43,594 bases of DNA from sequence record OZ035783.1; one strand, written 5' to 3'. This DNA comes from Kagunavirus PDP21P8. This document shows positions 1 to 43,594 of the stretch, piece after piece. Each line of letters begins with the position of its first letter. Positions within the stretch are counted from its first letter, which is position 1. The translations under genes and the position numbers were made by a program. The notes beneath the pieces were generated by a model that was not told the origin of the DNA, did not search any database, and was given only the letters and a program-made list of their open reading frames with translations.

Positions 1-29
1 GTAACAACGAATATGGGCGAGGTAGAGGA

Positions 30-1280
30 ATGAGTATTCAGCTATCTGCACCCCAGGCACTGTTCCTGAATTGCGATAACAAATACAAAGCCTATGTCGG
101 CGGCTTTGGCAGCGGCAAGACATTCGTAGGCTGCCTTGACCTGCTTACGTTTATGCTCAAGCACCCCGGTACGCGCCTGGGCTACTTCGGCCCTACATAT
201 CCGGCTATCCGCGACATCTTCTACCCGACATTCGAGGAAGCTGCTAACCTGCTAGGCCTTGATGTGCTGGTTAAATCCGGCGACAAAGAAGTCGTTGTCA
301 CACGCGGTAAGACAGTGCTCGGGACGGTTATCTGCCGTTCTATGGATAATCCTGGCTCGATAGTTGGCTTCAAAATCGCGGCTGCGGTCGTCGACGAGTT
401 GGACGTATTGAGTCGCGAGAAAGCGGAGCTGGCGTGGAACAAAATCGTCGCCCGTATGCGCCTTGTTATCCCTGGCGTAACTAACCACATCTCCGTCACC
501 ACGACGCCGGAAGGGTTCAAGTTCGTCTATGCCAAGTTCAAAGAGAACCCGACGCCGAGTTACTCAATGGTGCAGGCTTCCACACACGAGAATGCACGTT
601 TCCTGCCGCCGGATTACATCAGCTCGCTCACAGAGACTTACCCGGCGCAGTTGATTAACGCGTATCTGAACGGCGAGTTCGTCAACCTGACCTCCGGCAG
701 CGTCTACTACGCGTATGACCGCCGTAAGCACCGCAGCAAAGAGACAATTCAACCGGGCGACACTCTGTACATCGGCCAGGACTTCAACGTCACGAAGAAC
801 GCCAGCGCCGTGTACGTGCAACGTAAAGACGGCTGGCACGCGGTAGCCGAGCTGAAAGGCCTGTTCGATACGCCGGACACCGTGCGTGTAATTACTGAGA
901 AGTGGAAGTCGCAAGGCCACCGCATCGTCGTTTACCCTGATGCAAGTGGTAAGAACCGCAAGACCAACTCGGCATCAATCTCAGATATTGCATTACTTCA
1001 GCAGGCCGGGTTTGATGTTCGAGCTAAATCCGCCAACCCACCGGTTAAAGACCGTGTTTTAGCCGTGAATACCGCACTGGAAAAAGGTAAGCTGTGGGTT
1101 AACGACCACTTATGCCCAGAGATAGCGAAGACGCTGGAGCAGCAGGCATATGATGATAACGGAGAGCCTGCTAAAGACGGCATCATCGACCATATGGCGG
1201 ATGCTCTCGGCTATCCTGTAGTTTACGAGATGCCAGTGGTTAAACCAGTAATCAACATCCCGGTGACTTTCGCACTTTAA
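30..1280 (+). CDS. terL: terminase large subunit
   Basis: 416 aa; Walker-A-like GGFGSGKT near N-terminus; first gene of the structural block; its ATG overlaps the stop of the terS-like frame if the window ends are joined. Confidence 0.8.
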   Translation: MSIQLSAPQALFLNCDNKYKAYVGGFGSGKTFVGCLDLLTFMLKHPGTRLGYFGPTYPAIRDIFYPTFEEAANLLGLDVLVKSGDKEVVVTRGKTVLGTVICRSMDNPGSIVGFKIAAAVVDELDVLSREKAELAWNKIVARMRLVIPGVTNHISVTTTPEGFKFVYAKFKENPTPSYSMVQASTHENARFLPPDYISSLTETYPAQLINAYLNGEFVNLTSGSVYYAYDRRKHRSKETIQPGDTLYIGQDFNVTKNASAVYVQRKDGWHAVAELKGLFDTPDTVRVITEKWKSQGHRIVVYPDASGKNRKTNSASISDIALLQQAGFDVRAKSANPPVKDRVLAVNTALEKGKLWVNDHLCPEIAKTLEQQAYDDNGEPAKDGIIDHMADALGYPVVYEMPVVKPVINIPVTFAL

Positions 1281-1292
1281 GAGGATTATTCA

Positions 1293-2765
1293 ATGTTAAC
1301 TATGAACGGTCAGAATCAGGGTGTTAAGACTAAACACCGGGAATGGCTGCATAACTTCGATAAATGGCAGAAGGTACGCCACGCGCTGGAAGGCGACCTT
1401 ATTCGCTATCTTCGAAATGTCGGGAAGAATGAGCCGGACCCGACCTACGCGGCCCAGCGCCAGGAAGAATATGAGAACGGCGCTATCTGCTACAACTTCA
1501 CTAAACGCACCCTGGCAGGGATGGTAGGTAGCGTCATGCGCAAAGACCCAGAGCAGATTATCCCGCCTGAACTGGAGTACCTGTTGCGCAATGCCGACGG
1601 TTCCGGTGTTGGTCTGTGGCAGCACGCGCAGGATACGCTGATGGAGATTGACTCGGTAGGTCGTGGCGGGTTGCTGGTGGACGCGCCGGAGACCGCCGCA
1701 GCAACGGCAGCCGAACAGAACGCGGGGCTGTTAAACCCGGTAATCGCATTCTATACCGCAGAGAACATCATCAACTGGCGATTGACTCGCGTCGGTTCGG
1801 TTAACCGTGTGACAATGGTCGTGTTGCGTGAGGTATGGGAATACTCGGAACCTGGGGCAGAGTTCGAAACAAAGTTCGGTGAGCAATACCGCGTTCTCGA
1901 TTTGATTGATGGTCGCTACCGCCAGCGCATTTACCGCTTCGATGCAGAAGGTGGCGCTCATGGTGACGTAATCGAAATATTCCCGGAACTTGGCGAACAG
2001 TTGCGCGGCAAAATCCCGTTCACGTTCATCGGGGCGAGCAACAACGACGCAACCATCGACGATGCGCCTTTGCTACCGTTGGCTGAGCTCAATATCGGAC
2101 ATTTCCGCAACAGCGCGGACAATGAGGAGTCCAGCTTCGTTGTAGGGCAGCCCACGTTGTTCATCGCCCCAGGCGAGAACATGAGCATGGAACAATGGAA
2201 AGAAGCTAACCCGCACGGTGTGCGCATGGGGTCGCGTTCAGGCCACAACATCGGCTACGGCGGCAATGCGTTTCTGGTTCAGGCGGGTGAGAACAACCTC
2301 GCAAAACAGAACATGCTGGATAAAGAGAACCAGGCCATTCAGATTGGCGCGCAGCTTATCACCCCGACGCAGCAAATCACCGCCGAATCGGCCCGCCTGC
2401 AACGTGGTGCTGATACGTCTGTTATGGCAACAATCGCACGCAACGTAAGCATGGCGTATACCGATGCGCTGCGCTGGGTAGCAGCGATGCTAGGGCTTAG
2501 TGACGGTACTGAAATCGAGTTCAAGCTGAATATGGAGTTCTTCCTGCAACCTATGACAGCTCAGGACCGCGCTCAGTGGATGGCGGACATTAACGCTGGC
2601 CTGCTGCCTGCCACCGCTTACTATGCAGCATTGCGTAAAGCAGGGGTGACTGACTGGACCGACGAGGATATTCAGAACGCTATTGAGGATGCACCGTTGC
2701 CGTTAGGTGCTGTCGCTCCGGTAGCGGGGGAGATTCCGCAGTCGGCGCAGCAACAACAGGAATAA
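1293..2765 (+). CDS. portal protein
   Basis: 490 aa ORF directly downstream of terL; size and position typical of portal; no specific motif verified. Confidence 0.65.
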   Translation: MLTMNGQNQGVKTKHREWLHNFDKWQKVRHALEGDLIRYLRNVGKNEPDPTYAAQRQEEYENGAICYNFTKRTLAGMVGSVMRKDPEQIIPPELEYLLRNADGSGVGLWQHAQDTLMEIDSVGRGGLLVDAPETAAATAAEQNAGLLNPVIAFYTAENIINWRLTRVGSVNRVTMVVLREVWEYSEPGAEFETKFGEQYRVLDLIDGRYRQRIYRFDAEGGAHGDVIEIFPELGEQLRGKIPFTFIGASNNDATIDDAPLLPLAELNIGHFRNSADNEESSFVVGQPTLFIAPGENMSMEQWKEANPHGVRMGSRSGHNIGYGGNAFLVQAGENNLAKQNMLDKENQAIQIGAQLITPTQQITAESARLQRGADTSVMATIARNVSMAYTDALRWVAAMLGLSDGTEIEFKLNMEFFLQPMTAQDRAQWMADINAGLLPATAYYAALRKAGVTDWTDEDIQNAIEDAPLPLGAVAPVAGEIPQSAQQQQE

Positions 2766-2769
2766 AGAA

Positions 2770-2800
2770 AAAGGCCCCATTACGGGGCCTTAGTTTTATT
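2770..2800. terminator. bidirectional rho-independent terminator
   Basis: hairpin AGGCCCC-loop-GGGGCCT flanked by A-run on the left and T-run on the right; sits between convergent genes. Confidence 0.6.
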
Positions 2801-3080
2801 TCTTTCCTAATGCTTTCTCGATTGCTCTGTTTGCCAGATTCAACGGATGGTCTTTATGGCAATCATCGGAAGATACTGCGCAAACATCCTCAACGTAATC
2901 GCGAAGCTGGCGAAGAGCTTCAAGTAACTCGGGTGCTGAGGAAATAAGTTTTGAGTTAGCCAATTTTACTGAGGCCTTCTCCTGCATACTCATTACCTCC
3001 GCCACATAAACGTCACCCGCCCATATAGCCGTTCCGCAATTAACCCATTCACCGTTCGTACCTTTAAATTTGTTAGCCAT
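2796..3080 (-). CDS. hypothetical protein (antisense moron in head module)
   Basis: 94 aa ORF on minus strand; strong SD AGGAGG 7 nt upstream of ATG; own promoter and terminator. Confidence 0.55.
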   Translation of the reverse strand: MANKFKGTNGEWVNCGTAIWAGDVYVAEVMSMQEKASVKLANSKLISSAPELLEALRQLRDYVEDVCAVSSDDCHKDHPLNLANRAIEKALGKK

Positions 3081-3104
3081 TTTACGCCTCCTGTTTAAGT
3101 TAAC

Positions 3105-3136
3105 TGAATAGTACCCTATTATATTGGTGTCTGCAA
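3105..3136 (-). promoter_or_regulatory. early-type promoter with AATAG-N4-CTATT operator
   Basis: minus-strand reading TTGCAG-17 nt-TACTAT; inverted repeat GAATAG-tacc-CTATT overlaps -10; 23 bp identical to site at 14310-14332. Confidence 0.5.
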
Positions 3137-3180
3137 ATATTATTTTTATGCGTTACACTGTCGATACTACAGGAGGGCTT

Positions 3181-4224
3181 ATGAGCTTACTTACATCTCT
3201 AATCAGCCACCAGATATGGCTGCAACGCACCGCATCCGGCGAGGTGAAAGACCTCGCGCCGTTCATCCATGAGATGCGGGATGAAATTAAACGGCAGGTG
3301 CTGTTATTCGGTGACGACAGCCGCAGCGCCGCGCGACTGAATAAACTGTTACGTGACCTGGAAGAAGCGCTAACTGGACTTACAGGTGACTGGCAAACAA
3401 AGCTGACAGAAGACCTTAAGGAACTGGCGGCGTATGAGGCTGAGTGGAACGTAAAAACGCTGACGACTAACGTTAACGCGGAATTTGTTACGCCTACCGC
3501 CGAACAAGTGTGGGCCGCCGCCGAGTTCCAGCCCGTATCGTTAAGCGACAAACCGGCCGACTTCGCTAAACTGATGTCGGGCTGGGGTGAAACCGAAGTC
3601 GCGCGCCTTGTAACCGGCGTTAAGATGGGCTTTGTGCAAGGCCAGACAACACGGCAGATTGTTAAGAATATTGTAGGCGCTGGTGGACTAGCGGACATAT
3701 CCGAGCGCAATGCGGCTACTGTAATCCGCACCGCGCTGTCTCACGTGTCAAACGAAGCCCGTAACGAGACGTACCGCCAGAATGACGACATTATCGAGAA
3801 GTACGAGTGGGTGTCTACGCTGGACAGCCGTACCAGTACTATTTGCAGAGCCAGGGACGGGATGACGTGGGAAATTGGTAAAGGGCCAATGCCCCCCGCC
3901 CATCCGAATTGTCGAAGTACCACGGCACCGGTGATAAGTTCCGAGTTCGACTTCCTCGATAAAGGCGCAAAACGCGCGGCTAAGGGTGCAGACGGCGGTA
4001 CTCAGGTAAGCGCAGACACCACTTACTACGAGTTCCTGAAACAACAACCGGCATGGTTTCAGGATGAAGCACTCGGGCCGACCCGCGGTAAGATTTTCCG
4101 CAACAGCGGTATATCACCGGAAGAGTTTCGCGTAATATCTGTAGATGGTTTCGGGAATCCGCTGACGCTTAAGCAGATGGCGGAACTCGATAAACGTGTT
4201 GCTGATTATCTGAAAGGGGAATAA
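3181..4224 (+). CDS. head morphogenesis protein (Mu F / SPP1 gp7-like)
   Basis: ATG 3181 with SD AGGAGGG; C-terminal PAHPNCRSTT motif resembles the conserved H-x-NCRC of Mu F-like proteins; follows portal. Confidence 0.65.
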   Translation: MSLLTSLISHQIWLQRTASGEVKDLAPFIHEMRDEIKRQVLLFGDDSRSAARLNKLLRDLEEALTGLTGDWQTKLTEDLKELAAYEAEWNVKTLTTNVNAEFVTPTAEQVWAAAEFQPVSLSDKPADFAKLMSGWGETEVARLVTGVKMGFVQGQTTRQIVKNIVGAGGLADISERNAATVIRTALSHVSNEARNETYRQNDDIIEKYEWVSTLDSRTSTICRARDGMTWEIGKGPMPPAHPNCRSTTAPVISSEFDFLDKGAKRAAKGADGGTQVSADTTYYEFLKQQPAWFQDEALGPTRGKIFRNSGISPEEFRVISVDGFGNPLTLKQMAELDKRVADYLKGE

Positions 4225-4685
4225 TGATGGGCTTTTTCAAAGTAACTGATGTACCGTCACGTCGCGTAGTCCAGTACGCCCGCGTGTCTGGCTCTGGCGA
4301 GAACGTGGTATTTATTGAAGATGAAAGTGTACTCGGTACACCTGTAGACGATATGCCGTTCGCAGATAAGACCGGTATTGCGCTGCCAGCGGCGGGTATG
4401 CTTTATGAGATTCCGTATCTGGCGGACGCGGGCGATGTGTATTTCTCTGTGCAACCGCAGGACACGGAACTGGCAGACGGCAGCGCAACTATCACTGTCG
4501 AAGTTAAGGCGGGCAAAGCACCGTATGCGCTGACCTGGTACAAAGACGGTAAGGAAGTGGTAAACGCCCCGGAAGAGGCTTTGTCTCTGACGGTTAATGC
4601 GGTGGGTGAATACTTCGTTAAAGTTACCGATGCCGATGGTGTAGAGGCGGTAAGCAAAGCGGCGAAGGTTAATAAGCCAGAATAA
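4224..4685 (+). CDS. Ig-like domain protein
   Basis: C-terminal APYALTWYKDGKEV...GEYFVKVTD resembles I-set Ig fold signature; TAATG overlap with upstream gene. Confidence 0.5.
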   Translation: MMGFFKVTDVPSRRVVQYARVSGSGENVVFIEDESVLGTPVDDMPFADKTGIALPAAGMLYEIPYLADAGDVYFSVQPQDTELADGSATITVEVKAGKAPYALTWYKDGKEVVNAPEEALSLTVNAVGEYFVKVTDADGVEAVSKAAKVNKPE

Positions 4686-4689
4686 ACTG

Positions 4690-4711
4690 AAGCCCCGAAA
4701 GGGGCTTTTTA
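4690..4711 (+). terminator. rho-independent terminator
   Basis: AGCCCC-gaaa-GGGGCT hairpin followed by TTTTT. Confidence 0.6.
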
Positions 4712-4774
4712 GCGCCTGCGATTATTCCAGTTATTCCACCAAATTGTAAATATTGGAATAAACTATTCGAATAG

Positions 4775-4803
4775 TTGACTTTTCACTAAAAATGTGCTAA
4801 GCT
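4775..4803 (+). promoter_or_regulatory. putative sigma70-like promoter
   Basis: TTGACT-17 nt-TAAGCT; overlaps the perfect palindrome AACTATTCGAATAGTT (4761-4776). Confidence 0.3.
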
Positions 4804-4809
4804 CCACCT

Positions 4810-5004
4810 GAGCTTGTGAAGTATGAACAAGCGACCGCGGCGCGGGCAGGTAACGGAGCGGGACGTAAGTCCTGAGTGTAGTTACGCTGACGCGTTCGGA
4901 AGGGCCATACTCTATTGCTTGTGTAAAAAGTAACTGGTTTACTGAGATTACGCCGTTTCTATGTTTAAATGATAAGGACTAGCGCCCCGCTTTATGGCGG
5001 GGCT
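4810..5004 (+). ncRNA. candidate short transcript (ncRNA or mRNA of a 36-aa peptide)
   Basis: ~200 nt between putative promoter 4775-4803 and terminator 4982-5010; only ORF is 36 codons (4823-4933) with a weak RBS. Confidence 0.2.
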
Positions 5005-5010
5005 TTACTT
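4982..5010 (+). terminator. rho-independent terminator
   Basis: GCCCCGC-tttatg-GCGGGGC hairpin followed by TTTACTT. Confidence 0.55.
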
Positions 5011-5027
5011 ATCGAGAAAGGAGAAAC

Positions 5028-5414
5028 ATGAATCTTAAAGCAACTGTCGTAGCAGGAGCATGTTTCATCATCCTGTTATACACGCACGGCTACTATCAAT
5101 ACCGCAGCGGCTGGAACGGAGGCAGGGCTAATCTAGTTTCGCAGCAACAGCAGAAAGCACAGGCTGAGCTAGCGAAGAAAACACAACGGCAGCAGCAGGA
5201 CGAATCAAAGGCCGCCGCCGCTGACAACGAAGGCAAGACGAAATCAGAGGTGATTACCCGTGAAGTCGTTAAGTACATTAAAACGCCTGGCCGCAGCGTG
5301 TGCACTTTCGACGATGCTCGCGTCCTGCTCAAGTCCCGCGCCGTCGCAAACGCCAATTCCATCCCCGGATACGACGATGATGCAGCCGCCATGCAAACTG
5401 GCCGCGCCAAGTAG
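5028..5414 (+). CDS. i-spanin (Rz-like)
   Basis: 128 aa; N-terminal TM segment (VVAGACFIILLY), Gln/Ala/Lys-rich coiled-coil periplasmic region; contains an embedded +1-frame lipoprotein ORF. Confidence 0.55.
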   Translation: MNLKATVVAGACFIILLYTHGYYQYRSGWNGGRANLVSQQQQKAQAELAKKTQRQQQDESKAAAADNEGKTKSEVITREVVKYIKTPGRSVCTFDDARVLLKSRAVANANSIPGYDDDAAAMQTGRAK

Positions 5415-5523
5415 CGATGCCGATGAGGATTTAGCCATTGACGTTCAGAACACAGAATGTGTACGGCAACTGCGTCTGAAAGTGTTCATGTTGCAGGATT
5501 ACGTGAGGAATATTCTGGAATAG
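5260..5523 (+). CDS. o-spanin (Rz1-like lipoprotein)
   Basis: 87 aa; signal peptide with lipobox LASC; Pro-rich mature region; starts inside the Rz-like gene in +1 frame and extends past its stop. Confidence 0.55.
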   Translation: MKSLSTLKRLAAACALSTMLASCSSPAPSQTPIPSPDTTMMQPPCKLAAPSSDADEDLAIDVQNTECVRQLRLKVFMLQDYVRNILE

Positions 5524-5605
5524 TTGCCTTGCATGTTGGAATAATTTATTCTTGACATGTAAATCCGGGTGGCCCGGGTTCCAACGTCCAGGGGACATAC
5601 TGACT

Positions 5606-6307
5606 ATGAATCGTTTTTTACGTTATCCGTTCCAGGAAGAAGCTGGGGCAGAAGATAAAGCTGGTGGCGGTGACGCGCCGAAAATGTTCACCGCTGAAGA
5701 AGTTCAGGCGCTGATTGAGAAAGAAGTTGCCGGGCTTAAGGCCAATCAGGAAGCATTGCTGGCGGAGAAGAAAGAAGCCGCTCGTAAAGCAAAAGAGGCC
5801 GAAGAAGAACGGCAGCGCGCGCACCAGGAGGCGTTAAAAGCCGCTGGTAAGATGGACGAGTTCGAAAAGACGATTCGTAGCCAGTATGACCCGGTGTTAG
5901 CCGAGAAAGATGGTCGCATCTCCAAAATGGCAGAGCGTATCCTCGGCAGTGAACGTAAAGCGGTGTTAGGCTCTTTCGCGGGCGACTTTATTACCCCGGA
6001 AGCAGTAGACATTCTTGCTCCGTTCGTTAAGACTGAGTTCGAAGGCGATGACGTGGTTACTAAGTTTGTAGGCGCAGACGGCAATGTAATCACGACTGAC
6101 CCGGAACAGTTCCGCAAATACCTGCGGGAACACAAAGCATTTTCGCATTTGATTAAAGCAAATGCAGCTTCCGGCGGCGGGGCTTCCGGTAGCAAAGGCG
6201 GCGGGGCCGCACCAGCGTTTAAAGACATGAGTGAAGCGGAGCGTTTAGCTCTGTATAAATCGAACCCTGCCGAATTTGAACGGCAACTTAAAGCCCTGAG
6301 GAAATAA
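5606..6307 (+). CDS. scaffolding protein
   Basis: ATG 5606 with SD AGGGGA; Ala/Glu/Lys-rich helical protein directly upstream of the major capsid gene. Confidence 0.55.
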   Translation: MNRFLRYPFQEEAGAEDKAGGGDAPKMFTAEEVQALIEKEVAGLKANQEALLAEKKEAARKAKEAEEERQRAHQEALKAAGKMDEFEKTIRSQYDPVLAEKDGRISKMAERILGSERKAVLGSFAGDFITPEAVDILAPFVKTEFEGDDVVTKFVGADGNVITTDPEQFRKYLREHKAFSHLIKANAASGGGASGSKGGGAAPAFKDMSEAERLALYKSNPAEFERQLKALRK

Positions 6308-6309
6308 TA

Positions 6310-7359
6310 ATGGCAATTACCACTATCGGCGATATCGTAACTGGCAACATCCCGGTCCTGGCGTCTTATATGACCGAGGACCCGGTAGAAAAAACCGCGT
6401 TCTTCCAGTCTGGTATTCTGACCCCGACTCCATACGCTGCCGAGATTGCCCGCGGCCCGTCCAACGTCGCTAATATTCCTTTCTGGAAAGCGATTGATAC
6501 TTCTATCGAGCCTAACTACTCGAACGACGTATACCAGGACATCGCCACCCCGCGTAACGTGCAGACCGGCGAGATGATGGCCCGCGTTGCATACCTGAAC
6601 GAAGGCTTCGGACAGGCGGACCTGACTGTCGAACTGACCAGCCAGAACCCGCTGCAATCCGTAGCGTCCCGTCTGGACAACTTCTGGCAGCGCCAGGCAC
6701 AACGCCGTCTGATTGCTACCGCGCTTGGTCTGTACAACGACAACGTAGCCGCTACCGACGCTTACCACGAGCAGAATGACATGGTAATCGACGTGTCTGC
6801 TACTCTGGGCTTCGATGCGGGCGCGTTCATCGACGCTACCCAGACTATGGGTGATGCGCTGATGGGCAACGGCGGTGAAGTGCTGGGCGCTATCGCGATG
6901 CACAGCTTCGTCTATGCACAGGCCCGTAAGCAGCAGCTTATCGACTTCATCAAAGACGCTGACAACGATACCTTGTTCGCCACCTACCAGGGCTACCGCG
7001 TGATTGTTGACGACAGCATGACCGTAGTCGGCACCGGCACGAGCCGCAAGTTCATCTCCATCATCTTCGGCAACGGTGCTATCGGTTACGGTGAAGGTTC
7101 TCCGTCCAACCCGCTGGCCTATGAGCGCGAAGAGTCTCGCGGTAACGGTGGTGGCGTTGAAACCCTGTGGACCCGTAAGACCTGGCTGCTGCACCCACTG
7201 GGCTACAGCTTCACTAGTGCGGTAATCACCGGTAACGGCACCGAGACTGTCGCACGTTCTGCTTCCTGGCAGGACCTGGCGAATGCCTCCAACTGGAACC
7301 GTGTGGTTGAACGTAAGCATGTACCGATTGCCTTCCTGGTAACTGGTGTCGGTGCTTAA
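6310..7359 (+). CDS. major capsid protein
   Basis: 349 aa ORF after scaffold, followed by a strong terminator; position and size based. Confidence 0.7.
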   Translation: MAITTIGDIVTGNIPVLASYMTEDPVEKTAFFQSGILTPTPYAAEIARGPSNVANIPFWKAIDTSIEPNYSNDVYQDIATPRNVQTGEMMARVAYLNEGFGQADLTVELTSQNPLQSVASRLDNFWQRQAQRRLIATALGLYNDNVAATDAYHEQNDMVIDVSATLGFDAGAFIDATQTMGDALMGNGGEVLGAIAMHSFVYAQARKQQLIDFIKDADNDTLFATYQGYRVIVDDSMTVVGTGTSRKFISIIFGNGAIGYGEGSPSNPLAYEREESRGNGGGVETLWTRKTWLLHPLGYSFTSAVITGNGTETVARSASWQDLANASNWNRVVERKHVPIAFLVTGVGA

Positions 7360-7374
7360 GGTTAAGCTATAATC

Positions 7375-7399
7375 GAGAGGGGCTTCGGTCCCTCTTTTC
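7375..7399 (+). terminator. rho-independent terminator
   Basis: AGAGGG-loop-CCCTCT hairpin followed by TTTT. Confidence 0.6.
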
Positions 7400-7418
7400 A
7401 TTTACTAAGAGGTAAATT

Positions 7419-7718
7419 ATGGCTAAGACCGGAAAAGGCTTGCCTCGCAGCCTTAAGAATATCGATTTCGGCGACTTTGATATCCCCGTCACGCCAGCTA
7501 CTACCAGCGTGGTTGGTGGGGTTAAAAAGTCAGCTACCGTAGCTGCACCTGCGGCCATTACCGCCGCAGCCGGGTCGCGGTCCACCGCTGAACCGACTAA
7601 AGCCGAGTTCGACGCGCTTGTAGCCGAGTACAACAAACTGCGAACTGATGTTACCGCGCTGCGCACTACCGTAGCAAATCTGTTGACCGCGCTTAAAAAC
7701 GCAGGAACTGTAAGCTAA
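7419..7718 (+). CDS. hypothetical structural protein
   Basis: 99 aa Ala/Thr-rich ORF with RBS, in head module. Confidence 0.5.
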   Translation: MAKTGKGLPRSLKNIDFGDFDIPVTPATTSVVGGVKKSATVAAPAAITAAAGSRSTAEPTKAEFDALVAEYNKLRTDVTALRTTVANLLTALKNAGTVS

Positions 7719-7730
7719 AGGAGCTTAAAA

Positions 7731-8081
7731 ATGGTTGATGTAATTAAACGTCGCATTACTGGGGTCTCTGACGACTCCCCGGCTGATGGTCAGGTAGAAA
7801 TCGACATGGCAAATATCTCACCGGCATCTTTTTCTATCCCACTGAGCGCTACCACAGCAGTTACAGCCGGGCAGACTATGACACTGACCGTAGTTGTTAC
7901 CGGTGGCCTAGCTCCGTACACCTACCAGTGGTACAAGGATAACAACGCTATCGCGGGGGTTACCGCAGCTAGCTACGCTAAAGCGTCAACCACTACCGCC
8001 GATTCAGGTACGTATAAAGTGGTTGTTCACGATGTGTATGGTAATATTATCTCCAGCAGCACCGTAGCAACTGTGTCTTAA
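7731..8081 (+). CDS. Ig-like domain protein (possible capsid decoration)
   Basis: APYTYQWYKDNNAIAG...SGTYKVVVHD matches the same Ig-like signature as 4224-4685. Confidence 0.5.
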   Translation: MVDVIKRRITGVSDDSPADGQVEIDMANISPASFSIPLSATTAVTAGQTMTLTVVVTGGLAPYTYQWYKDNNAIAGVTAASYAKASTTTADSGTYKVVVHDVYGNIISSSTVATVS

Positions 8082-8117
8082 TACAACGGCCCTTCGGGGC
8101 CGTAATAAGGAAAGGTC

Positions 8118-8297
8118 ATGGCAGATAATTATGTAATCCGCGAAAAGTACACCCACGTTGATATTGTTGATGGCCAAGTGATGCCGGTTCGCGGTGTGGT
8201 AGAAGCGGATGAACTTGTAGCTACTCAACCTGACAACGAAGAAGCGCACAACAACGGTGGTGGTACTAAGCGTCGCCGCCGTAAATCAGAGGAATAA
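8118..8297 (+). CDS. small protein with polybasic C-terminus
   Basis: 59 codons, below the ORF-track cutoff; SD AAGGAAAGG; C-terminus GGGTKRRRRKSEE. Confidence 0.35.
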   Translation: MADNYVIREKYTHVDIVDGQVMPVRGVVEADELVATQPDNEEAHNNGGGTKRRRRKSEE

Positions 8298-8300
8298 TTC

Positions 8301-8813
8301 ATGCCGCTAATCGTGGAAACGGGGGCGATTGTCCCGAATGCCGACAGTTACGTTAGTCTGGCTGACGCCCGCGCGTTAGCGGCTAATTACGGTCTGGAGT
8401 TGCCTGCGGATGATACCGCCGCAGAGGTGGCCCTGCGCAACGGGGCTACTTATGTCGGGCTGGCAGAGCCGCAGATGTGCGGTCGTCGCGTATCCGCTGA
8501 ACAGTCACTGGCATATCCTCGCACTGGTGTAACGTTGAACGGTTTCCCTGTAGCAAACAATGTCATCCCGAAGCAGGTGATTCTTGCGCAAGTAATCGCC
8601 GCGGTTACGTATGGTGCGGGTACTGAGGTGCGGGCTAACTCCGATGGCCGCGCCGTGCAGACTGAGCGTGTCGAGGACACGGTGACAGTGACGTACTTCA
8701 ACAACGGCAGCAGTGGGACTACAACCGCGATTACTGCCGCCGACGACGCCTTACGCCCATTACTGTGTGGCGGTCTTAACAATGGCTTCTCGTTTAACGT
8801 GTACCGGGGTTAA
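8301..8813 (+). CDS. head-tail connector/adaptor (putative)
   Basis: 170 aa ORF in the connector region between head and tail genes; position only. Confidence 0.4.
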   Translation: MPLIVETGAIVPNADSYVSLADARALAANYGLELPADDTAAEVALRNGATYVGLAEPQMCGRRVSAEQSLAYPRTGVTLNGFPVANNVIPKQVILAQVIAAVTYGAGTEVRANSDGRAVQTERVEDTVTVTYFNNGSSGTTTAITAADDALRPLLCGGLNNGFSFNVYRG

Positions 8814-8815
8814 AA

Positions 8816-9430
8816 ATGGCGAAGACTAAAACAGAGATGTTTACCCTTATCGGTGCAAATCTACCCGATAACACCACTGGACTTATTACCCCCGCAGCGT
8901 TGCGCGAGGTGATGACGCAGATGGCGGACTCTCCTATCTATGCCACTCCGGGTGTTAAAGAGGTTGAAGTTCTCCGCGCCGCGTCTACTGTAATACAAGC
9001 GCCCACCGCGGTGGACACAGCATTGCAGTTAACTTTCGGCTCTGCTCAGGGAAGTGCGTCGGACCCTGTAATGATTAATGCCGCAGGGCTTGTTACGTTC
9101 AACACCGCAGGGAACTACGCCGTTCGCATCAAGTTACAGGCCGGGCGCACTGGTGCTAGTGGCACGTCCATACTGTTATCGCGCATTCTCCTTAACGGTG
9201 CTCAGTACGGCTCGCCCGCCGCCACGAAACTGGTCAGCGCCGACGTAACTATTCCGATTGAATCCCGCGTCGTTATTAACCCGACAGCAGGCCAGACGTT
9301 TGCTGTTCAGATTATGCGGGATAGCGCAGGAAGCAACTTCGGTGGCGTATATCCGCAAGCCGCTACCGTGACCGCATGGGGCACAGCGCCATCCGCACTA
9401 CTGGTTATTTCGAGACTGGAGGCCGCGTAA
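8816..9430 (+). CDS. structural protein of unknown function
   Basis: 204 aa ORF, translationally coupled to neighbours. Confidence 0.45.
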   Translation: MAKTKTEMFTLIGANLPDNTTGLITPAALREVMTQMADSPIYATPGVKEVEVLRAASTVIQAPTAVDTALQLTFGSAQGSASDPVMINAAGLVTFNTAGNYAVRIKLQAGRTGASGTSILLSRILLNGAQYGSPAATKLVSADVTIPIESRVVINPTAGQTFAVQIMRDSAGSNFGGVYPQAATVTAWGTAPSALLVISRLEAA

Positions 9431-9789
9431 TGAGCACCGCTTTCAGTAAACGTATGCAAGGCGTGGGCACACGCCTGCTAACCAAATTCGGTAGCACGGT
9501 ATCTCTGATTCGCGCCGGCTCGAAAGTGTGGGATGAAGTTCTCGGCGAGTACGTCTGGTCCGACGATGAAGTGTTGCCGTTGAAAGCTGTTCCGGTTCCG
9601 GTAAACGCGGGCCTGGTGAACGGTACGACGATTCAGGCTGGCGACATGATTGTTAAAGCCGATTACAGCGTCGTTCCTAAGATGGAAGACAAGGTACAAT
9701 TCGGCGGCGAGCAATGGTCGGTTGTGGCTATCGAGAAGAAGATGGTTAACGATGATGTCGTGGCATACTTTATTCAGGTGAGAAAATGA
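9430..9789 (+). CDS. head-tail joining protein (putative)
   Basis: ATG 9430 overlaps upstream stop (TAATG); position only. Confidence 0.4.
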   Translation: MSTAFSKRMQGVGTRLLTKFGSTVSLIRAGSKVWDEVLGEYVWSDDEVLPLKAVPVPVNAGLVNGTTIQAGDMIVKADYSVVPKMEDKVQFGGEQWSVVAIEKKMVNDDVVAYFIQVRK

Positions 9790-10181
9790 GTTTCGCGCTT
9801 GATGTCTCTAAGTTCGTGGAAAAGGCGAAGAAGAACCCCGAGAAGGTGATGCGTCAGGTGTCTATCAAGCTGTTTTCCGCTATTATAAAGGCGACGCCAG
9901 TTGATACCGGTCGCGCGAGAAATAACTGGTTTGCGTCTGGCGGTACTCCGTCACAGGAAACTACCACCTACGGCGCACCGCAAGGAACAGCAACAATCCA
10001 GCGTGTTACTGCGGTTATAAACACCGCTACAGACTGGAGCGAGTTCACACTTACCAATAACCTGCCGTATATACAGCGTCTGGAGTATGGCTGGTCGCAA
10101 CAGGCGCCGCAAGGATTTGTCCGGGTGAATATAACGCGTTTCCAGCAACTCATTAACGAAGAAGCCAACAAGGTGAAATGA
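9786..10181 (+). CDS. tail component, HK97 gp10-like (putative)
   Basis: 131 aa; PVDTGRARNNW resembles the DTG motif of HK97 gp10-family proteins; position. Confidence 0.45.
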   Translation: MSFALDVSKFVEKAKKNPEKVMRQVSIKLFSAIIKATPVDTGRARNNWFASGGTPSQETTTYGAPQGTATIQRVTAVINTATDWSEFTLTNNLPYIQRLEYGWSQQAPQGFVRVNITRFQQLINEEANKVK

Positions 10182-10594
10182 TGGGCTACTTTGAGGACTT
10201 AACAAAAGCGTTCGACGTGCCGCTGGTAGCCTTCGGAACCGCCAACGGCATCAAGGTTGCGCTTGAAAATATCGACGCGCCGACGTCAACAGATACGCCG
10301 TATCTGGCGAGTTACATGTTACTGGCTGATACGGAACAGGCTGACTTATTCTTCACCGAGCAACGCTCTGGTATTTATCAGGTCGACATTAACTACGCAT
10401 CGGTGAAAGGTAGCGCGCCAATCAATAAAATGGCAGACTTACTTAACACGGCGTTTAAAGCAGGTAAGTCATTTTCGCGTAACGACATCTGCGCCGAGGT
10501 TCAATCGGTTAGCCTGGGGCCGCTGATTGTAGAAAACGGATGGGCCAAACGGCCATTGTCAATTAACTTTATTGCATTCACCAAGAGGCTGTGA
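10178..10594 (+). CDS. tail terminator/completion protein (putative)
   Basis: 138 aa ORF immediately upstream of the major tail gene. Confidence 0.4.
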   Translation: MMGYFEDLTKAFDVPLVAFGTANGIKVALENIDAPTSTDTPYLASYMLLADTEQADLFFTEQRSGIYQVDINYASVKGSAPINKMADLLNTAFKAGKSFSRNDICAEVQSVSLGPLIVENGWAKRPLSINFIAFTKRL

Positions 10595-11766
10595 ATATGG
10601 CTACAACTCCTTTTAAGGGCGCGAATACCGCGCAATTCTACGTGGCGGAAGTGACCCCGGGCGTAACACCGGCAAACCCGGTATGGTCGCCGTTGCGTAA
10701 CACTGGCGGCGTTCCTGCGGTAACCCGCGATGCGCTGACTTCCAACGAGCTGGACGGCAGCCGTGAAACTACATCCATCCGCACCGGCAACAAGCAGGTT
10801 AGCGGAGAATATGCTATCGAGCTTAGCTCCCGTAGCCAGGATGATTTCCTTGCGGGTGCTATGACTTCTACGTGGCAGGATGGGGTAACCTTATCCGCTG
10901 TCGGTATTACGGTAGACCCGGTAGCAAAAACTTTCACACGTGGCACTGGCAGTTTCATTACTGACGGTGTAGAGGTCGGGGACCTTCTGTATTTTGATGC
11001 TTTAACTGGCGATAACTCTAAGCCGTTCATCGTTACTGCCGTAACAGCTACTGTGGTTACTGGCGCAGGCATTCAGCACACCCTTACCGCCGAAGGCCCT
11101 ATTGAGACCGATGGAAAAACTGGCGATAAACTGGAAACAGGTAACGCATGTAAGACGTTCTCCATCCTGACATGGTTCAAAGGGCAGTGCGGGAACCCCG
11201 ACGCGTACATGTTGACCAAAGGCGTGGAAATCTCCGGTTTCACCATTGAACAGGCCGTAAACGCGATGGTGACAGGCAGCTTCCCGTTCATCGGCCTGAG
11301 TCAGGAGATTCTTTCCGCGCCGCCAGCAGGTTCCGACTTCTCTCAGGTCACATTCACTGACGAGCCGTTCTCTTCTGTAGATGTGTCCGTGTTCGACGGT
11401 TCTACCCCGTTGCGTTGCGATACTCTGACCATCACCAACGACAACGGTGCTTCCGCGCAGTTTGAACTTGGCAACAGTAGCGTTGCGTTCGTGGAACGTG
11501 GCCGCGCGGCTAACACCTTCTCCATCTCCGGTAAGCTGTACGACATGGCTATGATTCAGAAGTTTATCAACGAACAGCAGGTAGAGATTAACTCTATTCT
11601 GGCGGGGGTAAACGGAGCTATGTCTTTCAGTCTGAAACGTGCGGAACTTACGGCGGTCACACCAGAAATATCTGGCCCGGAATCAATTACCCAAAGTATA
11701 GAAGGGCAGTCCACAGGCAACCAGTATCAGTCGTCTATCGTAATTCAACGTATTAGTTACGTATAA
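10591..11766 (+). CDS. major tail protein
   Basis: 391 aa ORF followed by a strong terminator; position before chaperone/tape-measure genes. Confidence 0.55.
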   Translation: MNMATTPFKGANTAQFYVAEVTPGVTPANPVWSPLRNTGGVPAVTRDALTSNELDGSRETTSIRTGNKQVSGEYAIELSSRSQDDFLAGAMTSTWQDGVTLSAVGITVDPVAKTFTRGTGSFITDGVEVGDLLYFDALTGDNSKPFIVTAVTATVVTGAGIQHTLTAEGPIETDGKTGDKLETGNACKTFSILTWFKGQCGNPDAYMLTKGVEISGFTIEQAVNAMVTGSFPFIGLSQEILSAPPAGSDFSQVTFTDEPFSSVDVSVFDGSTPLRCDTLTITNDNGASAQFELGNSSVAFVERGRAANTFSISGKLYDMAMIQKFINEQQVEINSILAGVNGAMSFSLKRAELTAVTPEISGPESITQSIEGQSTGNQYQSSIVIQRISYV

Positions 11767-11810
11767 CTTGTGGTATAAGAAGTGTAAAGGATAGCTTTAG
11801 CGGGCGAAAA

Positions 11811-11839
11811 AGAGAGGGGTCGTGCCCTCTCTTTCCTTT
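11811..11839 (+). terminator. rho-independent terminator
   Basis: AGAGAGGG-gtcgtg-CCCTCTCT hairpin then TTCCTTT. Confidence 0.6.
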
Positions 11840-11873
11840 ATCTGATAAATACACGAGCCTGACGAGGTGAATA

Positions 11874-12506
11874 ATGTTTCTGTATGAAGAATTTGAAAAG
11901 ATACCCGCGTCAAAACGGGCGGTATCATACCGTAAAACAATCTGCGGTGTCGGTATCAACGACGCTGATTTTACCGCTAGTATTTTCAACGGCAAAAAGT
12001 CTGTTAATCACCCAGTATATGATATTTGGTATGCGATGATATTCAGGTGCTACCACGGGGTCGCCAAGCACCCAACATACGCAGGTGTGGTAGTGTGCGA
12101 AGACTGGCTATATTTCTCCAACTACTTTAAATGGTATAAAGATAATTACGTAGATTGTTGGCATGTAGACAAGGATTTACTTACAGATGCCAAAGAATAC
12201 TCACCGGAGACATGCATCTTTGTCCCAAGAGTTTTAAACAACTTCCTAACCGACAGCGCAGCGGCCAGAGGAAACCTACCAATAGGCCTTACTTATAGAA
12301 AAACAAACGGCAAGATACGGTGCCGTGTTAACAATCCCATAACCGGGGTACGGGAAAACTTAGGCGATTTTATTGACTTGGACGAAGCCATCAAGGCCAG
12401 AACGTTGCGGAAATTGGAAATAGCAGAAGAACTTAAGCCGCTTATGGATTCCATAGACGGGAGAATATGCCCAAGAGCCGTTTCGGTAATTAATTCACAA
12501 CGATAA
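11874..12506 (+). CDS. AP2-like DNA-binding domain protein, possible homing endonuclease
   Basis: C-terminal GLTYRKTNGKIRCRV...LGDFIDLDEAIKA resembles AP2 domain; gene is visibly AT-richer than flanks; no HNH motif identified. Confidence 0.35.
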   Translation: MFLYEEFEKIPASKRAVSYRKTICGVGINDADFTASIFNGKKSVNHPVYDIWYAMIFRCYHGVAKHPTYAGVVVCEDWLYFSNYFKWYKDNYVDCWHVDKDLLTDAKEYSPETCIFVPRVLNNFLTDSAAARGNLPIGLTYRKTNGKIRCRVNNPITGVRENLGDFIDLDEAIKARTLRKLEIAEELKPLMDSIDGRICPRAVSVINSQR

Positions 12507-12534
12507 GAAAAAGGCCCCTTTCGGGGCCTTTTTC
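12507..12534. terminator. bidirectional rho-independent terminator
   Basis: AAAAA-GGCCCC-tttc-GGGGCC-TTTTT between convergent genes. Confidence 0.6.
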
Positions 12535-12537
12535 TCA

Positions 12538-12765
12538 CTAATCAATGTTACTCCTGTACTCCCGTAACTTTTCAAGACTTTCAATTGCTTCGTTAAGGTC
12601 CGTGTCTGCGTCCTTATGCCCTCTGCCACCCATGCATAACAGTTTCTTTAACGCGTGCTGTAACGCGGGGTCGTGGATAACGAAGGCCCTTAGCACATCA
12701 TAAACATCACATGTAATGGAATCGCCTGCGGTGTTGGTGAGTGTATGGTCATATTTTGAAGTCAT
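12538..12765 (-). CDS. small protein, DUF3310-like (tentative)
   Basis: 75 aa; pattern D-x-YDV...HALKKLL..GGRGHK..DL.EA resembles the DUF3310 phage family from memory; ATGA-coupled to upstream gene. Confidence 0.4.
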   Translation of the reverse strand: MTSKYDHTLTNTAGDSITCDVYDVLRAFVIHDPALQHALKKLLCMGGRGHKDADTDLNEAIESLEKLREYRSNID

Positions 12766-13892
12766 CCCAGCATCTCCGGTGAAATAGTTAAACGTGCGAC
12801 CTCGCCAAATTCGGCGCTATAAGTAATTACATTTGCACTACGGCCCGACATCCAACCTCCGCGGGAGGCGTAGGCGTCTTTAGCCGCTAAGGTGCGGTGT
12901 TGCTCAACAATCATGTTACGGCTTTCTACAATCTTCTGGTGGTGCAGATGGCCTACGTGGGCGTAGCTGTAAACACTCTCGCCGAACGCTTTACGGAACT
13001 TGGCAATCATAACAGGTTCAATAGCGTCGAATCGTGCTTTATGCCCGTGATGGAAGAACAGCGTCGTTTTGCCGTGTTGCACCATCTTGTAAACATCCGG
13101 TGACGTATCGACGAACACACGCGGCTCATTGTCATACAGCGTACTGAACATCTCAGCCAACCAAATCATGCCACTTTCGTCGTGATTCCCTTGCACGATA
13201 AGCAAGCGAACATTTTTATGCTTAACCAGCGCCATATCGACAACACGGCGGACCATGCGAATCATGTAGCGGACAAGTTTCTGGTAACGGGTGTCGGCGT
13301 CAAGGGCGTGACCGCTTGCAGGTGTAACGGCAACCAGACTATCGAAGTGCGCGAAGTCGCCCAGCAGGTTAATAACCCCAGTCCCCGCATCCGGTGCTTT
13401 CTGGAATGCCGCATCGAACCAACGGGAGAACAGGTCTTCTGCAATCTTCATATCCCAGTCGTCGCCACTCTCGTCGGCCCAGGCCAGCATACCGAGATGG
13501 AAATCAGACACAGTGTAAAGGTTGAGTAGCTTGTCGTCCCGTTTGGCGCGAACGGCTTTAACAGGAGCAACGGGGGTAATCTCCGACTTCATGCCCTCGA
13601 TTATGGCTTTCATCAACTCGACCTGACGTTCGGCATCGGTGTCGGTCTTAACCCATTGCAACTTAGTGTTGCCGAACTCATCAACCAGCGACGATGTGCC
13701 TTTAATCTTGTAGCCATCTGGTACAAGGTGGCTAACGTCACGCCCGTGGCCTACACCTTTCTTAGCCAGCTTCGCTTTACGGATACGAATAACTCGGTCT
13801 GAGATGCCGTATTTACGGGCGATGTCTACGTTCTTCATCCCGGCGTTCAATTCTTCCTGTAATTGTTCGTCGGTTATTTTCTTCCGGGCCAT
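12762..13892 (-). CDS. HTH-fused calcineurin-like metallophosphoesterase
   Basis: 376 aa; N-terminal HTH (DIARKYGISDRVIRIRKAK); motifs SDFH, LLGDFAHFD, QGNHDES, HHGH, GHLHH match the D-x-H / GD / GNH[DE] / GHxH metallophosphatase set; SD GAGGAAG. Confidence 0.7.
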   Translation of the reverse strand: MARKKITDEQLQEELNAGMKNVDIARKYGISDRVIRIRKAKLAKKGVGHGRDVSHLVPDGYKIKGTSSLVDEFGNTKLQWVKTDTDAERQVELMKAIIEGMKSEITPVAPVKAVRAKRDDKLLNLYTVSDFHLGMLAWADESGDDWDMKIAEDLFSRWFDAAFQKAPDAGTGVINLLGDFAHFDSLVAVTPASGHALDADTRYQKLVRYMIRMVRRVVDMALVKHKNVRLLIVQGNHDESGMIWLAEMFSTLYDNEPRVFVDTSPDVYKMVQHGKTTLFFHHGHKARFDAIEPVMIAKFRKAFGESVYSYAHVGHLHHQKIVESRNMIVEQHRTLAAKDAYASRGGWMSGRSANVITYSAEFGEVARLTISPEMLG

Positions 13893-13957
13893 GCTTACTT
13901 CCTCGTGTTTAGGATTTGTCCTATTTAACCACAGTGCATTCCTTTAAATAAAGGCGA

Positions 13958-14284
13958 CTATTTACTTTCTGCGCCTATTGCCCACCCAGTCATTACCATT
14001 TGCAGGCGGGTAGCGGTCAGTAGGCTGTAAAACGCGTCTCCGTTTTTCTCTACAGAACGTATTACCGTGTATGTTACGGCTTGCGGAGGCAGGCCCGATT
14101 TACCAACCTCTACGGCTGCCTCACACTCGCGAACGGTAGAGTCCTTAAATGCCTTTACAATAGTAGGGTCGGCTCTATCAAGCACACCAGAAGTCATAAG
14201 AACGGATTCACTAAACACCTGTTCACACGGAGACCCAAAAGTAGCAAAAGACATAAAACCAAGAGCTAACACTAATTTACGCAT
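13958..14284 (-). CDS. secreted protein (signal peptide, no lipobox)
   Basis: 108 aa; N-terminal MRKLVLALGFMSFATFG hydrophobic signal; two Cys; SD GAGGAA; first gene of antisense cassette. Confidence 0.5.
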   Translation of the reverse strand: MRKLVLALGFMSFATFGSPCEQVFSESVLMTSGVLDRADPTIVKAFKDSTVRECEAAVEVGKSGLPPQAVTYTVIRSVEKNGDAFYSLLTATRLQMVMTGWAIGAESK

Positions 14285-14309
14285 AATTATTTCCTCAGTA
14301 AGTTACAGG

Positions 14310-14341
14310 TGAATAGTACCCTATTATATTGGGGTGTGCAA
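14310..14341 (-). promoter_or_regulatory. early-type promoter with AATAG-N4-CTATT operator
   Basis: minus-strand reading TTGCAC-17 nt-TACTAT, nearly identical to promoter at 36243-36274; ends ~26 nt upstream of the ATG at 14284. Confidence 0.5.
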
Positions 14342-14448
14342 GTAGTGTGCTAGAATAAGTTTGCGCCTAGTGTCGCACACGAAAAGCGGGTGGTTCCCGT
14401 CTGGCGCGTCAACCTTAACCTGTAACCTCTTAACCAAAGGACTAAAGA

Positions 14449-14865
14449 ATGAAACTTTCTGATTTTTATTTTGCTGACCGCCATGCTGTAGGCACTAAAA
14501 TGCCTATCCTTCTGCCGAGTGGTAAAGACTCCGGTGAATGGTTGCAGGTCATTGGCCCAGATTGTGATGCTGGCGTTCGTGCGGGCCGCGCCTACACAAC
14601 GGCAATTCGACGCCTTACGGAAGAACTTGCGCCGTTAGATAAAGAGTGTGAGGCACTGAATAATTGGGCACGCTACAACGATGAGAAGGGTTGGCGGGTG
14701 ATGGACCTGAACAAGCAGCTTGCCGTGGAAATTGTCACCGGTTGGTCATTCGACGAACCGTTCAGCAAAGAGGCTCTGGCTAACCTGTTTGACCAATACA
14801 GTGGGCTGGCGGAGGCCGTAGTTAAGCATCACACCGACAGTCGCGAGAAACTCTCGGAAAAGTAA
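14449..14865 (+). CDS. tail assembly chaperone
   Basis: 138 aa ORF immediately upstream of the tape measure gene; followed by overlapping -1 frame ORF. Confidence 0.5.
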   Translation: MKLSDFYFADRHAVGTKMPILLPSGKDSGEWLQVIGPDCDAGVRAGRAYTTAIRRLTEELAPLDKECEALNNWARYNDEKGWRVMDLNKQLAVEIVTGWSFDEPFSKEALANLFDQYSGLAEAVVKHHTDSREKLSEK

Positions 14866-15227
14866 AAGCGCTGTATGAATTTGCGCAATGGTGCTTTGTC
14901 GACCGCCACAAACGTAAGCAATTCGACGACATAGCGGCAGGCCACCAGGCGGCTTTGATTGCAATGGGCGTGATTAAAGAACCGCAGATGAAAGAAGCGA
15001 CGGGGCCTGAATGCCCCGTTTCTCTTATCGACGTGTTCGAGAAATACCGTGCCATTAAATTCCTACAGCGCGAAACAGATGATACTATCGTTATAATCCC
15101 GCGCGATGCGCTCAAATGGCAAGATTTGGTAGCGTTTCGTGATGTCGCCGGTTACGGCATAAGTTTGTTCGAAGCCGAGGTTATCATGGGCTTAGACGGA
15201 ATATTTGAGGGCAGAGAAGATGGCTGA
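14826..15227 (+). CDS. tail assembly chaperone -1 frameshift extension
   Basis: -1 frame is open from 14826 (40 nt overlap with upstream ORF) with no ATG until 14964; candidate slip site G GAA AAG at 14856-14862. Confidence 0.4.
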   Translation, partial: ASHRQSRETLGKVKALYEFAQWCFVDRHKRKQFDDIAAGHQAALIAMGVIKEPQMKEATGPECPVSLIDVFEKYRAIKFLQRETDDTIVIIPRDALKWQDLVAFRDVAGYGISLFEAEVIMGLDGIFEGREDG

Positions 15228-17529
15228 TACGGCTTCCCTAATTGCCAGAGTAAAAACAGAAGGCGCTGATGTAGCCGCTAAACAGCTTGACGCTATGGCG
15301 GCATCCGCAGACCGTGCGGACACATCCGTAAACAAACTAACGCCGGATGTTAATAAAGTAAACTCCGCTACGTCTAAAGCGGCTTCTGACGGTTTCGCTA
15401 AATTCCGTAACGCCGCCGGGCAGGTAGGCTTCCAGGTGCAGGACATGGTCGTCCAGTTGCAGTCCGGCACGTCTGCATTCGTAGCAATCGGGCAACAAGG
15501 CTCTCAGCTTGCGGGTGCTTTCGGCCCTGGTGGCGCGGTGCTTGGGGCCGTAATTGCTCTTGCGTCAGCAATCGGTGGTGTCCTGTATAAATCGTTAACC
15601 GAAGCAGAAGGCAGTTCAAAAGACCTCGAAGCCGCACAGAAACAGCTAAAAGATACTTTCCAGCAAACGGCGTCCGGCTCTCTCGAACTGACAGACGGCC
15701 TTATCCAGCTTACCCAAATCAGCAGAGAAGCGGCGGAGACTCAGCTTGCTTTGGCTAAGGCTAACGCTGACCTTATCGCGCAGCAAACAGCTAAAGCCGT
15801 TCGTGAGGATGCAGAATCATGGGAGACATGGAAAGCATCCACGGCATCGGCTATCAGCCAGTATGACGCGCTGGTCTCTAAGGGCGCGGATGTAGGCGAC
15901 ACGTTAGAAAAACTAGGCGGCACTTACGAGGGTAATATCGTCGGCGTCAACATGCTGGCACAGAATATCGCAGAGCTTAGCAGTAAGTTTGGGGTTAACC
16001 GTGACCAGGCGCTGGAGATGATAGCGGCGCAGAGTGCGTTTAACAAAGAGCCAACCGCCGAGAATGCCCGTCGCATCGCCGATGTGTTTACCGACTGGCT
16101 CGGTAATACAAAACAGTTGAACCCGGAACTTATCCGCCTGACCGACAATGCCAACAAGAACGCCACGGCACTGGAGAACGCGGAGAAGTCCGCAAACGCG
16201 GCGGCGGAGGCCCAAAAGAATCTTGGTCGTAACGTCAACTCAACAACGCAGAGATTCCAGGAACAGAACGAAGCTATCGTCAAAAACCAGCAAATCGCTA
16301 TCTTAAGTGACCGCGAGCGTATCCGTGCGCAAGCTGAACTGGATAAGCAGGCGTTCGCTAAACGTGAAGCTGTCACCAAAGAACAGATCGCCGCGTATAA
16401 TGCTGCGCGTGACACGGAAGCACAACAAGACATCGCTCGCATCGACGCTACCGAAAAAGCGAAGGCCGACCGCGAGGCCAAATCGAACGAGAAACGGCTG
16501 GCGGCACAAGCCAAACGCGAAGAAACGGCGGCTGAACGACAGAAAAAAGCGGCGGAAGATTTCCTGGCTACTGTCGACCGCACAACCGGAGATGAGATTT
16601 CGCGCATTACCGCTGCGGAAGAGCAGAAACTGGCAAAACTGGAAGAGTTTAACAGAGCTGGGACTATAAGCCAGCAGCAATACGAAAACGCCAGGACGCA
16701 GATTATGCTCTCGGCCGAACAGGCCCGCCAGGAAGAACTCGCCAAGCGAGAGAAAGAACGACAGGAGAAGAACCAGAAAGGCGAAGACTTCATGGCTCAG
16801 ATTATGGGCCAAAACGCCGCTGAGCTTGAGCTTCTGGAGATTCAGGAGCAACAAAAACTGGACGTTGCTGACAGGTATCGCGAACAGAATCTGATTAACG
16901 AAGAACAGTACCAGGCCGCGGTTAATGCTATAAATGACCAGTACGCGTTAAAACGTGCTAACGCAACGGGTAACGCTTTTGGCATGATGGCGGATAATAT
17001 TAAATCGTCGCTTGGCGAAGCGTCTACTGCGTACAAAGCTTTCGCTATTGCGCAGGCCACTATTGCCACATACACCTCCGCTATAGAGGCTTATAAATCT
17101 GCATCGGCTATCCCTATTGTTGGATGGGTGCTCGGGCCTGTAGCCGCCGCCGCCGCCGTAGCCGCGGGGCTCGCAAACATTGGCAAAATTCGTTCGGCCC
17201 GTGAGCAGGGCGGTAACTTAGCTGCAGGTCAGTTATCTACTATCGCGGAACGTAACAAGCCAGAAGTTATTATGCCTGCAGGGGCGTCACGCGTCCGTAC
17301 CGCAGAACAGATGCGCCAGATTATGGGCGAGAACGGCAACAAGTCAGGCGGTGACAGCGTTACAATCGTCAACAACACCACCGGACGTGTTGATTCCGCC
17401 GTTACAGAGCGTGACGACGAAGGGCGGTTACGTGTTATCATCAGCGAAACAGTATCGGCGGCGTTACAAGACAGCAACAGTGCAATCTCTAAGTCACGCC
17501 GTGCTACACGAAACCAGCCGGGGTATTAA
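15220..17529 (+). CDS. tape measure protein
   Basis: ~770 aa, Ala/Gln/Glu/Lys-rich coiled-coil repeats, Gly-rich hydrophobic segment near C-terminus; ATG 15220. Confidence 0.8.
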   Translation: MADTASLIARVKTEGADVAAKQLDAMAASADRADTSVNKLTPDVNKVNSATSKAASDGFAKFRNAAGQVGFQVQDMVVQLQSGTSAFVAIGQQGSQLAGAFGPGGAVLGAVIALASAIGGVLYKSLTEAEGSSKDLEAAQKQLKDTFQQTASGSLELTDGLIQLTQISREAAETQLALAKANADLIAQQTAKAVREDAESWETWKASTASAISQYDALVSKGADVGDTLEKLGGTYEGNIVGVNMLAQNIAELSSKFGVNRDQALEMIAAQSAFNKEPTAENARRIADVFTDWLGNTKQLNPELIRLTDNANKNATALENAEKSANAAAEAQKNLGRNVNSTTQRFQEQNEAIVKNQQIAILSDRERIRAQAELDKQAFAKREAVTKEQIAAYNAARDTEAQQDIARIDATEKAKADREAKSNEKRLAAQAKREETAAERQKKAAEDFLATVDRTTGDEISRITAAEEQKLAKLEEFNRAGTISQQQYENARTQIMLSAEQARQEELAKREKERQEKNQKGEDFMAQIMGQNAAELELLEIQEQQKLDVADRYREQNLINEEQYQAAVNAINDQYALKRANATGNAFGMMADNIKSSLGEASTAYKAFAIAQATIATYTSAIEAYKSASAIPIVGWVLGPVAAAAAVAAGLANIGKIRSAREQGGNLAAGQLSTIAERNKPEVIMPAGASRVRTAEQMRQIMGENGNKSGGDSVTIVNNTTGRVDSAVTERDDEGRLRVIISETVSAALQDSNSAISKSRRATRNQPGY

Positions 17530-17532
17530 CCA

Positions 17533-18027
17533 ATGAGTGATTTGAGATTCCCTATGTCCCTTCGACCTATAGTGTCGAAGGGGTACTCCCAAACGCGAGG
17601 AAGTAATATCTGGCGTACAGAAGTTCAGGGCGGTGTGCCTCGTCAGGGGCGTGATACATACTTTGAGCCGGTGCCGATTAGCGTTACCCTGGTTGTGTCG
17701 TCACTAGGCCGCCAGGCTTTCTATAGCTTTCTGAATAACATAGACGGCGGGGCGTCTTCGTTCATCATGCCTCACGATACCGGTTTAGGTATCGAAGACC
17801 ACCAGGTTCTTATTACGTCTGATATTAGCGATAGCACTGACGATGGTAAGAACTGGGTGATTACGTTCACAGCCACCGCGGAGCGGACTGCGATTCAGGA
17901 AGACACATGTCTTACTAAGAATCTACCGGATTTGTTTGGTTGCTACTGCGATTGCTTGGGTGGGTTCCTTAAAGCATACGGAACCGCGCAGTCAACGTTT
18001 CCACGAATTTGGGACCCTATGCAATGA
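17533..18027 (+). CDS. minor tail protein (distal tail, putative)
   Basis: 164 aa ORF directly after tape measure; position based. Confidence 0.45.
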   Translation: MSDLRFPMSLRPIVSKGYSQTRGSNIWRTEVQGGVPRQGRDTYFEPVPISVTLVVSSLGRQAFYSFLNNIDGGASSFIMPHDTGLGIEDHQVLITSDISDSTDDGKNWVITFTATAERTAIQEDTCLTKNLPDLFGCYCDCLGGFLKAYGTAQSTFPRIWDPMQ

Positions 18028-18539
18028 GCCAGGAATCAGTAGAAGCAGCCTATCGCCGTAAACTGGCCTCCAACCCGGACGGCGAAATTGACTACACGAC
18101 GCTGGAGATAGTGCATCCGCTTCTTTCGAAGCGGTATTTACTTGTGCGCGGAACTTCTGACCTGACGGCAACGTTAGAGACCGGAGAAGTAGTTACGTTT
18201 GAGGCCACACCAATGGAGGCTAAAGGGGCCGCCAACAATAATGATATGGACCAGCGGGCATCATTCGCACTACCCGACATCGGCAACCAGTTAGACGATG
18301 AGATGGATAGGATACCCCCCGATAATACCGTGTTGCCTAAGTTTATATTCCGCCGTTTTGTTAGTACCGATTTGTCTTATCCGGCGGATGGGCCTGTTGT
18401 GTACGAGTTGCAGTCAATAAACCAGGAAAAGGGGATATTCACCGCTGACGTCGGCGTACCTATGTTGAACCAAAGGGCCACTGGTGAACTAATGACCCCT
18501 TCGATGATCCCATTGTTACGCGGTGTTTTGTCTACATGA
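18024..18539 (+). CDS. minor tail protein
   Basis: ATG 18024 overlaps upstream stop (ATGA); position based. Confidence 0.45.
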   Translation: MSQESVEAAYRRKLASNPDGEIDYTTLEIVHPLLSKRYLLVRGTSDLTATLETGEVVTFEATPMEAKGAANNNDMDQRASFALPDIGNQLDDEMDRIPPDNTVLPKFIFRRFVSTDLSYPADGPVVYELQSINQEKGIFTADVGVPMLNQRATGELMTPSMIPLLRGVLST

Positions 18540-18901
18540 ACATTAATTCTTATACAGGGTTGCCGTACGATTTTCGCCGTCGTAATTGCTGGCACCATGT
18601 GCGTAACGTCCGTGCGGACGCGGGCCTGGCCACGCCTGAGTTTAACGTCGCATCGCCAACACAGATTAATGATGCATTTGAAGAAGGTCATAAAAACGCT
18701 AAAGGTCTCGTACGCGTAGAAACCCCGCAAAACTTTGATGCCGTTCTGATGGCAACACGGCACAGAAACCGTGTAATCTGGCACGCTGGCATATATTATG
18801 ATGGTATGGTCAGTCATTGCGAGCTAGCAAGTCGCCAGGTACGGTTAGACCGACTGGAAGACTTGCGCGAAACTTATGCGGAGATAGAATTTTGGCGCTG
18901 A
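18536..18901 (+). CDS. minor tail / tail assembly protein
   Basis: 121 aa, ATGA-coupled; position based. Confidence 0.4.
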   Translation: MNINSYTGLPYDFRRRNCWHHVRNVRADAGLATPEFNVASPTQINDAFEEGHKNAKGLVRVETPQNFDAVLMATRHRNRVIWHAGIYYDGMVSHCELASRQVRLDRLEDLRETYAEIEFWR

Positions 18902-21444
18902 TATTACATTACACCCGTAACGAAGACGGTACTTTTGACCGCAAACGGTATAACGTACCCCCGATGGAATACGTCGTTGCTAACATCCCAGACGGGGTAC
19001 CTGTGCGTATTTACCGCGGAGAGATTGGTGATGATACAGACGTAACGGAAAACTTCGAAGCGCTGAAAGAAGATGACGTTTTCCATATCATCGAGGGCGC
19101 TGGCGGCGGCGGTGGTTTTCTGGGTAAACTCCTGGACCCTTTGGGTGTGCTTAAATTTGTTACCAAGTTGATTTCTCCGTCGCAGAAAACGCCTAAAACG
19201 AGTTTAGCGAACCAGCAGGCGGAGTCCCCCAACAACAGCTTGACGGACCGAAACAATAAACCGCGTCCGTATGAACGGTCGTATGATATTTGCGGCAGGG
19301 TCCAGACTATCCCTAATAACCTCATGACTACGTATAAGGTCTTCAACGACGCAGGTGTGGTAGTTGAATACGGCTACTATGACGCCGGTCGCGGGTATCT
19401 TGATATTAAAGCCGAAGACATCACCGATGGCGATACTAAAGTACAGGAGATTACAGGAACTTCTGTAGCGGTATACGCCCCATTTACGTCCCCTAACAAC
19501 ACAAATACGCCTCAGCTTCTGGTAGGGGATCCTATTAATCAGAATCTATACATAACTATTGCCTCGAACGAGGTAGATGGGGTCGTTCTTAAAGCGCAGA
19601 ACGACATCAGGGTTAATCCCAGTGATACCGGGGAGATTTCATTGCAGGGGGCAACTGGTGTCGTCCGCGATAACACTGGCGACTCTGCTTTCTCTGAGAT
19701 TTTATCAGTTGGGGACATAGCTGTTTTTAACCTTATTCTGGTAAAAGACGTGGCTAACGTCAGTGGTAGCTATACCGTTACATACGTAGATGACTTTGAG
19801 GTAAGAGTAGCCGCCGGAGGGATGTTGTCAGAATGGCAAAAATTGCCATCAGGATTCACTCCTTTAACGCAAGGTACCGAAGCATGGATTTCACCATCTA
19901 ACACCTACGATAAGTCGTTAACGGACTGGACCACTTTAAACCGCCTGGAAATTGAACGCGTAGTAGCCAACATCGCGGCCGCGAATGGTATGTATAAAGA
20001 CAACGGCAGTAAATTGCGCACGTCGGTAACTGTCGAGCTTCAGTATCAACTCCTTGATGAAACTGGCGTGCCGTACGGGGATGTTTACTCAAAACAGGCC
20101 GTTATATCAGGTCGTTCTGCGGATTACACAGGTGTTACTATTTACGCCGACTTGCCCGTGCGGTCTAAAGTTAGAGTGCGCGCCCGCCGTGTTACTAACC
20201 TTGACCTTAGTTTCGAGGGAACCGTGGTAGATGAGGTTTCCTACATCAATCTTTATGGGCAGGTACGCGACACTACGCCGCATTACGGCAACCGTACTAC
20301 CGTGCACTCCGCACGTAAGCAGACGCCGCGGGCCGCGGAGATTAAGCAGCCGCAACTACGTATGGTTGCCACAGAGATGGTGTACAAATACCTCGGCAAC
20401 GGCGTATTCGACACGGTTATGACACCGAATACTCAGGCGATTCAGTCCTTAATCCGTCTTGCCCGCGACCCGGTAGTAGGTAATCTCAACCTAACCACAT
20501 CCAATATGGACAAGTTGTTAGCGACTCAGAACGAGATAGAAAACTATTTCGGTAACGCAGAGGCTGGTCAATTCTGCTACACTTTTGACGATTATAAAAT
20601 GACTATGCAGGACATAATCAGCACAATAGCCGACGCTATTTTCTGCACACCATATCGTAAAGGGCAAGACATATTACTGGATTTCGAGCGCCCGCGGATT
20701 GGCCCGGAGATGGTGTTCACCCACCGCAGTAAGACAACGGCTTCGGAAAAGTGGACGCGCACATTCAACGACGCTCAGGTATACGATAGTCTTAAGTTCT
20801 CCTATATTGACCCCGACACCAACGTAAAAGAGACTATTAGCATCCCGGCAGAAGGAGGTGTTAATACTGAAACGTATGACTCTAAAGGTATCCGTAACTA
20901 TCGACAGGCGTATTGGGCAGCTTATCGACGTTACCAGAAAAACTTGTTGAAGAAAGTCACGGTGTCCTTTACGGCGACAGAAGAAGGAGTTTTTGTGCTG
21001 CCTGGTCGCGCAATAAGCGTCGTTAAAGGTTCGCGCGTAGCGCCTCAAGACGGCTATGTTGTTGCCGTTAATGGTCTTACTCTGACTTTATCACAGCCTG
21101 TCACATTTACTCCGGGTGACGACCACTCTTTAATCCTTAAGAAGCGCGACGGTGGTGTCCAGAGCGTCGCTGTAGTTCCTGGAAGTCATGGCCGTGAAGT
21201 GGTTATGTTATCCGCGCCGCAGGAAGCAATTTATACAGGTAATAGCGCACTAAAAACTGAGTTTTCATTCGGCAACGAAGCAAGGCATAATGCTCAGATG
21301 ATTCTTGTTTCTACAGTTGACCCAGGAGACGACAGAACGGTTAAGATTACTGGGATTAACTACGAAGCAGATTTCTATAAATACGACGGCGTCGCACCTT
21401 TCGGTAGCGGTTTCTCCGGCGGATTCAGCAACGGTTTTAGTTAA
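18892..21444 (+). CDS. tail tip / central fibre protein
   Basis: large ORF after minor tail genes; start uncertain (TTG 18892 with SD GGAG, or ATG 18964). Confidence 0.5.
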   Translation: MALILHYTRNEDGTFDRKRYNVPPMEYVVANIPDGVPVRIYRGEIGDDTDVTENFEALKEDDVFHIIEGAGGGGGFLGKLLDPLGVLKFVTKLISPSQKTPKTSLANQQAESPNNSLTDRNNKPRPYERSYDICGRVQTIPNNLMTTYKVFNDAGVVVEYGYYDAGRGYLDIKAEDITDGDTKVQEITGTSVAVYAPFTSPNNTNTPQLLVGDPINQNLYITIASNEVDGVVLKAQNDIRVNPSDTGEISLQGATGVVRDNTGDSAFSEILSVGDIAVFNLILVKDVANVSGSYTVTYVDDFEVRVAAGGMLSEWQKLPSGFTPLTQGTEAWISPSNTYDKSLTDWTTLNRLEIERVVANIAAANGMYKDNGSKLRTSVTVELQYQLLDETGVPYGDVYSKQAVISGRSADYTGVTIYADLPVRSKVRVRARRVTNLDLSFEGTVVDEVSYINLYGQVRDTTPHYGNRTTVHSARKQTPRAAEIKQPQLRMVATEMVYKYLGNGVFDTVMTPNTQAIQSLIRLARDPVVGNLNLTTSNMDKLLATQNEIENYFGNAEAGQFCYTFDDYKMTMQDIISTIADAIFCTPYRKGQDILLDFERPRIGPEMVFTHRSKTTASEKWTRTFNDAQVYDSLKFSYIDPDTNVKETISIPAEGGVNTETYDSKGIRNYRQAYWAAYRRYQKNLLKKVTVSFTATEEGVFVLPGRAISVVKGSRVAPQDGYVVAVNGLTLTLSQPVTFTPGDDHSLILKKRDGGVQSVAVVPGSHGREVVMLSAPQEAIYTGNSALKTEFSFGNEARHNAQMILVSTVDPGDDRTVKITGINYEADFYKYDGVAPFGSGFSGGFSNGFS

Positions 21445-21456
21445 AGAGGACTCTAT

Positions 21457-23793
21457 ATGTCAAGCGGATGCGGTGACGTTTTAAGCCTGGCGGATTTACA
21501 AACCGCCAAGAAACACCAGATTTTCGAAGCCGAGGTTATCACCGGTAAATCCGGCGGTGTTGCTGGTGGCGCTGATATTGATTACGCGACCAATGCTGTT
21601 ACGGGCCAGACTCAAAAGACGCTCCCTGCCGTGTTGCGTGACGCTGGTTTTTCTCCTGTATCGTGGGACTTTTCCACCGGCGGTACGTTAACAGTTAATG
21701 ACCGCGACAAAGTGGTGTATGACCCTGTAAGTAAAACGTGGTACTCGTATACTGGGACTCTGCCGGTTGTTGTCCCCGCATCGTTTAACCCGGTTGGTAG
21801 CGCTAACTGGAAGCCGCAGACTGACCCGGATTTGCGCAATGATTTATCCAGCACAGACAATGCGACATTAGGTGATGCCATGGTCGGCGTCCGACAGCCA
21901 TTTACCGACGCTGTCGGCAGGACGCAACACGATAAAAATAGAGAAGTAGTTTCCGTTCTGGACTTCTATTTAGGTACTGACCCTGATTACACAAACGCCC
22001 TTAACCGAGCGCTTACAGCTAGTAACGGGGTGCTTGTACCGCAAGGGGAGTATAGTACGTCGCTACTCTCCCACCCGACATGCTCTCTATTTGGAACAGG
22101 GGGTGGGGTTTTAAAACAATCAAACGATTCTGGAAACCACTTAATCTTTGATAAACCTGCAGGAGGGCTACTTAGCACCCTGAGTATTGTAGGAAATAAG
22201 GCAACGGACCTCACACAGGGTCAGCAGGTTTCCTTCGCCGGTGGGCAGGACGTTACTATTAAAGGTATTGATTTTAAAAATGCAAAGGGAACTGGATTTA
22301 GTTTAATAGCATACCCTAATGATGGGGGTCCGTCTGGATACATTGTAAGCGGCATACGGGGCGACTACTCCGGGTATGCTACAAATAAAACAGCGGGGTG
22401 CGTGCTGTTTGAGTCCGCAAGTAATACTATAATCAACGATGTTATCGCCCGAAACTACCCCCAATTCGGGGCGGTTGAGTTGAAAACAGATGCTAAATGT
22501 AATGTTGTTAGTGGCGTCATTGGGCAAAGCTGTCAGCACGTTGTTTATAATGGCACCGAGACGACCAATGCCCCTAGCAGTAATATTATCAGTAATGTTG
22601 TTGCTAATAACGCTAAGTATGCCGCTGTGGTCACCGGCAAGGGTTCAGGTAATCTGGTGACAAATGTTGTAGCTGATTACTCCTCCTCCGAGGCCACGCA
22701 AGCACACGGCGTTACATTACAAGGCAACTATAATGCCGCTGATAATATTCTAATGGTTGGGTGCAGCGGAACTAATAGTTTAGGGCAAACGCAAACCGCG
22801 ACTTCTATTAGGTTTTTAGCCGGAGCTAGTAATAACTACGCATCGGTTTTCCCTATGTATAGTGCTTCCGGGGTTGTTACACTAGAGACAGGGACTACCC
22901 GTAACTTTGTGGAAGTAAAGCACCCTGGACCCAAGAACAGTCTTCTTAGTTCACTATCTACTATAACCGGGGCCTCTAGCATTGATGGTACTACCACCAG
23001 TAACGTGGTACACGCCCCCGCTATAGGACAATACATAGGGTCCATGTCCGGTAGGTTTGAGTGGTTCACTAAGTATATAGATACTTCTGCATTGCCTTTT
23101 GTGACAGCTGATAAATTCAGACTAATTTCCGATGGGACTACATCTTTGGCTATTGGTGGAGGTACGACCTCTCAGATAAAATTACTCACATCTGATAGTA
23201 CTTCTCGAACTATTTCTCTGGTTAATGGTAATTTACGCTTAGCCTCTGACGCATCGGCGTATATTCAAATAGCCCCGACGGCTATTACACCATCCAGCGC
23301 AAACACCGTCGCTATCGGGTCGGCAAGTCGCGCTTTGTCCGGCGGATTCACTCAAACAGCGTTTACGGTTACGTCTGACGAGAGAGCCAAGACACTACCC
23401 CTGGAATTAACTGACGCTATGTTAGACGCTTGGGCTGAGGTTAATTTAGTTCAATATAAGTACCTGGATAGGGTTGCAGAGAAGGGGGAGGATGCAGCTA
23501 GGTGGCACTTTGGAGTAGTAGCCCAACGAGCAATTGAGGCGTTTACCCGGCACGGGTTGGACGCGACTAAGTACGGTTTCCTGTGCTACGATAAGTGGGA
23601 AGCGTCTCCGGAAATTATTGATGAGGAATCTGGGGAAGTATTAACAAAAGCTACGGCGGCAGGGGAGCGGTATGGTATTCGTTATGATGAGGTATTGATA
23701 TTAGAGGCTGCGTTACAGCGACGTAAAGCAGCTCAGTTAGAGAAAAGGATTATAGCGCTTGAGACATTAGTGGCTACCCTGACAAACAGTTAA
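21457..23793 (+). CDS. tailspike/tail fibre with C-terminal intramolecular chaperone (peptidase S74-like)
   Basis: 778 aa; C-terminal ~130 aa (SDERAKTLPLELTD...WHFGVVAQ...LEKRIIALETLV) matches the endosialidase-type chaperone domain. Confidence 0.75.
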   Translation: MSSGCGDVLSLADLQTAKKHQIFEAEVITGKSGGVAGGADIDYATNAVTGQTQKTLPAVLRDAGFSPVSWDFSTGGTLTVNDRDKVVYDPVSKTWYSYTGTLPVVVPASFNPVGSANWKPQTDPDLRNDLSSTDNATLGDAMVGVRQPFTDAVGRTQHDKNREVVSVLDFYLGTDPDYTNALNRALTASNGVLVPQGEYSTSLLSHPTCSLFGTGGGVLKQSNDSGNHLIFDKPAGGLLSTLSIVGNKATDLTQGQQVSFAGGQDVTIKGIDFKNAKGTGFSLIAYPNDGGPSGYIVSGIRGDYSGYATNKTAGCVLFESASNTIINDVIARNYPQFGAVELKTDAKCNVVSGVIGQSCQHVVYNGTETTNAPSSNIISNVVANNAKYAAVVTGKGSGNLVTNVVADYSSSEATQAHGVTLQGNYNAADNILMVGCSGTNSLGQTQTATSIRFLAGASNNYASVFPMYSASGVVTLETGTTRNFVEVKHPGPKNSLLSSLSTITGASSIDGTTTSNVVHAPAIGQYIGSMSGRFEWFTKYIDTSALPFVTADKFRLISDGTTSLAIGGGTTSQIKLLTSDSTSRTISLVNGNLRLASDASAYIQIAPTAITPSSANTVAIGSASRALSGGFTQTAFTVTSDERAKTLPLELTDAMLDAWAEVNLVQYKYLDRVAEKGEDAARWHFGVVAQRAIEAFTRHGLDATKYGFLCYDKWEASPEIIDEESGEVLTKATAAGERYGIRYDEVLILEAALQRRKAAQLEKRIIALETLVATLTNS

Positions 23794-23823
23794 ATAAACA
23801 AGGCCCCAAACGGGGCCTTTTCT
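23794..23823. terminator. bidirectional rho-independent terminator
   Basis: AGGCCCC-aaac-GGGGCCT followed by TTTT; between convergent blocks. Confidence 0.6.
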
Positions 23824-23961
23824 CTACTCTTCTGATAACTTCTCCAGTACAAACGCCAGTTGCGCATTAGCGGCGTCTCTTTGCTGACGTAGCCGCAGAA
23901 CCTCTTCTTCGAGTTCCTTGATACGTTTTTGCAATGCCGGAATTGGGGCTATGATGTTCAT
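23824..23961 (-). CDS. small coiled-coil protein
   Basis: 45 aa ORF, ATG overlaps helicase stop (ATGA); below track cutoff. Confidence 0.3.
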   Translation of the reverse strand: MNIIAPIPALQKRIKELEEEVLRLRQQRDAANAQLAFVLEKLSEE

Positions 23962-25382
23962 TTCTTACCTCGTCTCTTCATGTAATTAAGCAACTCTTCC
24001 TGGACCGATTTCTTCTCGTCCGTACGCGCCGCAACAACCTCATCCAGCGTGTCTTTAGCAACGATGTGATAGAGGAACACCGGGCGCTCGTGGCCCGCCT
24101 GTTTCTGACGGACCGGGCCTATACGCTCGACAACCTGCAAATAGTGCTCAAGGTTCCAGCCTTGCGAGATGAATGCCAGATGCTGTCCGCCGTCCTGTAA
24201 ATTCAAACCATGACCGGCTGACGCAGGGTGGACACATAAGATTTCGATTTCCCCGCGGTTCCACGCTTCCATCTGCTTATTACCCTTGGCGCCTTTTGCA
24301 AACGCCTGTGCCTGCGGGAATCGCTTAAGGATGCGCTCCAGTTCATGCTTAAACTGATAAGCCACAAGCAACGGTGCGCCCTGTAACTCCTCAACGATAG
24401 ACTCCAGCGCATCCAGTTTCGTGTCGTGCACTTTCTCCCAGTCTTTGGTTGCCTCACCGTCTGGCCCCGACACATATACGGCACCGGAGGCAATCTGCAA
24501 ACACTTTGACGTCTTCGCCGCCGCGTTAGCCGCTTCAACTTCTCCGCTCTCCAGTTCCGCGAATAACTTCTCCTCCATATCGATGTACGCCTGACGCGCC
24601 TTCTTCGGCAGGTCGATTTCAACCGGAACAATAATCGGCGCTTCACACCCGAACCACTCAGCGGCGTCAATCGTGAGGCTTATGTCTTTCATCTTCTGGT
24701 GAATTTCATTATCCGCGCCCGGGCGTGCGTGGTACTCCCGCGCCATCGCCGACTTACCTTTCTGTACCGAGTTAAACCAGCGGTCGGTGAATGCCGTGTA
24801 GGAAGAACCGAGGCGCTCACCAGCGTCGATAAACCAGTTCTGACCCCACAGGTCTTTGAGGCCGTTTGGCGACGGCGTACCTGTCAGGTTAATGAACCGC
24901 TTAACCTTGCCGAACGCCACTTTGCTGAGTGCCTTCGCGCGCTTGCTGCCACCAGAACGGCTACGGAAAGATTTAAGTTTCGTGCTTTCATCGGCAACGA
25001 TAACCGTAAAAGGCCAGTCGTCTTTGCCGTAGTAGTCAATCAGCCACTCGATAACTTCGTAGTTGGTACACACCACGTTAGCATCTGACTCCAGCGCCGC
25101 GATGCGGCGTTTCTCTGAACCTGTCGCATCTACGACACGCAGGCACGGGAATCGCCATTTCTCTTGTTCTGCGGGCCATGTGCCGGACGCAACGCGCAGC
25201 GGGGCGAGGATTAACACGCGGTCGTCATCATTAAGCCGACCATTACGTAACAGTCGGTTTAACGCCCACAGTACGCTGCCGGTCTTCCCGGCGCCCATGC
25301 TTGCCCATATGTTACAGCGATTGTGCTGCAACATGAACGAGGTCATGAGCTTCTGGTACTCGCGCCTTTGAAACTTAGACAT
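23958..25382 (-). CDS. SNF2/DEAD-like helicase
   Basis: Walker A MGAGKTGS, DEST box; ATG 25382 preceded by GAGG; longer GTG start 25415 possible. Confidence 0.7.
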   Translation of the reverse strand: MSKFQRREYQKLMTSFMLQHNRCNIWASMGAGKTGSVLWALNRLLRNGRLNDDDRVLILAPLRVASGTWPAEQEKWRFPCLRVVDATGSEKRRIAALESDANVVCTNYEVIEWLIDYYGKDDWPFTVIVADESTKLKSFRSRSGGSKRAKALSKVAFGKVKRFINLTGTPSPNGLKDLWGQNWFIDAGERLGSSYTAFTDRWFNSVQKGKSAMAREYHARPGADNEIHQKMKDISLTIDAAEWFGCEAPIIVPVEIDLPKKARQAYIDMEEKLFAELESGEVEAANAAAKTSKCLQIASGAVYVSGPDGEATKDWEKVHDTKLDALESIVEELQGAPLLVAYQFKHELERILKRFPQAQAFAKGAKGNKQMEAWNRGEIEILCVHPASAGHGLNLQDGGQHLAFISQGWNLEHYLQVVERIGPVRQKQAGHERPVFLYHIVAKDTLDEVVAARTDEKKSVQEELLNYMKRRGKK

Positions 25383-26058
25383 GATTGGCCTCATGAACTG
25401 CTTTTGCGAAACCACGCGGGGTAAGGCTGCGTATTGTTTTTGTCCTCACCGATTTACCGCCTAATTTATTGTGTTGGTCGGAGTACCCATCAACCACGGC
25501 GACACATGATTTAACGGGCATCACAAAACCGTTACCCGCCCAAATACATGTCTTCTTAGGGTACGCGTCCCGCGGTTTTATGTATTCGGGGAACATTGGG
25601 TGCGTGTCGTCTTCGGGTAAATAGCCGCCGTATTCGTACGGATTGAACGAATAGTCAGGCTTGCGCCATAAAGACGAAAGAACGCTAACCGGGTTCTCAA
25701 TCATATAAGGTACGTTGTACTTTTTAGCCAGACGCGCAGCCACTTTGCATGTAATCACGGCCTCTACCTGAAAAGTTGGATTCTTCTTCCGCTTCGTTTC
25801 GAAATGCGCTGCGCCGCTAACAGCTAAATCTGTGCACGGAGGGAACGCAAAAATAATATCCGGCGCAACCTCGAAGTCGAATTTATTGTCAATCCACGCG
25901 TTTATATAGTGGATGTTCTCGTGTTCAACTTTTGCGCCCAATCGCGCGTAGTCGCCGTGGTCGGCACCGTCGTAGTTGAAACAATAGCAAGTATGGCCCG
26001 CTTCCGCCCACGGTTGGGCCATGAGGCCCGAACCGTCGAACAATGACCAGATAATCAT
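25375..26058 (-). CDS. DNA (cytosine-5)-methyltransferase-like protein, compact
   Basis: 227 aa; LFDGSG (motif I), FPPC (motif IV Pro-Cys), MIENP (motif VI ENV-like) with canonical spacing; no room for a normal target-recognition domain. Confidence 0.5.
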   Translation of the reverse strand: MIIWSLFDGSGLMAQPWAEAGHTCYCFNYDGADHGDYARLGAKVEHENIHYINAWIDNKFDFEVAPDIIFAFPPCTDLAVSGAAHFETKRKKNPTFQVEAVITCKVAARLAKKYNVPYMIENPVSVLSSLWRKPDYSFNPYEYGGYLPEDDTHPMFPEYIKPRDAYPKKTCIWAGNGFVMPVKSCVAVVDGYSDQHNKLGGKSVRTKTIRSLTPRGFAKAVHEANHV

Positions 26059-26246
26059 TTCGCCACCAGAACTAACTCTTTACGCCCGAACGCCGTAACG
26101 TTACCGGTTACGTCTTCGATAACCAGTTTACCGTTCGACTCTACGTACACCGTATCAACGGCAACAGGGCGACGGGTCTTAACATTGAAAATCATGTCGC
26201 CCGGTACGATGTCACGTGCTGGTTTGCGGTCGTATTCGTGTTTCAT
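26055..26246 (-). CDS. hypothetical protein
   Basis: 63 aa, ATGA-coupled to methyltransferase-like gene; SD AAGGAA. Confidence 0.45.
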   Translation of the reverse strand: MKHEYDRKPARDIVPGDMIFNVKTRRPVAVDTVYVESNGKLVIEDVTGNVTAFGRKELVLVAK

Positions 26247-26285
26247 TTCTCAATTCCTTATAGTTAAGGCCCCGAAGGGCCTGTA

Positions 26286-26540
26286 TTAGTTAGATAATTC
26301 GGCTTGAACTTGCTTAATAAGTTCTCCAGCCGTTGTGAAGTCTACGGACAGCCGTTTAGCTACGTCTTCCGCAAGCACTTTGCGGCCAACCGACCCGAAA
26401 CCCAGGATACGGTTTACTTCCGAAACCTTCATATACCATGAGTAATTAACTGATGCCCCTGTGTACTTACAGATTCGAACAGATGAATCGATTGAACCCA
26501 TAATCATGGTGTTTACTGACAGTTGAAGTTCGATAGCCAT
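26286..26540 (-). CDS. hypothetical protein
   Basis: 84 aa; SD AAGGAA; own promoter at 26575-26603. Confidence 0.45.
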   Translation of the reverse strand: MAIELQLSVNTMIMGSIDSSVRICKYTGASVNYSWYMKVSEVNRILGFGSVGRKVLAEDVAKRLSVDFTTAGELIKQVQAELSN

Positions 26541-26541
26541 T

Positions 26542-26871
26542 TTATAATTCCTTATATTGTTGGGGTATGTGCTTACTATAATAGTCTGCTATTAGGGTGT
26601 CAATCTGTTTTATCGAACCAACGACAAAAACATTCGCGCCACGTTTACGCATCCGCTCGTGCTCGCGTAACTGGTGTGGGTCTGGCTTCGTGCTTTCATC
26701 TTTCTTAACCTCAACGAACCAGATGATGCCGCCGGGGAGGATTACCAACAGGTCGGGCGCTCCGTTTCGGCCCTCATACACTATCTTACGAACGAGGCCC
26801 CCCAGGGCCTCGAATCGGTCTTTCGCGTATTTCTGTACGCGGCCCTCTTTAGTCATGGGCGTAGAACCCAA
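26542..26871 (-). CDS. VRR-NUC domain nuclease
   Basis: GAPDLLVIL...WFVEVKKDE matches PD-(D/E)xK core of VRR-NUC proteins. Confidence 0.65.
   Translation of the reverse strand: MGSTPMTKEGRVQKYAKDRFEALGGLVRKIVYEGRNGAPDLLVILPGGIIWFVEVKKDESTKPDPHQLREHERMRKRGANVFVVGSIKQIDTLIADYYSKHIPQQYKEL
26575..26603 (-). promoter_or_regulatory. sigma70-like promoter with operator in spacer
   Basis: minus-strand TTGACA-17 nt-TATAGT; spacer carries AATAG-tctg-CTATT; overlaps 3' end of VRR-NUC gene. Confidence 0.45.
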
Positions 26872-27208
26872 GTAAGGAAAGCCCCTCCTAGAACGGCAAC
26901 ACCGACAAACTTAAAGAACAGGCCATAACAGAACATCGTGGCTATTCCCGCCCCGAGTAACAGTGCAAGCATGGTTACTATTGTCCAAAATACAAACATT
27001 GTCATAATACGCGCCCCTCACGTTTCGTGTGCTCAACCCCGCAGCGCGGACAGATTCGACAGTCTTCTTCATAGAACCAGTAGATTTTCATTCCAGCACC
27101 CACAGATAAATTGCGATGAACATACCTAATACGGCTACAATCATGCCGTATTGGCCCTCGTGACAGTAGACACCGGCGGCAAATCCCGCCAGTACTGCGA
27201 TAATCAGT

Positions 27209-29482
27209 TTACTTAGCATAACGGTACACCTCTCCCCCAGCCCATGTTAACGGGAACCCTTCGGCCCACTCAGGTAATGAGCATAGCAGGTCACCCATCT
27301 CTTTAACCGTGTACTCTGGCGTGTCTGGCGTTTCGGCAACACATTCGTCATGTACGTGGAGTACAATTGGGTAGCCCGCCGCCTCGACCGTCAGGAGTCC
27401 GTTAACCAGTAAATCACGGCACAACGCCTGGATGATGTTTTCACACAATTTTCCGCCGTGGGTGTACAAAGTTGTCCACTGGCGGGTGGTCTGATTTTCA
27501 CCCTGATACTTAATGCGGACGTTAGTAGTAACGCGCCCATCCTCGTCAGTCTCTTTAGTGACGCTTAAGCCTATGCCAGGGTAGGACATGATGCGCCCAG
27601 ACGGCAGTTCCACGCACAACCACCAACCCGGAACCGGATTACCGTGGTTGTCTTTTTCTTTGGTACGCCAGATGCGGATGGCTCTGTCGCCGTTAAGGCG
27701 TACTCGGGCCCCCGCCCAAAACTCTCGTCCCGGATTTCTGATGGCGGCTATCACCGAATCCTTAAGGTCATTCCAGAATTTCACTGTTTCCGGATGGGCT
27801 TCCCGCCACATGCGCTTAATGGCGTCACAGGTGCGCCAGACTTCTTTAGGCAGCACATAAGAGGCCCGTTCATCTTTTTTACCAGGCTTTGGCGGGCGTT
27901 TAGCCTCCTGAATTCTGGCCCATTCGTAGCCACGGGCGGTAGCCGCCCAAATGTGGTCGGGGAACGTGCCCCGCATTGTCTCTGTCATTTTAAAGAGGTC
28001 CAGCCCGTAAGTTTTAGCCATAGTCATAAAAGCCCCTACGCCCCCCTCGTAGCCGAGGCCGAGTTCGCAACATTTCCCGACCTGACGTAGGTCCTTACGG
28101 GTGGCTTTTAGTTCTACGGGGTCCATGCCAAACATCTTGCCCGCGGTGGCGCAATAAATATCAATCCCTGCGCGGAAGGTCTCAAGCGCGGATGTCTCCC
28201 CCGCGGTCCAGGCCAACCCGCGCCCTTCTACGTTTGAGTAGTCGGCAACGAGCAACTTATTACCCTTTTCAGGGATGATGCAACTGCGAACAGTCGAGGC
28301 TGTCAGCTTGGATACGTCGAAACGACGGTGCGCCCGACCCTTTAGCAGCAGATTGATGCCGAACGATAGGGGGTTGAGACGACGGTTCCAGTCTTCGTCG
28401 GACTCCCACGGCTGGCGTACAAGTTTCTTCTCCTCGTTAGTCGGGTCATCATGATAGTACCCGCGCGACAGGTTCTGCGGCTGGAACCCTTTACCCGCAA
28501 ATCGTAAAGTGCGCTTTGCCCCACCGTACTGGATGCAACCGCGGCGGCGGCCGTCTTTGGACCGTCCTAGCAGGAGCGGTTTGTATTTTGTCGACGCCGT
28601 GGAGGCCGCGCCGAGGCGCATCTCAATGATTGTGCGCGCATCGTCAGGTAAGTCGTCGTCCTCTAGCAAACCTTCGAGCGTTGCTTTCTGCGCATTATAG
28701 ATATTGTAGGCCGGTGCCAGCTCCCGAAGGATTGGCAGGAAGTCTTTACCCGTTAGCTTCCCGCCAAATTTAGCCCTGGCCTCGTTTTTTAGCTCTTGCT
28801 TGTGGCGTTCAACTGCTGCTACCGCCGCCTCAGCAAGAGCCGCATCAACAAAGAAGCCTCGGTCGTTGATTAACTGGTCAAGTTCAAGTACACGGTCCTC
28901 GAAATCGGAGTTACCCCAACGTGGCAGCTTATGGAAGACTTCACGCATCGCTGTGATGTCGCTCACGGCGTACTTGATGAACAGCGCCCATTCGTCCGGG
29001 TGCGTTTCGGCGGTGTAGCGGCGGATTTTATAGTTCTTCGGGGTTGGTTTGGAGAAACGCTGAATCAGAGCCTTGCCACGTTTATCTTTCGCGTTGTCGG
29101 CGGATACGCCCAGCACTTCGCATAATGCGTCAAGTGAACCCGGCAGCGCGTGGCGAAACGCCCAAATCATAGTGTCAATGGTGTTGCTGACCGGAATATC
29201 GAAGCCCCAGCAGTTCTTCATGATGAGCCTATCGAAAAGTCCACCGTTATGCCACACCATCTTAATGCGACTGTTTGGCTTCACCAGACGGCGTAACGCG
29301 CGGTGTAAATCTCCCGGCATGTCGCTGCCGTCAGTGCAGTCCCATACCTGAACAGGCTCGTCATCAAAAGCATAGGTGCAGATGAGCACTTCGGTAGTCG
29401 GGTGTTCGGCGTAAGCATAGGAGCCGACTTTCTTCAAATCGGCTTCGGAGAAGGTTTCAAAGTCTAAGAACAGATAACTCAT
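27209..29482 (-). CDS. DNA polymerase, family A, with 3'-5' exonuclease domain
   Basis: FLDFETFS exo motif; pol motif A VADYSNVE, motif B RQVGKCCELGLGYEGG, motif C LHVHDE. Confidence 0.85.
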   Translation of the reverse strand: MSYLFLDFETFSEADLKKVGSYAYAEHPTTEVLICTYAFDDEPVQVWDCTDGSDMPGDLHRALRRLVKPNSRIKMVWHNGGLFDRLIMKNCWGFDIPVSNTIDTMIWAFRHALPGSLDALCEVLGVSADNAKDKRGKALIQRFSKPTPKNYKIRRYTAETHPDEWALFIKYAVSDITAMREVFHKLPRWGNSDFEDRVLELDQLINDRGFFVDAALAEAAVAAVERHKQELKNEARAKFGGKLTGKDFLPILRELAPAYNIYNAQKATLEGLLEDDDLPDDARTIIEMRLGAASTASTKYKPLLLGRSKDGRRRGCIQYGGAKRTLRFAGKGFQPQNLSRGYYHDDPTNEEKKLVRQPWESDEDWNRRLNPLSFGINLLLKGRAHRRFDVSKLTASTVRSCIIPEKGNKLLVADYSNVEGRGLAWTAGETSALETFRAGIDIYCATAGKMFGMDPVELKATRKDLRQVGKCCELGLGYEGGVGAFMTMAKTYGLDLFKMTETMRGTFPDHIWAATARGYEWARIQEAKRPPKPGKKDERASYVLPKEVWRTCDAIKRMWREAHPETVKFWNDLKDSVIAAIRNPGREFWAGARVRLNGDRAIRIWRTKEKDNHGNPVPGWWLCVELPSGRIMSYPGIGLSVTKETDEDGRVTTNVRIKYQGENQTTRQWTTLYTHGGKLCENIIQALCRDLLVNGLLTVEAAGYPIVLHVHDECVAETPDTPEYTVKEMGDLLCSLPEWAEGFPLTWAGGEVYRYAK

Positions 29483-29540
29483 TATTTTGACCCTTAGTAA
29501 AAAGGCCCAATAAAGGGCCTTAATTAAACAGATTCAGATA

Positions 29541-30173
29541 TTAACCACGGCGACGACGTTCGCGGCGCGGTGCTTCATCTTCTTCGTCGTCTTCCAGGTC
29601 GTCGGTGCTCGCTACTACACTGGAGCCGCCGAAGCGTTTACCTTCGCCCATATACTTGATGCCGAGGATGGTAGCGCACAGGTTTTTCCAATCTTTGTGC
29701 CACCATAATTCTACAGATACGTTTGCGATACATCCGCTATATACCTGCTCGCCTTCTATTTCTTTCCCGTCGATGTTGAAATCAGGCTCGGTTTGTTTTT
29801 CACCTTTAGCCGATGTCATAATCACCGGTTGGCGGTTGTTTGTAGCGCGGAAATACAGACCTTCTTCAAAATCCTCAATCGGATTATCTCGCATTGCCAG
29901 GTCACGGACGCAGCATTTGTCTGCGTGGTGGTCTACACCGTAGTTGGCCTTCATCCATTTCTCGGCAGCAGCGGCCCCGATTGCATCTGTTACAACTTCC
30001 AACGCGGTGTCGTAAAGCGCATCAATTTGAGGATGGTCAGGCTGCATAAGAACAGTAACCTGATACTTACCCTTAATCAGTTTACCGGTTTTCTTGTCCT
30101 CAGAGTCGGCGGCACGTTCAAATACGTTAACCCAGGCAGTGTTTACTTTACGCAGATTCAGTTTAATACCCAT
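29541..30173 (-). CDS. ssDNA-binding protein, DUF2815-like (putative)
   Basis: 210 aa, acidic stretch DDLEDDEEDE then basic tail; position between DUF2800 nuclease and polymerase. Confidence 0.45.
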   Translation of the reverse strand: MGIKLNLRKVNTAWVNVFERAADSEDKKTGKLIKGKYQVTVLMQPDHPQIDALYDTALEVVTDAIGAAAAEKWMKANYGVDHHADKCCVRDLAMRDNPIEDFEEGLYFRATNNRQPVIMTSAKGEKQTEPDFNIDGKEIEGEQVYSGCIANVSVELWWHKDWKNLCATILGIKYMGEGKRFGGSSVVASTDDLEDDEEDEAPRRERRRRG

Positions 30174-30226
30174 CTTGATTTCTCGCTTTTAAGTTTACTC
30201 CGGGAACTGCCCGGCCAGTGATTAGA

Positions 30227-30255
30227 AATATAATAGCTAACTATTCAGGTGTCAA
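30227..30255 (-). promoter_or_regulatory. sigma70-like promoter with operator in spacer
   Basis: minus-strand TTGACA-17 nt-TATATT; spacer contains TGAATAG-ttag-CTATTAT. Confidence 0.5.
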
Positions 30256-30503
30256 CCATTCCAGCCAGTTATTTTCTCAACTATCTCAATATACTTGCTG
30301 GGCCATTTCATGTTGTTTATGAATCGAAGCGCCTGTGTCTTCCACGATTTATCGCTCAGGATAGCTTCGATGTCGCGAGTTTGTGTTATACATACCGTAA
30401 TACACATTAAGATAAATGTTGGTAGCGTTAGTGGCATCATAAGAACCCAGAAAACAATACACGCTATAAGCCCACCAAAAATCCTGAACGTTTTACGAAT
30501 CAT
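30252..30503 (-). CDS. small membrane protein
   Basis: ATG 30503 overlaps upstream stop (ATGA) with embedded SD GAGGAGGA; two predicted TM helices. Confidence 0.45.
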   Translation of the reverse strand: MIRKTFRIFGGLIACIVFWVLMMPLTLPTFILMCITVCITQTRDIEAILSDKSWKTQALRFINNMKWPSKYIEIVEKITGWNG

Positions 30504-31741
30504 TCCAAATCCTCCTCTGTTACCTGATTCCACTCAGGACGTTTGTCGTCTGCCGTTGCGACGCATGGCGTGCCAGGCTTACGGGTAATAAAGTCTTTCA
30601 GTTCATCTTCCGACACAACTTTAACCGCTTCGGTCGGCGTCATGAGCACTTCTTTAGTCAGCTTGTCGCCGTAGAGTTCTGCCACTTTCTCCGCGTCTTT
30701 CCACGCGCGATTACCCGGGCGACCCTCAACCAGCTTGTACCCCGGAACTTTCTTACCGGAATGCACCGCGGCGGCCATAGCTTTCTCAACCTTGTCGATG
30801 TGCTGGCGCAATAACGGCAACTTCTCATACTCAGCTACGAGTTGCTCAGGGGTCAGTTCCAGTGCAAAGTCGTCTTCCAGTTCTTCCGCCAGTGCAGAGT
30901 TAACGGTTTTTGTACGCGCGGCGCACTGTTCAGAGAACCGGCACCACTGACACCCATCTACCGACGGTCTGAAGTCCGACGCTTTCAGGTTCTTCTTTCC
31001 ACGGAAATAGGCGTCAAGCGCTAACAATGCACGTTTCTGCGCGAACTTAGCGAACAGTTCCAGACCTTCAACCGAGATGTCCCACTCGGACGCACCGCCA
31101 GCATACGGCTGGAAGATAACAAGACGAACAACTGTGATGTTATAACGTCTCCTGAGTCGGCGATAAACACCGAGAGCGTAAAGCATTAGCTGCTTGTTTT
31201 CTTTCGCTTCGACACGATGCCGTCCCGTTTTAAGGTCGCCAATAATGAGCATGTGCTCGTCAGTGTTTGCCAGTTCCTGAACGGCAACAAGGTCGGCGGT
31301 GCCGAACGTCTCAATGCCTTCGTAGCCCGGATGCAATACCTCAGTAAGATTGACGCGCATTTCCAGCTTGGCGTAAGTCGCTACATCGATAATCGCTTTG
31401 CAGTAATCGGTGTACTTGCGCACCTGCTCAATCATATCCGTCGTAACCAGTACCGCACCTTTCATCGGGCTTATTAGCGCCTTAATCTGGCCTTTACCTT
31501 CATCCAGCACGTAAGCACCGACTTCACGCTCTAATGGCAACGCAGTACCGCGTATATAGGCGTTGAGATGTACCTCAGCTATGGTGTGACACGCGGTCCC
31601 TATAACGGCGGATTTACCCGAAGTGTTAGGAATATCTTTTTCACAGGCCAGTGCTGCACTGCACGCCAGCCACTTTTTGGCGCCCGACGGCGACAGTAAG
31701 GCGTGCACATCATTATTGCCACCGCGTTCTTTTAGAATCAT
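30500..31741 (-). CDS. PD-(D/E)xK nuclease, DUF2800/Cas4-like
   Basis: GTADLVAV...IIGDLKTG nuclease motifs; N- and C-terminal Cys clusters (CQWCRFSEQC) suggestive of Fe-S site. Confidence 0.6.
   Translation of the reverse strand: MILKERGGNNDVHALLSPSGAKKWLACSAALACEKDIPNTSGKSAVIGTACHTIAEVHLNAYIRGTALPLEREVGAYVLDEGKGQIKALISPMKGAVLVTTDMIEQVRKYTDYCKAIIDVATYAKLEMRVNLTEVLHPGYEGIETFGTADLVAVQELANTDEHMLIIGDLKTGRHRVEAKENKQLMLYALGVYRRLRRRYNITVVRLVIFQPYAGGASEWDISVEGLELFAKFAQKRALLALDAYFRGKKNLKASDFRPSVDGCQWCRFSEQCAARTKTVNSALAEELEDDFALELTPEQLVAEYEKLPLLRQHIDKVEKAMAAAVHSGKKVPGYKLVEGRPGNRAWKDAEKVAELYGDKLTKEVLMTPTEAVKVVSEDELKDFITRKPGTPCVATADDKRPEWNQVTEEDLE
30502..30520. repeat. 19-bp exact repeat ATTCCAAATCCTCCTCTGT (copy 1)
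   Basis: identical 19-mer at 33093-33111; encodes C-terminal EEDLE plus SD and stop/start overlap. Confidence 0.8.
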
Positions 31742-31887
31742 TTTGTAATCTCCACAATACGCGCATTAGTGAAACTGCGTTCGAAGCCAAATGTGTAGAA
31801 GACGTACCGGGCTTCGTCCAGACGTGCGTAGCGGCTATGTTCCTGGTCTTTACCGTCTATTTCTACGATTATCGCGTACCTTGTCAT
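31738..31887 (-). CDS. small hypothetical protein
   Basis: 49 aa, ATGA-coupled on both sides. Confidence 0.3.
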   Translation of the reverse strand: MTRYAIIVEIDGKDQEHSRYARLDEARYVFYTFGFERSFTNARIVEITK

Positions 31888-32156
31888 ACCCTGTTCTCCC
31901 ACTGGTCAATTAAATGTCGTGTCTGGTGATGGCAATGCATAGCCCACCCATACATCGACTCGAAGACATAAAAGTCAGGCTTGGCGAATGTCGTGCGCTT
32001 AATCTGCGACACGTGACGGCCTATATCTTTAGGCCGCGGTACTTTGCCTAAGTACGCCATCTCTTCCATCTGGTGCGCACCAGATGTCGCACGTAACAGC
32101 CATAGCGCCTCTGTGTTATCCCGCCTGTCTACGGCGCGATAGAGTTGGTAAATCAT
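31884..32156 (-). CDS. hypothetical protein
   Basis: 90 aa ORF in leftward operon. Confidence 0.45.
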   Translation of the reverse strand: MIYQLYRAVDRRDNTEALWLLRATSGAHQMEEMAYLGKVPRPKDIGRHVSQIKRTTFAKPDFYVFESMYGWAMHCHHQTRHLIDQWENRV

Positions 32157-32199
32157 AATTCCGACCCTCAGTTAAAGCGGCCAGAAGGCCGCGAGATAG

Positions 32200-32733
32200 T
32201 TATTCTTCTTCGAAGTACTTGTTCTTGATTGCCGTCAGGCGTTCCAGGTATTCAGCCAGGTCTTCGTCTTTAATCGCGGCAATCTTCATTTTCTTACCGG
32301 TGAACTCTTCCAGCAGTTCATCGGAAGCATCGCACGCGGCATCGCTCGGACCTTCGTTAATTGCGTCGTCGATAGCCTGAATCTGGTCACGCAGAGACTG
32401 GTAATCGACTTCTTCTTTCTCTTCTTCCGGCTCTGGCGTCGGCTCCTCTACTTTAGCTTTACGTGGCTTACGTTTAGGCTTCTCTTCTTCTTCTTCTGGT
32501 TTAGTGTCAACGACGTCTTCACCTTCTACCGGGATTTCTTTTTTAATGCTGGATTTTTGTAATTCTAATGTATGTTCGAGTTCAAGTTTCTCTTTAGCCA
32601 CCTCGTGCTTGGCAATGGCGATATTTAGTTTTGTGTCCAGTTCTTTCGATGATGCTTGTTTCACGCTATTCGCAGCAATCAGTTCATGCGCAACTACGAA
32701 ACGTTCCAGTAATACTAAGAATTTCTCTAACAT
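32200..32733 (-). CDS. acidic coiled-coil protein
   Basis: 177 aa, Glu/Lys-rich; SD AGGAG; first gene downstream of promoter 32765-32793. Confidence 0.5.
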   Translation of the reverse strand: MLEKFLVLLERFVVAHELIAANSVKQASSKELDTKLNIAIAKHEVAKEKLELEHTLELQKSSIKKEIPVEGEDVVDTKPEEEEEKPKRKPRKAKVEEPTPEPEEEKEEVDYQSLRDQIQAIDDAINEGPSDAACDASDELLEEFTGKKMKIAAIKDEDLAEYLERLTAIKNKYFEEE

Positions 32734-32764
32734 TTGTTTCTCTCCTCTCGTTTGGTATGGGCTA

Positions 32765-32793
32765 ACTATAATAGCGAACTATTCACTTGTCAA
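32765..32793 (-). promoter_or_regulatory. sigma70-like promoter with operator in spacer
   Basis: minus-strand TTGACA-17 nt-TATAGT; spacer contains AATAG-cgaa-CTATT; forward face carries TATAAT toward the XRE gene. Confidence 0.45.
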
Positions 32794-32813
32794 TGGGCTT
32801 TTCTAAAATAATT

Positions 32814-32830
32814 AATATGGTACTATTCAC
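32814..32830 (+). promoter_or_regulatory. second operator-like site upstream of XRE gene
   Basis: AATATGGTACTATTCAC, degenerate copy of the AATAG-N4-CTATT element, ~30 nt upstream of ATG 32858. Confidence 0.35.
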
Positions 32831-32857
32831 ATATCAACTGACTAAGGAGTAATCGAC

Positions 32858-33073
32858 ATGCAACCATCCGAACTAGGCATCCGTGTAGAACAACGCCGTA
32901 AAGAACTAGGCATCTCCCAGCGCCGTCTTGCGGTCCTGGCCGGCGTTTCCCAGGGCGCGATTAACCAGCTTGCGCTCGGGGTAACTCAGGACGTCCGCCC
33001 GGCGACGCTGTTTAAACTGGCGGAAGTGCTGCAAGTAGACGCTAAGTGGCTGGCGTTCGGTGAAGGGGCTTAA
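32858..33073 (+). CDS. XRE-family HTH transcriptional regulator (Cro/CI-like)
   Basis: 71 aa; LGISQRRLAVLAGVSQGAINQL helix-turn-helix; SD AAGGAG. Confidence 0.75.
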   Translation: MQPSELGIRVEQRRKELGISQRRLAVLAGVSQGAINQLALGVTQDVRPATLFKLAEVLQVDAKWLAFGEGA

Positions 33074-33088
33074 CGCCCCTTTCTTTTT
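33063..33088 (+). terminator. rho-independent terminator
   Basis: AGGGGC-ttaac-GCCCCT hairpin followed by TTCTTTTT. Confidence 0.5.
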
Positions 33089-33090
33089 AC

Positions 33091-35349
33091 CTATTCCAAA
33101 TCCTCCTCTGTCACCACCAGCATCTCATTCGGTTCGTATATCGTCTTCGGTCTTAATCTGTCCCCCATCTTTTCAGGTATCCGGTATGTGCCTGGTATAA
33201 CTTCACCGTTAACATCGCACCCGAGCATCAACTCACCGTCTTTCAGCATCTTCTCAAGATGGTGGTTGGTGATGGCGTGGTCCCCCGAGTTCGCCACTAT
33301 CTGCCGTTGGGTAAAACCTCGTCCGGTGTCGTCGGACTGTTGCAGGTCTTCCAGCGCGGCGAGTATTGATTCCTTACGCCCTTCATCCTTCCCGCGTTTT
33401 ACAGCATTCTTTACGTTTTCTTTACCTTCTTTAGTTAACCCTTCTTCCCGCTCCTTCTCCTCGTCAGTTTTGAACGGCTCGAAGCCCCACGGCATCAGCA
33501 CAAGCGCCTTGTGCGGCTCAGGCAGATCGAGGTTTACGATTGTGCCGTATTCCTCTGTGCTACCGAGGAACTCAACCGCACGGTATTCTTTCGGAGGCGG
33601 GGCTTCACGGAACTGTACCGACTCCAGAACCATGCCAACCGTTTTCTGTTGAGGCCCATGCTTAAATTTCGAGTGGTATACGTTTATCTGGCGGTCGGTA
33701 GCGCGCTCAATTGTCAGCTCCACATCAACACCGGCATACAGCGCCCCGCTACCACGGGCTTTCTTTCCACCCTTAGGCGTATGGTGGACGACACCCACAG
33801 CGGCTTTAGTTGCGTCGCGTACTTTTTTAAGGATGGCGATAACTTTACCCATGCCAATTGCAGTTGATGAACTGTTCTCGTCGAACTTGTCAATTGTCAG
33901 GGCCAGCGTCTGGTTGAGGGTATCGAACGCGACCATACCAATAGGCTCGTCCCCTGCAGCTTCACGCATCCTGCGGATTAGCGCGGGGATTTTTTTATCA
34001 CCATGCGCGGCTAGCACCTCACCCATATCAATGACATGTACGTAATCTTTACCTTCCTCGCCGTATTTAGCCGCGAGCGCGTCAATACGTGTGCGTGTAG
34101 CTGCGCCTCCCTCACCGTCGATATAGAAATGGTGGCAACGCTGGGTATCCGCCCCGGCAAACCGGTATCCGGCGGCGCTCAGGTACATCATCCCCAGCGT
34201 ATAGAACGATTTGTACGTGCCGGATTCCCCAACAATATCCCAGATACAATCTGACGGCATGTACCCCTCAACGACGAAATCAGCCTTTACCGGTTCAGGT
34301 AGCTCGTCCTCTTCTGAGTCATCATCGTCTTCCAGGTCGTCGAGGCTGCATGAAACAGATTCACGCACACCCCATCCGATAGCCTCGGCGACTTCACTGA
34401 ACGGCAGCCCGGTCGCATCACACGCGTATTTCCACACTTCTTTCGGGGGCATTCCTTCGGTCGCGGCAATGTCGGTGTCGTGAATCATGGTTACGTTCGG
34501 CGCTTCGTATCCCTCGCGCGGGAAACATAACAGGAAGTCGTCCGGGCGTGGTGTCGGGTCGCTGTAGTTTTCTGCGTGTTCTGGCGTAGCTGGCATCTTA
34601 AGGCCACGCGGCGTCATGATGCCGCCGTACTCGAAGGCCAGTGCTTCAAACGCATCTGTAAACGCGGTGCGCAGTTCTTCCGGTATCTGGTAATCAGATG
34701 CGCTGCTGATGTCAACGGCTGGGACGCCTTCCAGTAACTCATCAGGGTCAATCAGGTCGTTGCGGCGCGACCAGATAACGGTAGCGCCGACAGGAGGCAA
34801 GTACATCGGCTGCGAAAGAGTGAACCCGCTGCGGTCGGCGCCCATGCCTTTGAAGAAGTGCTCCAGCAATCCATGACGAACACGAATGATGTCACCGCCC
34901 TCAACCGTTCGGGCCAGCGGCATGACGACGCGAAAGCGCGGGGCTTCATCTGTGTGTGATGCCGTGGTATAGAGGCACATCGCCCGCCGGCTGCGCTTAA
35001 CCAGGCGCACAGCTTCCTGATACTCTTCCATGGTTGCACTGTCAAAGTCCAGGTACGCCAGCGACGATTTGCTTACAGACGCGTCACAGCGGTAGAAGAA
35101 GCCTTTACGCGCTTGCTTAAAGTCGCCAGTTTCAGGGTCTTTTACGGTGCTGTGCGTAGAGTCGCACGCGGCTGTGATATAGCCGGGGGCGGTCTTCGGG
35201 TTAATCCCGTCGCGAACGGCATCGAGCGGCTGAATTAACTCTTTCAGGTCGTCCAGTGTTGCCGTGTGTGTGGTTCTGACGTTTATATCCTTTTTCTCTG
35301 CCCGCGCGTTGCGACGGGACCACGAGTAGGATAAAATTACATCGGACAT
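33091..35349 (-). CDS. DNA primase-helicase
   Basis: 752 aa; C-terminal NTPase with Walker A GESGTYKS and Walker B-like AFDTLNQ; N-terminal primase-like region. Confidence 0.7.
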   Translation of the reverse strand: MSDVILSYSWSRRNARAEKKDINVRTTHTATLDDLKELIQPLDAVRDGINPKTAPGYITAACDSTHSTVKDPETGDFKQARKGFFYRCDASVSKSSLAYLDFDSATMEEYQEAVRLVKRSRRAMCLYTTASHTDEAPRFRVVMPLARTVEGGDIIRVRHGLLEHFFKGMGADRSGFTLSQPMYLPPVGATVIWSRRNDLIDPDELLEGVPAVDISSASDYQIPEELRTAFTDAFEALAFEYGGIMTPRGLKMPATPEHAENYSDPTPRPDDFLLCFPREGYEAPNVTMIHDTDIAATEGMPPKEVWKYACDATGLPFSEVAEAIGWGVRESVSCSLDDLEDDDDSEEDELPEPVKADFVVEGYMPSDCIWDIVGESGTYKSFYTLGMMYLSAAGYRFAGADTQRCHHFYIDGEGGAATRTRIDALAAKYGEEGKDYVHVIDMGEVLAAHGDKKIPALIRRMREAAGDEPIGMVAFDTLNQTLALTIDKFDENSSSTAIGMGKVIAILKKVRDATKAAVGVVHHTPKGGKKARGSGALYAGVDVELTIERATDRQINVYHSKFKHGPQQKTVGMVLESVQFREAPPPKEYRAVEFLGSTEEYGTIVNLDLPEPHKALVLMPWGFEPFKTDEEKEREEGLTKEGKENVKNAVKRGKDEGRKESILAALEDLQQSDDTGRGFTQRQIVANSGDHAITNHHLEKMLKDGELMLGCDVNGEVIPGTYRIPEKMGDRLRPKTIYEPNEMLVVTEEDLE
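33093..33111. repeat. 19-bp exact repeat ATTCCAAATCCTCCTCTGT (copy 2, orphan)
   Basis: same 19-mer as 30502-30520 but followed by TAG and no coupled start codon. Confidence 0.8.
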
Positions 35350-35407
35350 GTTGTATTTCCTTCAGCAAGTAATTTGGCCTCGGCGTTCACCGCGTCGGGG
35401 CTTTCTT

Positions 35408-35641
35408 TTATTCCAGGTCTTCTAAAGTAGCGGTCATTCCGCGAACTTCAGCAACAGCACTATATTTCCCGCCAACATTCTTCACGACACCGGATTTAAC
35501 CAGTACCTTCAACGACCCTTCAATAATGGCGGAACTATAGTACCTAAAATAACTACGGCGCAAGTCCATAACGCTGCACGACCCTTTTTTACGGGTTAAT
35601 GAAACGACTGCCGTAAATACGCGGGACTGGAACTCGGTCAT
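35408..35641 (-). CDS. hypothetical protein
   Basis: 77 aa; C-terminus TLEDLE similar to the EEDLE tails of primase and DUF2800 nuclease. Confidence 0.45.
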   Translation of the reverse strand: MTEFQSRVFTAVVSLTRKKGSCSVMDLRRSYFRYYSSAIIEGSLKVLVKSGVVKNVGGKYSAVAEVRGMTATLEDLE

Positions 35642-35808
35642 TTTACATTCTCCTTAATCCACGCTTCCACTTTCTCCGGGTCGAAAGTACCCGGCTGCCG
35701 GCGGCCCATAATACGGATGCAACAATCCGGGAACTTCCCACTCTTTAACCAGTTATTCAGCGTGCGACGGGTAACCCCGATACGCTCGGCTACTTCATTC
35801 TGTGTCAT
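35638..35808 (-). CDS. AlpA/excisionase-like HTH DNA-binding protein
   Basis: MTQNEVAERIGVTRRTLNNWLKSGKFP helix-turn-helix; ATG 35808 with G-rich SD; first gene of leftward early operon. Confidence 0.55.
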   Translation of the reverse strand: MTQNEVAERIGVTRRTLNNWLKSGKFPDCCIRIMGRRQPGTFDPEKVEAWIKENVK

Positions 35809-35840
35809 TCTCAAACCCCCATTATCAGTTAACGAAACCA

Positions 35841-35869
35841 AGTATACATTGCGAATAATGGGAAATCAA
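35841..35869 (-). promoter_or_regulatory. leftward early promoter
   Basis: minus-strand TTGATT-17 nt-TATACT, ~26 nt upstream of ATG 35808. Confidence 0.45.
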
Positions 35870-35884
35870 ACATAATCGCACCTA

Positions 35885-35913
35885 TTGACATTATGGAAAT
35901 CTTCGTTTAAGGT
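35885..35913 (+). promoter_or_regulatory. rightward promoter, back-to-back with leftward promoter
   Basis: TTGACA-17 nt-TAAGGT. Confidence 0.35.
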
Positions 35914-36149
35914 GCTTCTGTATCTTAGTTACTTTGATTCTTGTTCACCTTGTAAAACCCGCCGAAAACGAGCGCCCAACGCGAAGTGTTAGGCGGCAGT
36001 TTACTGAACATTCGAATTATCGTAACTTTCCTTCCTAAGTATCTCCGGTTGCCCTGGGCAAGCTCTATTCCAATCGGCGGAATATATCTTAAGTATCTGA
36101 TTTTCTTAAAGTGCCGTAGATTCGCAACCGTAAAAATGTAACGATTATT

Positions 36150-36173
36150 GGGCAGGCTTAAGGCCTGCCCTTT
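36150..36173 (+). terminator. stem-loop, weak intrinsic terminator
   Basis: GGGCAGGC-ttaag-GCCTGCCC followed by TTT. Confidence 0.35.
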
Positions 36174-36242
36174 AGTTACCAAGTAATAAGAATAAAGGCA
36201 CAGCCATACCTGAAGAATCACAACGGCAACGTAACTTTTCTC

Positions 36243-36274
36243 TTGCACACCCCAACATAATAGGATACTATTCA
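36243..36274 (+). promoter_or_regulatory. early-type promoter with AATAG-N4-CTATT operator
   Basis: TTGCAC-17 nt-TACTAT with AATAG-gata-CTATT overlapping -10; ~30 nt upstream of ATG 36306. Confidence 0.5.
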
Positions 36275-36305
36275 CTTATCGAAACGAGACAGAGGAGTGA
36301 GGGTT

Positions 36306-36500
36306 ATGTTTAAACGTGGTCAGTTGGCTAAAACGAAGCGAGGCGAACAGTACGTAATAGTGTTGCAGGACGAGAACGAGTATGACGAGGATAAGCTGGT
36401 TGACGTATGGGGTCTGGTAAGAAAGAAACCCGGGTTCGCCTTACGCGATAATCTGAAACTCATCGGCAACAATTTTAAATTCAAAGGGGATAACACGTGA
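36306..36500 (+). CDS. hypothetical early protein
   Basis: SD AGAGGAG 9 nt upstream of ATG 36306. Confidence 0.5.
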   Translation: MFKRGQLAKTKRGEQYVIVLQDENEYDEDKLVDVWGLVRKKPGFALRDNLKLIGNNFKFKGDNT

Positions 36501-36754
36501 TGGAAGAACTAATTTGTATTGAATCCAGCCAGGATGTGCAGGATTGGTTTGTTAAAGGTAACAGATATTCGTCCGGAGTATATTCCGACGGCCGTCGATA
36601 TGTTTTAGACGAAGACGGTGATGAATGGGATTTAAATGACGATGTAAGAGAAACTTTAACCGTTAGCAGGGTCAATGCTGTTTCTGCCTCATTCACAACG
36701 GCATCGAATCATGATGCTCGTGCCGACGACTCTGAGGGAGGTTGCCGTGAATAA
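36500..36754 (+). CDS. hypothetical acidic early protein
   Basis: ATG overlaps upstream stop (TGATG); Asp/Glu-rich. Confidence 0.5.
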   Translation: MEELICIESSQDVQDWFVKGNRYSSGVYSDGRRYVLDEDGDEWDLNDDVRETLTVSRVNAVSASFTTASNHDARADDSEGGCRE

Positions 36755-36802
36755 TTACCCGTTTATTTTAATAGTCAGCGCCGTTTATGTGGTGCATGCG
36801 TT

Positions 36803-37036
36803 ATGGGGGCTGGTATGAGAAAACACATAATAAAGGTAGACCATCTGGACGGAGTTAAATTGCCGACGAATAAAGTAGAAACGTGGTGTGGGGTCACTCC
36901 ATCGTACGGTGAATGGCTGTTCCAGGATGCTCAACACGCCTTAATTGCTGTAGAAAACGGATTCAGGCAAGAGCCTTGCGCACAGTGCTTATCCGCTATC
37001 GCCCAGATCGCAACTCAGGCGTTAAGTGAGGACTAA
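36803..37036 (+). CDS. hypothetical early protein
   Basis: 77 aa ORF, Cys-containing. Confidence 0.5.
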   Translation: MGAGMRKHIIKVDHLDGVKLPTNKVETWCGVTPSYGEWLFQDAQHALIAVENGFRQEPCAQCLSAIAQIATQALSED

Positions 37037-37187
37037 GTTATGAGAGAAGCATTCGAACGGTGGGCTGTCGTAGAGGGTCTGCCGGTTAACAAGGGTTCGA
37101 AGAAATAGTACCTGAACGTTAAGACGCGTCTCGCATGGCGGGCGTGGAAAGCTGGTGTGCAATCCTTGATTGAAAGAGGTGTGAGAT

Positions 37188-37376
37188 ATGAGTAAGTGGA
37201 TTAAGTGTAGTGAGAGGATGCCGGAAGAGCTTGAGGATGTACTGGTTACTGATGGTAGGTCTGTAGAAGTTATGTACCTCAGATTAGGCCTCTGGTACGT
37301 AACATCCCCGGATTCTGCTATTTGTGGGGATGAGGTTACACACTGGATGCCGCTACCAGAGCCGCCGGAAGTGTGA
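37188..37376 (+). CDS. DUF551-like protein
   Basis: C-terminal VTHWMPLPEPPE is the characteristic DUF551 ending. Confidence 0.55.
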   Translation: MSKWIKCSERMPEELEDVLVTDGRSVEVMYLRLGLWYVTSPDSAICGDEVTHWMPLPEPPEV

Positions 37377-37409
37377 TGTTCAATAGTTTGAGATTTTACT
37401 GAGTGACTT

Positions 37410-37448
37410 ACGCTGCTGAGTAGCAGCGTATCATTTTTCTCATTTTTG
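37410..37448 (+). terminator. rho-independent terminator
   Basis: ACGCTGCT-gagt-AGCAGCGT perfect hairpin followed by T-rich run. Confidence 0.55.
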
Positions 37449-37500
37449 TTCTATTTCACGAAACGCAACAATAGAAGCGACTATTGCGGGAGATGCAACA

Positions 37501-37671
37501 ATGGAACTGAATGACATCGTAACCTGGACCGGTAGAAACGGAGAAAAGCGATTCGGGCTTATTGTTGCGTCAGACGGCAACAAGTACCGTGTTATGCGAT
37601 GGCGTCAGTGGGCACGACGCCCGAGGTACTACTGGATTCGTGGCGAACGATTATCGTTAAAACACCAATAA
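37501..37671 (+). CDS. small basic protein
   Basis: 56 aa, SD GGGAGA; preceded by AATAG/CTATT half-sites at 37451-37485. Confidence 0.35.
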   Translation: MELNDIVTWTGRNGEKRFGLIVASDGNKYRVMRWRQWARRPRYYWIRGERLSLKHQ

Positions 37672-37678
37672 AATTTAC

Positions 37679-37710
37679 TTGTACACTGGGATAGAATAGG
37701 CTACTATTCA
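37679..37710 (+). promoter_or_regulatory. early-type promoter with AATAG-N4-CTATT operator
   Basis: TTGTAC-17 nt-TACTAT with GAATAG-gcta-CTATT; 28 nt upstream of ATG 37739. Confidence 0.45.
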
Positions 37711-37738
37711 TTTACACAAACGAGAGGAGAGACGGAAG

Positions 37739-37876
37739 ATGGGCGGGTACGGTAGCTGGGCATTAGGTGAACTGGTAGACGCTTACGAAATAATGGGTAG
37801 CACTTCGGTATGCGACGGTGACACTAAATCGCTGCTAGTCGGGGTCGATGAGAAAAGGGGTGAAGACGATGAATAA
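37739..37876 (+). CDS. small hypothetical protein
   Basis: 45 aa, SD GAGAGGAGAG. Confidence 0.3.
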   Translation: MGGYGSWALGELVDAYEIMGSTSVCDGDTKSLLVGVDEKRGEDDE

Positions 37877-38024
37877 TTTCGTGGTGCAAGCAATGTACGC
37901 TGAGGAAATGGCAAAAAGTATGTTAGAGCAAACATTACATTTCGCTAAGCTGCAAGGGTTCGACGTACAGACAGTAGGCGACGAAATAGTATTGACCGAG
38001 AAGTCGGAGAACGGCGATGAGTAA
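37869..38024 (+). CDS. small hypothetical protein
   Basis: 51 aa, overlapping neighbours by 8 nt on each side. Confidence 0.3.
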   Translation: MNNFVVQAMYAEEMAKSMLEQTLHFAKLQGFDVQTVGDEIVLTEKSENGDE

Positions 38025-38715
38025 CAATGACGCAGTAATCGAGTTCCTGTTTAACCAACTACAGCAGCAGCTAACGAACAACCCATACAAGCAACAGTGC
38101 GAAGACCTGGCGCATGAGGTGCAGTCACTTAAGAATCAGTTACGTGATGCTTCGGCGCAGATTAAGGAGTTGCAGGAAGACAACATAAGGAAATCTGAGC
38201 ACATATCGCACCTGTCGGGACTGGTGGACGAGTTGATGGGGACTATAACGTTAATGAACGGGGACGTTGAGGCTTACAAAGTTCTACGCAAATGTGCGTG
38301 CGCCTATGGGCAATCCGGTTGTCGCGACGACGCCGCTCATATCGAGAAATCGTGGATTGAGCACGCTGGCGCCGCATGCCCTGTACCGGACGATACTGTT
38401 GTTGATATTAAATTCCGAAACGGCAAAATGGAAAGTAATACCAAAGCGCTATGGTGGAGTTGGGGCCTAAATGGCGGACCATACGAAATTGTTGCGTACC
38501 GTGTTGCCGCGCAACAATGCAATAAGGACGATACTCGTGAGTGCGCGCATGATTGGGTGCTGGACGAAAAAGGGGACTACTTCATTTGCGCTAAATGCGG
38601 TAAGCAAGAAGCTGAATTAATTGATTGCCGACACACTAATACCGTTGGTTTGCGTAAGGGTTTTGCGCCGGGGTTTACTAAAAAGTGTCTGGATTGCGGG
38701 GCTAAACTGAAATGA
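38017..38715 (+). CDS. coiled-coil / zinc-ribbon protein (paralog family)
   Basis: N-terminal coiled coil; YGQSGCR motif; C-terminal C-x-H ... C-x-x-C-G-K ribbons. Confidence 0.5.
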   Translation: MSNNDAVIEFLFNQLQQQLTNNPYKQQCEDLAHEVQSLKNQLRDASAQIKELQEDNIRKSEHISHLSGLVDELMGTITLMNGDVEAYKVLRKCACAYGQSGCRDDAAHIEKSWIEHAGAACPVPDDTVVDIKFRNGKMESNTKALWWSWGLNGGPYEIVAYRVAAQQCNKDDTRECAHDWVLDEKGDYFICAKCGKQEAELIDCRHTNTVGLRKGFAPGFTKKCLDCGAKLK

Positions 38716-38915
38716 CCAGCATTTTATTTATTTGGGTATTGTCCGCTGGCCAGATGCACCTCACGGCATCAGAAACGTTTTACTCGATGGAGGCGTGCCA
38801 GTCAGCGGCACGCGCCGCAGAGAACGCGCACTTCCTGTTTCAGGGCGACAAGCCAAACGATTCAGAGGTACGCGCTATCTGCTCACCTAAGCGACTTGGT
38901 AAACAGGAGAAGTGA
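38712..38915 (+). CDS. small secreted/membrane protein
   Basis: 67 aa with hydrophobic N-terminus; ATGA-coupled. Confidence 0.4.
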   Translation: MTSILFIWVLSAGQMHLTASETFYSMEACQSAARAAENAHFLFQGDKPNDSEVRAICSPKRLGKQEK

Positions 38916-39316
38916 TTGTGGTACAGAGATATGAGTTTAGAGCTGTGTGTGTTAACTCGTGCCACCCGTATCATGAGCTGGTTAAGAGTGACGAAGGCGA
39001 CTGGATAAGTTACGAAGATTACAAGGAACTGGACGACAGTTTCCAGGACTACATAACCACTACGGATATGGAAATAGAGGGGCTTGTGTCAAGACTGGCA
39101 GAAGTAAACGCCGAGTTACAGAAATACAAGGACCAGTTCCCGGATTATGTAGAGTTCGCGAACTGTAGGTCAGTTACACATGTGGAAGGAGTTGAAGACG
39201 CTATGGGGCAATCCGGTTGCCGTAAAGAAGACGCCCAAGAATGTGAACACGTGTGGAATAGGTACATTGTACACCCTCACAGAAAGATATGTTTAGTATG
39301 CGGGGTGAAGGAATGA
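38912..39316 (+). CDS. coiled-coil / zinc-ribbon protein (paralog family)
   Basis: MGQSGCRKEDA and ECEHVW...ICLVCG motifs shared with 38017-38715. Confidence 0.5.
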   Translation: MIVVQRYEFRAVCVNSCHPYHELVKSDEGDWISYEDYKELDDSFQDYITTTDMEIEGLVSRLAEVNAELQKYKDQFPDYVEFANCRSVTHVEGVEDAMGQSGCRKEDAQECEHVWNRYIVHPHRKICLVCGVKE

Positions 39317-39606
39317 CACTTGCAACTGACATCCTGAAACGAAGCGGCATTGCGCCGCTGTCACCGAGAGCTAAAACACAGATATACAAGCGCCGAGGTA
39401 ACGCGCTGTACCCCGAGATTCAGGCCAGACGCAAAGCTGTCCGCGCCTGCGGATTCCAGAACGGGAAGGCCGTGAATCTCGGTGAGTTTAAAACACAGGA
39501 ACGCGCAGCTATCGCTAATCGGCTATTTAATTACTGGAAATCGCTGGGGTACGATGATATTCCGACGAAACCGCAGAGACGGCAATACATCTGGAGACAC
39601 AAATAA
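39313..39606 (+). CDS. hypothetical basic protein
   Basis: ATG 39313 overlaps upstream stop (ATGA). Confidence 0.4.
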   Translation: MTLATDILKRSGIAPLSPRAKTQIYKRRGNALYPEIQARRKAVRACGFQNGKAVNLGEFKTQERAAIANRLFNYWKSLGYDDIPTKPQRRQYIWRHK

Positions 39607-39681
39607 ACCGTTATTAGGATAATTCCTACCCGTGGTATCCTCCAGTTACTGCATACTTAATACGCACCTGGAGGATTCATC

Positions 39682-39990
39682 TTGGATAAATTTACTGAAA
39701 CAGTGACGGGCTGGCTTCTCGCTGCCGCACTCGCCGGAGGGGTCATCGGACTACGACAACATAAGTCCGCTATTTCCGGCCCTATCGACGGATTCTGCTT
39801 TATTGCTACTGGCTTCACTTGCGCCGTATTCGGTGCACCTCTCGCTGCCCAATGGTTTGGCATCACAGGCGAGCGTGAAATCGCTGGCCTCGGATTCATC
39901 ATTGCCATTCTCTGGATGCCTATTTATTCCCGTCTCTCCGGTATTGTTGCCGGAGAATACATCTCACGTCGAGGAGGCCCGGATGAATGA
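39682..39990 (+). CDS. holin (putative)
   Basis: 102 aa with multiple TM segments, TTG start with SD GGAGGA; immediately upstream of endolysin. Confidence 0.55.
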   Translation: MDKFTETVTGWLLAAALAGGVIGLRQHKSAISGPIDGFCFIATGFTCAVFGAPLAAQWFGITGEREIAGLGFIIAILWMPIYSRLSGIVAGEYISRRGGPDE

Positions 39991-40255
39991 GTTATTCTGG
40001 TTCGCCGTAATGTTGGCGATGGGCGCTTCGTCCCTGTTCAACGTGTATAATGAATGTGTTGACGACGGGCTATTCGGTCGGGTGCTCTATATCCTGACTG
40101 CTATCGTCTGCGCCGCCGGATGTATCCACCTGTTACAGGGCAGCATGTCACCTACGCTGCCAGAAACCTTAATCACATTAGTTGCGCTGCGCCAGATTCG
40201 TCAGGCGTGGCTGTCATACGGAGGACATAAGCGTGTCTCGAAATATTTCAGATAA
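39983..40255 (+). CDS. lysis-associated membrane protein (holin/antiholin partner, putative)
   Basis: 90 aa, two TM segments, overlaps both neighbours. Confidence 0.4.
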   Translation: MNELFWFAVMLAMGASSLFNVYNECVDDGLFGRVLYILTAIVCAAGCIHLLQGSMSPTLPETLITLVALRQIRQAWLSYGGHKRVSKYFR

Positions 40256-40718
40256 TGGATTGCATTTTACCGCTGCGTTTGAGGGATTCCGTGGAACCGC
40301 GTATCGTGCTACACCAAACGAGAAGTACTTAACCACAGGCTACGGGCACTACGGGCCAGACGTGACCCCCGGTAAAACCATCACCCCGGGCCAAGGCCTC
40401 CTGTTACTGAATCGCGATATGGCTAAAGCCGTAGCTGCGGTTGATGCAGCAGCACACCATTCATTGACACAGGCACAGTTCGATGCAGTGTGCGACCTGG
40501 TGTATAACGCTGGTGCTGGTGCCATTGCGGCTACTACAGGCACGGGTAAGGCCCTGCGTTCCGGTGATATTTCGACGCTGCGGGCTAAGCTGACGCTGTT
40601 CATCAACCAGAACGGCAAACCGTTACTCGGCCTGCGTCGCCGTACCGCAGGCCGCCTGGCGCTGTTCGATGGTAAGCCGTGGCAAGAGGCTGAGGCTATC
40701 GGGAGGGCTGTTAAATGA
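40233..40718 (+). CDS. endolysin, GH24 lysozyme-like
   Basis: GTG 40233 with SD GGAGGA; AAFEGFRGTAY...TTGYGH matches phage lysozyme signature. Confidence 0.75.
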   Translation: MSRNISDNGLHFTAAFEGFRGTAYRATPNEKYLTTGYGHYGPDVTPGKTITPGQGLLLLNRDMAKAVAAVDAAAHHSLTQAQFDAVCDLVYNAGAGAIAATTGTGKALRSGDISTLRAKLTLFINQNGKPLLGLRRRTAGRLALFDGKPWQEAEAIGRAVK

Positions 40719-40846
40719 TGGACGAATATGAAGGCGTTTAGTAAACTTATCCCTACGCTGTTTGTGCTTGCATACTAAGCCCCGGTAAACCCGAAGCAGC
40801 AGCCCAAGCGGTGGAGACTGCGTAGGGTTCAGGGGCTTATGACCGA

Positions 40847-40876
40847 AACCCGGACCGCGAATCCGGGTTTTATTTT
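40847..40876 (+). terminator. rho-independent terminator
   Basis: AACCCGGA-loop-TCCGGGTT followed by TTTTATTTT. Confidence 0.65.
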
Positions 40877-40881
40877 ACCAA

Positions 40882-40910
40882 TTGACACCTAAGACTAATC
40901 CGACGATACT
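40882..40910 (+). promoter_or_regulatory. putative sigma70-like promoter
   Basis: TTGACA-17 nt-GATACT. Confidence 0.3.
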
Positions 40911-40916
40911 TAAATC

Positions 40917-40981
40917 ACCTCCTGTTCCATCCCTCTGCTCTCCAGTTTTATCCCGGCCCTGACCCAGCCGGGATTTTTTTT
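40917..40981 (+). ncRNA. candidate ~65-nt small RNA
   Basis: no ORF; pyrimidine-rich CACCUCCUGUUCCAUCCCUCUGCUCUCC then strong terminator hairpin. Confidence 0.2.
40950..40981 (+). terminator. rho-independent terminator
   Basis: ATCCCGGC-9 nt loop-GCCGGGAT followed by eight T. Confidence 0.7.
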
Positions 40982-41003
40982 ATCTGTTTTCCACAATGAC
41001 TAG

Positions 41004-41032
41004 TTGACTATTATCTACGACCCTATTATATC
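41004..41032 (+). promoter_or_regulatory. putative sigma70-like promoter
   Basis: TTGACT-17 nt-TATATC with two CTATTAT elements; upstream of small-gene block. Confidence 0.4.
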
Positions 41033-41065
41033 TACTTCATCGACAACGAGAACGGAGTAGAGAAG

Positions 41066-41143
41066 ATGAGTAACTTCCATAATGAACGTGTGATGCAGTT
41101 CTATCGCAATAATCTGAAAACTAAAGGGGTTTTTGGGAAATGA
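41066..41143 (+). CDS. very small ORF (25 aa)
   Basis: SD GGAGTAGAGAAG; overlaps next ORF start. Confidence 0.25.
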
Positions 41144-41289
41144 AAATCACAGATATCGATGCATTCGAAGACGCGCAACTGATGGCACGCATCGCCGTTG
41201 GTAACCTTAGCGGTAATATCCCGGCCGACGCGTTCTGGGCCGCCGCGATGCAGGCACTGAAAGCAGCTTATGCAGGAGAGAAGAAATGA
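41140..41289 (+). CDS. small hypothetical protein (49 aa)
   Basis: translationally coupled chain of small ORFs. Confidence 0.3.
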
Positions 41290-41441
41290 GCGAACAAGGC
41301 CCAGTAAGCCAGCCGTTACGAGTAGGCCGTAAAGTCAATCACACCCCGTTCCCGACACGCGAGGAACTGATGAAACGTAACAGTTTCCCAGGGCCGGACA
41401 AGAACAAGTATCTCAATCGCATGTGGGGAGAGCGTAAATAA
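41286..41441 (+). CDS. small hypothetical protein (51 aa)
   Basis: ATGA overlap with upstream ORF. Confidence 0.3.
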   Translation: MSEQGPVSQPLRVGRKVNHTPFPTREELMKRNSFPGPDKNKYLNRMWGERK

Positions 41442-41614
41442 TGACTAACAACGAATACGAGAAACTCAGCGTAGAATCCGCGACTGGTGAATCTGAAATA
41501 GTGTGGATTGACGCCCACATAGAGCACCACTTACGGCAGGTAGATAAACTTATGGAGCGCCGCCGTGAACTGATTAACCGCTTCAATCTGAACAAAGGTG
41601 ACACCAATGCCTAA
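41441..41614 (+). CDS. small hypothetical protein (57 aa)
   Basis: TAATG overlap with upstream ORF. Confidence 0.3.
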   Translation: MTNNEYEKLSVESATGESEIVWIDAHIEHHLRQVDKLMERRRELINRFNLNKGDTNA

Positions 41615-41846
41615 AATCACAATCGCATCGCTGGAGCGCCGTATTCTGGTGCTTGAGTCAGAGAAACAGACGTTAGGAGGGCAATTGTCGATTAACGGTG
41701 AATTTCAACTGGAGGCGTTTAAGATGTTGCTTGATAAGTTGAAAGCGGACGAAAAGCCTTGCGAGCACGATTACTACCTACATGTGGTTGGTGGATTACA
41801 TCGGGCCACGTGCATCAAATGCGGTAAAGCGTATGGAGTCGCCTAA
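41607..41846 (+). CDS. coiled-coil / zinc-ribbon protein (paralog family)
   Basis: C-terminal PCEHDYYLHVVGGLHRATCIKCGK matches the ribbon module of 38017-38715 and 38912-39316. Confidence 0.45.
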   Translation: MPKITIASLERRILVLESEKQTLGGQLSINGEFQLEAFKMLLDKLKADEKPCEHDYYLHVVGGLHRATCIKCGKAYGVA

Positions 41847-42015
41847 GCCGGTAGTTATTGAGGGCGTCCTGTGGAAACCTTACTCGGTTAACCACATCGA
41901 CGCCGACGGGAAGAAGTTCAGCTTCTACATTTTTGCAATTAGCCGGGAGCACGCCGCTTGTGTGGTAGACGATATACGAGAAACGGCGTGGCTTGGTGAT
42001 GAGATAGTGGGGTAA
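41833..42015 (+). CDS. hypothetical protein
   Basis: 60 aa from ATG 41833. Confidence 0.35.
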   Translation: MESPKPVVIEGVLWKPYSVNHIDADGKKFSFYIFAISREHAACVVDDIRETAWLGDEIVG

Positions 42016-42019
42016 GAGT

Positions 42020-42103
42020 ATGAGTCTAGAGGTGGTTATCGGTCTGGTTGGTCTTAGTTACTTCGTTGGGCTGTTGGTCGGGTTTATGTGGGGTAGATAC
42101 TAA
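42020..42103 (+). CDS. small hydrophobic peptide (27 aa)
   Basis: MSLEVVIGLVGLSYFVGLLVGFMWGRY, single TM helix; weak RBS. Confidence 0.25.
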   Translation: MSLEVVIGLVGLSYFVGLLVGFMWGRY

Positions 42104-42273
42104 TGTTCAGTGACATCAACGCGGCAATCGAAGAAGCAATCTGGCGTCGCTACAACGGCGAACAACAGCGCCACTTCTGCCTGGTGCAACGTGGAAACAT
42201 GATTGCTGTGGTGCAGGACCGTGATAACAAATATCCGAATGCGATGTGGACAACAAGGAATTTCTTAGGATGA
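42103..42273 (+). CDS. small hypothetical protein (56 aa)
   Basis: TAATG overlap upstream, ATGA-type overlap downstream. Confidence 0.3.
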   Translation: MFSDINAAIEEAIWRRYNGEQQRHFCLVQRGNMIAVVQDRDNKYPNAMWTTRNFLG

Positions 42274-42545
42274 TTACCAGCATTCCGAACCTGATTAAAG
42301 AATTTGGCACGATGGCGGAGACATGTCGGCAAACCGGCATCAACGAAATGACGATTGCCAAGTACCGCAACGACGTGAACTGCGAGCGCCACGTAATTTA
42401 TAACAACCGTCTGATGACACATGTTAAGACAAGCCCGGTGTTATTCACGCGCCGGGGTATAACTAAAACTGAGCAACGCATTGCTAAAGAGGAGAGTGGG
42501 GATGAGCGAAAAACTATTGTTACTTATGCTGCATACGCTTCTTGA
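42270..42545 (+). CDS. putative DNA-binding protein
   Basis: TMAETCRQTGINEMTIAKYRN resembles an HTH. Confidence 0.4.
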   Translation: MITSIPNLIKEFGTMAETCRQTGINEMTIAKYRNDVNCERHVIYNNRLMTHVKTSPVLFTRRGITKTEQRIAKEESGDERKTIVTYAAYAS

Positions 42546-42702
42546 CGACAACGGGCAGGTGGTATTCCAGTTTATCGGGCGCGATGACCTCCTAATCGAC
42601 GTCTCTGATGGAACATTTGCTATTGGCGACGAGTTTGTAGAAAGAGGGGATGCGTTCCAGTATCTAAGCGATAATTACGACGTACTGGTAGATATTTGCT
42701 GA
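42502..42702 (+). CDS. small strongly acidic protein
   Basis: 66 aa, 14 Asp/Glu vs 3 Arg/Lys; SD AGAGGAGAG. Confidence 0.4.
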   Translation: MSEKLLLLMLHTLLDDNGQVVFQFIGRDDLLIDVSDGTFAIGDEFVERGDAFQYLSDNYDVLVDIC

Positions 42703-42817
42703 TGAGACTACTAATCATCCCTAACGCCCGGACCATTCCCGTAGCTAACGACCATTACGGCGGTGATGGTAAAAGAGCACCACGACATGGCATATACAAC
42801 TGATTGGAGAGCGAGAG

Positions 42818-42958
42818 ATGAAAGATATTCTGGATAAAATAAGTGACTGGATTGTAGCTAAACCATACCGGTATTGGGTCGCGCAATGGTTGCTGAACTG
42901 CGTTACGTTCTTCGCCGCATGTGTTACAATAGCCTTCGTATTTAAGGCTATCTCCTGA
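42818..42958 (+). CDS. small membrane protein (46 aa)
   Basis: SD TGGAGAG; C-terminal TM helix. Confidence 0.3.
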   Translation: MKDILDKISDWIVAKPYRYWVAQWLLNCVTFFAACVTIAFVFKAIS

Positions 42959-42963
42959 CCAAC

Positions 42964-42986
42964 AAGCCCTCTACGGAGGGCTTTTC
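42964..42986 (+). terminator. rho-independent terminator
   Basis: AGCCCTC-tacg-GAGGGCT followed by TTTT. Confidence 0.6.
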
Positions 42987-43016
42987 TGTACATCTCGCCT
43001 AATCCCCTTATATAAT
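42987..43016 (+). promoter_or_regulatory. putative promoter upstream of terS
   Basis: TGTACA-18 nt-TATAAT; followed by nested inverted repeats. Confidence 0.4.
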
Positions 43017-43081
43017 CCCTTTAGACGCGTAGGGCGCGTCTGATGCGCTCTGATGGTCAGACGCATATGCAAGGGGATTCT

Positions 43082-43594
43082 ATGAAGCTGAAACTTAAGC
43101 AGCCATCGCCTGAGGTGGTGCAAGCTGCACATGAAGAGGCTGTTAGTGCCAACCGTCGCCGTAAACGGCCGCGCGGCAAACAGAGCCTTTACCAGTCATC
43201 CCGTAATTCTGCGGCATTGTGGGACCCGGACTATTGTGACGAATTAATCGAGTTCTTCGACCGCACGTCGTGGGAACTTGTGCCTACGTCCAAGGGTGAC
43301 GAACGTCCGTTGATTCAGGATAAACCGCCATCACTGGCCCGCTTCGCCTTACACATCGGCGTCACTATCCCGATTATTAAGCTGTGGCTGCGTGAGATTC
43401 CTGCATTTGCAGAAGCCTGGGAGACAGCGCAGGCGCTGGAGGAGGCGTATTTCACTGAGACAGGCGCGGCCGGTATCTCTGCTACATTTGCTGCCGCTAA
43501 GCTGGGCCTTAGCAAAGAGAAACCGGTCGAATCCGCCGAAGAAACAGCACCGACTGAGATTATTTTCAGTGTTGCAGAGCCTGTAGGTAAAATT
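43082..43594 (+). CDS. terS: terminase small subunit-like protein (3'-truncated by window end)
   Basis: open frame from ATG 43082 to window end; PPSLARFALHIGVTIPIIKLW resembles terS DNA-binding region; frame continues at nt 1 and stops at 31-33 on the terL ATG. Confidence 0.5.
   Translation, partial: MKLKLKQPSPEVVQAAHEEAVSANRRRKRPRGKQSLYQSSRNSAALWDPDYCDELIEFFDRTSWELVPTSKGDERPLIQDKPPSLARFALHIGVTIPIIKLWLREIPAFAEAWETAQALEEAYFTETGAAGISATFAAAKLGLSKEKPVESAEETAPTEIIFSVAEPVGKI

Follow-up and report, generated by a model that had tools for sequence, protein, structure and literature searches.

The C-terminal tip of the E. coli SSB, the acidic-hydrophobic peptide DDDIPF, is an interaction hub that organises many DNA-metabolism proteins. 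This hub function has been reviewed (PMC9917605). In phage T7, the acidic tails of gp4 bind to basic patches on gp5 (PMC12593628), and the gp4 tail is mimicked by a DTDF peptide, bound in PDB 6P7E, on which the gp2.5 tail has been templated (PMC12339929). Both the helicase-primase tail and the SSB tail of T7 attach to basic patches of the polymerase (PMC12593628, PMC12339929). In crystals, the tails of Enc34 ORF6, of two other DUF2815 proteins and of gp2.5 occupy the concave β-sheet of a neighbouring molecule; the T7 gp2.5 tail also binds its own DNA groove (PMC5686142). The published description of the phage module duf2800-gp2.5-polA concerns its gene order (Steczkiewicz et al. 2012; PMC8093625). 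Within the library searched, no paper describing shared, co-varying tails in this module was found.

The DNA analysed here (the window) is the whole 43,594-nt stretch of Kagunavirus PDP21P8, sequence record OZ035783.1. The phage is described as an E. coli phage, Kagunavirus-like. The window has exactly the same conserved gene trio as the duf2800-gp2.5-polA module. As in T7, the replication module combines a family-A polymerase (PF00476; 27209-29482), a fused primase-helicase and a gp2.5-type SSB, and in both systems the helicase-primase and the SSB have similar acidic tails bearing a hydrophobic anchor: the VTEEDLE-COOH terminus of the primase-helicase and its internal SLDDLEDD resemble STDDLEDD in the SSB. 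The primase-helicase itself is of the AAA_25 type, and Pfam and PHROG scans gave no T7 gp4-type family match for it. The anchor also differs. In T7 it is a C-terminal Phe. Here it is a Leu at −2 to −4, with one to three acidic or polar residues after it (endings L-E, L-x-D and L-x-x), and D-F or W-D takes its place in other lineages that have the module. Unlike in T7, the motif is internal to the SSB tail, and further copies are carried by the DUF2800 exonuclease, the primase linker and a small winged-helix protein. The contrast with E. coli SSB is of another kind: there, partners bind the tip, whereas here the partners themselves carry a copy of it, a hint that they compete for one common site or hand over there.

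The reading favoured here, and probably the right one, is that a single sequence at two gene ends carries two overlaid codes, namely a shared acidic peptide and a ribosome site for optional downstream genes. In the peptide code, the exonuclease and the primase-helicase would end in [ST]-E-E-D-L-E-COOH as a copy of the first motif in the SSB acidic tail (S-T-D-D-L-E-D-D). In the mRNA code, the tail codons would also spell an SD, an A/T-rich spacer and an overlapping ATG; the tail can take this double role because Glu-Glu-Asp is written GAG GAG GAT and the last Glu is GAA before TGA. Both gene ends would act as insertion slots, with optional small genes translated by coupling to the upstream gene. 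In the window, the nuclease slot would hold an 83-aa gene (Table 1), and the primase slot would be empty, its ribosome site serving nothing.

Table 1. Features of the two gene ends and of the acidic motif, with positions in the window.
Feature	Position	Strand	Details
SSB motif STDDLEDD, residues 189-196, start of acidic tail	29586..29609	-	SSB gene 29541-30173
Sigma-70-like promoter of SSB-polymerase operon	30227..30255	-	TTGACA, 17 nt spacer, TATATT; 11/12
83-aa hydrophobic small protein (putative membrane protein), fills nuclease slot	30252..30503	-	ORF, relatives
Exonuclease 3' end, cassette copy in use	30500..30523	-	GTA ACA GAG GAG GAT TTG GAA TGA = VTEEDLE, stop
DUF2800 / PD-(D/E)XK exonuclease, 413 aa	30500..31741	-	PF10926 1e-66, PF12705; phrog_69 exonuclease
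XRE/Cro-like HTH regulator, convergent with primase gene	32858..33073	+	HTH_3 1.2e-12
XRE hairpin terminator	33062..33082	+	Occupies 17-nt gap between XRE and primase stops
Primase-helicase 3' end, unused cassette copy	33091..33114	-	GTG ACA GAG GAG GAT TTG GAA TAG = VTEEDLE, stop
Replicative primase-helicase, 752 aa	33091..35349	-	AAA_25 5e-20; phrog_3228 replicative helicase-primase 1.4e-299
Primase linker motif SLDDLEDD, residues 335-342, between primase and helicase halves	34324..34347	-	SSB-motif match
77-aa winged-helix protein ending ATLEDLE	35408..35641	-	Tail codons 35408-35431 unlike cassette

The repeat at the nuclease and primase gene ends

The 19-bp sequence ATTCCAAATCCTCCTCTGT occurs in exactly two copies in the window, at 30502-30520 and 33093-33111. 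A search of the window gave no further match even with two mismatches allowed, and none of 100 dinucleotide shuffles contained it; the identity between two replication-gene ends, on which a preliminary description had drawn attention to this locus, is thus genuine. With one mismatch, the repeat stretches to 23 nt (22/23; 30502-30524 against 33093-33115). Its minus-strand reading, ACAGAGGAGGATTTGGAAT, codes for the C-terminal VTEEDLE of both the DUF2800 exonuclease and the primase-helicase. The proposal that it encodes the EEDLE tail while forming an SD also holds: both ORFs read VTEEDLE and then stop, and GGAGG lies 7 nt before the ATG position. The family assignments made earlier from the translations alone (DUF2800/PD-(D/E)XK, AAA_25 helicase-primase and HTH_3) all agree with Pfam and PHROG. 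As regards RNA structure at the repeat and its flanks, there was no Rfam match at E ≤ 0.1 in 29000-36500, and folding of the primase 3' end gave the terminator hairpin as the sole structure (z = −2.2).

At the nuclease end, the predicted overlap of stop and start is present. The stop TGA shares an ATGA (30500-30503) with the ATG that opens the 83-aa ORF in the +1 register, and the GGAGG is situated inside the nuclease ORF. From its sequence, the 19-nt element is supported here as an SD and ATGA coupling cassette. The mechanism would be that of ordinary ATGA translational coupling, with a 4-nt overlap and the GGAGG 7 nt upstream of the ATG, and ATGA-type overlaps are common in the window (roughly twenty of 69 predicted genes). 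The difference from ordinary coupling is that the SD codons appear to be selected as a peptide motif as well, giving a dual-coded sequence at two slots. The 83-aa protein had no match in Pfam or PHROG scans. The stop TGA of its ORF falls within the −35 hexamer of the promoter of the SSB-polymerase operon, which forms the fixed right-hand boundary of the nuclease slot.

At the primase end, the SD-like GGAGGA is kept with its 7-nt spacing, and the ATG position is spoiled to ATA. The gene ends in GAATAG, without an ATG and without an ORF, and hence there is no ATGA overlap. The earlier statement that the triplet at 33091 is ATA and that no gene follows is therefore accurate; 17 nt past the ATAG, the 3' end of the XRE gene is reached. 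A terminator and the XRE gene do lie beyond the primase, as had been described; the T-run of the hairpin is on the plus strand, which makes it the terminator of XRE. On its right-hand side, the primase slot has its fixed limit at this terminator.

Optional genes and SD retention in relatives

Relatives were taken from a phage collection and from IMG/VR loci; protein homology searches with the nuclease and the 77-aa protein gave near-identical sequences only. Comparison with the primase 3' regions of relatives, the check that had been suggested, shows a coupled gene at exactly this spot in 14 of 39 IMG/VR relative contigs, with the overlap of stop and start at the primase end in 13 relatives, and for this reason the primase copy of the cassette is regarded as the unused one. 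Among isolate genomes, the primase slot is filled in 16 + 11 (about 27) records and empty in 85, the empty state being the commonest arrangement at the primase end. It had also been proposed that the downstream gene was lost or replaced at the XRE locus. Synteny places XRE and its terminator in all 39 relatives, whether the slot is filled or empty; being always present, they replaced nothing.

Unrelated gene families occupy the slots, four after the primase and six after the nuclease, and both slots are empty in some relatives. All slot genes start at ATGA or TAATG, have no promoter or terminator of their own, and end at or inside the terminator or −35 hexamer. The breakpoints between conserved and variable sequence are correspondingly ATGA on the left and the terminator or −35 hexamer on the right. 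No gene family was common to both slots among 41 loci, and the cassette as a vehicle moving genes between slots was rejected on these grounds. Classical morons bring their own promoter and terminator. The slots resemble moron sites in that unrelated small genes lie between sharply conserved flanks and are present or absent among close relatives; in contrast to morons, these inserts have neither element, are coupled in translation, and are wedged in tightly, with a stop codon on one side and a terminator or −35 hexamer on the other.

The presence of a coupled gene goes along with the codons used for the tail. At the nuclease end, an SD core of at least 4 nt is found in 39/41 distinct coupled junctions versus 3/24 uncoupled ones; like the junction counts for the primase end given below, these counts are phylogenetically non-independent. 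Uncoupled nuclease alleles keep the peptide, written AGT GAA GAA GAT in Kagunavirus or GAA GAC GAT in Jerseyvirus, and the contrast in codons between coupled and uncoupled alleles recurs in several lineages. At coupled Kagunavirus primase junctions, GAGGAGGA is present in 10/11 distinct cases and GAA in 11/11. At empty primase junctions, the SD is weakened in 8/19 and the last codon is GAG in 5/19; a perfect GAGGAGGA persists in more than half of them. Comparison of filled with empty primase-slot junctions revealed no clean deletion or insertion scar. The empty primase slot in the window may reflect a lost gene, or the slot may never have been filled in this lineage.

The two copies evolve separately. 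The synonymous TTG/TTA site varies independently at the primase and nuclease loci in relatives, and within the same genomes the primase mostly has TTG and the nuclease mostly TTA. Exact 19-nt identity of both loci is seen in a few genomes only (the window, L015 and L017; in L022 both have TTA). Between the primase copy and the uncoupled nuclease alleles, at least 5 of 21 nt differ, and the two copies in one genome resemble each other no more closely than orthologues from different genomes do. Gene conversion and concerted evolution were rejected because of this independent variation at synonymous sites; no recent DNA duplication or gene conversion between the two copies was seen in the genomes compared. 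On the favoured reading, three things account for the exact 19-nt identity in the window: both tails encode one peptide, both are under one ribosome-site constraint, and both happen to have TTG, not TTA, at a synonymous site. The two tails may nevertheless have some DNA ancestry in common within Guernseyvirinae.

An acidic motif on replication proteins

In the window, the motif [ST]-x-[DE]-D-L-E has five copies, in replication proteins only: the gp2.5-like SSB, the exonuclease, the primase-helicase (twice) and the 77-aa winged-helix protein. For [DE]DLE, the expected number is 0.46 and five are observed, a count that was reached by 1 of 5000 shuffles; three proteins end in [DE]DLE against 0.002 expected. 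The motif is written six times in the window. Its four non-slot copies use GAC/GAA and CTG, and the spelling GAG GAG GAT TTG GAA is restricted to the two gene-end (slot) copies.

The SSB belongs to the gp2.5-like proteins (PF10991, 2e-11; phrog_112 Gp2.5-like, 3.4e-32). An alignment profile searched against the PDB hits 4JG2 and 4KLK, which are DUF2815 structures, and more weakly 5ODJ, an entry named 'Single-stranded DNA-binding protein'; a single-sequence PDB search gave no match. Within the motif, none of 49 SSB homologues (44-95% identity) departs from D-L-x-D (D192, L193 and D195). An AlphaFold model of the single chain predicts a helical turn at 190-193 with slightly higher confidence, the rest of the tail being of low confidence. 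The DNA of the primase-linker motif matches that of the SSB motif at 25/29 nt. As had been pointed out, a third protein ends in LEDLE: the 77-aa protein, whose tail is written in other codons (TTA GAA GAC CTG GAA TAA). Its AF2 model has a mean pLDDT of 87 and a predicted winged-helix fold, with lower confidence in the tail; a fold search gave generic winged-helix matches alone (best E = 5e-3). A divergent allele of this protein, in L010, ends in SHDLE.

The tails are conserved well beyond the window. Nuclease and primase alike have [ST]-[DE]-x-D-L-x(-x) as their C-terminus in Dhillonvirus, Eiauvirus, PSDA-2 and other lineages, where the tails are written in other codons, and the primase is encoded on the opposite strand and uncoupled. 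Elsewhere, the tails take other forms, as in Chivirus (SSB ..AWDEDEDWEDEV; nuclease ..AWDDEDDDEV; primase ..FDDEDEV), Staphylococcus Triavirus (SSB AAEDDFDEL..; nuclease SAEDDFDKL) and APSE-like phages (SSB DDFDDISEGADADALI; nuclease NDFDDVSDDALAADLI). In about 42 phage lineages compared, the tail of the exonuclease is similar to that of the SSB encoded by the same genome. With 42 lineage representatives, the mean SSB-nuclease tail score is 23.8 for pairs from the same genome versus 19.1 ± 0.66 for permuted pairs, and 0/5000 permutations attain the same-genome score; since all tails are acidic, part of this within-genome similarity could be lineage-specific composition.

The acidic tail is most likely a short linear docking motif for a shared partner, as the T7 gp4 and gp2.5 tails are. 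These proteins would all bind at one site, for which the candidates are the groove in which the SSB holds ssDNA and a basic patch of the family-A polymerase. The preliminary description had raised the possibility of a shared interaction motif as a secondary thought; confined to replication proteins and co-varying by lineage, such a motif now appears to be the deeper explanation. A broader version, in which the exonuclease, in many lineages the primase-helicase, and other DNA-handling proteins of phages with the duf2800-gp2.5-polA module carry a lineage-specific copy of the first SSB tail motif as a general hand-off code ('SSB-tail mimicry'), is tentative and falls slightly short of an even chance. 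On this broader version, producers and consumers of ssDNA would compete for one site (SSB groove or polymerase patch) via an interchangeable, co-evolving peptide, and where a gene follows, the peptide codons would be reused as its ribosome-binding site.

Alternative explanations and implications

The reading first put forward, of a gene-end DNA module duplicated onto two genes whose primase copy was orphaned by gene loss or by XRE replacement, accommodates the 19-nt identity and its 22/23-nt extension, as well as the coupled gene found after the primase in relatives. The chance of identical codons in two tails is 0.003 (0.03 with the SD and ATG positions held fixed), and cassette duplication does occur: in L021, the insert after the nuclease is flanked by two cassette copies, GAGGAGGATTTAGAATGA ... 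AAAGAAGATTTAGAATAA. As stated, however, the duplication is improbable. Both tails are old as peptides and exist in other genera with other codons, even where the primase is on the opposite strand; the two copies do not evolve in concert within genomes, the slots have no accessory family in common, and XRE with its terminator is there whatever the slot state. Still less probable is that the junction is a short DNA homology linker, by which co-infecting phages would exchange accessory genes, the peptide being carried along. The exact breakpoints, the at least 10 unrelated gene families across the two slots and the duplicated cassette of L021 would fit such a linker, as would the phage's own exonuclease and annealing protein, which can use short homologies (PMC8093625). 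Yet the long conserved flanking genes already provide homology for recombination, so that a 19-nt element would be unneeded; the peptide is kept where there is no slot (the SSB tail, the primase linker and the opposite-strand primases, all in other codons), and uncoupled alleles alter the DNA and retain the peptide.

A different objection concerns the peptide code itself. The tails could be intramolecular DNA mimics for auto-inhibition, or generic solubility or charge tails in which the D-L core is incidental. According to work cited in PMC5686142, the gp2.5 tail and ssDNA compete for the binding surface of gp2.5, and Enc34 ORF6 without its tail is altered in ssDNA/dsDNA discrimination (PMC5686142); the predictions for the tails here make them flexible. 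However, an invariant D-L (D-F in other lineages) at a fixed place is not what a generic charge tail would retain; nor would such a tail co-vary in detail among unrelated proteins of the same genome, or recur on the 77-aa winged-helix protein and its divergent replacement, and this reading is as doubtful as the homology linker. Least credible by far is coincidence, that is, two unrelated acidic C-termini that share codons by chance. The independent TTG/TTA variation and the small number of genomes with exact identity speak for it, but the shuffles, the enrichment of the motif in the window and at C-termini, and its conservation across genera all count against it.

For the two overlaid codes, the DNA-level finding is in itself ordinary: a small gene, which may be present or absent, starts in an ATGA overlap and has its SD within the gene before it. 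It nevertheless gives a clean case of one sequence under two selections, which would explain an exact repeat that resembles a mobile module. It also marks out two hot spots for the gain and loss of small genes in these therapeutic-candidate phages. The motif may provide a simple annotation mark of replisome membership for small proteins such as the 77-aa winged-helix protein. Common to the SSB, exonuclease, primase-helicase and winged-helix protein, and with SSB and exonuclease tails co-varying across very different phages, it predicts a common docking site. If this is true, the principle of the T7 gp4 and gp2.5 tails would extend to a large module of wide distribution, known from Guernseyvirinae, Dhillonvirus, Chi-like, APSE-like and staphylococcal phages.

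Replication genes and their repeated gene ends

The window is from a Kagunavirus-like (Guernseyvirinae) siphophage, and the region is matched by 398 phage records, best by Escherichia phages Henuyfy11N and hz69. On the minus strand, a small HTH protein and a 77-aa protein are followed by the primase-helicase; beyond a convergent XRE gene come a strong promoter and three small ORFs, then the DUF2800/PD-(D/E)XK exonuclease (here, the nuclease) and an 83-aa ORF. Another strong promoter precedes a gp2.5-like SSB/annealing protein and a DNA polymerase of family A. The duf2800-gp2.5-polA module seen here is published (PMC8093625), and the structure of the T7-type SSB class is known from phage Enc34 (PMC5686142).

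Coordinates of the features in the window
Feature	Position	Strand	Remark
DNA polymerase gene	27209-29482	-	uninterrupted
SSB gene	29541-30173	-	PF10991
Second DNA repeat, SSB copy	29581-29609		STDDLEDDE (tail)
Promoter/operator family	30230-30253, 32768-32791, 32812-32835, 36257-36280	-	TTGACA..GAATAGTnnGCTATTAT, inverted repeat AATAG/CTATT
83-aa ORF	30252-30503	-	hydrophobic
Stop/start overlap	30500-30503	-	ATGA
Nuclease ORF	30500-31741	-	GTA ACA GAG GAG GAT TTG GAA TGA at 3' end
19-bp repeat, ATTCCAAATCCTCCTCTGT	30502-30520, 33093-33111		exact copies
Second DNA repeat, weaker copy	30869-30886		EELEDD, inside nuclease
177-aa protein	32200-32733	-	phrog_3127
XRE terminator hairpin	33062-33082		T-run on + strand
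Primase-helicase ORF	33091-35349	-	AAA_25; phrog replicative helicase-primase; GTG ACA GAG GAG GAT TTG GAA TAG at 3' end
Equivalent register, primase end	33091	-	ATAG
Second DNA repeat, primase copy	34319-34347		SLDDLEDDD (linker)
Terminator-like hairpin	35376-35402		T-run on + strand
77-aa protein	35408-35641	-	ends ATLEDLE, TTA GAA GAC CTG GAA TAA

The 19-mer at the nuclease and primase ends, which extends to 23 nt if one mismatch is allowed, has no third copy at up to two mismatches in the 43,594-bp window, and 100 dinucleotide shuffles gave 0 matches. Both ends encode the C-terminus VTEEDLE*. The nuclease stop overlaps the ATG of the 83-aa ORF, with GGAGG 7 nt upstream of that ATG; the convergent XRE gene ends 17 bases past the primase stop. 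The preliminary description had recorded the two copies, the EEDLE ends, ATGA versus ATA and the third, LEDLE-ending protein, correctly in every detail. No known RNA family was found at the repeat site.

The hairpin directly past the stop of the 77-aa gene mirrors the XRE terminator past the primase stop: both EDLE-ending genes continue from GAATAA/TAG through AAAGAAAG into a GC hairpin. It could terminate antisense transcripts or cause attenuation ahead of the primase gene. The four copies of the promoter family are probably operators of the XRE/Cro-like regulator; two of them are 11/12 sigma-70 promoters, heading the p177-nuclease and SSB-polymerase operons.

The acidic tail as a conserved peptide

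The 309 six-frame ORFs of 40 aa or more in the window contain [DE]DLE five times in all, always in replication proteins and always preceded by [ST]-x: at the C-termini of the primase, the nuclease and the 77-aa protein, and at residues 189-196 of the SSB (STDDLEDD) and 335-342 of the primase (SLDDLEDD). The proteome expectation is 0.46, and five copies were reached in 1/5000 shuffles; for proteins ending in [DE]DLE it is 0.002. All copies are kept across Kagunavirus and Jerseyvirus, and relatives in which a ~92-aa protein replaces the 77-aa gene retain an SHDLE end. At one such locus (L010, 5622-5942), this divergent protein begins ..KFQ.. and ends ..SHDLE. In 49 SSB homologues (44-95% identity), D192, L193 and D195 are invariant, and the tail always starts ..[AST]-[ST/N]-[DE]-x-D-L-x-D. 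At the level of sequence, the tail is shown to be a conserved peptide. In the AlphaFold model of the SSB, the tail is disordered except for residues 190-193, which form just a brief helical turn at slightly higher confidence; the 77-aa protein is modelled with a confident winged-helix domain (pLDDT 87) and a flexible tail.

In other genera the nuclease and primase tails are both kept in other codons, with the primase uncoupled on the opposite strand. In more distant modules the motif differs, yet the SSB and nuclease of one genome change together.

Tails in other genera and in more distant modules
Lineage	SSB	Nuclease	Primase	Helicase
Dhillonvirus		ATDEDLSNE	ATDDDLKD	
Eiauvirus		KDDDLVD	TNSDLED	
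PSDA-2		TDNDLAN	EEDDLEN	
Uncultured group (L061-L067)		SDEDLS	SDEDLNS	
Chivirus iEPS5	..DAWDEDEDWEDEV	..GAWDDEDDDEV	..DPFDDEDEV	..VWDDEE
Staphylococcus phage R1988	..AAEDDFDELDTDDEDFL	..SAEDDFDKL		
APSE-like contigs	..DDFDDISEGADADALI	..NDFDDVSDDALAADLI		

In local alignments for 42 lineage representatives, a nuclease tail and the SSB tail from its own genome score 23.8 on average, against 19.1 +/- 0.66 for permuted pairings, a mean reached in 0/5000 permutations; as the lineages are non-independent and all tails acidic, this is supportive and not a calibrated probability. The cognate SSB tail ranks first for 8/42 nuclease tails.

Two Chi-like loci (L125 and L128) carry DDE(D)EV-like tails, matching the SSB tail end, on the nuclease, the primase, an SNF2-type helicase, the small terminase subunit and a 136-aa ORF. 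A different, aromatic-acidic C-terminal tail is conserved in the 177-aa protein and its homologues (L042, L043, L044), with the forms KYFEEE, YFELED, FFEFEEE and YYEIEE; it may be another docking tail.

Gene slots and a predicted ribosome-binding site in the tail codons

Relatives were compared at 41 IMG/VR loci around the primase gene (Kagunavirus and Jerseyvirus, 61-99% identity). Past the primase, where the window has no gene, 14 relatives have one small gene, 13 of which start at the ATG of a GAATGA overlap, in a geometry identical to that of the nuclease junction. Four unrelated families (65, 104, 135 and 191 aa) fill this slot. Isolate genomes include 85 records with it empty, 16 with the 65-aa gene (e.g. 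VB_EcoS-Golestan, phiEc3) and 11 with the 104-aa gene (e.g. ST20, Shashou). Between primase stop and XRE 3' end, the window and 25 relatives have a gap of 20-27 nt. The corresponding nuclease slot holds no gene in 20 relatives; in 17 others and the window it is filled, by six unrelated small-gene families in all, and these always start at ATGA or TAATG. On the right the nuclease slot invariably stops at the -35 hexamer of the promoter that serves the SSB and polymerase genes; the window's 83-aa ORF has its TGA within this TTGACA. Given this variable gene content between fixed boundaries at both ends, the primase and nuclease gene ends are compact slots for optional genes. The preliminary description had proposed that a coupled gene past the primase was lost or replaced at the XRE locus; the proposal holds in part, for such a gene does exist in relatives, but every IMG/VR relative fetched has both XRE and the XRE terminator, and replacement by XRE is not borne out.

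Most slot genes are very small and hydrophobic (52, 58, 78 and 83 aa past the nuclease, 104 aa past the primase) and are candidates for exclusion or anti-defence functions; the 83-aa protein had no match in Pfam or PHROG scans. At one locus (L001, 9793-12937), whose primase is 99% identical to that of the window, nuclease residues 1-358 run straight into polymerase residue 36, and the nuclease tail, slot gene, promoter and entire SSB gene are absent, owing either to a deletion or to an artefact of assembly. In L005, L023, L025, L028, L029 and L031 the polymerase match is split past about residue 472 by ~880 nt, possibly an intron or homing-endonuclease insertion.

At the nuclease end, 39/41 distinct coupled junctions retain an SD core of 4 nt or more, versus 3/24 uncoupled ones. 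Coupled alleles of Kagunavirus, Jerseyvirus and Dhillonvirus-like lineages have GAGGAGGA or GAGGA; the empty Kagunavirus allele keeps the peptide (VSEEDLE) in the codons AGT GAA GAA GAT TTR GAA TAA, and the empty Jerseyvirus allele has GAA GAC GAT. At the primase end, 10/11 distinct coupled Kagunavirus junctions have GAGGAGGA and 11/11 GAA TGA; among 19 distinct empty junctions, the SD is weakened in eight (GAGGAA, GAGGAT, GAGGGG or GAAGAG) and the last codon is GAG in five, destroying the ATG position. Six copies of the tail motif are written in the window. The four outside the slots use the genome's preferred codons (SSB, GAC GAC CTG GAA GAC GAC; primase linker, GAC GAC CTG GAA GAC GAT; internal nuclease copy, GAA GAA CTG GAA GAC GAC; 77-aa protein, GAA GAC CTG GAA), and GAG GAG GAT TTG GAA is found only in the two slot copies. 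These comparisons show that the tail codons also form a predicted SD and ATGA start at two gene ends. Coupling itself is an ordinary mechanism, as ATGA-type overlaps occur at ~20 of the 69 predicted genes.

Identical codons by chance, given the same hexapeptide, have p=0.003 (0.03 when the Thr, Asp and Leu codons alone can vary). Recent duplication or gene conversion as the origin of the identity is rejected, since the two ends change their Leu codon independently of each other (in the same genomes mostly TTG in the primase and mostly TTA in the nuclease); exact 19-nt identity is confined to a few genomes. We conclude that the identity probably reflects a common peptide, a common constraint from the ribosome site and chance agreement at one synonymous site. 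A cassette shuttling genes between the slots is likewise rejected, no gene family being common to both. Insertions can nevertheless duplicate it, as a single case shows: in L021 (11200-11440) a 60-aa gene past the nuclease has a copy on each side, ..GAGGAGGATTTAGAATGA[gene]AAAGAAGATTTAGAATAAAGTGTTGAC, and its product therefore ends in KKEDLE. The right-hand copy matches the empty-slot allele in its codons and in the bases downstream. Of all the evidence, this one case speaks most strongly for the short homology having a DNA-level role. A second DNA repeat (25/29 nt) is shared by the SSB tail and the primase linker, in the same codons.

Possible receptors and known systems

By analogy with phage T7, whose gp4 and gp2.5 tails are the nearest precedent, we infer that the tail would be a short linear motif for docking. 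T7 gp4 docks its acidic tails on basic patches of the polymerase, gp5 (PMC12593628). PDB 6P7E shows gp5 with a DTDF peptide that imitates the gp4 tail, and this peptide is the template for the gp2.5 tail (PMC12339929), which mediates polymerase and helicase-primase contacts (PMC5686142, PMC13402713). Crystals of gp2.5, of Enc34 ORF6 and of two other DUF2815 proteins have the tail of one molecule placed in the concave beta-sheet of its neighbour (PMC5686142). The exonuclease, primase-helicase and winged-helix protein would use their SSB-like tails at one of two receptors: the tails might occupy the SSB groove, so that SSB would be loaded or displaced on the ssDNA that these proteins create, or the same patch on the polymerase. 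The two receptors appear roughly equally likely.

The tails would work like those of T7 gp4/gp2.5, but strictly they do not belong to that class. The anchor is Leu followed by acidic/polar residues rather than a terminal Phe; the SSB motif is internal; and the DUF2800 exonuclease and a small winged-helix protein carry the motif too. The primase-helicase had no match to a T7 gp4-type family in Pfam and PHROG scans. At the DNA level, the predicted mechanism is translational coupling of the ordinary kind, in a slot for accessory genes whose inserts, unlike classical morons, have no promoter or terminator of their own. No published account of shared tails in the duf2800-gp2.5-polA module was found in the literature library searched. 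The repeat itself has an ordinary explanation, and it led to a conserved, co-varying and directly testable tail code.

Follow-up and report, generated by a model that had tools for sequence, protein, structure and literature searches.

What does the gene-free interval between the two divergent gene arms of Kagunavirus PDP21P8 encode or control? The window analysed here, the whole stretch of 43,594 nt in sequence record OZ035783.1, is a Kagunavirus genome (subfamily Guernseyvirinae), complete or nearly so. The first-pass annotation of this DNA described the interval as a divergent early control region with back-to-back promoters and a non-coding rightward transcript, and offered a regulatory RNA, a long leader and the replication origin as possible functions. 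The reading preferred here, held tentatively and at somewhat less than even probability, is a divergent immediate-early control region with a structured non-coding RNA that is specific to this phage group and whose likeliest role is in cis.

The gene that bounds the interval on the left is located as follows:

35638-35808, minus strand: HTH_17 gene, start codon ATG at 35808

With this start codon, the gap without genes comprises positions 35809-36305 between the divergent arms. The left arm consists of the HTH_17 gene, a 77-aa gene and the gene of a 752-aa AAA_25 primase-helicase. The right arm begins with the gene whose ATG is at 36306 and carries small genes without assigned function, with the lysis and morphogenesis genes beyond them. 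Over the stretch 35600-36500, identity is 99% to Escherichia phage Henuyfy11N and 92% to K1ind1. The intergenic region is matched by 446 phage records, and at least 80% of it is covered in 298.

The plus strand of the region contains open reading frames of 34, 35 and 51 aa, the minus strand two of 116 and 28 aa. Every one is interrupted by stops or frameshifts in close relatives, and a coding function was rejected since no reading frame is conserved. The earlier statement that the ~250 nt behind the rightward promoter hold no plus-strand ORF is thereby modified: short ORFs of 34-51 aa exist, none of them conserved. In the records inspected, the region is left blank, bears a predicted promoter only or is filled with 'hypothetical protein' calls; the PVP-SE2 record shows ~0.9 kb without genes at this place. 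Because all ORFs are broken in close relatives, the 'hypothetical protein' calls are probably spurious.

The region exists in four types, A (that of the window), B, C and D. The 5' half of B, C and D is unalignable to A, and a reliable cross-type alignment of the central core of types A-D was not obtained. Three Guernseyvirinae genera were examined, of which only Kagunavirus and Jerseyvirus show the element; the divergent gap of Cornellvirus measures only 146 bp. No homologues outside phages were found in E. coli genomes or plasmids. A metagenome scan with a 16-nt anchor, which is too short, returned at least 120 loci, and among the matches listed were four real relatives. One relative, Salmonella phage SE124_3H4 (PV052269.1), is a Jerseyvirus by sequence and gene order and carries the taxonomy line Rountreeviridae; Sarlesvirinae; Minhovirus.

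Three promoters are needed to describe the locus:

35841-35869, minus strand: P_L, leftward early promoter, -35 TTGATT (35869-35864), 17-nt spacer, -10 TATACT (35846-35841)
35885-35913, plus strand: P_R1, rightward promoter, -35 TTGACA (35885-35890), 17-nt spacer, -10 TAAGGT (35908-35913)
36243-36274, plus strand: P_R2, promoter of the first rightward gene, TTGCAC (36243-36248), 17-nt spacer, TACTAT (36266-36271), overlapped by ATAGGATACTATTCA

P_L and P_R1 lie where the first-pass annotation had placed them, with 15 bp between their -35 hexamers. A promoter scan by itself performs at about chance level (4 promoter-like sites against 3.3 expected). P_L was also picked up by the consensus scan; TAAGGT matches the -10 consensus at only 3 of 6 positions and fails the -10 criterion of the scan. 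Support for the two putative promoters comes from comparison, not from consensus matches. In the comparison set of 27 distinct sequences from Kagunavirus and Jerseyvirus, which were gathered from IMG/VR via the HTH protein and the promoter pattern, with a few GenBank records and one metagenome contig, the -35 TTGACA and -10 TAAG(G/T)T of P_R1 are invariant, as are both hexamers of P_L. The spacer of P_R1 is 17 nt long in 26 of the 27, and its sequence differs at about half of the positions. The hexamers of P_L and the flanking AATGGGAAATCAA are invariant among group-A relatives, and the GenBank record of AG11 annotates a promoter at the position of P_R1. A strong rightward promoter of its own occupies this place in each of types B, C and D, with hexamers read by eye from the sequences as TTGACT-17-TAAGCT, TTGAAA-18-TATAAT and TTGACA-16-TAAAAT, respectively. 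The back-to-back, putatively sigma-70-type promoters are conserved, and the ~390 nt after P_R1 hold no conserved protein. P_L would drive the HTH_17 gene, the 77-aa gene and the AAA_25 primase-helicase gene; the HTH gene was early in an RNA-seq study of the Kagunavirus vB_Eco_K1B4 that covered annotated genes only (PMC12645636).

An operator-like motif, ATAGGnTACTATTCA, occurs seven times in the window, compared to 0.16 expected occurrences. The copies identified by motif search are:

3105-3119, minus strand: operator-motif copy
14310-14324, minus strand: operator-motif copy
30233-30247: operator-motif copy
32771-32785: operator-motif copy
32815-32829: operator-motif copy
36260-36274: operator-motif copy
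37696-37710: operator-motif copy

The motif overlaps the -10 of rightward-type TTGCAC-17-TACTAT promoters, including the one at 37679 and P_R2, which agrees with the operator-bearing promoter described earlier in front of the first rightward gene. Two leftward TTGACA promoters (32793 and 30255) contain it within their spacer, in inverted orientation. At P_L, at P_R1 and throughout 35842-36240 the motif was not found, and because they lack it, P_L and P_R1 are probably unregulated immediate-early promoters. A plus-strand ORF inside the leftward replication arm (32858-33073) matches a Cro/CI-type regulator in PHROGs and has its own operator-bearing promoter; its product is a likely reader of the operator family. 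Besides P_R2 and the promoter at 37679, promoter-like sites are present in the right arm at 40882 and 42987. The former belongs to a segment (40846-40985) with the look of an independent small-RNA gene: behind a terminator (40846-40876) comes a promoter-like TTGACA-17-GATACT (40882-40910), after which ~65 nt of C/U-rich non-coding sequence lead to a canonical terminator, CCCGGC...GCCGGG plus eight T.

Directly behind P_R1, the transcript of which is predicted to start near 35920, lies an extended hairpin, 5-7 nt downstream of the promoter:

35927-36027, plus strand: D1, extended imperfect hairpin of five helices (P1-P5) with 33 modelled pairs

The 105 nt at 35925-36029 fold as one extended hairpin with an MFE of -33.4 kcal/mol, a conserved CCUU bulge and a variable tip. 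On the plus strand the z-score is -4.45 (0 of 200 shuffles as good), compared to -2.43 on the minus strand, and the five-helix architecture is common to all variants in single-sequence folds. A covariance model was built on five Kagunavirus sequences, and all 28 matches were aligned to it. In this alignment, whose pairing figures lean towards the model because the fit allows G-U, standard pairs occupy 97.5% of the 827 pair cells; the corresponding figures are 80.2 ± 0.9 for the shuffles and 30-46% for controls with slid partners. Counted over phylogenetically related sequences, both sides change in 16 of the 33 pairs, and 165 cells carry double changes compared to 61.6 ± 5.9 in shuffles; the observed pairing or covariation score was reached by 0 of 500 shuffles. 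The closing pair of P4, for instance, is A-U, G-C or U-A among Kagunaviruses, the third pair of P4 passes through the series A-U, G-U, G-C, and P3 of Jerseyviruses has one extra nucleotide on each side. Between the genera, D1 is only 56-60% identical; identity is higher for the helicase gene, at 65%, and for the HTH gene, at 86-89%. A diverged sequence with kept pairing is just the pattern that structural constraint is expected to give.

Regarding the strand, 38 cells of D1 hold G-U and 7 hold A-C, a ratio that likewise leans towards the fitted model, and this excess points to the plus, i.e. transcribed, strand. The consensus folds computed with RNAalifold are more stable for the plus than for the minus strand in the whole set and in each genus taken by itself (-12.9 vs -7.8, -26.8 vs -20.9 and -46.4 vs -38.7 kcal/mol in the three sets). 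Watson-Crick compensation would equally keep a DNA cruciform or a hairpin in single-stranded DNA. A plus-strand RNA appears to be the simplest reading of the strand bias together with the promoter just upstream of D1, and the comparison shows that the first ~100 nt (35927-36027) have evolved as a paired structure, a hairpin of the plus strand. In the Jerseyvirus sequences L015-L023, a perfect palindrome, GTAACTTCAAGTTAC, is located at the predicted start of P_R1 (equivalent of 35918-35933). It may be an operator or an alternative RNA pairing, its second half being common to the 5' arm of P1.

Three further elements follow D1:

36028-36048, plus strand: linker UUCCUUCCUAAGUAUCUCC, C/U-rich and G-poor, predicted to be unpaired in folds
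36049-36080, plus strand: D2, short hairpin with the RNAalifold consensus UUGCC.UGGG.AA / UU.CUCA..GGCGG
36089-36118, plus strand: ordered conserved motifs UUAAGUAUCUGAU and UUUCUUAAAGUGCCGUA, present in types A-D

The linker is conserved between Kagunavirus and Jerseyvirus. D2, the loop of which carries a conserved GCUCUA(UU), has 98.2% of its cells paired. Four of its pairs vary, on one side only and always via G-U, and none changes on both sides. On the opposite strand these G-U variants are A-C mismatches, and D2 is absent from the minus-strand consensus. In a single-sequence fold the stretch is no better than its shuffles (z 0.03). The data are consistent with D2 as a predicted hairpin. 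UUAAGUAUCUGAU and UUUCUUAAAGUGCCGUA occur once each in the window. Common to all four versions of the region are UUAAGUAUCUGAU and then UUUCU..A..UGCCGUA; the ordered motifs of all four can also be listed as UAGUAUCU, UCUAUU, AAGUNACUGAU and UGCCGUA. Type D (L192, L208, L209 and L091), which has the TTGACA-16-TAAAAT promoter and different hairpins, keeps this order with UAGUAUCU, GUCUAUU, AAGCYACUGAU and UUGCCGUA. A boxA-like reading of GCUCUAUUC was rejected, the match being partial and not conserved across the region types.

The 3' part of the region is modular:

36102-36205, plus strand: X, the 3' cassette of the window; its three alternatives in relatives are Y, Z1 and Z2
36150-36177, plus strand: GC-rich hairpin GGGCAGGC-UUAAG-GCCUGCCC followed by UUUAGUU, from the terminator scan

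Relatives carry one cassette, and some Jerseyviruses carry two in series. The Y cassette is found in Jerseyviruses, Z1 forms a different long hairpin, and Z2 consists of a (CTCA)n repeat and a hairpin with a C(UUCG)G tetraloop, by its sequence an RNA-typical feature. In the five Z2 sequences L025, L028, L029, L032 and L036 (equivalent of ~36120-36210), 3 to 7 CTCA copies are followed by GGUGCC-UUCG-GGCACC. A GC-rich hairpin is present in each cassette, and a T-rich tail follows X only. Comparison of E. coli and Salmonella phages from the two genera (Jerseyvirus L018-L023) gives 88-95% identity for the X cassette and 65% for the neighbouring helicase gene; in other members X is absent or replaced. 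This near-identity suggests recent exchange or a constraint on the primary sequence, and X appears to behave as a module that is mobile or was exchanged recently. A predicted pairing of UGCCGU (36112-36117) with ACGGCA (36223-36228), invariant save for single uncompensated changes in L011 and L028, may close the cassette. When an exact 22-mer of X was searched in 185,000 representative genomes, the sole match was a Jerseyvirus contig within an unrelated assembly. This 19-kb scaffold (NZ_JACVEL010000022.1, Taishania pollutisoli assembly) is a Jerseyvirus fragment including the intergenic region and probably represents phage contamination of that assembly. The linear records of sidste (NC_073219.1, represented by L187/L188), templet and blauehaus are cut within X, between GATTCGC and AACCGTAAAA. 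Physical genome termini at the cut point of these three Jerseyvirus records were considered and dropped; the ends are contiguous and without terminal repeat, and hence uninformative. In the Y cassette of a relative, a hammerhead-like CUGAUGAG was rejected as well, having no stem II and no Rfam match.

Does the transcript end within the region? The hairpin with a T tail that had been reported at 36150-36173 is located there: the terminator scan classifies GGGCAGGC/GCCTGCCC at 36150-36170, with TTTAGTT next to it, as terminator-like. Within this hairpin, four Jerseyviruses show one compensatory change (C-G to U-A), and in L027 one A-U pair has become G-U. Because the tail, TTTAGTTACC, resembles other terminator tails of the phage, e.g. 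TTTACTTATC at 5004 after the hairpin at 4984-5003, partial termination near 36175 is plausible in the window, and 36150-36177 is probably a leaky intrinsic terminator that would give an RNA of ~255 nt. Relatives with Y or Z1 have no T-run after the hairpin, so that the RNA would run into the first gene there. In the Y-only phages SETP3, ER16 and STP03 nothing terminator-like precedes the first gene; hence the conserved form of the RNA appears to be a leader, not a discrete RNA. For the discrete transcript of ~250 nt proposed previously, this means that it is plausible in the window with its terminator-like tail and is not a conserved property, as shown by Y and Z1.

From the anatomy of the locus, a leader or attenuator in cis with a 5' stabilising or processing hairpin can tentatively be proposed. 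Host RNA polymerase would start near 35920, free of phage control because P_R1 lacks the operator of the other phage promoters. The nascent RNA would fold into D1, the C/U-rich linker, D2 and the 3' cassette, with D1, a long imperfect duplex, as the 5' stabilising or processing helix. Some polymerases would stop near 36175 and release the ~255-nt RNA, and the remaining ones would cross the regulated P_R2 into the rightward genes, producing a leader of ~385 nt. By attenuation or read-through, this leader would set the amount of unregulated early transcription that enters the rightward arm. The earlier option of a regulatory RNA or long leader agrees with the covariation, the plus-strand bias and the conservation of the promoters; we infer the attenuating role itself from the layout. 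The rightward genes have promoters of their own, which counts against the explanation as a cis-acting leader, and the near-identity of X is a feature that a simple leader fails to explain.

Known phage systems provide several partial parallels. The pR'-6S RNA-tR' unit of lambda likewise combines an unregulated promoter with a short non-coding RNA that extends to a terminator and heads a long lysis and morphogenesis array with further terminators. An operator-free promoter and a probably terminated leader are present here, as in the lambda Q unit, where a Q-family protein is encoded upstream, but no Q-like or other antiterminator was recognised among nine neighbouring proteins, most of which are without known function. 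The rightward genes, moreover, own regulated promoters, unlike in the pR' unit, and some relatives lack the terminator. The lambda 6S transcript, in contrast to the RNA described here, is not known to be under structural selection. The put RNA of HK022 is a ~70-nt pair of adjacent stem-loops that renders polymerase resistant to terminators in cis. It resembles the present element in being a structured RNA directly after an early promoter, in a phage with several intrinsic terminators to pass, and differs from the single extended hairpin of ~100 nt with further domains found here; the two are likened by position only.

RNase III cuts long imperfect duplexes in the early leaders of T7 and lambda, a site requiring an imperfect duplex RNA of at least ~20 bp, and the T7 sites are shorter. 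With the hairpins of T7 R0.3 and the lambda N leader the element shares a long imperfect duplex with internal loops in an early leader made by host polymerase, in which the structure is kept and the sequence is not. The modelled D1 has 33 conserved pairs in five stacked helices, which does not imply cleavage, and processing alone would leave the conserved motifs downstream unexplained. An RfaH ops/JUMPStart element, the consensus of which is GGCGGTAGnnTG on the non-template strand of a long leader, was rejected. The candidate (G/T)TGCCGTAGATTC matches 7 of 10 specified positions, with C at ops G4, and reads TGCCGTAAG or TGCCGAAAG in other cassettes. By analogy, the layout is likest lambda pR'-6S-tR', the put/nut leaders and the RNase III hairpins of T7, and it qualifies as a member of none of these systems.

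The possible termination near 36175 also bears on a second explanation, in which the ~255-nt RNA (35920-36175) is made immediately after infection and acts in trans on host or phage mRNAs or proteins; among the segments that might make contact are the unpaired C/U-rich linker and the conserved motifs with their fixed order. This is unlikely, although a strong unregulated promoter and a terminator-like 3' end are available in the window and the 5' hairpin would stabilise such an RNA. Conservation extends to the unpaired linker, CCUUCCUAAGUAUCU, which looks like an anti-Shine-Dalgarno sequence, and the order of the motifs is kept across four otherwise different versions of the region. A site complementary to the linker was, however, not found elsewhere in the window, a duplex-energy scan of the phage for linker targets gave no match at a translation start, and a 35-nt linker query returned nothing from E. 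coli genomes, a search that lacks the sensitivity for short pairing and counts neither way. Promoter, non-coding stretch, terminator-like hairpin and C/U-rich unpaired segment are shared with phage-encoded and Hfq-type sRNAs, from which the RNA differs by its much greater length, its short and interrupted U-tail and the lack of a target found. The long uninterrupted U tail of Hfq-dependent sRNA terminators is absent: the tail reads UUUAGUUACC, UUUAGUU being short for this class, and no U-run accompanies Y or Z1. As many relatives with Y or Z1 have no terminator after the conserved part, the discrete form is not conserved.

The replication origin, the third function suggested for the region at the outset, is considered improbable. 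It could be a site bound by an initiator, or an origin in the style of T7 or ColE1 at which the P_R1 transcript opens the duplex or primes synthesis. The region heads the replication-gene arm, contains the minimum of the cumulative GC skew and an AT-rich promoter stretch (35-36% GC), and has central motifs that are unique in the genome; YTWAGTWWCT is found three times within it. The switch in GC skew, however, coincides with the switch in transcription direction and does not discriminate. Tandem or regularly spaced iterons are absent, the repeats being limited to 9-12-nt motifs in 2-3 copies with spacings of 112 and 54 nt, and the motif count of 4 compared to 1.24 expected is reached in 6 of 100 shuffles. 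Neither the three or more regularly spaced direct repeats that an iteron-type origin has beside an AT-rich unwinding element nor co-variation with primase-helicase specificity was detected. The type B region occurs with three helicase types, whose identity to the primase-helicase of the window is 85%, 79% (over the C-terminal part only) and 30%, and helicases with 85-86% identity occur with both types A and B. As helicase type and region type are uncoupled, an origin read by that protein is unlikely, and sequence comparison disfavours one specific to the primase-helicase as initiator. A transcription-primed origin without a specific initiator is possible; the G-U excess and the plus-strand bias point to RNA, not to duplex DNA.

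The RNA might also represent a novel kind of phage regulatory RNA acting via the host machinery, either as a processive antiterminator or as an abundant early RNA that sequesters a host factor, a rather remote prospect. In the antiterminator version, put-like or protein-assisted, polymerases from P_R1 would pass the terminators into the lysis and morphogenesis genes:

36150, 37409, 2771, 4984, 7375, 11809 and 14999: terminators that would have to be passed

For either version, contact would be made at the motifs UAGUAUCU, UCUAUU, AAGUNACUGAU and UGCCGUA, with the variable hairpins as scaffolds.

Very unlikely, finally, is control at the level of DNA with the transcript as a by-product, in which GTAAC/GTTAC half-sites (five in 455 bp) and TAAGTATCT would bind the HTH_17 protein or another regulator: the Jerseyvirus palindrome at the predicted P_R1 start is in its favour, and so is the way in which HTH gene type and the left part of the region co-vary, but neighbouring sequences would be expected to co-vary in any case, no copy of the recognisable operator family lies in 35842-36240, and neither the G-U bias nor 16 compensatory pairs over a 100-nt hairpin that is 56-60% conserved would be explained.

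To place the preferred cis-acting RNA among known families, the window was compared with Rfam 15. The best matches were Hrs12 (21 bits, gathering threshold 70) and ctRNA_p42d (20 bits, threshold 50), far below threshold and covering only the terminator-like hairpin or a short stretch. The Jerseyvirus version with X and Y and the type B version gave no Rfam match at E<=1, and a description of the element was not found in the literature.

Kagunaviruses and Jerseyviruses are among the commonest phage isolates from E. coli and Salmonella and are used for biocontrol, therapy and synthetic biology. If the proposed reading is true, these phages have a conserved and probably abundant immediate-early product that annotation and engineering have missed, and if the RNA is real, the ORF calls in the region are annotation errors. 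The locus would make an RNA element readily accessible to study in a small virulent phage reliant on host RNA polymerase, and the natural swaps of the region (types A-D) and of its 3' cassettes (X, Y, Z1 and Z2) would serve as ready-made mutants.

Follow-up and report, generated by a model that had tools for sequence, protein, structure and literature searches.

The DNA analysed here (the window; 43,594 nucleotides) is the complete or near-complete 43.6-kb genome of a siphophage in the Guernseyvirinae subfamily, Kagunavirus-like in kind. A query of 8 kb over the element described below matched 450 phage records, nearly all of them Escherichia or Salmonella phages, and the best match was Escherichia phage Henuyfy11N at 96% identity. 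The annotated relatives are virulent, and they carry structural, lysis and small early genes on one strand and replication genes on the opposite strand. Their annotations contain no CI, S24 peptidase or integrase and no RNA polymerase; all large ORFs of the window are accounted for in terms of gene content, and a Pfam search of these revealed no RNA polymerase domain. Pfam and PHROGs scans of about 30 small ORFs identified two DNA-binding proteins and no further candidate, ribbon-helix-helix proteins included:

32858-33073, plus strand: XRE/HTH_3 protein of 71 aa (Pfam HTH_3, E=1.2e-12), the favoured candidate for the regulator discussed below.
35638-35808, minus strand: HTH_17 (AlpA/excisionase-like) protein of 56 aa, the rival candidate, whose own promoter (35869-35841) has no putative operator.

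The first-pass annotation had pointed out a recurring inverted repeat, and a motif scan bears this out: the 14-base sequence AATAG-N4-CTATT has seven exact matches in the window (starting at 3107, 14312, 26580, 30232, 32770, 36259 and 37695), against 0.08 +/- 0.27 expected from 100 dinucleotide shuffles. When up to one mismatch is allowed there are 11 matches, including that at 32814, compared with 0.95 expected from dinucleotide shuffles. When inverted repeats of every 5-mer are counted at gaps of 0-11, AATAG with a gap of 4 is the commonest in the window. We also trained a symmetric PWM on the eight sites that had been listed, all of whose coordinates proved correct within 2-3 nt, and scanned it across the window. 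The scores are bimodal: the eight training sites lie between 20.8 and 25.8, two untrained positions score 16.8 (40999) and 15.6 (4770), and the next best position reaches 7.9, the mean shuffle maximum being 11.4. The near-match at 40999-41012, which is conserved, was absent from the original list. The sites, with their predicted promoters, are as follows:

36259-36272, plus strand: putative operator AATAGGATACTATT, its 3' arm overlapping the -10 TACTAT (36266-36271), which lies 17 nt from TTGCAC (36243-36248); the promoter is predicted to drive the rightward small early genes (ATG at 36306).
37695-37708, plus strand: putative operator AATAGGCTACTATT; TTGTAC 37679-37684, 17 nt, TACTAT 37702-37707; ATG at 37739 downstream.
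3107-3120, minus strand: putative operator reading AATAGGGTACTATT on that strand; TTGCAG 3136-3131, 17 nt, TACTAT 3113-3108; predicted to drive a 94-aa gene (2796-3080, phrog_1273) antisense within the head-gene block.
14312-14325, minus strand: putative operator identical to that at 3107; TTGCAC 14341-14336, 17 nt, TACTAT 14318-14313; predicted to drive 13958-14284, 12762-13892 and 12538-12765, antisense within the tail-gene block.
26580-26593, minus strand: putative operator wholly in the spacer; TTGACA 26603-26598, 17 nt, TATAGT 26580-26575; predicted to drive 26286-26540 and the downstream helicase genes (SNF2 helicase operon).
30232-30245, minus strand: putative operator in the spacer; TTGACA 30255-30250, 17 nt, TATATT 30232-30227; predicted to drive the ssDNA-binding gene (29541-30173) and the DNA polymerase gene (27209-29482).
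32770-32783, minus strand: putative operator in the spacer; TTGACA 32793-32788, 17 nt, TATAGT 32770-32765; predicted to drive a 177-aa gene (32200-32733) and the nuclease gene (PD-(D/E)XK).
32814-32827, plus strand: one-mismatch putative operator AATATGGTACTATT, overlapping TACTAT 32821-32826 of the XRE gene's own promoter.
40999-41012, plus strand: weaker near-operator ACTAGTTGACTATT (AATAGTTGACTAGT in Jerseyvirus), centred on the -35 of TTGACT 41004-41009, 17 nt, TATATC 41027-41032; upstream of ATG 41066.

Two variants that had been included with these sites are unconvincing. The position at 4770, despite its PWM score, is shared with no relative of the window but the closest; lacking wider conservation, it is rejected as a true member, a chance match being the probable explanation. 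The other, at 37451-37485, has a 6-nt centre (AATAG-N6-CTATT at 37467-37482, preceded by CTATT at 37451); it follows a terminator (37409-37430) and has no recognisable promoter. The closest relative contains three copies of AATAG-N6-CTATT.

All eight or nine sites lie inside sigma-70-type promoter cores, with hexamers predicted from the sequence, and they do so in three registers: over the -10, inside the spacer and over the -35. In the -10 register, TTGCAC, TTGTAC or TTGCAG is followed by 10 nt and then AATAGGnTACTATT, with the 3' arm overlapping TACTAT and a 17-nt spacer. The XRE promoter (the 32814 site) has this layout apart from its weak -35, CTTTTC (32798-32803). In the spacer register, TTGACA, 4 nt, AATAG-N4-CTATT and ATAGT follow one another, the whole dyad is contained in the 17-nt spacer, and the -10 (TATAGT or TATATT) begins at the dyad's last T; the three promoters of this type (26603-26575, 30255-30227 and 32793-32765, all minus strand) are the window's best sigma-70 matches, at 11/12. 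The two promoter classes originally proposed, one with TACTAT overlap and one with a TTGACA spacer, are thus upheld when the geometry is re-read, their 17-nt spacers included, and the sequences at 3105-3127 and 14310-14332 are indeed identical over 23 of 23 positions. One correction is that 3107 and 14312 belong to minus-strand promoters. Taken together, the units under motif-bearing promoters comprise the XRE gene, the early genes read rightward, two antisense cassettes and three operons for replication/recombination; the HTH_17 and helicase-primase genes are predicted to be driven by TTGATT-17-TATACT at 35869-35841, the sole clear early promoter that lacks the element.

The -10-overlap promoters at 3105-3136, 14310-14341 and 36243-36274 share a near-identical block of ~32 nt (TTGCACACCCCAAyATAATAGGnTACTATTCA), the spacer ACCCCAA included, which suggests either promoter duplication when the antisense cassettes were gained or an additional constraint on the spacer. 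Two other predicted promoters in the window are each followed by a terminator. Within 40882-40983, TTGACA-17-GATACT forms a strong sigma-70-like promoter (10/12), and about 45 nt beyond it comes an intrinsic terminator with the stem CCCGGC...GCCGGG and a T8 run (RNA fold -13.8 kcal/mol, z=-1.9). Directly downstream of this unit are the next promoter and then the packaging and late genes. The 3' stem arm and T-run of this terminator, which fall in the aligned segment of the 40999 site, are conserved in Kagunavirus and Jerseyvirus, the promoter lying outside that segment; the unit could produce a short RNA or could be a lambda PR'-tR'-like unit under antitermination. At 4774-5003, a conserved promoter, TTGACT-17-TAAGCT, precedes a leader of about 180 nt that ends in a strong terminator (4984-5003) just before the ATG (5028) of a 128-aa ORF, whose position corresponds to that annotated as o-spanin in PVP-SE2 and as spanin in PhiSTP1. 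This leader, conserved across relatives in its first part, matches nothing in Rfam; it may be regulatory.

To follow the element across related phages, we retrieved orthologous promoters by BLAST of 134-nt segments, so that they were not selected by motif, from 41 IMG/VR loci around the helicase-primase gene and several whole genomes (about 40 related phages, yielding 25-43 unique sequences per site). Across these, the arms have an entropy of 0.00-0.07 bit, compared with 0.4-1.0 bit for the four central bases, 0.3-0.6 bit for the downstream flank and 0.6-0.76 bit for the 4-nt linker beside the -35 in the spacer-type promoters; at the 36259 site, the values are 0.02 bit for the arms and 0.68 for the centre. 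The 32814 site is nearly invariant in 28 unique orthologues, and conservation of the 40999 site extends to both Kagunavirus and Jerseyvirus, whose mismatches fall in opposite arms. In the orthologue alignments, the arms vary no more than the -35 and -10 hexamers do. Sigma-70 makes no base-specific demand on the spacer bases between -35 and -10, and invariant arms located there therefore point to the footprint of a second DNA-binding factor. The promoter and putative operator at 26575-26603 lie inside the 3' end of an ORF (26542-26871, annotated as VRR-NUC in a relative), and the invariant arms of this site are thus maintained within coding sequence. A role in RNA or DNA structure was considered and rejected, given arms of 5 bp and a dyad upstream of the predicted starts; an Rfam scan of the window returned no match, and an RNA-level role is excluded because all sites are upstream of the predicted starts.

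In Jerseyvirus, whose members are Salmonella phages, the same AATAG/CTATT core is present at orthologous promoters. The base 5' of AATAG is T in all 20 unique Jerseyvirus sites, compared with G in 51 of 70 Kagunavirus sites, and the Jerseyvirus flanks yield a perfect TAATAG-N4-CTATTA. The Jerseyvirus sites adjoining the XRE gene are degenerate (AATCG..CTATT and ATTAC..CTATT). In the Cornellvirus genomes scanned there is no copy of AATAG-N4-CTATT; the orthologous promoters instead carry ATTAG-N4-GTATT, in both orientations relative to the promoter, with three exact copies per genome against 0-0.05 expected, and with 2, 2, 1 and 0 copies in four Cornellvirus-type loci from IMG/VR. This motif is self-complementary at only 3/5 positions and hence is not a perfect palindrome. 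All sites change together among phages that share host polymerase and regulators, which argues that the factor is phage-encoded; more specifically, Jerseyvirus and Cornellvirus both infect Salmonella and yet their motifs differ, which points to a change in a phage-encoded factor. On these grounds we think it likely that the element is the site of a phage-encoded factor.

Of the two DNA-binding proteins, XRE has the more informative relatives. In a phmmer search of the PDB it matches 434 Cro with E=4.9e-7 over residues 6-68, both proteins being 71 aa long, and its closest solved homologues are 434 Cro, 434 repressor and P22 c2, which bind 14-18-bp dyads with variable centres. The gene is found in all three Guernseyvirinae genera, with identities of about 52% between Kagunavirus and Jerseyvirus and about 40% for Cornellvirus. 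There is one copy per genome (508 places in 502 records). In a lambdoid Klebsiella phage, a homologue with 45% identity is annotated as cro; it is located between CI and cII and has 14-bp ACAA-N6-TTGT operators in the flanking intergenic region. In the window, two of the sites, 32770 and 32814, lie 44 bp apart in the 125-bp divergent region adjoining the XRE gene, one of them over XRE's own -10. The predicted recognition helices are SQGAINQ in the window, SQSLITH in Jerseyvirus and TQSAISH in Cornellvirus; those of Jerseyvirus and Cornellvirus are closer to each other than to that of the window, yet it is Jerseyvirus that shares the window's motif. Prophages and other phages were searched for the same helix, as material for a test of protein-operator covariation, but the yield was uninformative: in IMG/VR, nothing beyond additional loci of Kagunavirus, Jerseyvirus and Cornellvirus and some unrelated phages of high GC; in a word-seeded protein search, relatives of 77-99% identity alone; and in GTDB, unrelated XREs plus one Jerseyvirus contaminant contig. 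An 18,987-bp contig of a Taishania pollutisoli assembly (NZ_JACVEL010000022.1) encodes an XRE identical to that of Jerseyvirus and has AATAG-N4-CTATT sites; it is most likely phage contamination of that assembly.

The first-pass annotation had named both XRE and the AlpA-like protein as candidates, and the evidence separates them mainly through Cornellvirus: XRE, a 434-Cro homologue of 71 aa, is present in all three genera, whereas the AlpA-like protein is missing from Cornellvirus by both tblastn (E>0.2) and Pfam, and it is chiefly for this reason that XRE is favoured. That HTH_17 is the binder, made from a motif-free early promoter and acting on all motif-bearing promoters, nevertheless has several points to commend it. 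Its promoter lacks the element, as would be expected at the top of a cascade; its 86-88% identity between Kagunavirus and Jerseyvirus and its invariant helix-turn-helix match the AATAG/CTATT core common to both genera; and an RNA-seq time course of Kagunavirus K1B4 placed an HTH gene among the four earliest transcripts (PMC12645636), a gene that we infer from gene order to be HTH_17. Against this, Cornellvirus retains a related promoter-embedded element without the protein, the genus-specific change in the flank occurs without any change in the HTH_17 recognition helix, and a search of solved structures gave no significant homologue for HTH_17. The small HTH_17/Xis-like proteins, moreover, generally occupy direct repeats in monomeric or filamentous form, and not 14-bp dyads. 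We therefore consider HTH_17 an unlikely binder. The genomic setting of the two genes also differs among genera: in Kagunavirus and Jerseyvirus, HTH_17 heads the helicase-primase operon and XRE is a separate gene convergent with it; in Cornellvirus (14353-17001 of locus L047 and 4385-7275 of L049), XRE heads that operon on the same strand and HTH_17 is missing.

It is also conceivable that there is no dedicated regulator, and that the dyad consists of back-to-back -10-like sequences that aid polymerase or divergent transcription, with the likeness among sites due to duplication. Each arm does resemble part of a -10, with TATAAT/TACTAT on one strand and TATTAT/TATAGT on the other; most sites have TATAAT ahead of AATAG, and CTATT-ATAGT forms a dyad in its own right. 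The near-identical ~32-nt block of the -10-overlap promoters, and the identity of 3105-3127 with 14310-14332, fit duplication as well. However, the arms of the spacer-type sites fall at about -31 to -12, where the opposite strand has no usable -35, and within these spacers the linker and centre are free to vary. Since the centres differ among paralogues within one genome, more than recent duplication must lie behind the invariant arms. The motifs of Jerseyvirus and Cornellvirus also differ despite the same host polymerase. An origin purely in the promoter sequence itself is therefore unlikely.

The possibility that the phage exploits a transcription factor of its host (Enterobacteriaceae) appears fainter still. 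The core is common to phages of E. coli and Salmonella, as this would require, and the 40999 site, ACTAGTTGACTATT in the window and AATAGTTGACTAGT in Jerseyvirus, resembles the core of the E. coli trp operator, ACTAGTTAACTAGT, at 12/14 positions; this likeness is probably a coincidence, though it falls on the -35 of a late-region promoter. We know of no host regulator with an AATAG-N4-CTATT consensus. Moreover, Cornellvirus and Jerseyvirus both grow on Salmonella with differing motifs, and a suitable Cro-type protein is encoded by the phage itself, beside two of the sites. All this makes a host factor very improbable.

The recurrence of the repeat is already in the published record, under a wrong label. 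In the fBC-Eco01 paper, the seven 'Phage RNAP promoters' (PP1-PP7) that PHIRE analysis picked out are 20-mers of this element, TGAATAGTACCCTATTATAT among them, with the consensus tgAATAGTa-ccTATTat-T (PMC9825357), and PHIRE was also used in the Golestan paper, which reports seven promoters without naming the polymerase or printing the sequences in the main text (PMC7203180). These are the same element, at the same relative genome positions as in the window, and both papers are silent on dyad symmetry, sigma-70 embedding and a candidate repressor. That the element serves as promoter of a phage-encoded RNA polymerase has virtually no chance of being correct, and is ruled out by gene content: the window and its annotated relatives encode no RNA polymerase, and each element lies within a canonical sigma-70 -35/-10 pair and does not stand alone, which is why we regard the label given in fBC-Eco01 as wrong. 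Literature searches on this regulator and on transcription starts in Guernseyvirinae turned up genome reports and one RNA-seq time course without start sites, and we found no paper that proposes or tests an operator role for the element.

An operator role is the best-supported reading of the repeat. With moderate confidence, we favour the view that the element is the operator of a dimeric, phage-encoded HTH repressor, most likely the 71-aa, 434-Cro-like XRE. The analysis itself demonstrates the enrichment, the placement in promoter cores, the arm-selective conservation, the joint change of sites between lineages and the homology of XRE to 434 Cro; from these we infer XRE as the binder, a dimer as its binding form and repression as the outcome. 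The first-pass annotation had already suggested the operator of a dimeric phage regulator in early and moron promoters, and much of this stands: all the comparative tests made here agree with it, among them the invariant arms and the joint change of the sites in Cornellvirus. Two of its variant sites are unconvincing, and the imperfect symmetry of the Cornellvirus motif sits less easily with a dimer.

The following sequence of events can be envisaged. On phage entry, host sigma-70 RNA polymerase would fire the strong, near-consensus promoters that bear the motif, and XRE protein would build up as early transcription proceeds. An XRE dimer would then bind the two 5-bp arms, 9 bp apart from centre to centre, within the 14-bp site. 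Bound XRE would exclude polymerase from promoters in which the site lies between the -35 and -10, across the -10 or, in one case, across the -35; such occlusion is to be expected because each putative operator falls within the footprint of polymerase. Early and middle/replication transcription would thereby be turned down, together with XRE's own synthesis, a Cro-like job in a phage without CI. Activation seems unlikely as the effect of binding, since the promoters are near consensus with optimal 17-nt spacers and no site is at an activator position.

Several points count against XRE in this role. The partial self-complementarity of the Cornellvirus motif is odd for a homodimer, and the similarity among recognition helices does not track that among motifs neatly. 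ATAG/CTAT resembles a -10-like sequence, and some of the conservation could be intrinsic to the promoter. Finally, the Jerseyvirus sites by the XRE gene are degenerate, and the motif-free HTH_17 promoter would fit a cascade led by HTH_17.

Among known systems, the closest likeness is to 434 Cro and cI. XRE, at 71 aa, consists of one HTH_3 domain and matches 434 Cro significantly in sequence; the 14-bp dyad, an operator by prediction in the window, has conserved outer bases and a variable, presumably uncontacted centre; and the putative operators overlap the core promoter, with two of them beside the regulator gene in a divergent promoter region. The differences are equally clear. The 434 operators, ACAA-N6-TTGT (OR1-3 and OL1-3), have 4-bp arms and are clustered in two triplets, whereas the window's AATAG arms are 5 bp and its sites are scattered over eight or nine promoters; and the window phage is virulent, with no lysogeny module, cI partner or bistable lysis/lysogeny switch. 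The role proposed here resembles that of lambda and P22 Cro, small early proteins that repress the early promoters (PR and PL) and themselves, although the fold class of lambda Cro differs from that of 434 Cro and the window's regulon would add replication operons and antisense cassettes in structural genes. The P22 Arc/Mnt operators within Pant are comparable too, in that a strong phage promoter has a dyad between its -35 and -10 or over them and is repressed by occlusion, but Arc and Mnt are ribbon-helix-helix proteins, of which none was detected in the window. A dyad in the promoter spacer also recalls MerR-type regulation, and HTH_17 is distantly MerR-like; MerR-type promoters, however, have 19-20-bp spacers that need distortion, while the window's spacers are an optimal 17 nt and its hexamers near consensus. 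Functionally, the system is thus most likely of the 434/lambda-Cro repressor-operator kind, an ordinary type of genetic switch, here in a little-studied phage subfamily of practical importance.

A more far-reaching proposal is one that we put forward tentatively and at present lean somewhat against: that the whole early and middle programme of the strictly virulent Guernseyvirinae may be run by one orphan Cro without cI, through three registers at ~9 promoters that include the antisense cassettes. The protein and its operator would have co-evolved to at least two specificities (AATAG/CTATT and ATTAG/GTATT), and promoters would be shut off in an order that depends on how good their operators are, these being perfect, one-mismatch or -35-centred.

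Isolation of phages for therapy and biocontrol widely yields Kagunavirus and Jerseyvirus, Kagunavirus is now represented in the BASEL model collection, and genome papers mislabel the element as a phage-polymerase promoter. The value of the present analysis is an annotation fix and an experimental lead, and no new mechanism is revealed. If the operator interpretation is true, it would provide a corrected annotation for hundreds of deposited genomes and a compact regulon map of eight or nine promoters and one 71-aa protein. It would also provide phage engineering with a set of strong sigma-70 promoters that can be repressed by a small protein matched to them and, for these phages, a natural pair of diverged operator specificities with which to follow the co-evolution of a Cro-type protein and its site.

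Follow-up and report, generated by a model that had tools for sequence, protein, structure and literature searches.

Three small proteins encoded by Kagunavirus PDP21P8, here called P1, P2 and P3, are homologous, by sequence comparison, over one exchangeable cassette of about 35-40 residues, and unrelated in their N-terminal parts. The cassette joins a linker that is conserved, charged and probably flexible, (E/G)QSGCRKEDxQ, to a putative mini zinc ribbon of about 20-25 residues, Cys-x-His…Cys-x-x-Cys-Gly. Judging by the alleles found in related phages, the cassette is freely added, deleted and recombined, and P1 is a hypervariable array of predicted knobs on a coiled-coil stalk. The initial annotation of this DNA had described a paralogous family, which is partly confirmed: a homologous module is common to the three proteins, but they are not whole-protein paralogs, their N-terminal parts falling into PHROGs 6094, 29624 and 9023/10200, respectively.

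Genomic context of the three genes

The window (the whole stretch of DNA analysed, 43,594 nt, record OZ035783.1) is the whole genome of an E. coli phage of the genus Kagunavirus (Guernseyvirinae). The three open reading frames were recovered where they had first been placed, and the start residues of P1, P2 and P3 are the same in relatives. The genes for P1 and P2 lie within a series of small plus-strand ORFs immediately 5' of the holin and endolysin genes, and that for P3 lies past the lysis genes, downstream of a sigma-70-like promoter whose motif occurs three times on the plus strand against 0.16 expected; the assignment of all three to an early region is unsupported as stated. A partnership of P3 with the T7 Gp2-like RNA polymerase inhibitor that the fEg-Eco06 annotation assigns to the adjoining gene was considered and dropped, as sequence support for it is absent. 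The features discussed below are as follows.

38017..38715 (+): P1, 232 aa; coiled coil, linker, beta mini-domain, degenerate linker, putative zinc module A, putative zinc module B (PHROG 6094 at 2e-42; AF2 model)
38026..38298 (+): P1 N-terminal long helix or coiled coil, aa 4-94 (AF2; heptad test)
38308..38331 (+): P1 linker copy 1, GQSGCRDD, including the 14-nt repeat at 38308-38321 (AF2 disorder; blastn)
38335..38526 (+): P1 inserted beta mini-domain of about 55 aa, WIEHxGxxCPVPDDTVVDIKFRNG…YEIVAYRV (PHROG 9174 at 2.6e-12)
38512..38541 (+): P1 degenerate second linker, QQCNKDDTRE (blastn; hhalign)
38542..38601 (+): P1 putative zinc module A, CAHDWVLDEKGDYFICAKCG, predicted ligands C176, H178, C191 and C194 (leave-out HMM E=9e-6)
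38626..38700 (+): P1 putative zinc module B, CRHTNTVGLRKGFAPGFTKKCLDCG, divergent and basic, pI 9.7 (same ligand pattern; leave-out HMM E=1.3)
38712..38915 (+): conserved 67-aa gene separating P1 and P2 (PHROG 3766 at 1e-35)
38912..39316 (+): P2, 134 aa, GTG start
38912..39196 (+): P2 core, aa 1-95, a separate protein family ending …HVEGVE* in most relatives (DNA alignment; GenBank records)
39197..39313 (+): P2 C-terminal cassette, DAMGQSGCRKEDAQECEHVWNRYIVHPHRKICLVCGVKE, a 114-nt in-frame insertion (DNA alignment)
39206-39235 (+): P2 linker, including the 14-nt repeat at 39206-39219
39242-39304 (+): P2 putative zinc module (C111, H113, C127, C130)
41004..41032 (+): element resembling a sigma-70 promoter, TTGACT-N17-TATATC, its ACCCTATTATAT core conserved, 5' of the P3 gene block (three sites aligned)
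41607..41846 (+): P3, 79 aa; helical hairpin 41622-41750, putative zinc module 41760-41825 with C52, H54, C69 and C72 (PHROG 9023 at 1.5e-40; AF2)

Homology of the shared cassette

Alignment of the three proteins, a check proposed at the outset, revealed a similarity that exceeds scattered cysteines, with BLASTP, hhalign and leave-one-out HMMs in agreement. BLASTP linked P1 to P3 at E=7e-8, P2 to P3 at 2e-4 and P1 to P2 at 3e-3. The PHROG 6094 profile matches all three (P1 2.2e-42, P2 3.5e-11, P3 4.4e-3), and the PHROG 9023 profile, in addition to P3, matches aa 136-198 of P1 at 2.1e-7. In profile comparisons against the P1 family, hhalign gave a probability of 97% for P2 (E=3.1e-11) and of 89% for the P3 family (E=2.3e-6). 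HMMs from which one module subtype at a time had been left out, searched against 982 six-frame segments of the whole genome, recovered three of the four modules (P1 module A at 9e-6, P3 at 2e-4, P2 at 5.5e-3), the top noise matches lying at 0.2-0.4. P1 module B, when its own subtype was absent from the profile, reached a non-significant E=1.3 among the same segments, so that its homology is without statistical support; the layout of four ligands in two knuckles (C-x-H plus C-x-x-C) is nevertheless present in all four modules. Across all six frames, the pattern C-x-H(6-32)C-x-x-C has four occurrences in real genes and one elsewhere, in an antisense ORF.

It is conceivable that short Cys/His patterns came to look alike by chance or convergence in three otherwise unrelated proteins, given that the modules are very short, that the BLASTP match between P1 and P2 is modest, and that module B was missed. 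Such a coincidence would, however, have to account for profile-profile E values as low as those above, for the separation of true modules from the genomic background by two to four orders of magnitude, and for the non-ligand positions held in common, namely Glu preceding the Cys, an aromatic residue following the His, Gly following CxxC, and the QSGCRKED linker. It would also have to explain why the modules of P2 and P3 have their closest relatives at the P1 loci of other phages (14/25 and 12-13/27 identities, respectively). Chance or convergence is therefore regarded as very improbable.

Architecture of P1, P2 and P3

P1 has 860 homologs of 129-276 aa, in which the first 45 aa or so form the conserved core, and the DNA is conserved across loci to about position 38174. 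The AF2 model consists of a long helix, then disordered linkers (pLDDT <50), then beta hairpins. The N-terminal part contains helices at 4-19, 25-80 and 84-94 (pLDDT 80-92), and a crude heptad test gave a score of 1.0 (shuffle p~0.017). An N-terminal coiled coil had been attributed to each of the three proteins, an attribution that holds for P1 (AF2 helix 4-94; p~0.02) but not for P2 and P3, which have short helices (p=0.22 and 0.44). The label 'cell division protein' given to the P1 ortholog in the hz69 and Henuyfy11N annotations is an automated one placed on a coiled coil, and was set aside as it has no supporting match. The P1 of phage Bas71 is 91% identical to that of PDP21P8.

The first linker copy lies in a stretch of P1 that is predicted to be disordered (aa 93-109, pLDDT <50), and the blastn HSPs of three loci stop there, at 38324. 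The beta mini-domain that follows, modelled with three strands at 128-163, is missing from most P1 alleles, is handled by hhalign as an insertion, and is bracketed by linker copies. Its profile reaches 474 representative clusters at E<=1e-3, some of them with tandem copies, and most of the best 150 matches listed in the search map onto this domain. Homology with insert-free alleles restarts at the second linker, where the HSPs of five loci begin (38523-38524) and where hhalign aligns NKDDTRE with RKEDTQE. Across a set of 121 sequences, C191 and C194 of module A are invariant, and C176, H178, W180 and G195 are each retained by at least 90%; strands are predicted at 180-182 and 189-191, with a moderate pLDDT of 55-77 across the zinc modules of P1 and P3. 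The Cys/His motif with which P1 had been said to end is indeed present, but it belongs to this inner module, and the actual end of the protein is the divergent DCRHTN…CLDCGAKLK of module B.

By DNA alignment, the cassette of P2 was inserted, recently and in frame, at the end of a different protein, and a minority of relatives carry it. The insertion is present in PDP21P8 and in three other loci (L001, L021 and L022), is missing from six further loci, and is bordered by GGAGTTGAAG / GGGGTGAAGG microhomology. Places covering at least 80% of P2 were found in 9 of 111 GenBank records, and among the matches listed to P2, 20 of 30 rows end at aa 95.

For P3, AF2 (pLDDT 80) gives helices at 6-22 and 29-48 and strands at 56-61 and 64-69, that is, a helical hairpin with a small beta sheet. 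Across 34 sequences of the family, C52, H54, C69, C72 and G73 are invariant, and the N-terminal part is 85% identical versus 61-66% for the zinc part. Three alternative C-terminal tails occur in this family; the cassette is one of them, and other phages carry acidic tails of a non-zinc type.

Module exchange among related phages

Loci were compared by anchoring on the conserved 67-aa gene between P1 and P2, with 50 IMG/VR loci retrieved. The diversification of the module that had been suspected is well borne out in related phages: modules sort into 23 clusters, about 20 subtypes are distinguished, and 45 architectures were seen among 152 alleles of the P1 locus, a sample skewed to relatives of PDP21P8's own P1. 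The best 120 P1 homologs have one to four modules each, and some relatives lack zinc modules or the entire P1 gene. In some alleles ligand residues are gone (EREHDW, SGRRKED). Four alleles are nearly the same in DNA sequence from nt 1 to 206-235, a span that takes in the linker (nt 187-207, or 175-195 in L020), and then continue into different modules. The boundaries of blastn HSPs fall at 38324, 38523/4, 39195 and 39302-13.

The initial annotation had drawn attention to a near-identical 18/19-bp DNA repeat in the P1 and P2 genes encoding [YM]GQSGCR[DK][DE]. The peptide is confirmed in both proteins. The repeat is shorter than supposed, since its 5' end is out of register (TAT-GGG vs ATG-GGG) and the exact in-frame identity amounts to just 14 nt, GGGCAATCCGGTTG, at 38308-38321 and 39206-39219. 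The genome contains 12 exact direct repeats of at least 14 nt, the longest of 23 nt, versus 3.5 expected under uniform base composition, and by length the 14-nt repeat is therefore unremarkable. Within the linker, the choice of codon at the S, R, K and D positions is variable (entropy 1.0-1.3 bits), yet 38-40 of 41 copies retain the residues themselves, and this synonymous variation points to selection on the peptide.

Two further roles for the linker were considered. A lipoprotein box at SGC was rejected, because a preceding signal peptide is absent from the sequence, and the linker Cys is unlikely to be an obligatory fifth ligand, as several alleles, including a cluster of 16 member sequences, have SGRRKED and the inner modules of tandem arrays have no linker.

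Another possibility is that the linker DNA is itself functional, acting as a short recombination signal by which the phage would shuffle its cassettes, also from P1 to P2 or back in a single genome. Homology between alleles does stop at or just past the linker, the inserted beta domain lies between linker copies, and the P2 linker is 81-91% identical over 30-47 nt to the P1-locus linkers of 19 other loci; moreover, the core codons CAA-TCY-GGT-TGC are nearly fixed, and the phage encodes a Gp2.5-like annealing protein and an exonuclease. Yet the exact run shared within the genome is not longer than 11 unrelated repeats, the synonymous entropy of the linker is higher than that of the N-terminal block, with the codons named above free to vary, and the P2 insertion joint displays a different microhomology. 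A P1 N-terminus joined to a P2-type module was not found, and with 14 nt shared, the earlier suggestion that the repeat may mediate recombination fails for exchange within the genome. A recombination signal in the linker DNA is accordingly thought to be quite unlikely. Between genomes, a conserved linker patch of about 20-45 nt is compatible with a role as an exchange point, as homology blocks between genomes end at the linker; the coincidence of breakpoint and linker may reflect only which recombinants retain intact domains.

Proposed function and alternatives

On balance, the three proteins are thought to be accessory proteins with an exchangeable cassette, in which helical N-termini would oligomerise and show zinc-stabilised knobs to a host or phage macromolecule, a reading that we hold to be somewhat probable. 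Zinc binding and oligomerisation of P1-P3 are predictions only, drawn from ligand patterns and models. The P1 locus comprises a conserved, predicted coiled-coil stalk and a linker, then zero to four putative zinc modules drawn from about 20 subtypes, with the beta mini-domain as an option. Its diversity could arise by recombination of co-infecting relatives at conserved DNA patches (the 5' block, the linker and the downstream gene), with an occasional contribution from microhomology insertions, the linker being kept presumably by selection on the peptide. The partner of the knobs would more probably be a protein than DNA, as P1 and P2 are acidic (pI 5.7 and 4.8) and DNA binding is thus not suggested; P1, P2 and P3 would then be dispensable, fast-diversifying host-interaction factors. 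In the P1 and P3 families the residues between ligands are variable, whereas every ligand position is either invariant or retained at a level of 90% or more.

Database searches assigned no function. Scans of P1-P3 against Pfam, NCBIfam and PADLOC returned coiled-coil-type noise only, the sole match to a PADLOC defence model being LmuB, also of coiled-coil type (E=1.4e-3, P1 aa 16-81). The precomputed Pfam marks PF20302 and PF24627 on two homologs were discounted as sub-threshold coiled-coil matches. No curated zinc-ribbon profile scored above threshold, the best being PF08271 (TFIIB Zn_Ribbon), whose E values of 0.98 (P1) and 0.035 (a homolog) correspond to scores far short of its gathering cut-off. 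A PDB sequence search with P1 and the beta mini-domain profile gave nothing below E=0.25, and a Foldseek search of PDB with the AF2 models of P1 and P3 gave nothing below E=0.9, and nothing at E<2 for P1. Literature searches on zinc or mosaicism in Kagunavirus and Guernseyvirinae, and on zinc ribbons, coiled coils and anti-defence in phages, did not turn up these proteins.

Nucleic-acid binding is common among zinc ribbons, and the arrays might be nucleic-acid-binding regulators (factors for transcription or translation, or proteins that bind RNA or DNA ends) in which module order sets specificity, loosely as in tandem zinc fingers. The overall acidity of P1 and P2, and of module A (pI 4.5), fits this poorly, although the P2 and P3 modules are neutral to basic and module B, being basic, might bind nucleic acid. 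DNA-binding families were without matches in Pfam and NCBIfam; the best local fold matches, none of them significant (E>=0.9), were to zinc knuckles and ribbons (Kaiso, eIF2-beta, the Nudix N-terminus and 7a6h_I, a chain of RNA polymerase III), and DNA- and RNA-associated knuckles are among them. The gene for P3 belongs to a group of small genes close to a promoter, but the free loss of its module or its replacement by acidic tails is hard to square with a conserved target in the phage genome, and a regulatory role of this kind is judged unlikely. The same losses and replacements by unrelated tails, together with the conservation of the N-terminal parts and the ligand-deficient alleles, would suit small stabilising caps without a specific ligand, function residing in the N-terminal parts and variety being neutral mosaic drift in a non-essential region. 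Purifying selection is clear on the ligands and the linker where they are present, however, and the occurrence of up to four modules in one protein, as well as the independent acquisition by P2, suggests that the cassette confers something; inert caps are in our opinion similarly unlikely. Even under the preferred reading of accessory host-interaction proteins, the diversity could be neutral mosaicism instead of the product of an arms race.

Comparison with known systems

The modules resemble zinc ribbons (TFIIB, Rpb9, the Nudix N-terminus) in having two predicted metal knuckles some 12-20 residues apart within 20-30 residues, and in being appended; a small beta hairpin or sheet is predicted for them with moderate confidence. 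They differ in that the first knuckle is C-x-H rather than C-x-x-C/H, and in that they form tandem arrays of many subtypes that no Pfam model reaches at threshold. A functional analogy can be drawn with tandem C2H2 zinc-finger arrays, likewise strings of small modules whose number and order vary by paralog or allele, but the fold differs, there is no homology, the subtypes and connectors are heterogeneous, and nucleic-acid binding is not indicated. In lambdoid phages, mosaicism takes the form of variable segments flanked by short conserved stretches, at which the homology of two genomes begins or breaks off. The variable segments of P1 are bracketed in this way, but the joints lie inside one gene, in a linker between domains of about 25 residues, which amounts to intragenic domain shuffling and not to exchange of gene modules.

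In PMC10834534, lambda Ea22 and similar lambdoid accessory proteins are likewise described as having a short N-terminal part, then a coiled coil through which they oligomerise, and a C-terminal domain that varies; they are encoded in a poorly characterised accessory region and highly diverse at the C-terminus among phages. The C-terminal domain of Ea22 is a mixed alpha-beta dimer and not a zinc ribbon; its structure has been deposited, but no Ea22 chain was among the PDB sequence matches at E<=10 to P1 or the beta mini-domain profile. The genus of PDP21P8 is treated as one of virulent siphoviruses in PMC11990801, which makes a pro-lysogenic role unlikely. DksA/TraR proteins, including lambda Orf73, are also small, phage- or plasmid-encoded, and built of helices with a C-terminal zinc element, as PMC9239242 describes them, and P3 is comparable in size to TraR (73 aa). 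On the other hand, zf-dskA_traR had no Pfam match at E<=1, the ligands are CxH…CxxC here versus a C4 pattern, and the hairpin turn of P3, GGQLSING, is without the acidic tip motif.

Significance

Of all parts of a phage genome, the small accessory genes are understood least, and many host-takeover and anti-defence functions have come from them. The P1 locus provides a clean and well-sampled case of intragenic domain shuffling at the scale of a zinc module of about 25 residues, in which the linker and the exchange point are defined and the module types catalogued. The genus is newly open to experiment, as relatives (Bas70-76, among them the Bas71 noted above) are held in the BASEL collection. 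Should module type prove to follow host factors, the locus would serve as a compact model of the evolution of phage binding specificity; otherwise, it still documents an unnamed family of mini zinc ribbons and an unnamed, widespread beta mini-domain, now annotated only as 'hypothetical'. A bolder view, which is a distinctly speculative one and rather improbable at present, is that the P1 locus of the Guernseyvirinae is a dedicated site of combinatorial diversification, in which a conserved oligomeric stalk displays, beyond a conserved linker, a freely re-assorted array of zinc-stabilised knobs of some 20 kinds, with P2 and P3 as further proteins that can receive the cassette, the knobs being directed against variable host factors such as defence proteins. 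Were this true, small virulent phages would possess a modular binder toolkit for neutralising such factors.

Genomic setting

The window is essentially a complete Kagunavirus genome (Guernseyvirinae) of 43,594 bp, in which the genes designated P1, P2 and P3 lie among small open reading frames (ORFs).

Principal features of the window
Up to ~23.8 kb, plus strand: structural genes
Minus strand: replication and recombination genes (helicase, methyltransferase, DNA polymerase, Gp2.5-like annealing protein, exonuclease, primase-helicase)
From ~36.3 kb, plus strand: small-ORF run including P1 and P2, ending in holins and endolysin (40.7 kb)
3' of two hairpin/T-run sequences and a promoter-like element, plus strand: second small-ORF block, including P3
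38017-38715, plus strand: P1, 232 aa
38912-39316, plus strand: P2, 134 aa, GTG start
41607-41846, plus strand: P3, 79 aa

Each of the three genes overlaps the preceding gene's stop codon (ATGA, GTGA or ATGccTAA) and, given this overlap, is probably translated within an operon. Two GC-rich hairpins followed by T-runs at 40840-40985, 3' of the endolysin gene (...CCCGGACCGCGAATCCGGGTTTTATTTT and CCCGGCCCTGACCCAGCCGGGATTTTTTTT), look like intrinsic terminators on inspection of the sequence; a pattern scan did not report them. The plus strand holds three exact copies of the motif ACCCTATTATAT (3113-3124, 14318-14329 and 41020-41031; 0.16 expected). Each is embedded in a -35/-10 arrangement resembling that of sigma-70 promoters, ahead of a plus-strand gene block, and an identical 23-nt stretch is common to two of them; together the sites probably represent a phage promoter set.

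Several neighbouring plus-strand ORFs deserve mention. That at 37188-37376 encodes a product with the C-terminus ...VTHWMPLPEPPEV, which may resemble the DUF551 type of phage mini-protein. Between P1 and P2 (38712-38915) lies a well-conserved 67-aa protein (PHROG 3766) that, because of its hydrophobic N-terminus (ILFIWVLSAG), may be membrane-anchored or secreted. A 60-aa ORF at 41833-42015 (PHROG 10509) overlaps the end of P3; its fEg-Eco06 ortholog carries the annotation "RNA polymerase inhibitor, similar to 2LMC_A", which refers to T7 Gp2, but a phmmer search of the PDB with the window ORF gave no match, and BLASTP against a Gp2 sequence returned E=0.18.

The E. coli phages AV104, LM08P2, Bas71 and Bas76 show 91-96% identity, in patches, to the 37.8-42.0 kb segment, and no single record was found to match over 80% of its length without a break, which points to local mosaicism.

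A shared putative zinc module

The initial annotation had described P1, P2 and P3 as a paralogous family of coiled-coil proteins, each ending in a zinc-ribbon motif, and the ORFs and motifs are indeed present where it placed them. In the common unit the linker (E/G)QSGCRKEDxQ leads into E-C-x-H-x-[WYF], 10-25 variable residues and C-x-x-C-G. A six-frame regular-expression search for C-x-H(6-32)C-x-x-C returned four instances in real genes (two in P1, one each in P2 and P3) and one in an antisense ORF. The motif quoted for the protein ends is real, but P1 carries two modules, an inner module A (C176, H178, C191, C194; 38542-38601) and a divergent module B (DCRHTN...CLDCG; 38626-38700), and it is the divergent one that is terminal.

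Pairwise BLASTP similarity is modest (P1/P3 7e-8, P2/P3 2e-4, P1/P2 3e-3), and the PHROG 6094 profile matches all three proteins. In hhalign comparisons with the P1-family profile, P2 residues 97-132 gave 97% probability (E=3.1e-11) and the P3 family (residues 35-75) 89% (E=2.3e-6), the P1 middle domain being skipped as an insertion in both alignments. Module HMMs were also built from other phages, minus the subtype under test, and run against the complete set of 982 six-frame segments from the window; these leave-one-subtype-out models recovered P1 module A (9e-6), P3 (2e-4) and P2 (5.5e-3) well ahead of the best background (0.2-0.4), with module B reaching only 1.3. A chance resemblance is disfavoured by both sets of scores, and the profile methods make clear that similarity extends beyond scattered cysteines. 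What is homologous is the shared module; P1, P2 and P3 belong to different families and are not whole-protein paralogs.

Pfam, NCBIfam and PADLOC offered no family applicable to the three proteins. A tblastn search with the zinc part of P1 alone found 38 records, all of them 41-45 kb phages (Escherichia, Salmonella, Raoultella or Kagunavirus), so that the module is lineage-restricted at the sensitivity used.

Across 121 sequences of the P1 family, C191 and C194 are invariant, and conservation reaches 90% or more at C176, H178, W180, G186, K193 and G195; across 34 sequences of the P3 family, C52, H54, C69, C72 and G73 are invariant while the intervening residues vary, and identity is 85% in the N-terminal part and 61-66% in the zinc part. 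The AlphaFold2 (AF2) model of P1 comprises a long N-terminal helix (residues 4-94, pLDDT 80-92), linkers at residues 93-109 and 167-175 (pLDDT below 50), a middle domain of three strands and, where the modules lie, short hairpins, and that of P3 a helical hairpin (pLDDT above 90) with a small beta sheet (pLDDT 62-77). The N-terminal coiled coil claimed for all three proteins is thus convincing in P1, where a heptad test agrees (p~0.017), but not in P2 (p=0.22) or P3 (p=0.44).

Foldseek searches of the PDB with the P1 and P3 models gave no significant match, the best local matches of P3, likewise not significant, being generic zinc knuckles and zinc ribbons. The modules may be of the zinc-ribbon fold class, yet they match no curated zinc-ribbon profile and their first knuckle is C-x-H. 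P1 recalls the architecture of lambda Ea22, in which an N-terminal part is followed by a tetramerising coiled coil and then by a C-terminal domain that varies (PMC10834534); PDB sequence searches and Foldseek revealed no sequence or fold relationship between the two. P3 is superficially like TraR/DksA-type proteins, but lacks their defining features, and a Pfam scan gave no zf-dskA_traR match at E<=1.

Variation among related phages

The P1 family has 860 detectable members with a conserved N-terminus (MSNKNEVFEYLIDQLRQQ...QQCEDLAHEVQSLKNQLRD). Coiled-coil inserts that vary follow it, and after them the linker leads into a C-terminal string that is likewise variable. Most of the best 120 of the 860 homologs carry two modules (88), while 18 have a single module, 12 have three and 2 have four. 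Modules were pooled from the proteins of both homolog searches and from zinc-module ORFs of IMG/VR loci, with the conserved neighbouring gene as anchor; the 388 pooled modules form 23 clusters, of which about 20 are credible subtypes, and 45 distinct architectures occur among 152 P1-locus proteins, a sample biased towards the window's own type. AV104, whose first 130 nt of P1 match the window at 98% identity, has an ortholog of 121 aa with two different modules and without the middle domain. P1 is also dispensable: certain relatives have zinc-module-free alleles and others lack the gene entirely.

Residues 107-170 of P1 (38335-38526) form an inserted beta mini-domain of ~55 residues, WIxWxGGECPVPxDTxVxVxFRxG...W.W...DIVAYRV, with no Pfam family and no PDB relative. 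A query with P1 residues 104-232 matched 474 representative clusters at E<=1e-3, and the majority of the 150 best-listed matches map to this domain, which exists both as separate proteins of 56-70 aa and as tandem arrays, 2-7 copies long, in proteins of up to 1031 aa.

The P2 core is a separate family (MIMVQRY...AELQKYKDQFPDYVECANCGSVTHVEGVE) that normally ends at that point. DNA alignment shows an exact in-frame insertion of 114 nt, encoding DAMGQSGCRKEDAQECEHVWNRYIVHPHRKICLVCGVKE, in P2 of the window, AV104 and two IMG/VR contigs, flanked by short microhomology (GGAGTTGAAG and GGGGTGAAGG); of the 111 phage records in GenBank that match P2, only 9 do so over 80% or more of its length. The usual family end, ...YVECANCGSVTHVEGVE (39150-39196 in the window; also loci L010, L012 and others), places a single C-x-x-C-G(x3)H knuckle at the helical protein's tip; it is mutated to EFANCR in the window and retained as ECANCR in AV104. 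Some relatives have a second MVQRY... gene immediately 3' of P2 (4384-4575 in L010, similarly elsewhere) with another C-terminus, ...EAKLREFAEQVMYEPCSKVTEEMAREILGI, so that the slot between P2 and the following gene is an additional variable site.

In the P3 family the N-terminal 48 residues are kept and the tail alternates between the zinc module, an acidic tail (...EEEQKLLLSPEFDYGVDDESA) and a third tail (...DEEDWEHSLQDLWQY). The nearest relatives of both the P2 module (14/25 identities) and the P3 module (12-13/27) are P1-locus modules of other phages.

Possible exchange at the linker

When the P1-P2 region was compared by blastn with 53 related loci, homology blocks had recurrent edges at ~38174 (end of the conserved 5' block), 38324 (within linker 1), 38523/4 (degenerate linker 2), 38699-38712 (next gene), 39195 (end of the P2 core) and 39302-39313 (following gene). 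The P1 alleles of loci L001, L002, L020 and L021 are alignable as DNA from nt 1 to nt 206-235, then continue into different modules or a beta domain, and their linkers lie at nt 187-207 (175-195 in L020). The window P2 linker has counterparts, 81-91% identical over 30-47 nt, among the P1-locus linkers of 19 other loci, and in several alleles linker copies bracket the beta domain, the second copy in the window being the degenerate QQCNKDDTREC. Taken together, these patterns fit exchange at the linker. No P1 N-terminus joined to a P2-type module was found among the 388 pooled modules.

It had been proposed that a DNA repeat of 18 bp shared by P1 and P2 might mediate recombination. The repeat exists, but as 14 nt in frame rather than 18-19, these 14 being all that the P1 and P2 linkers of the window have in exact common, and the window holds 12 exact direct repeats at least 14 nt long. 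Longer ones lie at 30502/33093 and 15168/21523 (19 nt each), 29587/34325 (18 nt) and 12079/19349 (16 nt), two of them at the 3' ends of the minus-strand exonuclease and primase-helicase genes. That linker DNA is itself a recombination signal would suit the repeated stopping and starting of homology blocks at linker copies. However, Q, S, G, C, R, K, E and D are each retained in 36-40 of 41 linker copies, while S, R, K and D are encoded by freely varying codons (1.0-1.3 bits). The conserved N-terminal block for the most part has a lower synonymous entropy, 0-0.9 bits per codon. Judged from codon usage, purifying selection on the linker acts at the peptide level, and its ~20-45 nt of similarity is a recombination opportunity rather than a demonstrated signal.

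Possible function

Each module would bind one zinc through its Cys-His-Cys-Cys ligands, the helical N-termini would oligomerise, and the zinc knobs would contact a macromolecular target. One alternative, nucleic-acid binding, sits poorly with the overall acidity of P1 and P2 (pI 5.7 and 4.8); another would make the modules neutral caps. We favour a protein target, with a role of the host-interaction or counter-defence type, on the grounds of that acidity, of a locus that is accessory and hypervariable, and of inter-ligand loops that change faster than the scaffold. The passages on Kagunavirus biology in PMC11990801 do not mention the three proteins. This functional reading is tentative, whereas the account of anatomy and evolution, built on the observed architecture, conservation pattern, modular variation, breakpoints and dispensability, is held with high confidence. 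The finding is real and tidy, though unsurprising as to mechanism; the P1-P3 cassette represents a mini zinc-ribbon family that is unnamed and lineage-restricted, with domain shuffling of unusually fine grain.

Follow-up and report, generated by a model that had tools for sequence, protein, structure and literature searches.

A conserved promoter-to-terminator unit behind the lysis genes of Kagunavirus PDP21P8 as a candidate small RNA gene of the Guernseyvirinae

Does the short stretch of DNA between the lysis genes and the next operon of phage PDP21P8 encode a small RNA, or does it only mark the boundary between two transcription units? The window analysed here (the whole stretch of 43,594 nucleotides, record OZ035783.1) is from an E. 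coli phage, a Kagunavirus of the K1G/K1ind type, subfamily Guernseyvirinae. On the + strand, holins and endolysin are followed by a terminator-like hairpin (T0), a promoter (P1), a short segment ending in a second terminator (T1), the promoter of the next operon (P2), small genes, a terminator, a promoter-like site and the terminase and structural genes. A sequence-only reading of this DNA had placed a promoter-to-terminator unit after the lysis genes, and this placement is correct: the endolysin ends at 40718, T0 comes next and P1-T1 follows. The features of the locus are listed below.

End at 40718, + strand: holins and endolysin, first in the local layout, upstream of T0.
40845-40880, + strand: T0, an intrinsic-terminator-like hairpin (stem 40845-40854 / 40862-40871) with a UAUUUU tail.
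40882-40887, + strand: -35 hexamer of P1, TTGACA (direct reading; promoter scan).
40905-40910, + strand: -10 hexamer of P1, GATACT, 17 nt from the -35 hexamer (direct reading; promoter scan).
41004-41032, + strand: P2, promoter of the next operon, TTGACT-17-TATATC (TATATT in relatives), outside the RNA.
41066-41143, + strand: first gene after P2, 25 aa, a full-length match to the T4 Stp family.
42965-42982, + strand: terminator between the P2 operon and the terminase and structural genes (own terminator scan).
42987-43016, + strand: promoter-like site before the terminase genes (promoter scans).

The P1 motif, TTGACA-17-GATACT at 40882-40910, was read directly from the sequence, and the coordinates given for it in the sequence-only reading are accurate. 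With a score of 10/12 in the promoter scan, P1 was the best + strand site within 38.5-43.6 kb. The match by itself is at chance level, the window containing 8 promoter-like sites with scores of at least 10/12 versus 5.75 +/- 2.3 in shuffled sequences. P1 was the only credible site of this class with a same-strand intrinsic terminator at most 250 nt downstream; the only other one followed by a terminator was a weak minus-strand site (4750-4721, TTTACA-18-AATAAT) with a 6-bp hairpin and a broken T-run. P1 stands out from chance through the way in which it is conserved in relatives. In 47 distinct Kagunavirus and Jerseyvirus sequences, which were gathered by an anchor in the RNA core alone, without reference to the promoter, the -35 hexamer was TTGAC[A/G] in 47/47, and [G/C]ATACT occurred as the -10 hexamer at a spacing of exactly 17 nt in every one of the 47. 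Nucleotide diversity was 0.016 in the -35 hexamer and 0.008 in the -10 hexamer, whereas it was 0.28 in the spacer and 0.33 in the start-site region, compared with 0.43 at the 4-fold degenerate sites of the endolysin gene. One contig (L032) contained an unrelated spacer, yet its hexamers and their spacing were identical. P1 is conserved to the same degree as P2, whose hexamers had diversities of 0.0 and 0.016 versus 0.26 for its spacer. The constancy of the hexamers and their spacing around a freely varying spacer strongly favours the interpretation of P1 as a working promoter.

The operon behind P2 consists of small early-type genes, including Stp-like, DUF2737 and NinH-like genes. Its first gene, of 25 aa, belongs to the T4 Stp 'anticodon nuclease activator' family (PF08133, E = 2e-18; PHROG 6763), and Stp is an anti-restriction peptide. 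Because a Stp-like gene heads this operon and both promoters are of the host type, the arrangement suggests that P1 and P2 fire early rather than late; with P1 of the host sigma-70 type and the adjoining operon opening with an anti-restriction peptide, expression of the unit late in infection, as assumed previously, is unlikely. The first ORF after P2 is hypervariable among relatives, and P1-T1 may stand at the head of a variable anti-defence gene slot, which holds the T4 Stp-like peptide in PDP21P8.

Transcription from P1 would yield an RNA whose sequence, counted from A40917, is ACCUCCUGUUCCAUCCCUCUGCUCUCCAGUUUUAUCCCGGCCCUGACCCAGCCGGGAUUUUUUUU. Its segments are the following.

40914-40923, + strand: ATCACCTCCT, an anti-Shine-Dalgarno-like motif conserved in most Kagunaviruses.
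40917-40981, + strand: predicted ncRNA of ~60-65 nt, from the inferred start at A40917, 7 nt after the -10 hexamer, to a 3' end within the U-run.
40917-40944, + strand: G-poor, pyrimidine-rich stretch CACCTCCTGTTCCATCCCTCTGCTCTCC (direct reading).
40928-40943, + strand: candidate seed, CATCCCTCT (40928-40936) plus GCTCTCC (40937-40943), the most conserved single-stranded part.
40946-40949, + strand: U-run directly 5' of the T1 hairpin, UUUU(A)U (diversity 0.016).
40950-40981, + strand: T1, an 8-bp GC-rich stem (40950-40957 / 40967-40974) and U8, encoded by T8 at 40974-40981.

When the 65-nt RNA (40917-40981) was folded with RNAfold, the first 33 nt were unpaired and a single terminal hairpin was formed, at -13.8 kcal/mol. 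The stem arms of this hairpin are ATCCCGGC / GCCGGGAT and its loop is CCUGACCCA. Across 25 distinct sequences from three genera, the T1 helix was paired in 99% of cells, and four of its eight pairs were altered on both sides, whereas slid controls all gave 0. The T-run was invariant except in length, which ranged from 7 to 14, the loop CU(G/A)ACCC was largely kept across genera, and the UUU before the hairpin was invariant or nearly so (25/25 distinct sequences, three genera). These compensatory changes strongly favour structural conservation of the T1 terminator, part of which has a simpler explanation because T1 is also the terminator of the lysis operon in most relatives.

The 5' half of the predicted RNA is conserved to a moderate extent, below both the promoter hexamers and the 3' module. 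Diversity in the C/U-rich 5' region was 0.21, which is about half of the value at the endolysin 4-fold sites. The candidate seed is common to Kagunavirus and Jerseyvirus and can be aligned to UUCCAYSCAGCCAGC of Cornellvirus; the seeds differ between genera, and several single-base variants occur within the candidate seed among relatives, the RNA variants including CUCUGCUC and CUCUACUC. In one contig (L017), an insertion of at least 100 nt separates the -10 hexamer from the conserved RNA core. Tolerance of such insertions would be expected if the unit is transcribed into an RNA whose 3' part is functional. A covariance model built from the three genera gave 78.4 bits for 40917-40981 and detected one copy per genome, at 72-78 bits. 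A weak match at 35344-35406 (19.9 bits) was considered as a second copy and is probably due to chance.

The unit does not appear to encode a protein. The statement in the sequence-only reading that it contains no ORF holds in the sense that no ORF of at least 30 aa overlaps it; two mechanical ORFs, of 26 aa on the + strand and 28 aa on the minus strand, do overlap it, and their frames are not kept in Jerseyvirus. The 26-aa ORF begins at the TTG of the -35 hexamer, and indels place it in different frames relative to CATCCCTCT in Kagunavirus and Jerseyvirus. In Jerseyvirus, the 28-aa ORF is interrupted, and a conserved reading frame was found on neither strand among the relatives compared. Since the overlapping frames are not conserved, the gene calls AG11_59A, Bas76_0074 and Bas76_0075 are probably spurious. 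In the records examined, the unit is labelled as a promoter, a terminator or a spurious 'hypothetical protein' and never as an RNA gene, and neither RNA-seq work nor an sRNA for Kagunavirus, Jerseyvirus or Guernseyvirinae turned up in a literature search.

Searches for known RNAs were likewise negative. Rfam, applied to the window at E <=10 and to 11 related loci at E <=1, returned only sub-threshold matches, attributable to composition and the terminator. The best of these was to RF02278 (25.0 bits, E = 0.041 in a 3-kb search), and membership in this family was rejected because the gathering threshold is 50 bits. No tRNA or tmRNA was found, and neither a homologue nor a complement of at least about 20 nt was detected in 5,426 complete E. 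coli genomes at E <=10.

By blastn, the block was found in 444 phage records (325 Salmonella, 102 Escherichia and a few others), in a match that begins exactly at the -35 hexamer of P1 and extends into the P2 leader. Identity of the block was 93-98% within Kagunavirus and about 75% to Jerseyvirus. This level alone is unremarkable because whole genomes of Kagunavirus and Jerseyvirus are about 68-90% identical per segment; it is the pattern of conservation that matters. Cornellvirus (FSL SP-031 and relatives) and Enterobacter phage phiEap-2 contain a homologous unit at the same place, with a different promoter, TTGGAC-17-(TG)TATAGT, that overlaps the endolysin stop codon. Their RNA, which ends AAAUUCCAYSCAGCCAGC(C)UUUGCCCCGR-loop-YCGGGGC-U8-10, aligns with that of Kagunavirus and Jerseyvirus, and the 3' module has the same arrangement of UUU, hairpin and U-run. 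Klebsiella phage vB_kpnM_D1, in which the unit alone matched at 99% identity, was considered as evidence of a mobile cassette and set aside, the record being flagged as unverified and appearing rearranged. A scan of IMG/VR with a degenerate pattern returned mostly chance matches.

The 5' boundary of the unit is sharp. The two flanking terminators proposed in the sequence-only reading, the T0 hairpin (40845-40871) and T1 (40950-40981), were both confirmed by RNAfold and by our own terminator scan. A standard terminator scan listed neither on the + strand; T1 was missed because its 9-nt loop exceeds the 3-8 limit of that scan. T0 folds at -14.4 kcal/mol (z -2.9, RNAfold) and is predicted to close the lysis operon in PDP21P8 and to insulate the 5' flank of the unit. 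Only some Kagunaviruses have T0, and most relatives lack it. In most Kagunaviruses, the -35 hexamer of P1 is overlapped by the stop codon of the endolysin gene; in Jerseyvirus, the two are directly adjacent. Upstream of P1, the DNA is a mosaic of at least six different contexts, including none, a T0-type insert, two different small ORFs and a structured-looking insert, and every one of them joins exactly at the -35 hexamer. Three Jerseyvirus genomes that appeared to lack P1 by BLAST match (S102, LPSE1 and GE_vB_HIL) all contain the whole unit. P1 and T1 were never found apart among relatives, and they are also kept where T0 already terminates the lysis operon, which argues against the possibility, raised with the original proposal, that the region is simply a tandem terminator. 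Such a terminator also does not fit the near-invariant hexamers around a varying spacer between T0 and T1, or the distribution of T0, which is often absent, whereas P1-T1 never is.

Taken as a whole, the sequence and its comparison with relatives agree with the proposed ~65-nt pyrimidine-rich sRNA candidate as far as a discrete, non-coding promoter-to-terminator unit of ~60-65 nt is concerned. We consider it likely that a discrete RNA is made from P1-T1. Because the promoter, the non-coding transcribed segment and the terminator structure are all conserved, a small RNA gene is the simplest account of the unit. The fuller interpretation, that P1-T1 is a self-contained gene for a ~60-65-nt ncRNA found throughout the Guernseyvirinae and acting as an early, Hfq-type, trans-acting sRNA, has in our estimation an even chance of being correct.

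Which RNA would such a regulator pair with? The sequence-only reading had proposed that the CCUCC-rich segment pairs with GGAGG-type ribosome-binding sites. In PDP21P8, ATCACCTCCT at 40914-40923 is identical to the 3' tail of E. coli 16S rRNA, the anti-Shine-Dalgarno sequence; only ACCUCCU (40917-40923) is probably inside the RNA, with the first three nucleotides preceding the start site. CCUCC is found in Kagunavirus only, with CUCCU alone retained in Jerseyvirus and CCACCCAGCCAGCC in its place in Cornellvirus. The duplex with a consensus Shine-Dalgarno sequence was correspondingly -17.7 kcal/mol for Kagunavirus (computed with the three nucleotides upstream of the inferred start included), -7.9 kcal/mol for Jerseyvirus and -7.5 kcal/mol for Cornellvirus. 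Against annotated phage translation-initiation regions, the Kagunavirus seed performed no better than shuffled seeds (z about -0.6), and the Jerseyvirus seed performed modestly better than its shuffles (z about -3.5, 40 shuffles). With the motif restricted to Kagunavirus and phage pairing at the level of shuffled seeds, the proposed mechanism gained little from these comparisons.

The target prediction on phage ribosome-binding regions suggested along with that mechanism was also unsuccessful, in that every phage-internal target tried failed. The best phage site was an 11-nt perfect match, GGAGAGCAGAG, across the Shine-Dalgarno sequence of the Bas76 exonuclease gene. It was rejected as a target because the site is missing from PDP21P8 and lies in a mosaic region that showed no co-variation with the sRNA variants across 49 contigs. 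The P2 leader and Stp translation-initiation region was rejected as well, since its -19.5 kcal/mol was matched by 20% of shuffles, and the same applied in Jerseyvirus. Runs of complementarity of at least 9 nt were sought in four complete genomes, and none was conserved between genera. The moderate conservation of the 5' region and the substantial differences among the three genera argue against one target common to them all. Any target that does exist is probably a host RNA or a protein, and we put the chance that the predicted RNA is a base-pairing regulator at slightly under one half to one half.

The likenesses to known systems are mostly of arrangement. Like Hfq-dependent enterobacterial sRNAs, the unit is intergenic and non-coding, with a sigma-70 promoter, a length of ~60-65 nt and an unstructured, seed-like 5' region, behind which a U-rich stretch leads into a GC-rich terminator hairpin tailed by at least 7 U; unlike them, it has no sequence similarity to known RNAs (Rfam, E. 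coli genomes) and its seed is only moderately conserved. A trans-acting sRNA is reportedly encoded by lambda, and DicF and the EHEC prophage sRNAs are prophage-encoded, Hfq-dependent examples. These phage and prophage sRNAs are known from temperate phages, whereas the PDP21P8-type unit occurs in strictly virulent siphophages. The Betaproteobacteria toxic small RNA (RF02278) is a C/U-rich sRNA with anti-Shine-Dalgarno-like motifs. The PDP21P8 RNA resembles it in being short, with CCUCC-type pyrimidine motifs before a terminator, which would fit the anti-ribosome-binding-site mechanism proposed earlier; however, the likeness is one of composition and terminator, and the CCUCC is not kept outside Kagunavirus. 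Lambda oop (77 nt) and the 6S RNA of pR'-tR' also combine a constitutive host-type promoter with a strong terminator at most 100-200 nt further on to give a discrete short RNA. Oop is antisense to cII, whereas the PDP21P8 RNA is antisense to nothing, and 6S arises by default from a late promoter under Q antitermination, whereas the PDP21P8 unit has no pause element or known Q and has an independent promoter, P2, directly downstream. MicL and DapZ are Type I 3'UTR-derived sRNAs, which start from a promoter of their own at the end of the upstream gene and share the terminator of the mRNA. The same layout is seen in Jerseyvirus, Cornellvirus and most Kagunaviruses, with the promoter at the endolysin stop codon and T1 shared with the lysis mRNA. 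In PDP21P8, the unit is instead a free-standing gene because T0 separates it from the lysis mRNA.

Other explanations do not require a regulatory RNA. The unit could be punctuation only, with T1 ending the lysis operon, P1 serving as an auxiliary early promoter and the short RNA being a functionless by-product; P1 transcripts might then partly read through T1 into the P2 operon, in an arrangement of tandem promoters with an attenuator. This would accord with the lack, in Jerseyvirus and most Kagunaviruses, of any terminator other than T1 behind the lysis genes, with the negative outcome of the target tests, and with the position of the T-run of T1, at about -66 to -59 of P2, where a UP element would be placed and where the T-run may double as a UP-like element. 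However, P2 is itself near-consensus and invariant and lies 23 nt past T1, so that the downstream genes do not require P1 for their transcription. With its 8-bp GC-rich stem and U8 to U14, T1 has the look of an efficient terminator, and there is no sign of a regulated alternative fold of T1 because the 5' 33 nt are unpaired. Moreover, punctuation leaves unexplained why P1 is as conserved as P2, why the C/U-rich part of the transcript is constrained to about half the neutral rate of evolution, and why P1 and T1 are kept where T0 makes T1 redundant. We regard this explanation as unlikely. A cis-acting antitermination leader, of the lambda pR'-tR'/Q or nut/boxA kind, is very unlikely. In that case, polymerase modified by a phage factor or by the RNA itself would read past T1 and later terminators to downstream (late) genes, and the short RNA would be the unmodified default product, like 6S. 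The succession of promoter, short RNA and strong terminator is the hallmark of lambda pR'-tR', the terminator at 42965-42982 divides the P2 operon from the terminase and structural genes, and, by eye, UGCUCU in Kagunavirus and GCUCCUUUA in Jerseyvirus, directly ahead of the hairpin, look similar to boxA UGCUCUUUA. Compared with boxA UGCUCUUUA / CGCUCUUA, however, the resemblance of UGCUCUCCA in Kagunavirus, AGCUCCUUUA in Jerseyvirus and CAGCCUUUG in Cornellvirus is partial and not conserved, and the boxA-like string is absent in Cornellvirus. The initially transcribed sequences ACCUCCUG, (A)AACCUGCUCC and GGUGUCGCUCC are not conserved and contain no TANNNT pause motif, the terminase genes have a separate promoter-like site (42987-43016) with P2 intervening, and no antiterminator is annotated in K1G, Bas76 or PVP-SE2.

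The conservation might also be sought in the DNA itself, as a transcription-activated or transcription-primed origin (as in the T7 primary origin), a packaging site or a protein-binding site. The replication genes of the phage are T7-like (family A polymerase, primase-helicase, gp2.5-like SSB and exonuclease), the primary origin of T7 consists of a promoter with AT-rich DNA behind it, and the conserved hairpin loop described above could be taken in the same sense. What is conserved, however, follows the logic of a promoter and an RNA helix, namely hexamers at fixed spacing and compensatory stem changes; neither iterons nor repeats occur at the locus, a C-rich RNA disfavours stable R-loops, and the many contig ends nearby are more readily attributed to broken assemblies at the first ORF after P2, which is hypervariable. 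A DNA-level role accordingly appears highly improbable. On the minus strand, CATCCCTCT..GCTCC reads as GGAG-N8/9-ATG with a mini-ORF of 6-7 codons, and, by eye, a Shine-Dalgarno-like GGAG at the proper spacing, ATG and a stop are present in both Kagunavirus (MEQEVI) and Jerseyvirus (MNKQEQV). No promoter was found nearby on that strand, the hairpin is not a terminator in the minus direction, the peptide varies non-conservatively (MKQGVI in contig L027) and in length, and the longer 28-aa ORF is the one broken in Jerseyvirus, so a minus-strand element is scarcely credible.

Returning to the small RNA gene, the scheme that we propose is that the sigma-70 RNA polymerase of the host would initiate near 40917, probably early, as at the P2 operon, and that transcription would end at the T1 hairpin and U8. 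The product would have a G-poor, C/U-rich, unstructured 5' half and a 3' half made up of UUUU, a GC hairpin and U8. The described Hfq-binding module of enterobacterial sRNAs combines a U-run, a GC hairpin and at least 7 terminal U, and the corresponding features are present here: an 8-bp hairpin, U8 (U7-U14 in relatives) and UUUU(A)U just upstream. We infer that the RNA may act in trans with Hfq. The pyrimidine-rich segments CUCCU, CAUCCCUCU and GCUCUCC would pair with purine-rich sites in host mRNAs, typically Shine-Dalgarno regions, and such pairing would alter the translation or stability of those mRNAs.

A more far-reaching idea, which we put forward as speculative and rather improbable, is that all Guernseyvirinae carry this early pyrimidine-rich sRNA as a host-takeover or counter-defence RNA. 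In this role, the RNA might rival the anti-Shine-Dalgarno tail of 16S rRNA in pairing with ribosome-binding sites on host mRNAs, with ACCUCCU present in the Kagunavirus form, or AUCACCUCCU if the three nucleotides that precede the inferred start are counted; occupation of Hfq would be an alternative. To our knowledge, the regulatory RNAs of strictly virulent phages are poorly charted, and most characterised phage sRNAs come from temperate phages or prophages.

Even if the RNA were a by-product, the analysis corrects the calls AG11_59A and Bas76_0074/0075 and defines the operon boundaries of the group. Hundreds of Kagunavirus and Jerseyvirus genomes carry this sharply bounded unit, with a homologue in Cornellvirus. 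If the host-takeover interpretation were true, the unit would represent a conserved family of trans-acting regulatory RNAs in strictly virulent enterobacterial siphophages. Kagunavirus, Jerseyvirus and Cornellvirus are widely used in therapy and biocontrol, and because many carriers are candidates for therapy or food biocontrol, a host-directed RNA would matter both for understanding how these phages take over the cell and for their safety annotation.

The stretch separating the endolysin stop codon from P1, the promoter of the predicted small RNA (sRNA), was an indel, present in only some Kagunaviruses:

40719–40881, plus strand: 160-nt segment from the endolysin stop codon to P1, containing a long hairpin and T0, the terminator-like hairpin upstream of P1

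The long hairpin, at 40779–40842, had a consensus fold with one compensatory change and several wobble changes across a set of seven seq­uences. A weak promoter-like site (TGGACG-17-TAAACT; 40719–40747, plus strand) was located at the start of the segment, from which the segment could produce a second small RNA; otherwise, it would represent a structured 3' untranslated region of the endolysin gene. In two related loci (L025 and L031), the segment was shorter and contained TATAGT followed by about 60 nt and then T0.

The gap between the endolysin gene and P2, the promoter of the next operon, seems to be a hotspot where non-coding inserts accumulate. In an IMG/VR Kagunavirus contig (L017, 2180–2283), a 100-nt insertion with a 12-bp closing stem (−42.9 kcal/mol, z −4.7) occurred exactly between the P1 −10 element and the conserved RNA core, and would give the predicted sRNA an added structured 5' domain. 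An element some 100 nt long (…CGCGGACCTGTAACAAGGTCGGGCCAAAGTGCGGTAACGCGTGCCGGAG…) was conserved between Kagunavirus and more distant contigs in this same gap (upstream of P1 in L011, L019, L043 and L032; also in the Cornellvirus-like L051), and its consensus fold was weak, with one compensatory pair among five sequences. Neither insert had a match in Rfam. In the Cornellvirus-type phages (L038–L055 and L098–L106; phage records FSL SP-031, VSiA, St162, and phiEap-2), the promoter −35 element TTGGAC was located within the last endolysin codons and the −10 element (TG)TATAGT directly after the stop codon. The predicted RNA body ranged from about 50 to 300 nt, with an unchanged 3' core. Three of these loci (L047, L051, and L053) had a different terminator at the RNA end and possibly encode an RNA of a third type. 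The record of Klebsiella phage vB_kpnM_D1 (PP107912.1), which is flagged UNVERIFIED_ORG, contained helicase fragments, duplicated and inverted, immediately downstream of T1, the sRNA terminator; it looks misassembled and was therefore dropped as evidence of module transfer.

The covariance model of the sRNA also gave two weak matches, at equal relative positions in two Kagunaviruses:

window 35344–35406, plus strand: weak match, 19.9 bits
L113 (related locus) 36113–36175: weak match, 21.9 bits

Both were antisense to the start of the primase–helicase region, and they probably represent a chance terminator-like hairpin.

Promoters and a terminator were also found elsewhere in the window:

32793–32765, 30255–30227, and 26603–26575, minus strand: three promoters with 11/12 consensus matches, TTGACA-17-TATAGT or TATATT
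42965–42982, plus strand: terminator directly before the next feature
42987–43016, plus strand: promoter-like TGTACA-18-TATAAT just upstream of the small terminase gene

The three minus-strand candidates preceded blocks of replication genes; they are of the same class as P1 and are probably host-polymerase early or middle promoters of the phage. The plus-strand pair (42965–43016) marks the border that separates the small-gene operon from the structural operon.

The −10 element of P2 (41027–41032) was TATATC in the window versus TATATT in almost all relatives, a difference that may amount to a down-mutation in the operon promoter. The leading ORF downstream of P2 was as follows:

41066–41143, plus strand: Stp-like ORF of 25 amino acids with a full-length PF08133 match

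This match, to the T4 Stp/anticodon-nuclease-activator family, scored 65.8 bits (E = 2e-18), and the ORF also corresponded to PHROG 6763; this Kagunavirus encodes a predicted anti-restriction peptide of the T4 Stp family. Because a different ORF follows the conserved P2 leader in the relatives, this position looks like a variable anti-defence slot.

Follow-up and report, generated by a model that had tools for sequence, protein, structure and literature searches.

A conserved two-hairpin leader ahead of terS in Kagunavirus and related phages, a candidate element for control of terminase translation

How virulent siphoviruses regulate the quantity and timing of their terminase is, to our knowledge, poorly understood. 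The closest described arrangement is that of the T4 genes e, soc, 49 and I-TevI, in which a late promoter lies within a hairpin sequestering the ribosome-binding site (PMC3014915). A second described system, the put RNAs of phage HK022, comprises approximately 70 nt with two long bulged stems (PMC9378689). The locus analysed here lies directly ahead of the small terminase subunit gene and resembles the T4 genes in that its promoter lies within, or closely follows, the 5' strand of a predicted helix covering the Shine-Dalgarno sequence or AUG, and in that longer upstream transcripts are predicted to be silent while local ones would be open, a prediction made here from sequence and predicted folds. 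Pairing of the Shine-Dalgarno sequence with an upstream segment, as in the T4 type, was found in the predicted folds of 14 of 17 lineage representatives. Unlike the gp55-dependent late promoters of T4, however, the promoter is of the host sigma-70 type; the helix strands are not those of a single stem-loop but lie about 50 nt apart, bridged by two conserved hairpins to give a three-way junction; and the gene concerned is terS of siphoviruses. The class of mechanism is known, and the motif represents a new, widely distributed variant of it; no published description of the terS leader was found in the literature. Should read-through transcripts indeed be silenced, the promoter-inside-hairpin logic of T4 would extend to siphoviruses that depend on the host polymerase.

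The window, meaning the whole stretch of DNA that was analysed (43,594 bp), is a complete, circularly permuted Kagunavirus genome (Guernseyvirinae, K1G-like coliphages), for which megablast returned 88-92% identity to K1G, K1H, K1ind1-3 and many others. Its terS gene encodes a small terminase subunit of 181 amino acids and runs across the ends of the window, and its stop codon overlaps the start of terL, which suggests translational coupling such that terL would be translated after terS. Upstream of terS and on the same strand are the genes for holin (39682-39990) and endolysin (40182-40718), together with a string of small genes that includes a NinH-like gene. Downstream, the plus strand of the late operon carries GC-rich, intergenic, terminator-like hairpins with T-rich tails at 2771-2791, 4984-5003, 7375-7396, 11809-11834 and 14999-15020, and few promoter-like sites are seen before about 10.4 kb. 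The features on which the analysis rests are as follows, P1 denoting the helix that would enclose the two hairpins.

42964-42989, plus strand: intrinsic terminator, stem 42964-71/42976-83 with loop TACG, then TTTTCT
42987-42992, plus strand: TGTACA, the -35 hexamer of the terS promoter, which does not vary in Kagunavirus and Jerseyvirus
43001-43009, plus strand: distal left arm AATCCCCTT, in the promoter spacer
43011-43016, plus strand: -10 hexamer TATAAT (TATAAT or TACAAT in 17 of 17 lineage representatives)
43014-43022, plus strand: proximal anti-Shine-Dalgarno arm AATCCCTTT, made up of the final three nucleotides of the -10 together with the discriminator; left strand of P1
43023-43041, plus strand: hairpin 1, 8 bp including U43030·G43034, triloop AGG at 43031-33
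43043-47/43062-66, plus strand: outer stem of hairpin 2, followed by bulged C43048
43049-53/43057-61, plus strand: inner stem of hairpin 2, triloop UGG at 43054-56
43071-43079, plus strand: right arm AAGGGGATT, Shine-Dalgarno AAGGGG and spacer; right strand of P1
43082-43594, plus strand: first 171 codons of terS, the rest being at window positions 1-32
1-32, plus strand: last 10 codons and stop of terS, the stop overlapping the terL ATG as ATGA at 30-33

The upstream lysis and small-gene block is closed by the intrinsic terminator (AAGCCCTC-tacg-GAGGGCTT at 42964-42983), whose stem changes in a compensatory manner among relatives (AAGCCCTC/GAGGGCTT, AAGCCCGC/GCGGGCTT and GCCCGC/GCGGGC). A simple terminator scan missed the 42964-42989 hairpin because its T-tract rule was strict. 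In phage demigod the loss of TTCTGT has removed most of the terminator T-run and changed the -35. The promoter-like site reported in a preliminary description of this DNA, TGTACA-18-TATAAT, was present as claimed (42987-92, an 18-nt spacer and 43011-16). A -10 hexamer accompanied by a -35 at 16-18 bp was found in all Guernseyvirinae and Eiauvirus lineages examined, the spacer being 17 bp in most lineages, 18 in the window and 16 in eiAU. Outside Kagunavirus and Jerseyvirus the -35 reads TTGCCT, TTGCCA or TTGCTA, with 17-bp spacing, and Dhillonvirus SP1 has an extended -10 (TGnTATAAT) in place of a recognisable -35. Because the -10 hexamer is kept although its possible pairing partner varies, it is, by its pattern of substitution, conserved as a promoter element and not as a helix strand. 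Across lineages the distance from the -10 to the start of hairpin 1 is 5-9 nt, most often 7, which matches the usual position of a sigma-70 start, and transcription is predicted, from promoter geometry alone, to start at about 43023, the base of hairpin 1. In the Salmonella phage SGP007, a Kagunavirus-type promoter and spacer are joined to a Jerseyvirus-type leader, a hybrid layout that implies a recombination joint near +1.

Relatives were collected from four sources, namely IMG/VR relatives of TerS, pattern scans of viral and metagenome contigs, individual GenBank records, and contigs matching a five-sequence TerS alignment; the metagenome pattern scan yielded mostly chance matches and no new lineage. 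The terminator-to-terS region could be aligned in 451 GenBank phage records, with approximately 94% identity inside the genus Kagunavirus and approximately 76% when compared with Jerseyvirus. The same architecture was observed in Jerseyvirus, Cornellvirus, phiEap-2, Dhillonvirus (phage SP1) and Eiauvirus (eiAU), as well as in unclassified Guernseyvirinae of Klebsiella, Pantoea, Hafnia and Serratia and in two metagenomic lineages. The shared order begins with a GC-rich terminator hairpin and T-run, a -35, a 16-18-bp spacer and TATAAT/TACAAT, and continues with a discriminator some 7 nt long, hairpins 1 and 2 separated by 0-3 nt, a further 3-10 nt, the Shine-Dalgarno sequence and the terS ATG. 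In phiEap-2, whose TerS and TerL are 29% and 52% identical to those of the window, an 84-nt promoter-leader segment retains about 80% DNA identity between flanks that cannot be aligned, forming an island of conservation. Compact (about 45 nt), deeply conserved and strongly covarying, this element at the head of the packaging operon offers a way into the control of late genes. The phages that carry it infect E. coli, Salmonella, Klebsiella, Serratia, Pantoea, Hafnia and Edwardsiella, and many of them are candidates for therapy or biocontrol or chassis for synthetic biology.

Of the two inner inverted repeats that had been reported, the first (AGACGCG/CGCGTCT) was confirmed at 43023-41. The second was also present, at 43043-66, but it is not a perfect repeat, since its left arm of 11 nt contains an extra C (C43048), which is bulged, and its right arm has 10 nt (ATGCG(C)TCTGA and TCAGACGCAT). 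A loopless palindrome corresponding to the half-site of the hairpin 1 arm, AGACGCGTCT, was seen at 37122-37131. Perfect inverted repeats of 7 bp or longer number four in the 126-nt intergenic stretch; none of 1000 dinucleotide-preserving shuffles reached that number (mean 0.3), and the chance that a shuffled stretch held a repeat of 9 bp or longer was 0.018. When variants were folded individually, 30 of 31 (at least 12 lineages) formed two adjacent triloop hairpins. A stem test was then applied to 12 lineage representatives spanning Guernseyvirinae, Dhillonvirus and Eiauvirus, with pairs indexed outward from the loops. Canonical pairs occupied 97% of the stem cells in these 12 lineages, as compared with 18-55% when the 3' partner was slid by 1-3 positions and 68 ± 3% when columns were shuffled (none of 500 shuffles gave as high a value), and changes on both sides of the pair were found at 10 of the 12 stem positions. 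Both stems were recovered, with eight of 11 pairs compensated, by RNAalifold run on an unsupervised MAFFT alignment.

The nature of the exceptions was also informative. Stem cells that depart from Watson-Crick pairing comprised 25 G·U against a single A·C, and in 21 of 22 sequences the plus strand gave a more stable fold than the complementary strand. The excess of G·U over A·C and the better folding of the plus strand indicate a sense-strand RNA structure, as neither a duplex-DNA palindrome nor a symmetric protein site would give such a strand asymmetry. Taken as comparative evidence, these substitutions show that the inner repeats are selected RNA hairpins on the terS sense strand. Between Kagunavirus and Jerseyvirus the pair C43050-G43060 is replaced by A-U, a compensatory change within hairpin 2, and an alternative attenuator-like pairing of GCGTCTGA with TCAGACGC (43036-43/43057-64) was rejected, being broken by this same change. 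The loops behave differently from the stems: that of hairpin 1 is AGG or UGG (AGA once), and that of hairpin 2 is UGG closed by A-U (with single instances of CGG and of closure by G·U), so that N-G-G triloops are nearly invariant while the stems covary. The constancy of the loops suggests that they are read in a sequence-specific manner. Only one pair of N-G-G-triloop hairpins was returned when the 43.6-kb genome was scanned for such pairs, and a search of 42500-43594 against Rfam 15 at E values up to 10 gave three chance-level matches, none of them on the hairpins.

The preliminary description had further placed both inner repeats within a perfect 9-bp inverted repeat (43001-09/43071-79), by which read-through transcripts could sequester the terS Shine-Dalgarno sequence, AAGGGG, located 5 nt before the ATG at 43082. 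The repeat is perfect in the window but not conserved: among 35 distinct Kagunavirus-type sequences it is perfect in 23, while in the other 12 the distal arm is broken (by changes such as AATCACCTT, AATCCACTT, AATACCCTT or a deletion), in no case with a matching change in the right arm. No counterpart of the distal arm was present in Jerseyvirus or the other lineages. The distal arm probably represents one of the two halves of a tandem duplication of 13 nt, a direct repeat of TAATCCCCTTATA (43000-12) and TAATCCCTTTAGA (43013-25), and the second direct copy of the left arm, at 43014-22, had been overlooked. At least one anti-Shine-Dalgarno copy is intact in 31 of the 35 Kagunavirus variants, and both copies vary within Kagunavirus without compensation. 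As the 43014-22 segment spans the -10 and discriminator and so precedes the predicted +1, it could be present in read-through transcripts alone. The anti-Shine-Dalgarno segment occupies this position in all lineages, between the -10 and a +1 predicted from promoter geometry, and in most of them the end of the -10 and the discriminator are complementary to the lineage's own Shine-Dalgarno region. The left and right arms of P1 are as follows.

Kagunavirus: AAUCCCUUU / AAGGGGAUU
Jerseyvirus: CAAUCCU / AGGAUUG
SE1 (Cornellvirus): AAUCUCCU / AGGAGAUU
phiEap-2: UAAUCACCUG / CAGGAGAUUA
Lineage L260: AACCUC / GAGGUU
Lineage L261: GAACCU / AGGUUC
Klebsiella phages: CCCAUUA / UAAUGGG

P1 enclosing both hairpins as a three-way junction was present in the minimum-energy folds of 14 of 17 representatives. 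Shuffling of the left arm gave p ≤0.05 in six of 13 lineages, with a mean z of -2.0, these p-values not being independent as the lineages share ancestry; by this test P1 was weak or absent in L257, Eiauvirus, Pantoea AH01, FSL SP-031 and Serratia. Cognate left arms were modestly better than non-cognate ones (-5.1 vs -3.8 kcal/mol), and compensation across lineages was seen, for example from AAUC/GAUU to AACC/GGUU. Part of the complementarity comes free, as a pyrimidine-rich discriminator is set opposite a purine-rich Shine-Dalgarno sequence. Accessibility was modelled by comparing a transcript that begins at hairpin 1 with one begun 70 nt further upstream; the mean unpaired probability of the Shine-Dalgarno sequence over 11 lineages, obtained from the partition function, was 0.62 for the promoter-initiated and 0.31 for the read-through transcript, with a drop of at least two-fold in eight of the 11. 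On this evidence P1 is plausible and recurrent, yet far less secure than the hairpins. The earlier proposal of sequestration on read-through is partly supported: it was right in kind, the inner repeats being sense-strand RNA hairpins and an anti-Shine-Dalgarno segment recurring that could pair with the ribosome-binding site in read-through transcripts, but wrong in its choice of 43001-09 as the arm.

The explanation we favour, in which our confidence is evenly divided between belief and doubt, is that the region acts as a terminator-promoter-leader unit in which the ribosome-binding site would be hidden in read-through transcripts and open in local ones. The packaging and morphogenesis operon would then be headed by a four-part control region composed of the intrinsic terminator, a sigma-70 promoter, a leader of about 59 nt that opens with the two adjacent triloop hairpins, and the terS ribosome-binding site. 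Local transcripts would start at the base of hairpin 1 (about 43023) and so would carry a 5'-terminal stem-loop, a structure that in E. coli protects mRNAs from 5'-end-dependent decay. Their Shine-Dalgarno sequence would be free, allowing terS to be translated, with terL following by way of the ATGA overlap. Read-through from upstream of the terminator would yield transcripts that also hold the pyrimidine-rich segment 43014-22 and, in Kagunavirus, its duplicate 43001-09; the anti-Shine-Dalgarno segment would pair with the Shine-Dalgarno region, and the two hairpins would clamp a three-way junction, with the ribosome-binding site buried in it. The making of terminase would in this way be tied to the firing of its own promoter. 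That read-through occurs and in what amount, that translation and mRNA stability are affected, and that the loops have a reader is what we infer. Overall, the region looks like an element controlling translation or mRNA rather than a DNA packaging site.

Neither a stabilising role nor a clamp accounts for the invariant loop sequences. An alternative, tentatively entertained and on balance improbable, is that the hairpins form an operator at which a hypothetical trans-acting factor reads the N-G-G triloops and sets the translation or stability of the terminase message, P1 being secondary or incidental. This factor might be TerS, inherited together with the element and acting on its own message, or else the ribosome or an RNA-binding protein of the host. 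The loops are sequence-invariant whereas every stem position covaries across three phage taxa, as would be expected of such an operator, and the element always accompanies one TerS family, whose members possess a basic N-terminal stretch. In the window this arginine-rich stretch, RRRKRPRGK, lies at amino acids 24-33 of TerS (window positions approximately 43151-43180) and could, judged by its composition, bind nucleic acid; R25 and G32 are invariant in a nine-member TerS alignment. We know of no TerS protein for which RNA binding has been described. A Pfam search of TerS gave no match, and a profile search against solved structures gave a weak match to the Sf6 gene 1 protein (E = 0.03), which was uninformative as a clue to the position of pac. 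Against CsrA as the factor, sites for this protein require a GGA motif, and the loops, which read AGG(G) and UGG(U), lack this core; a CsrA-binding leader was rejected, GGA being found solely in the Shine-Dalgarno region. The operator reading is compatible with the terminator-promoter-leader explanation and need not replace it. A broader formulation, that the hairpins constitute an undescribed family of cis-regulatory RNA in Guernseyvirinae, Dhillonvirus and Eiauvirus with a specific partner, either RNA polymerase, which the nascent RNA would enable to pass the late-operon terminators (a put-like function with unrelated sequence), or TerS or a host protein, whose binding would set the level of terminase, is likewise considered unlikely, though not negligible. 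A dedicated reader of the loops, if there is one, may represent a new interaction between RNA and protein or RNA and RNA polymerase.

Equally doubtful is the possibility that the hairpins are a mere 5'-terminal stabiliser and insulator of the late mRNA, similar to the ompA 5' UTR, with the anti-Shine-Dalgarno complementarity a by-product of base composition. The onset of hairpin 1 at the predicted +1 in nearly all lineages is what such a stabiliser would show, and P1 is without statistical support in about half of the lineages, while both of its arms drift within Kagunavirus. However, the cross-lineage compensations in P1 and the significant shuffle tests in six lineages argue against a by-product, and a generic stabiliser would require neither invariant loops nor a second hairpin with a conserved bulge. 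In comparison with 5'-terminal stem-loop stabilisers of the ompA type, the phage leader is also much shorter and its loop sequences are invariant.

A further reading, which appears rather remote, is that the leader is a cis-acting RNA that modifies the RNA polymerase from which it emerges, in the manner of HK022 put, for which read-through of terminators depends on the zinc-binding domain of the RNA polymerase beta-prime subunit, and so enables the enzyme to pass the terminator-like hairpins of the 23-kb late operon. As in putL, two stem-loops 0-3 nt apart directly follow a promoter (PMC9378689); terminator-like hairpins stand at 2771, 4984, 7375, 11809 and 14999 on the plus strand of the operon, where intervening promoter-like sites are few; and the loops are invariant over hosts that share RNA polymerase. 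The element, however, consists of simple hairpins totalling 44-50 nt, as opposed to the approximately 72 nt of put with its triplex and bulges (PMC9378689), and the compensatory change from C-G to A-U supports hairpin 2 and not a put-like pseudoknot. The Kagunavirus leader and HK022 putL (located at about 28233-28312 on the minus strand of HK022) do share AGACG...GGCGCGUCU...AUGCG after the promoter, but the similarity is not significant: alignment to putL gave P values of 0.03-0.9 against shuffles, depending on the lineage, and alignment to putR gave P ≥0.6, with no lineage matching; in most lineages the resemblance is lacking altogether. Homology to put by way of the common 9-mer GGCGCGTCT (AGACG...GGCGCGTCT...ATGCG) was rejected for the same region, since the scores lay within the shuffle range and putR gave nothing; Rfam contains no put family. 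As several plus-strand terminator-like hairpins are present in the late operon, an analogy of function is conceivable, at low probability.

The pac sites of the headful phages SPP1 and P22, which lie close to or within terS, are DNA sites made up of asymmetric or repeated boxes. The suggestion, also raised in the preliminary description, that the inverted repeats are such a site, at which terminase would recognise the concatemer and initiate headful packaging, draws on the terS-adjacent position, which resembles that of SPP1 pacL, on the co-occurrence of the element with one TerS family, and on headful packaging in the subfamily, some members of which are assigned to the pac type by PhageTerm (PMC10783031, PMC6776780). 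It is nevertheless very improbable and is not supported by the sequence comparison, for the RNA-type pattern of substitution, in which stems are kept through G·U (25 against one A·C) on the sense strand only, is unlike duplex DNA recognition and argues against such a role, and stem sequences are wholly replaced between lineages; the element shares its place beside terS with the SPP1 and P22 sites, but evolves as a strand-specific RNA structure. GenBank records that start near the element do so conventionally (PMC6753286), and record starts equivalent to 43016, 43031, 43043 and 43072 were therefore rejected as mapped ends, genomes being opened before terS by convention (PMC6753286). Published PhageTerm analyses comprise a P1-like pac call given with no coordinates (PMC10783031), random ends in Se_F1 (PMC9409062) and no obvious termini in fBC-Eco01 (PMC9825357). 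In the literature on the Kagunavirus/Jerseyvirus subfamily, headful packaging and permuted or random ends are reported, and no mapped packaging site was found.

Two coding interpretations of the leader were also considered and rejected. An N-terminally extended TerS initiated at the ATG at 43043 has an open frame in Kagunavirus, Jerseyvirus and phiEap-2, but a single additional C breaks this frame in phiEap-2-like contigs, a stop lies within it in Cornellvirus, and all differences between genera within the extension are non-synonymous, matching the compensation in the stems. This hairpin 2 ATG is annotated as the terS start in SE124_3H4, NBSal006, demigod and FSL SP-031; because of the broken frame and the stop, the GenBank terS starts placed there are probably mis-annotations, and a practical use of the conserved leader is the correction of the terS start in several such records. 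A leader peptide of 10 codons, from the AUG at 43053 in the loop of hairpin 2 to the TGA at 43083-85, has no Shine-Dalgarno sequence and an erratic end, as the open reading frame stops before the Shine-Dalgarno sequence, overlaps, or is fused in frame, depending on the lineage. The loop AUG itself is kept in most lineages, being ACG in L259 and GUG in AH01, and in the window the TGA of this frame overlaps the terS ATG. Among the records inspected, PV052269.1, a Jersey-like Salmonella siphovirus, is filed by GenBank under Rountreeviridae/Minhovirus, which looks like an error of classification.
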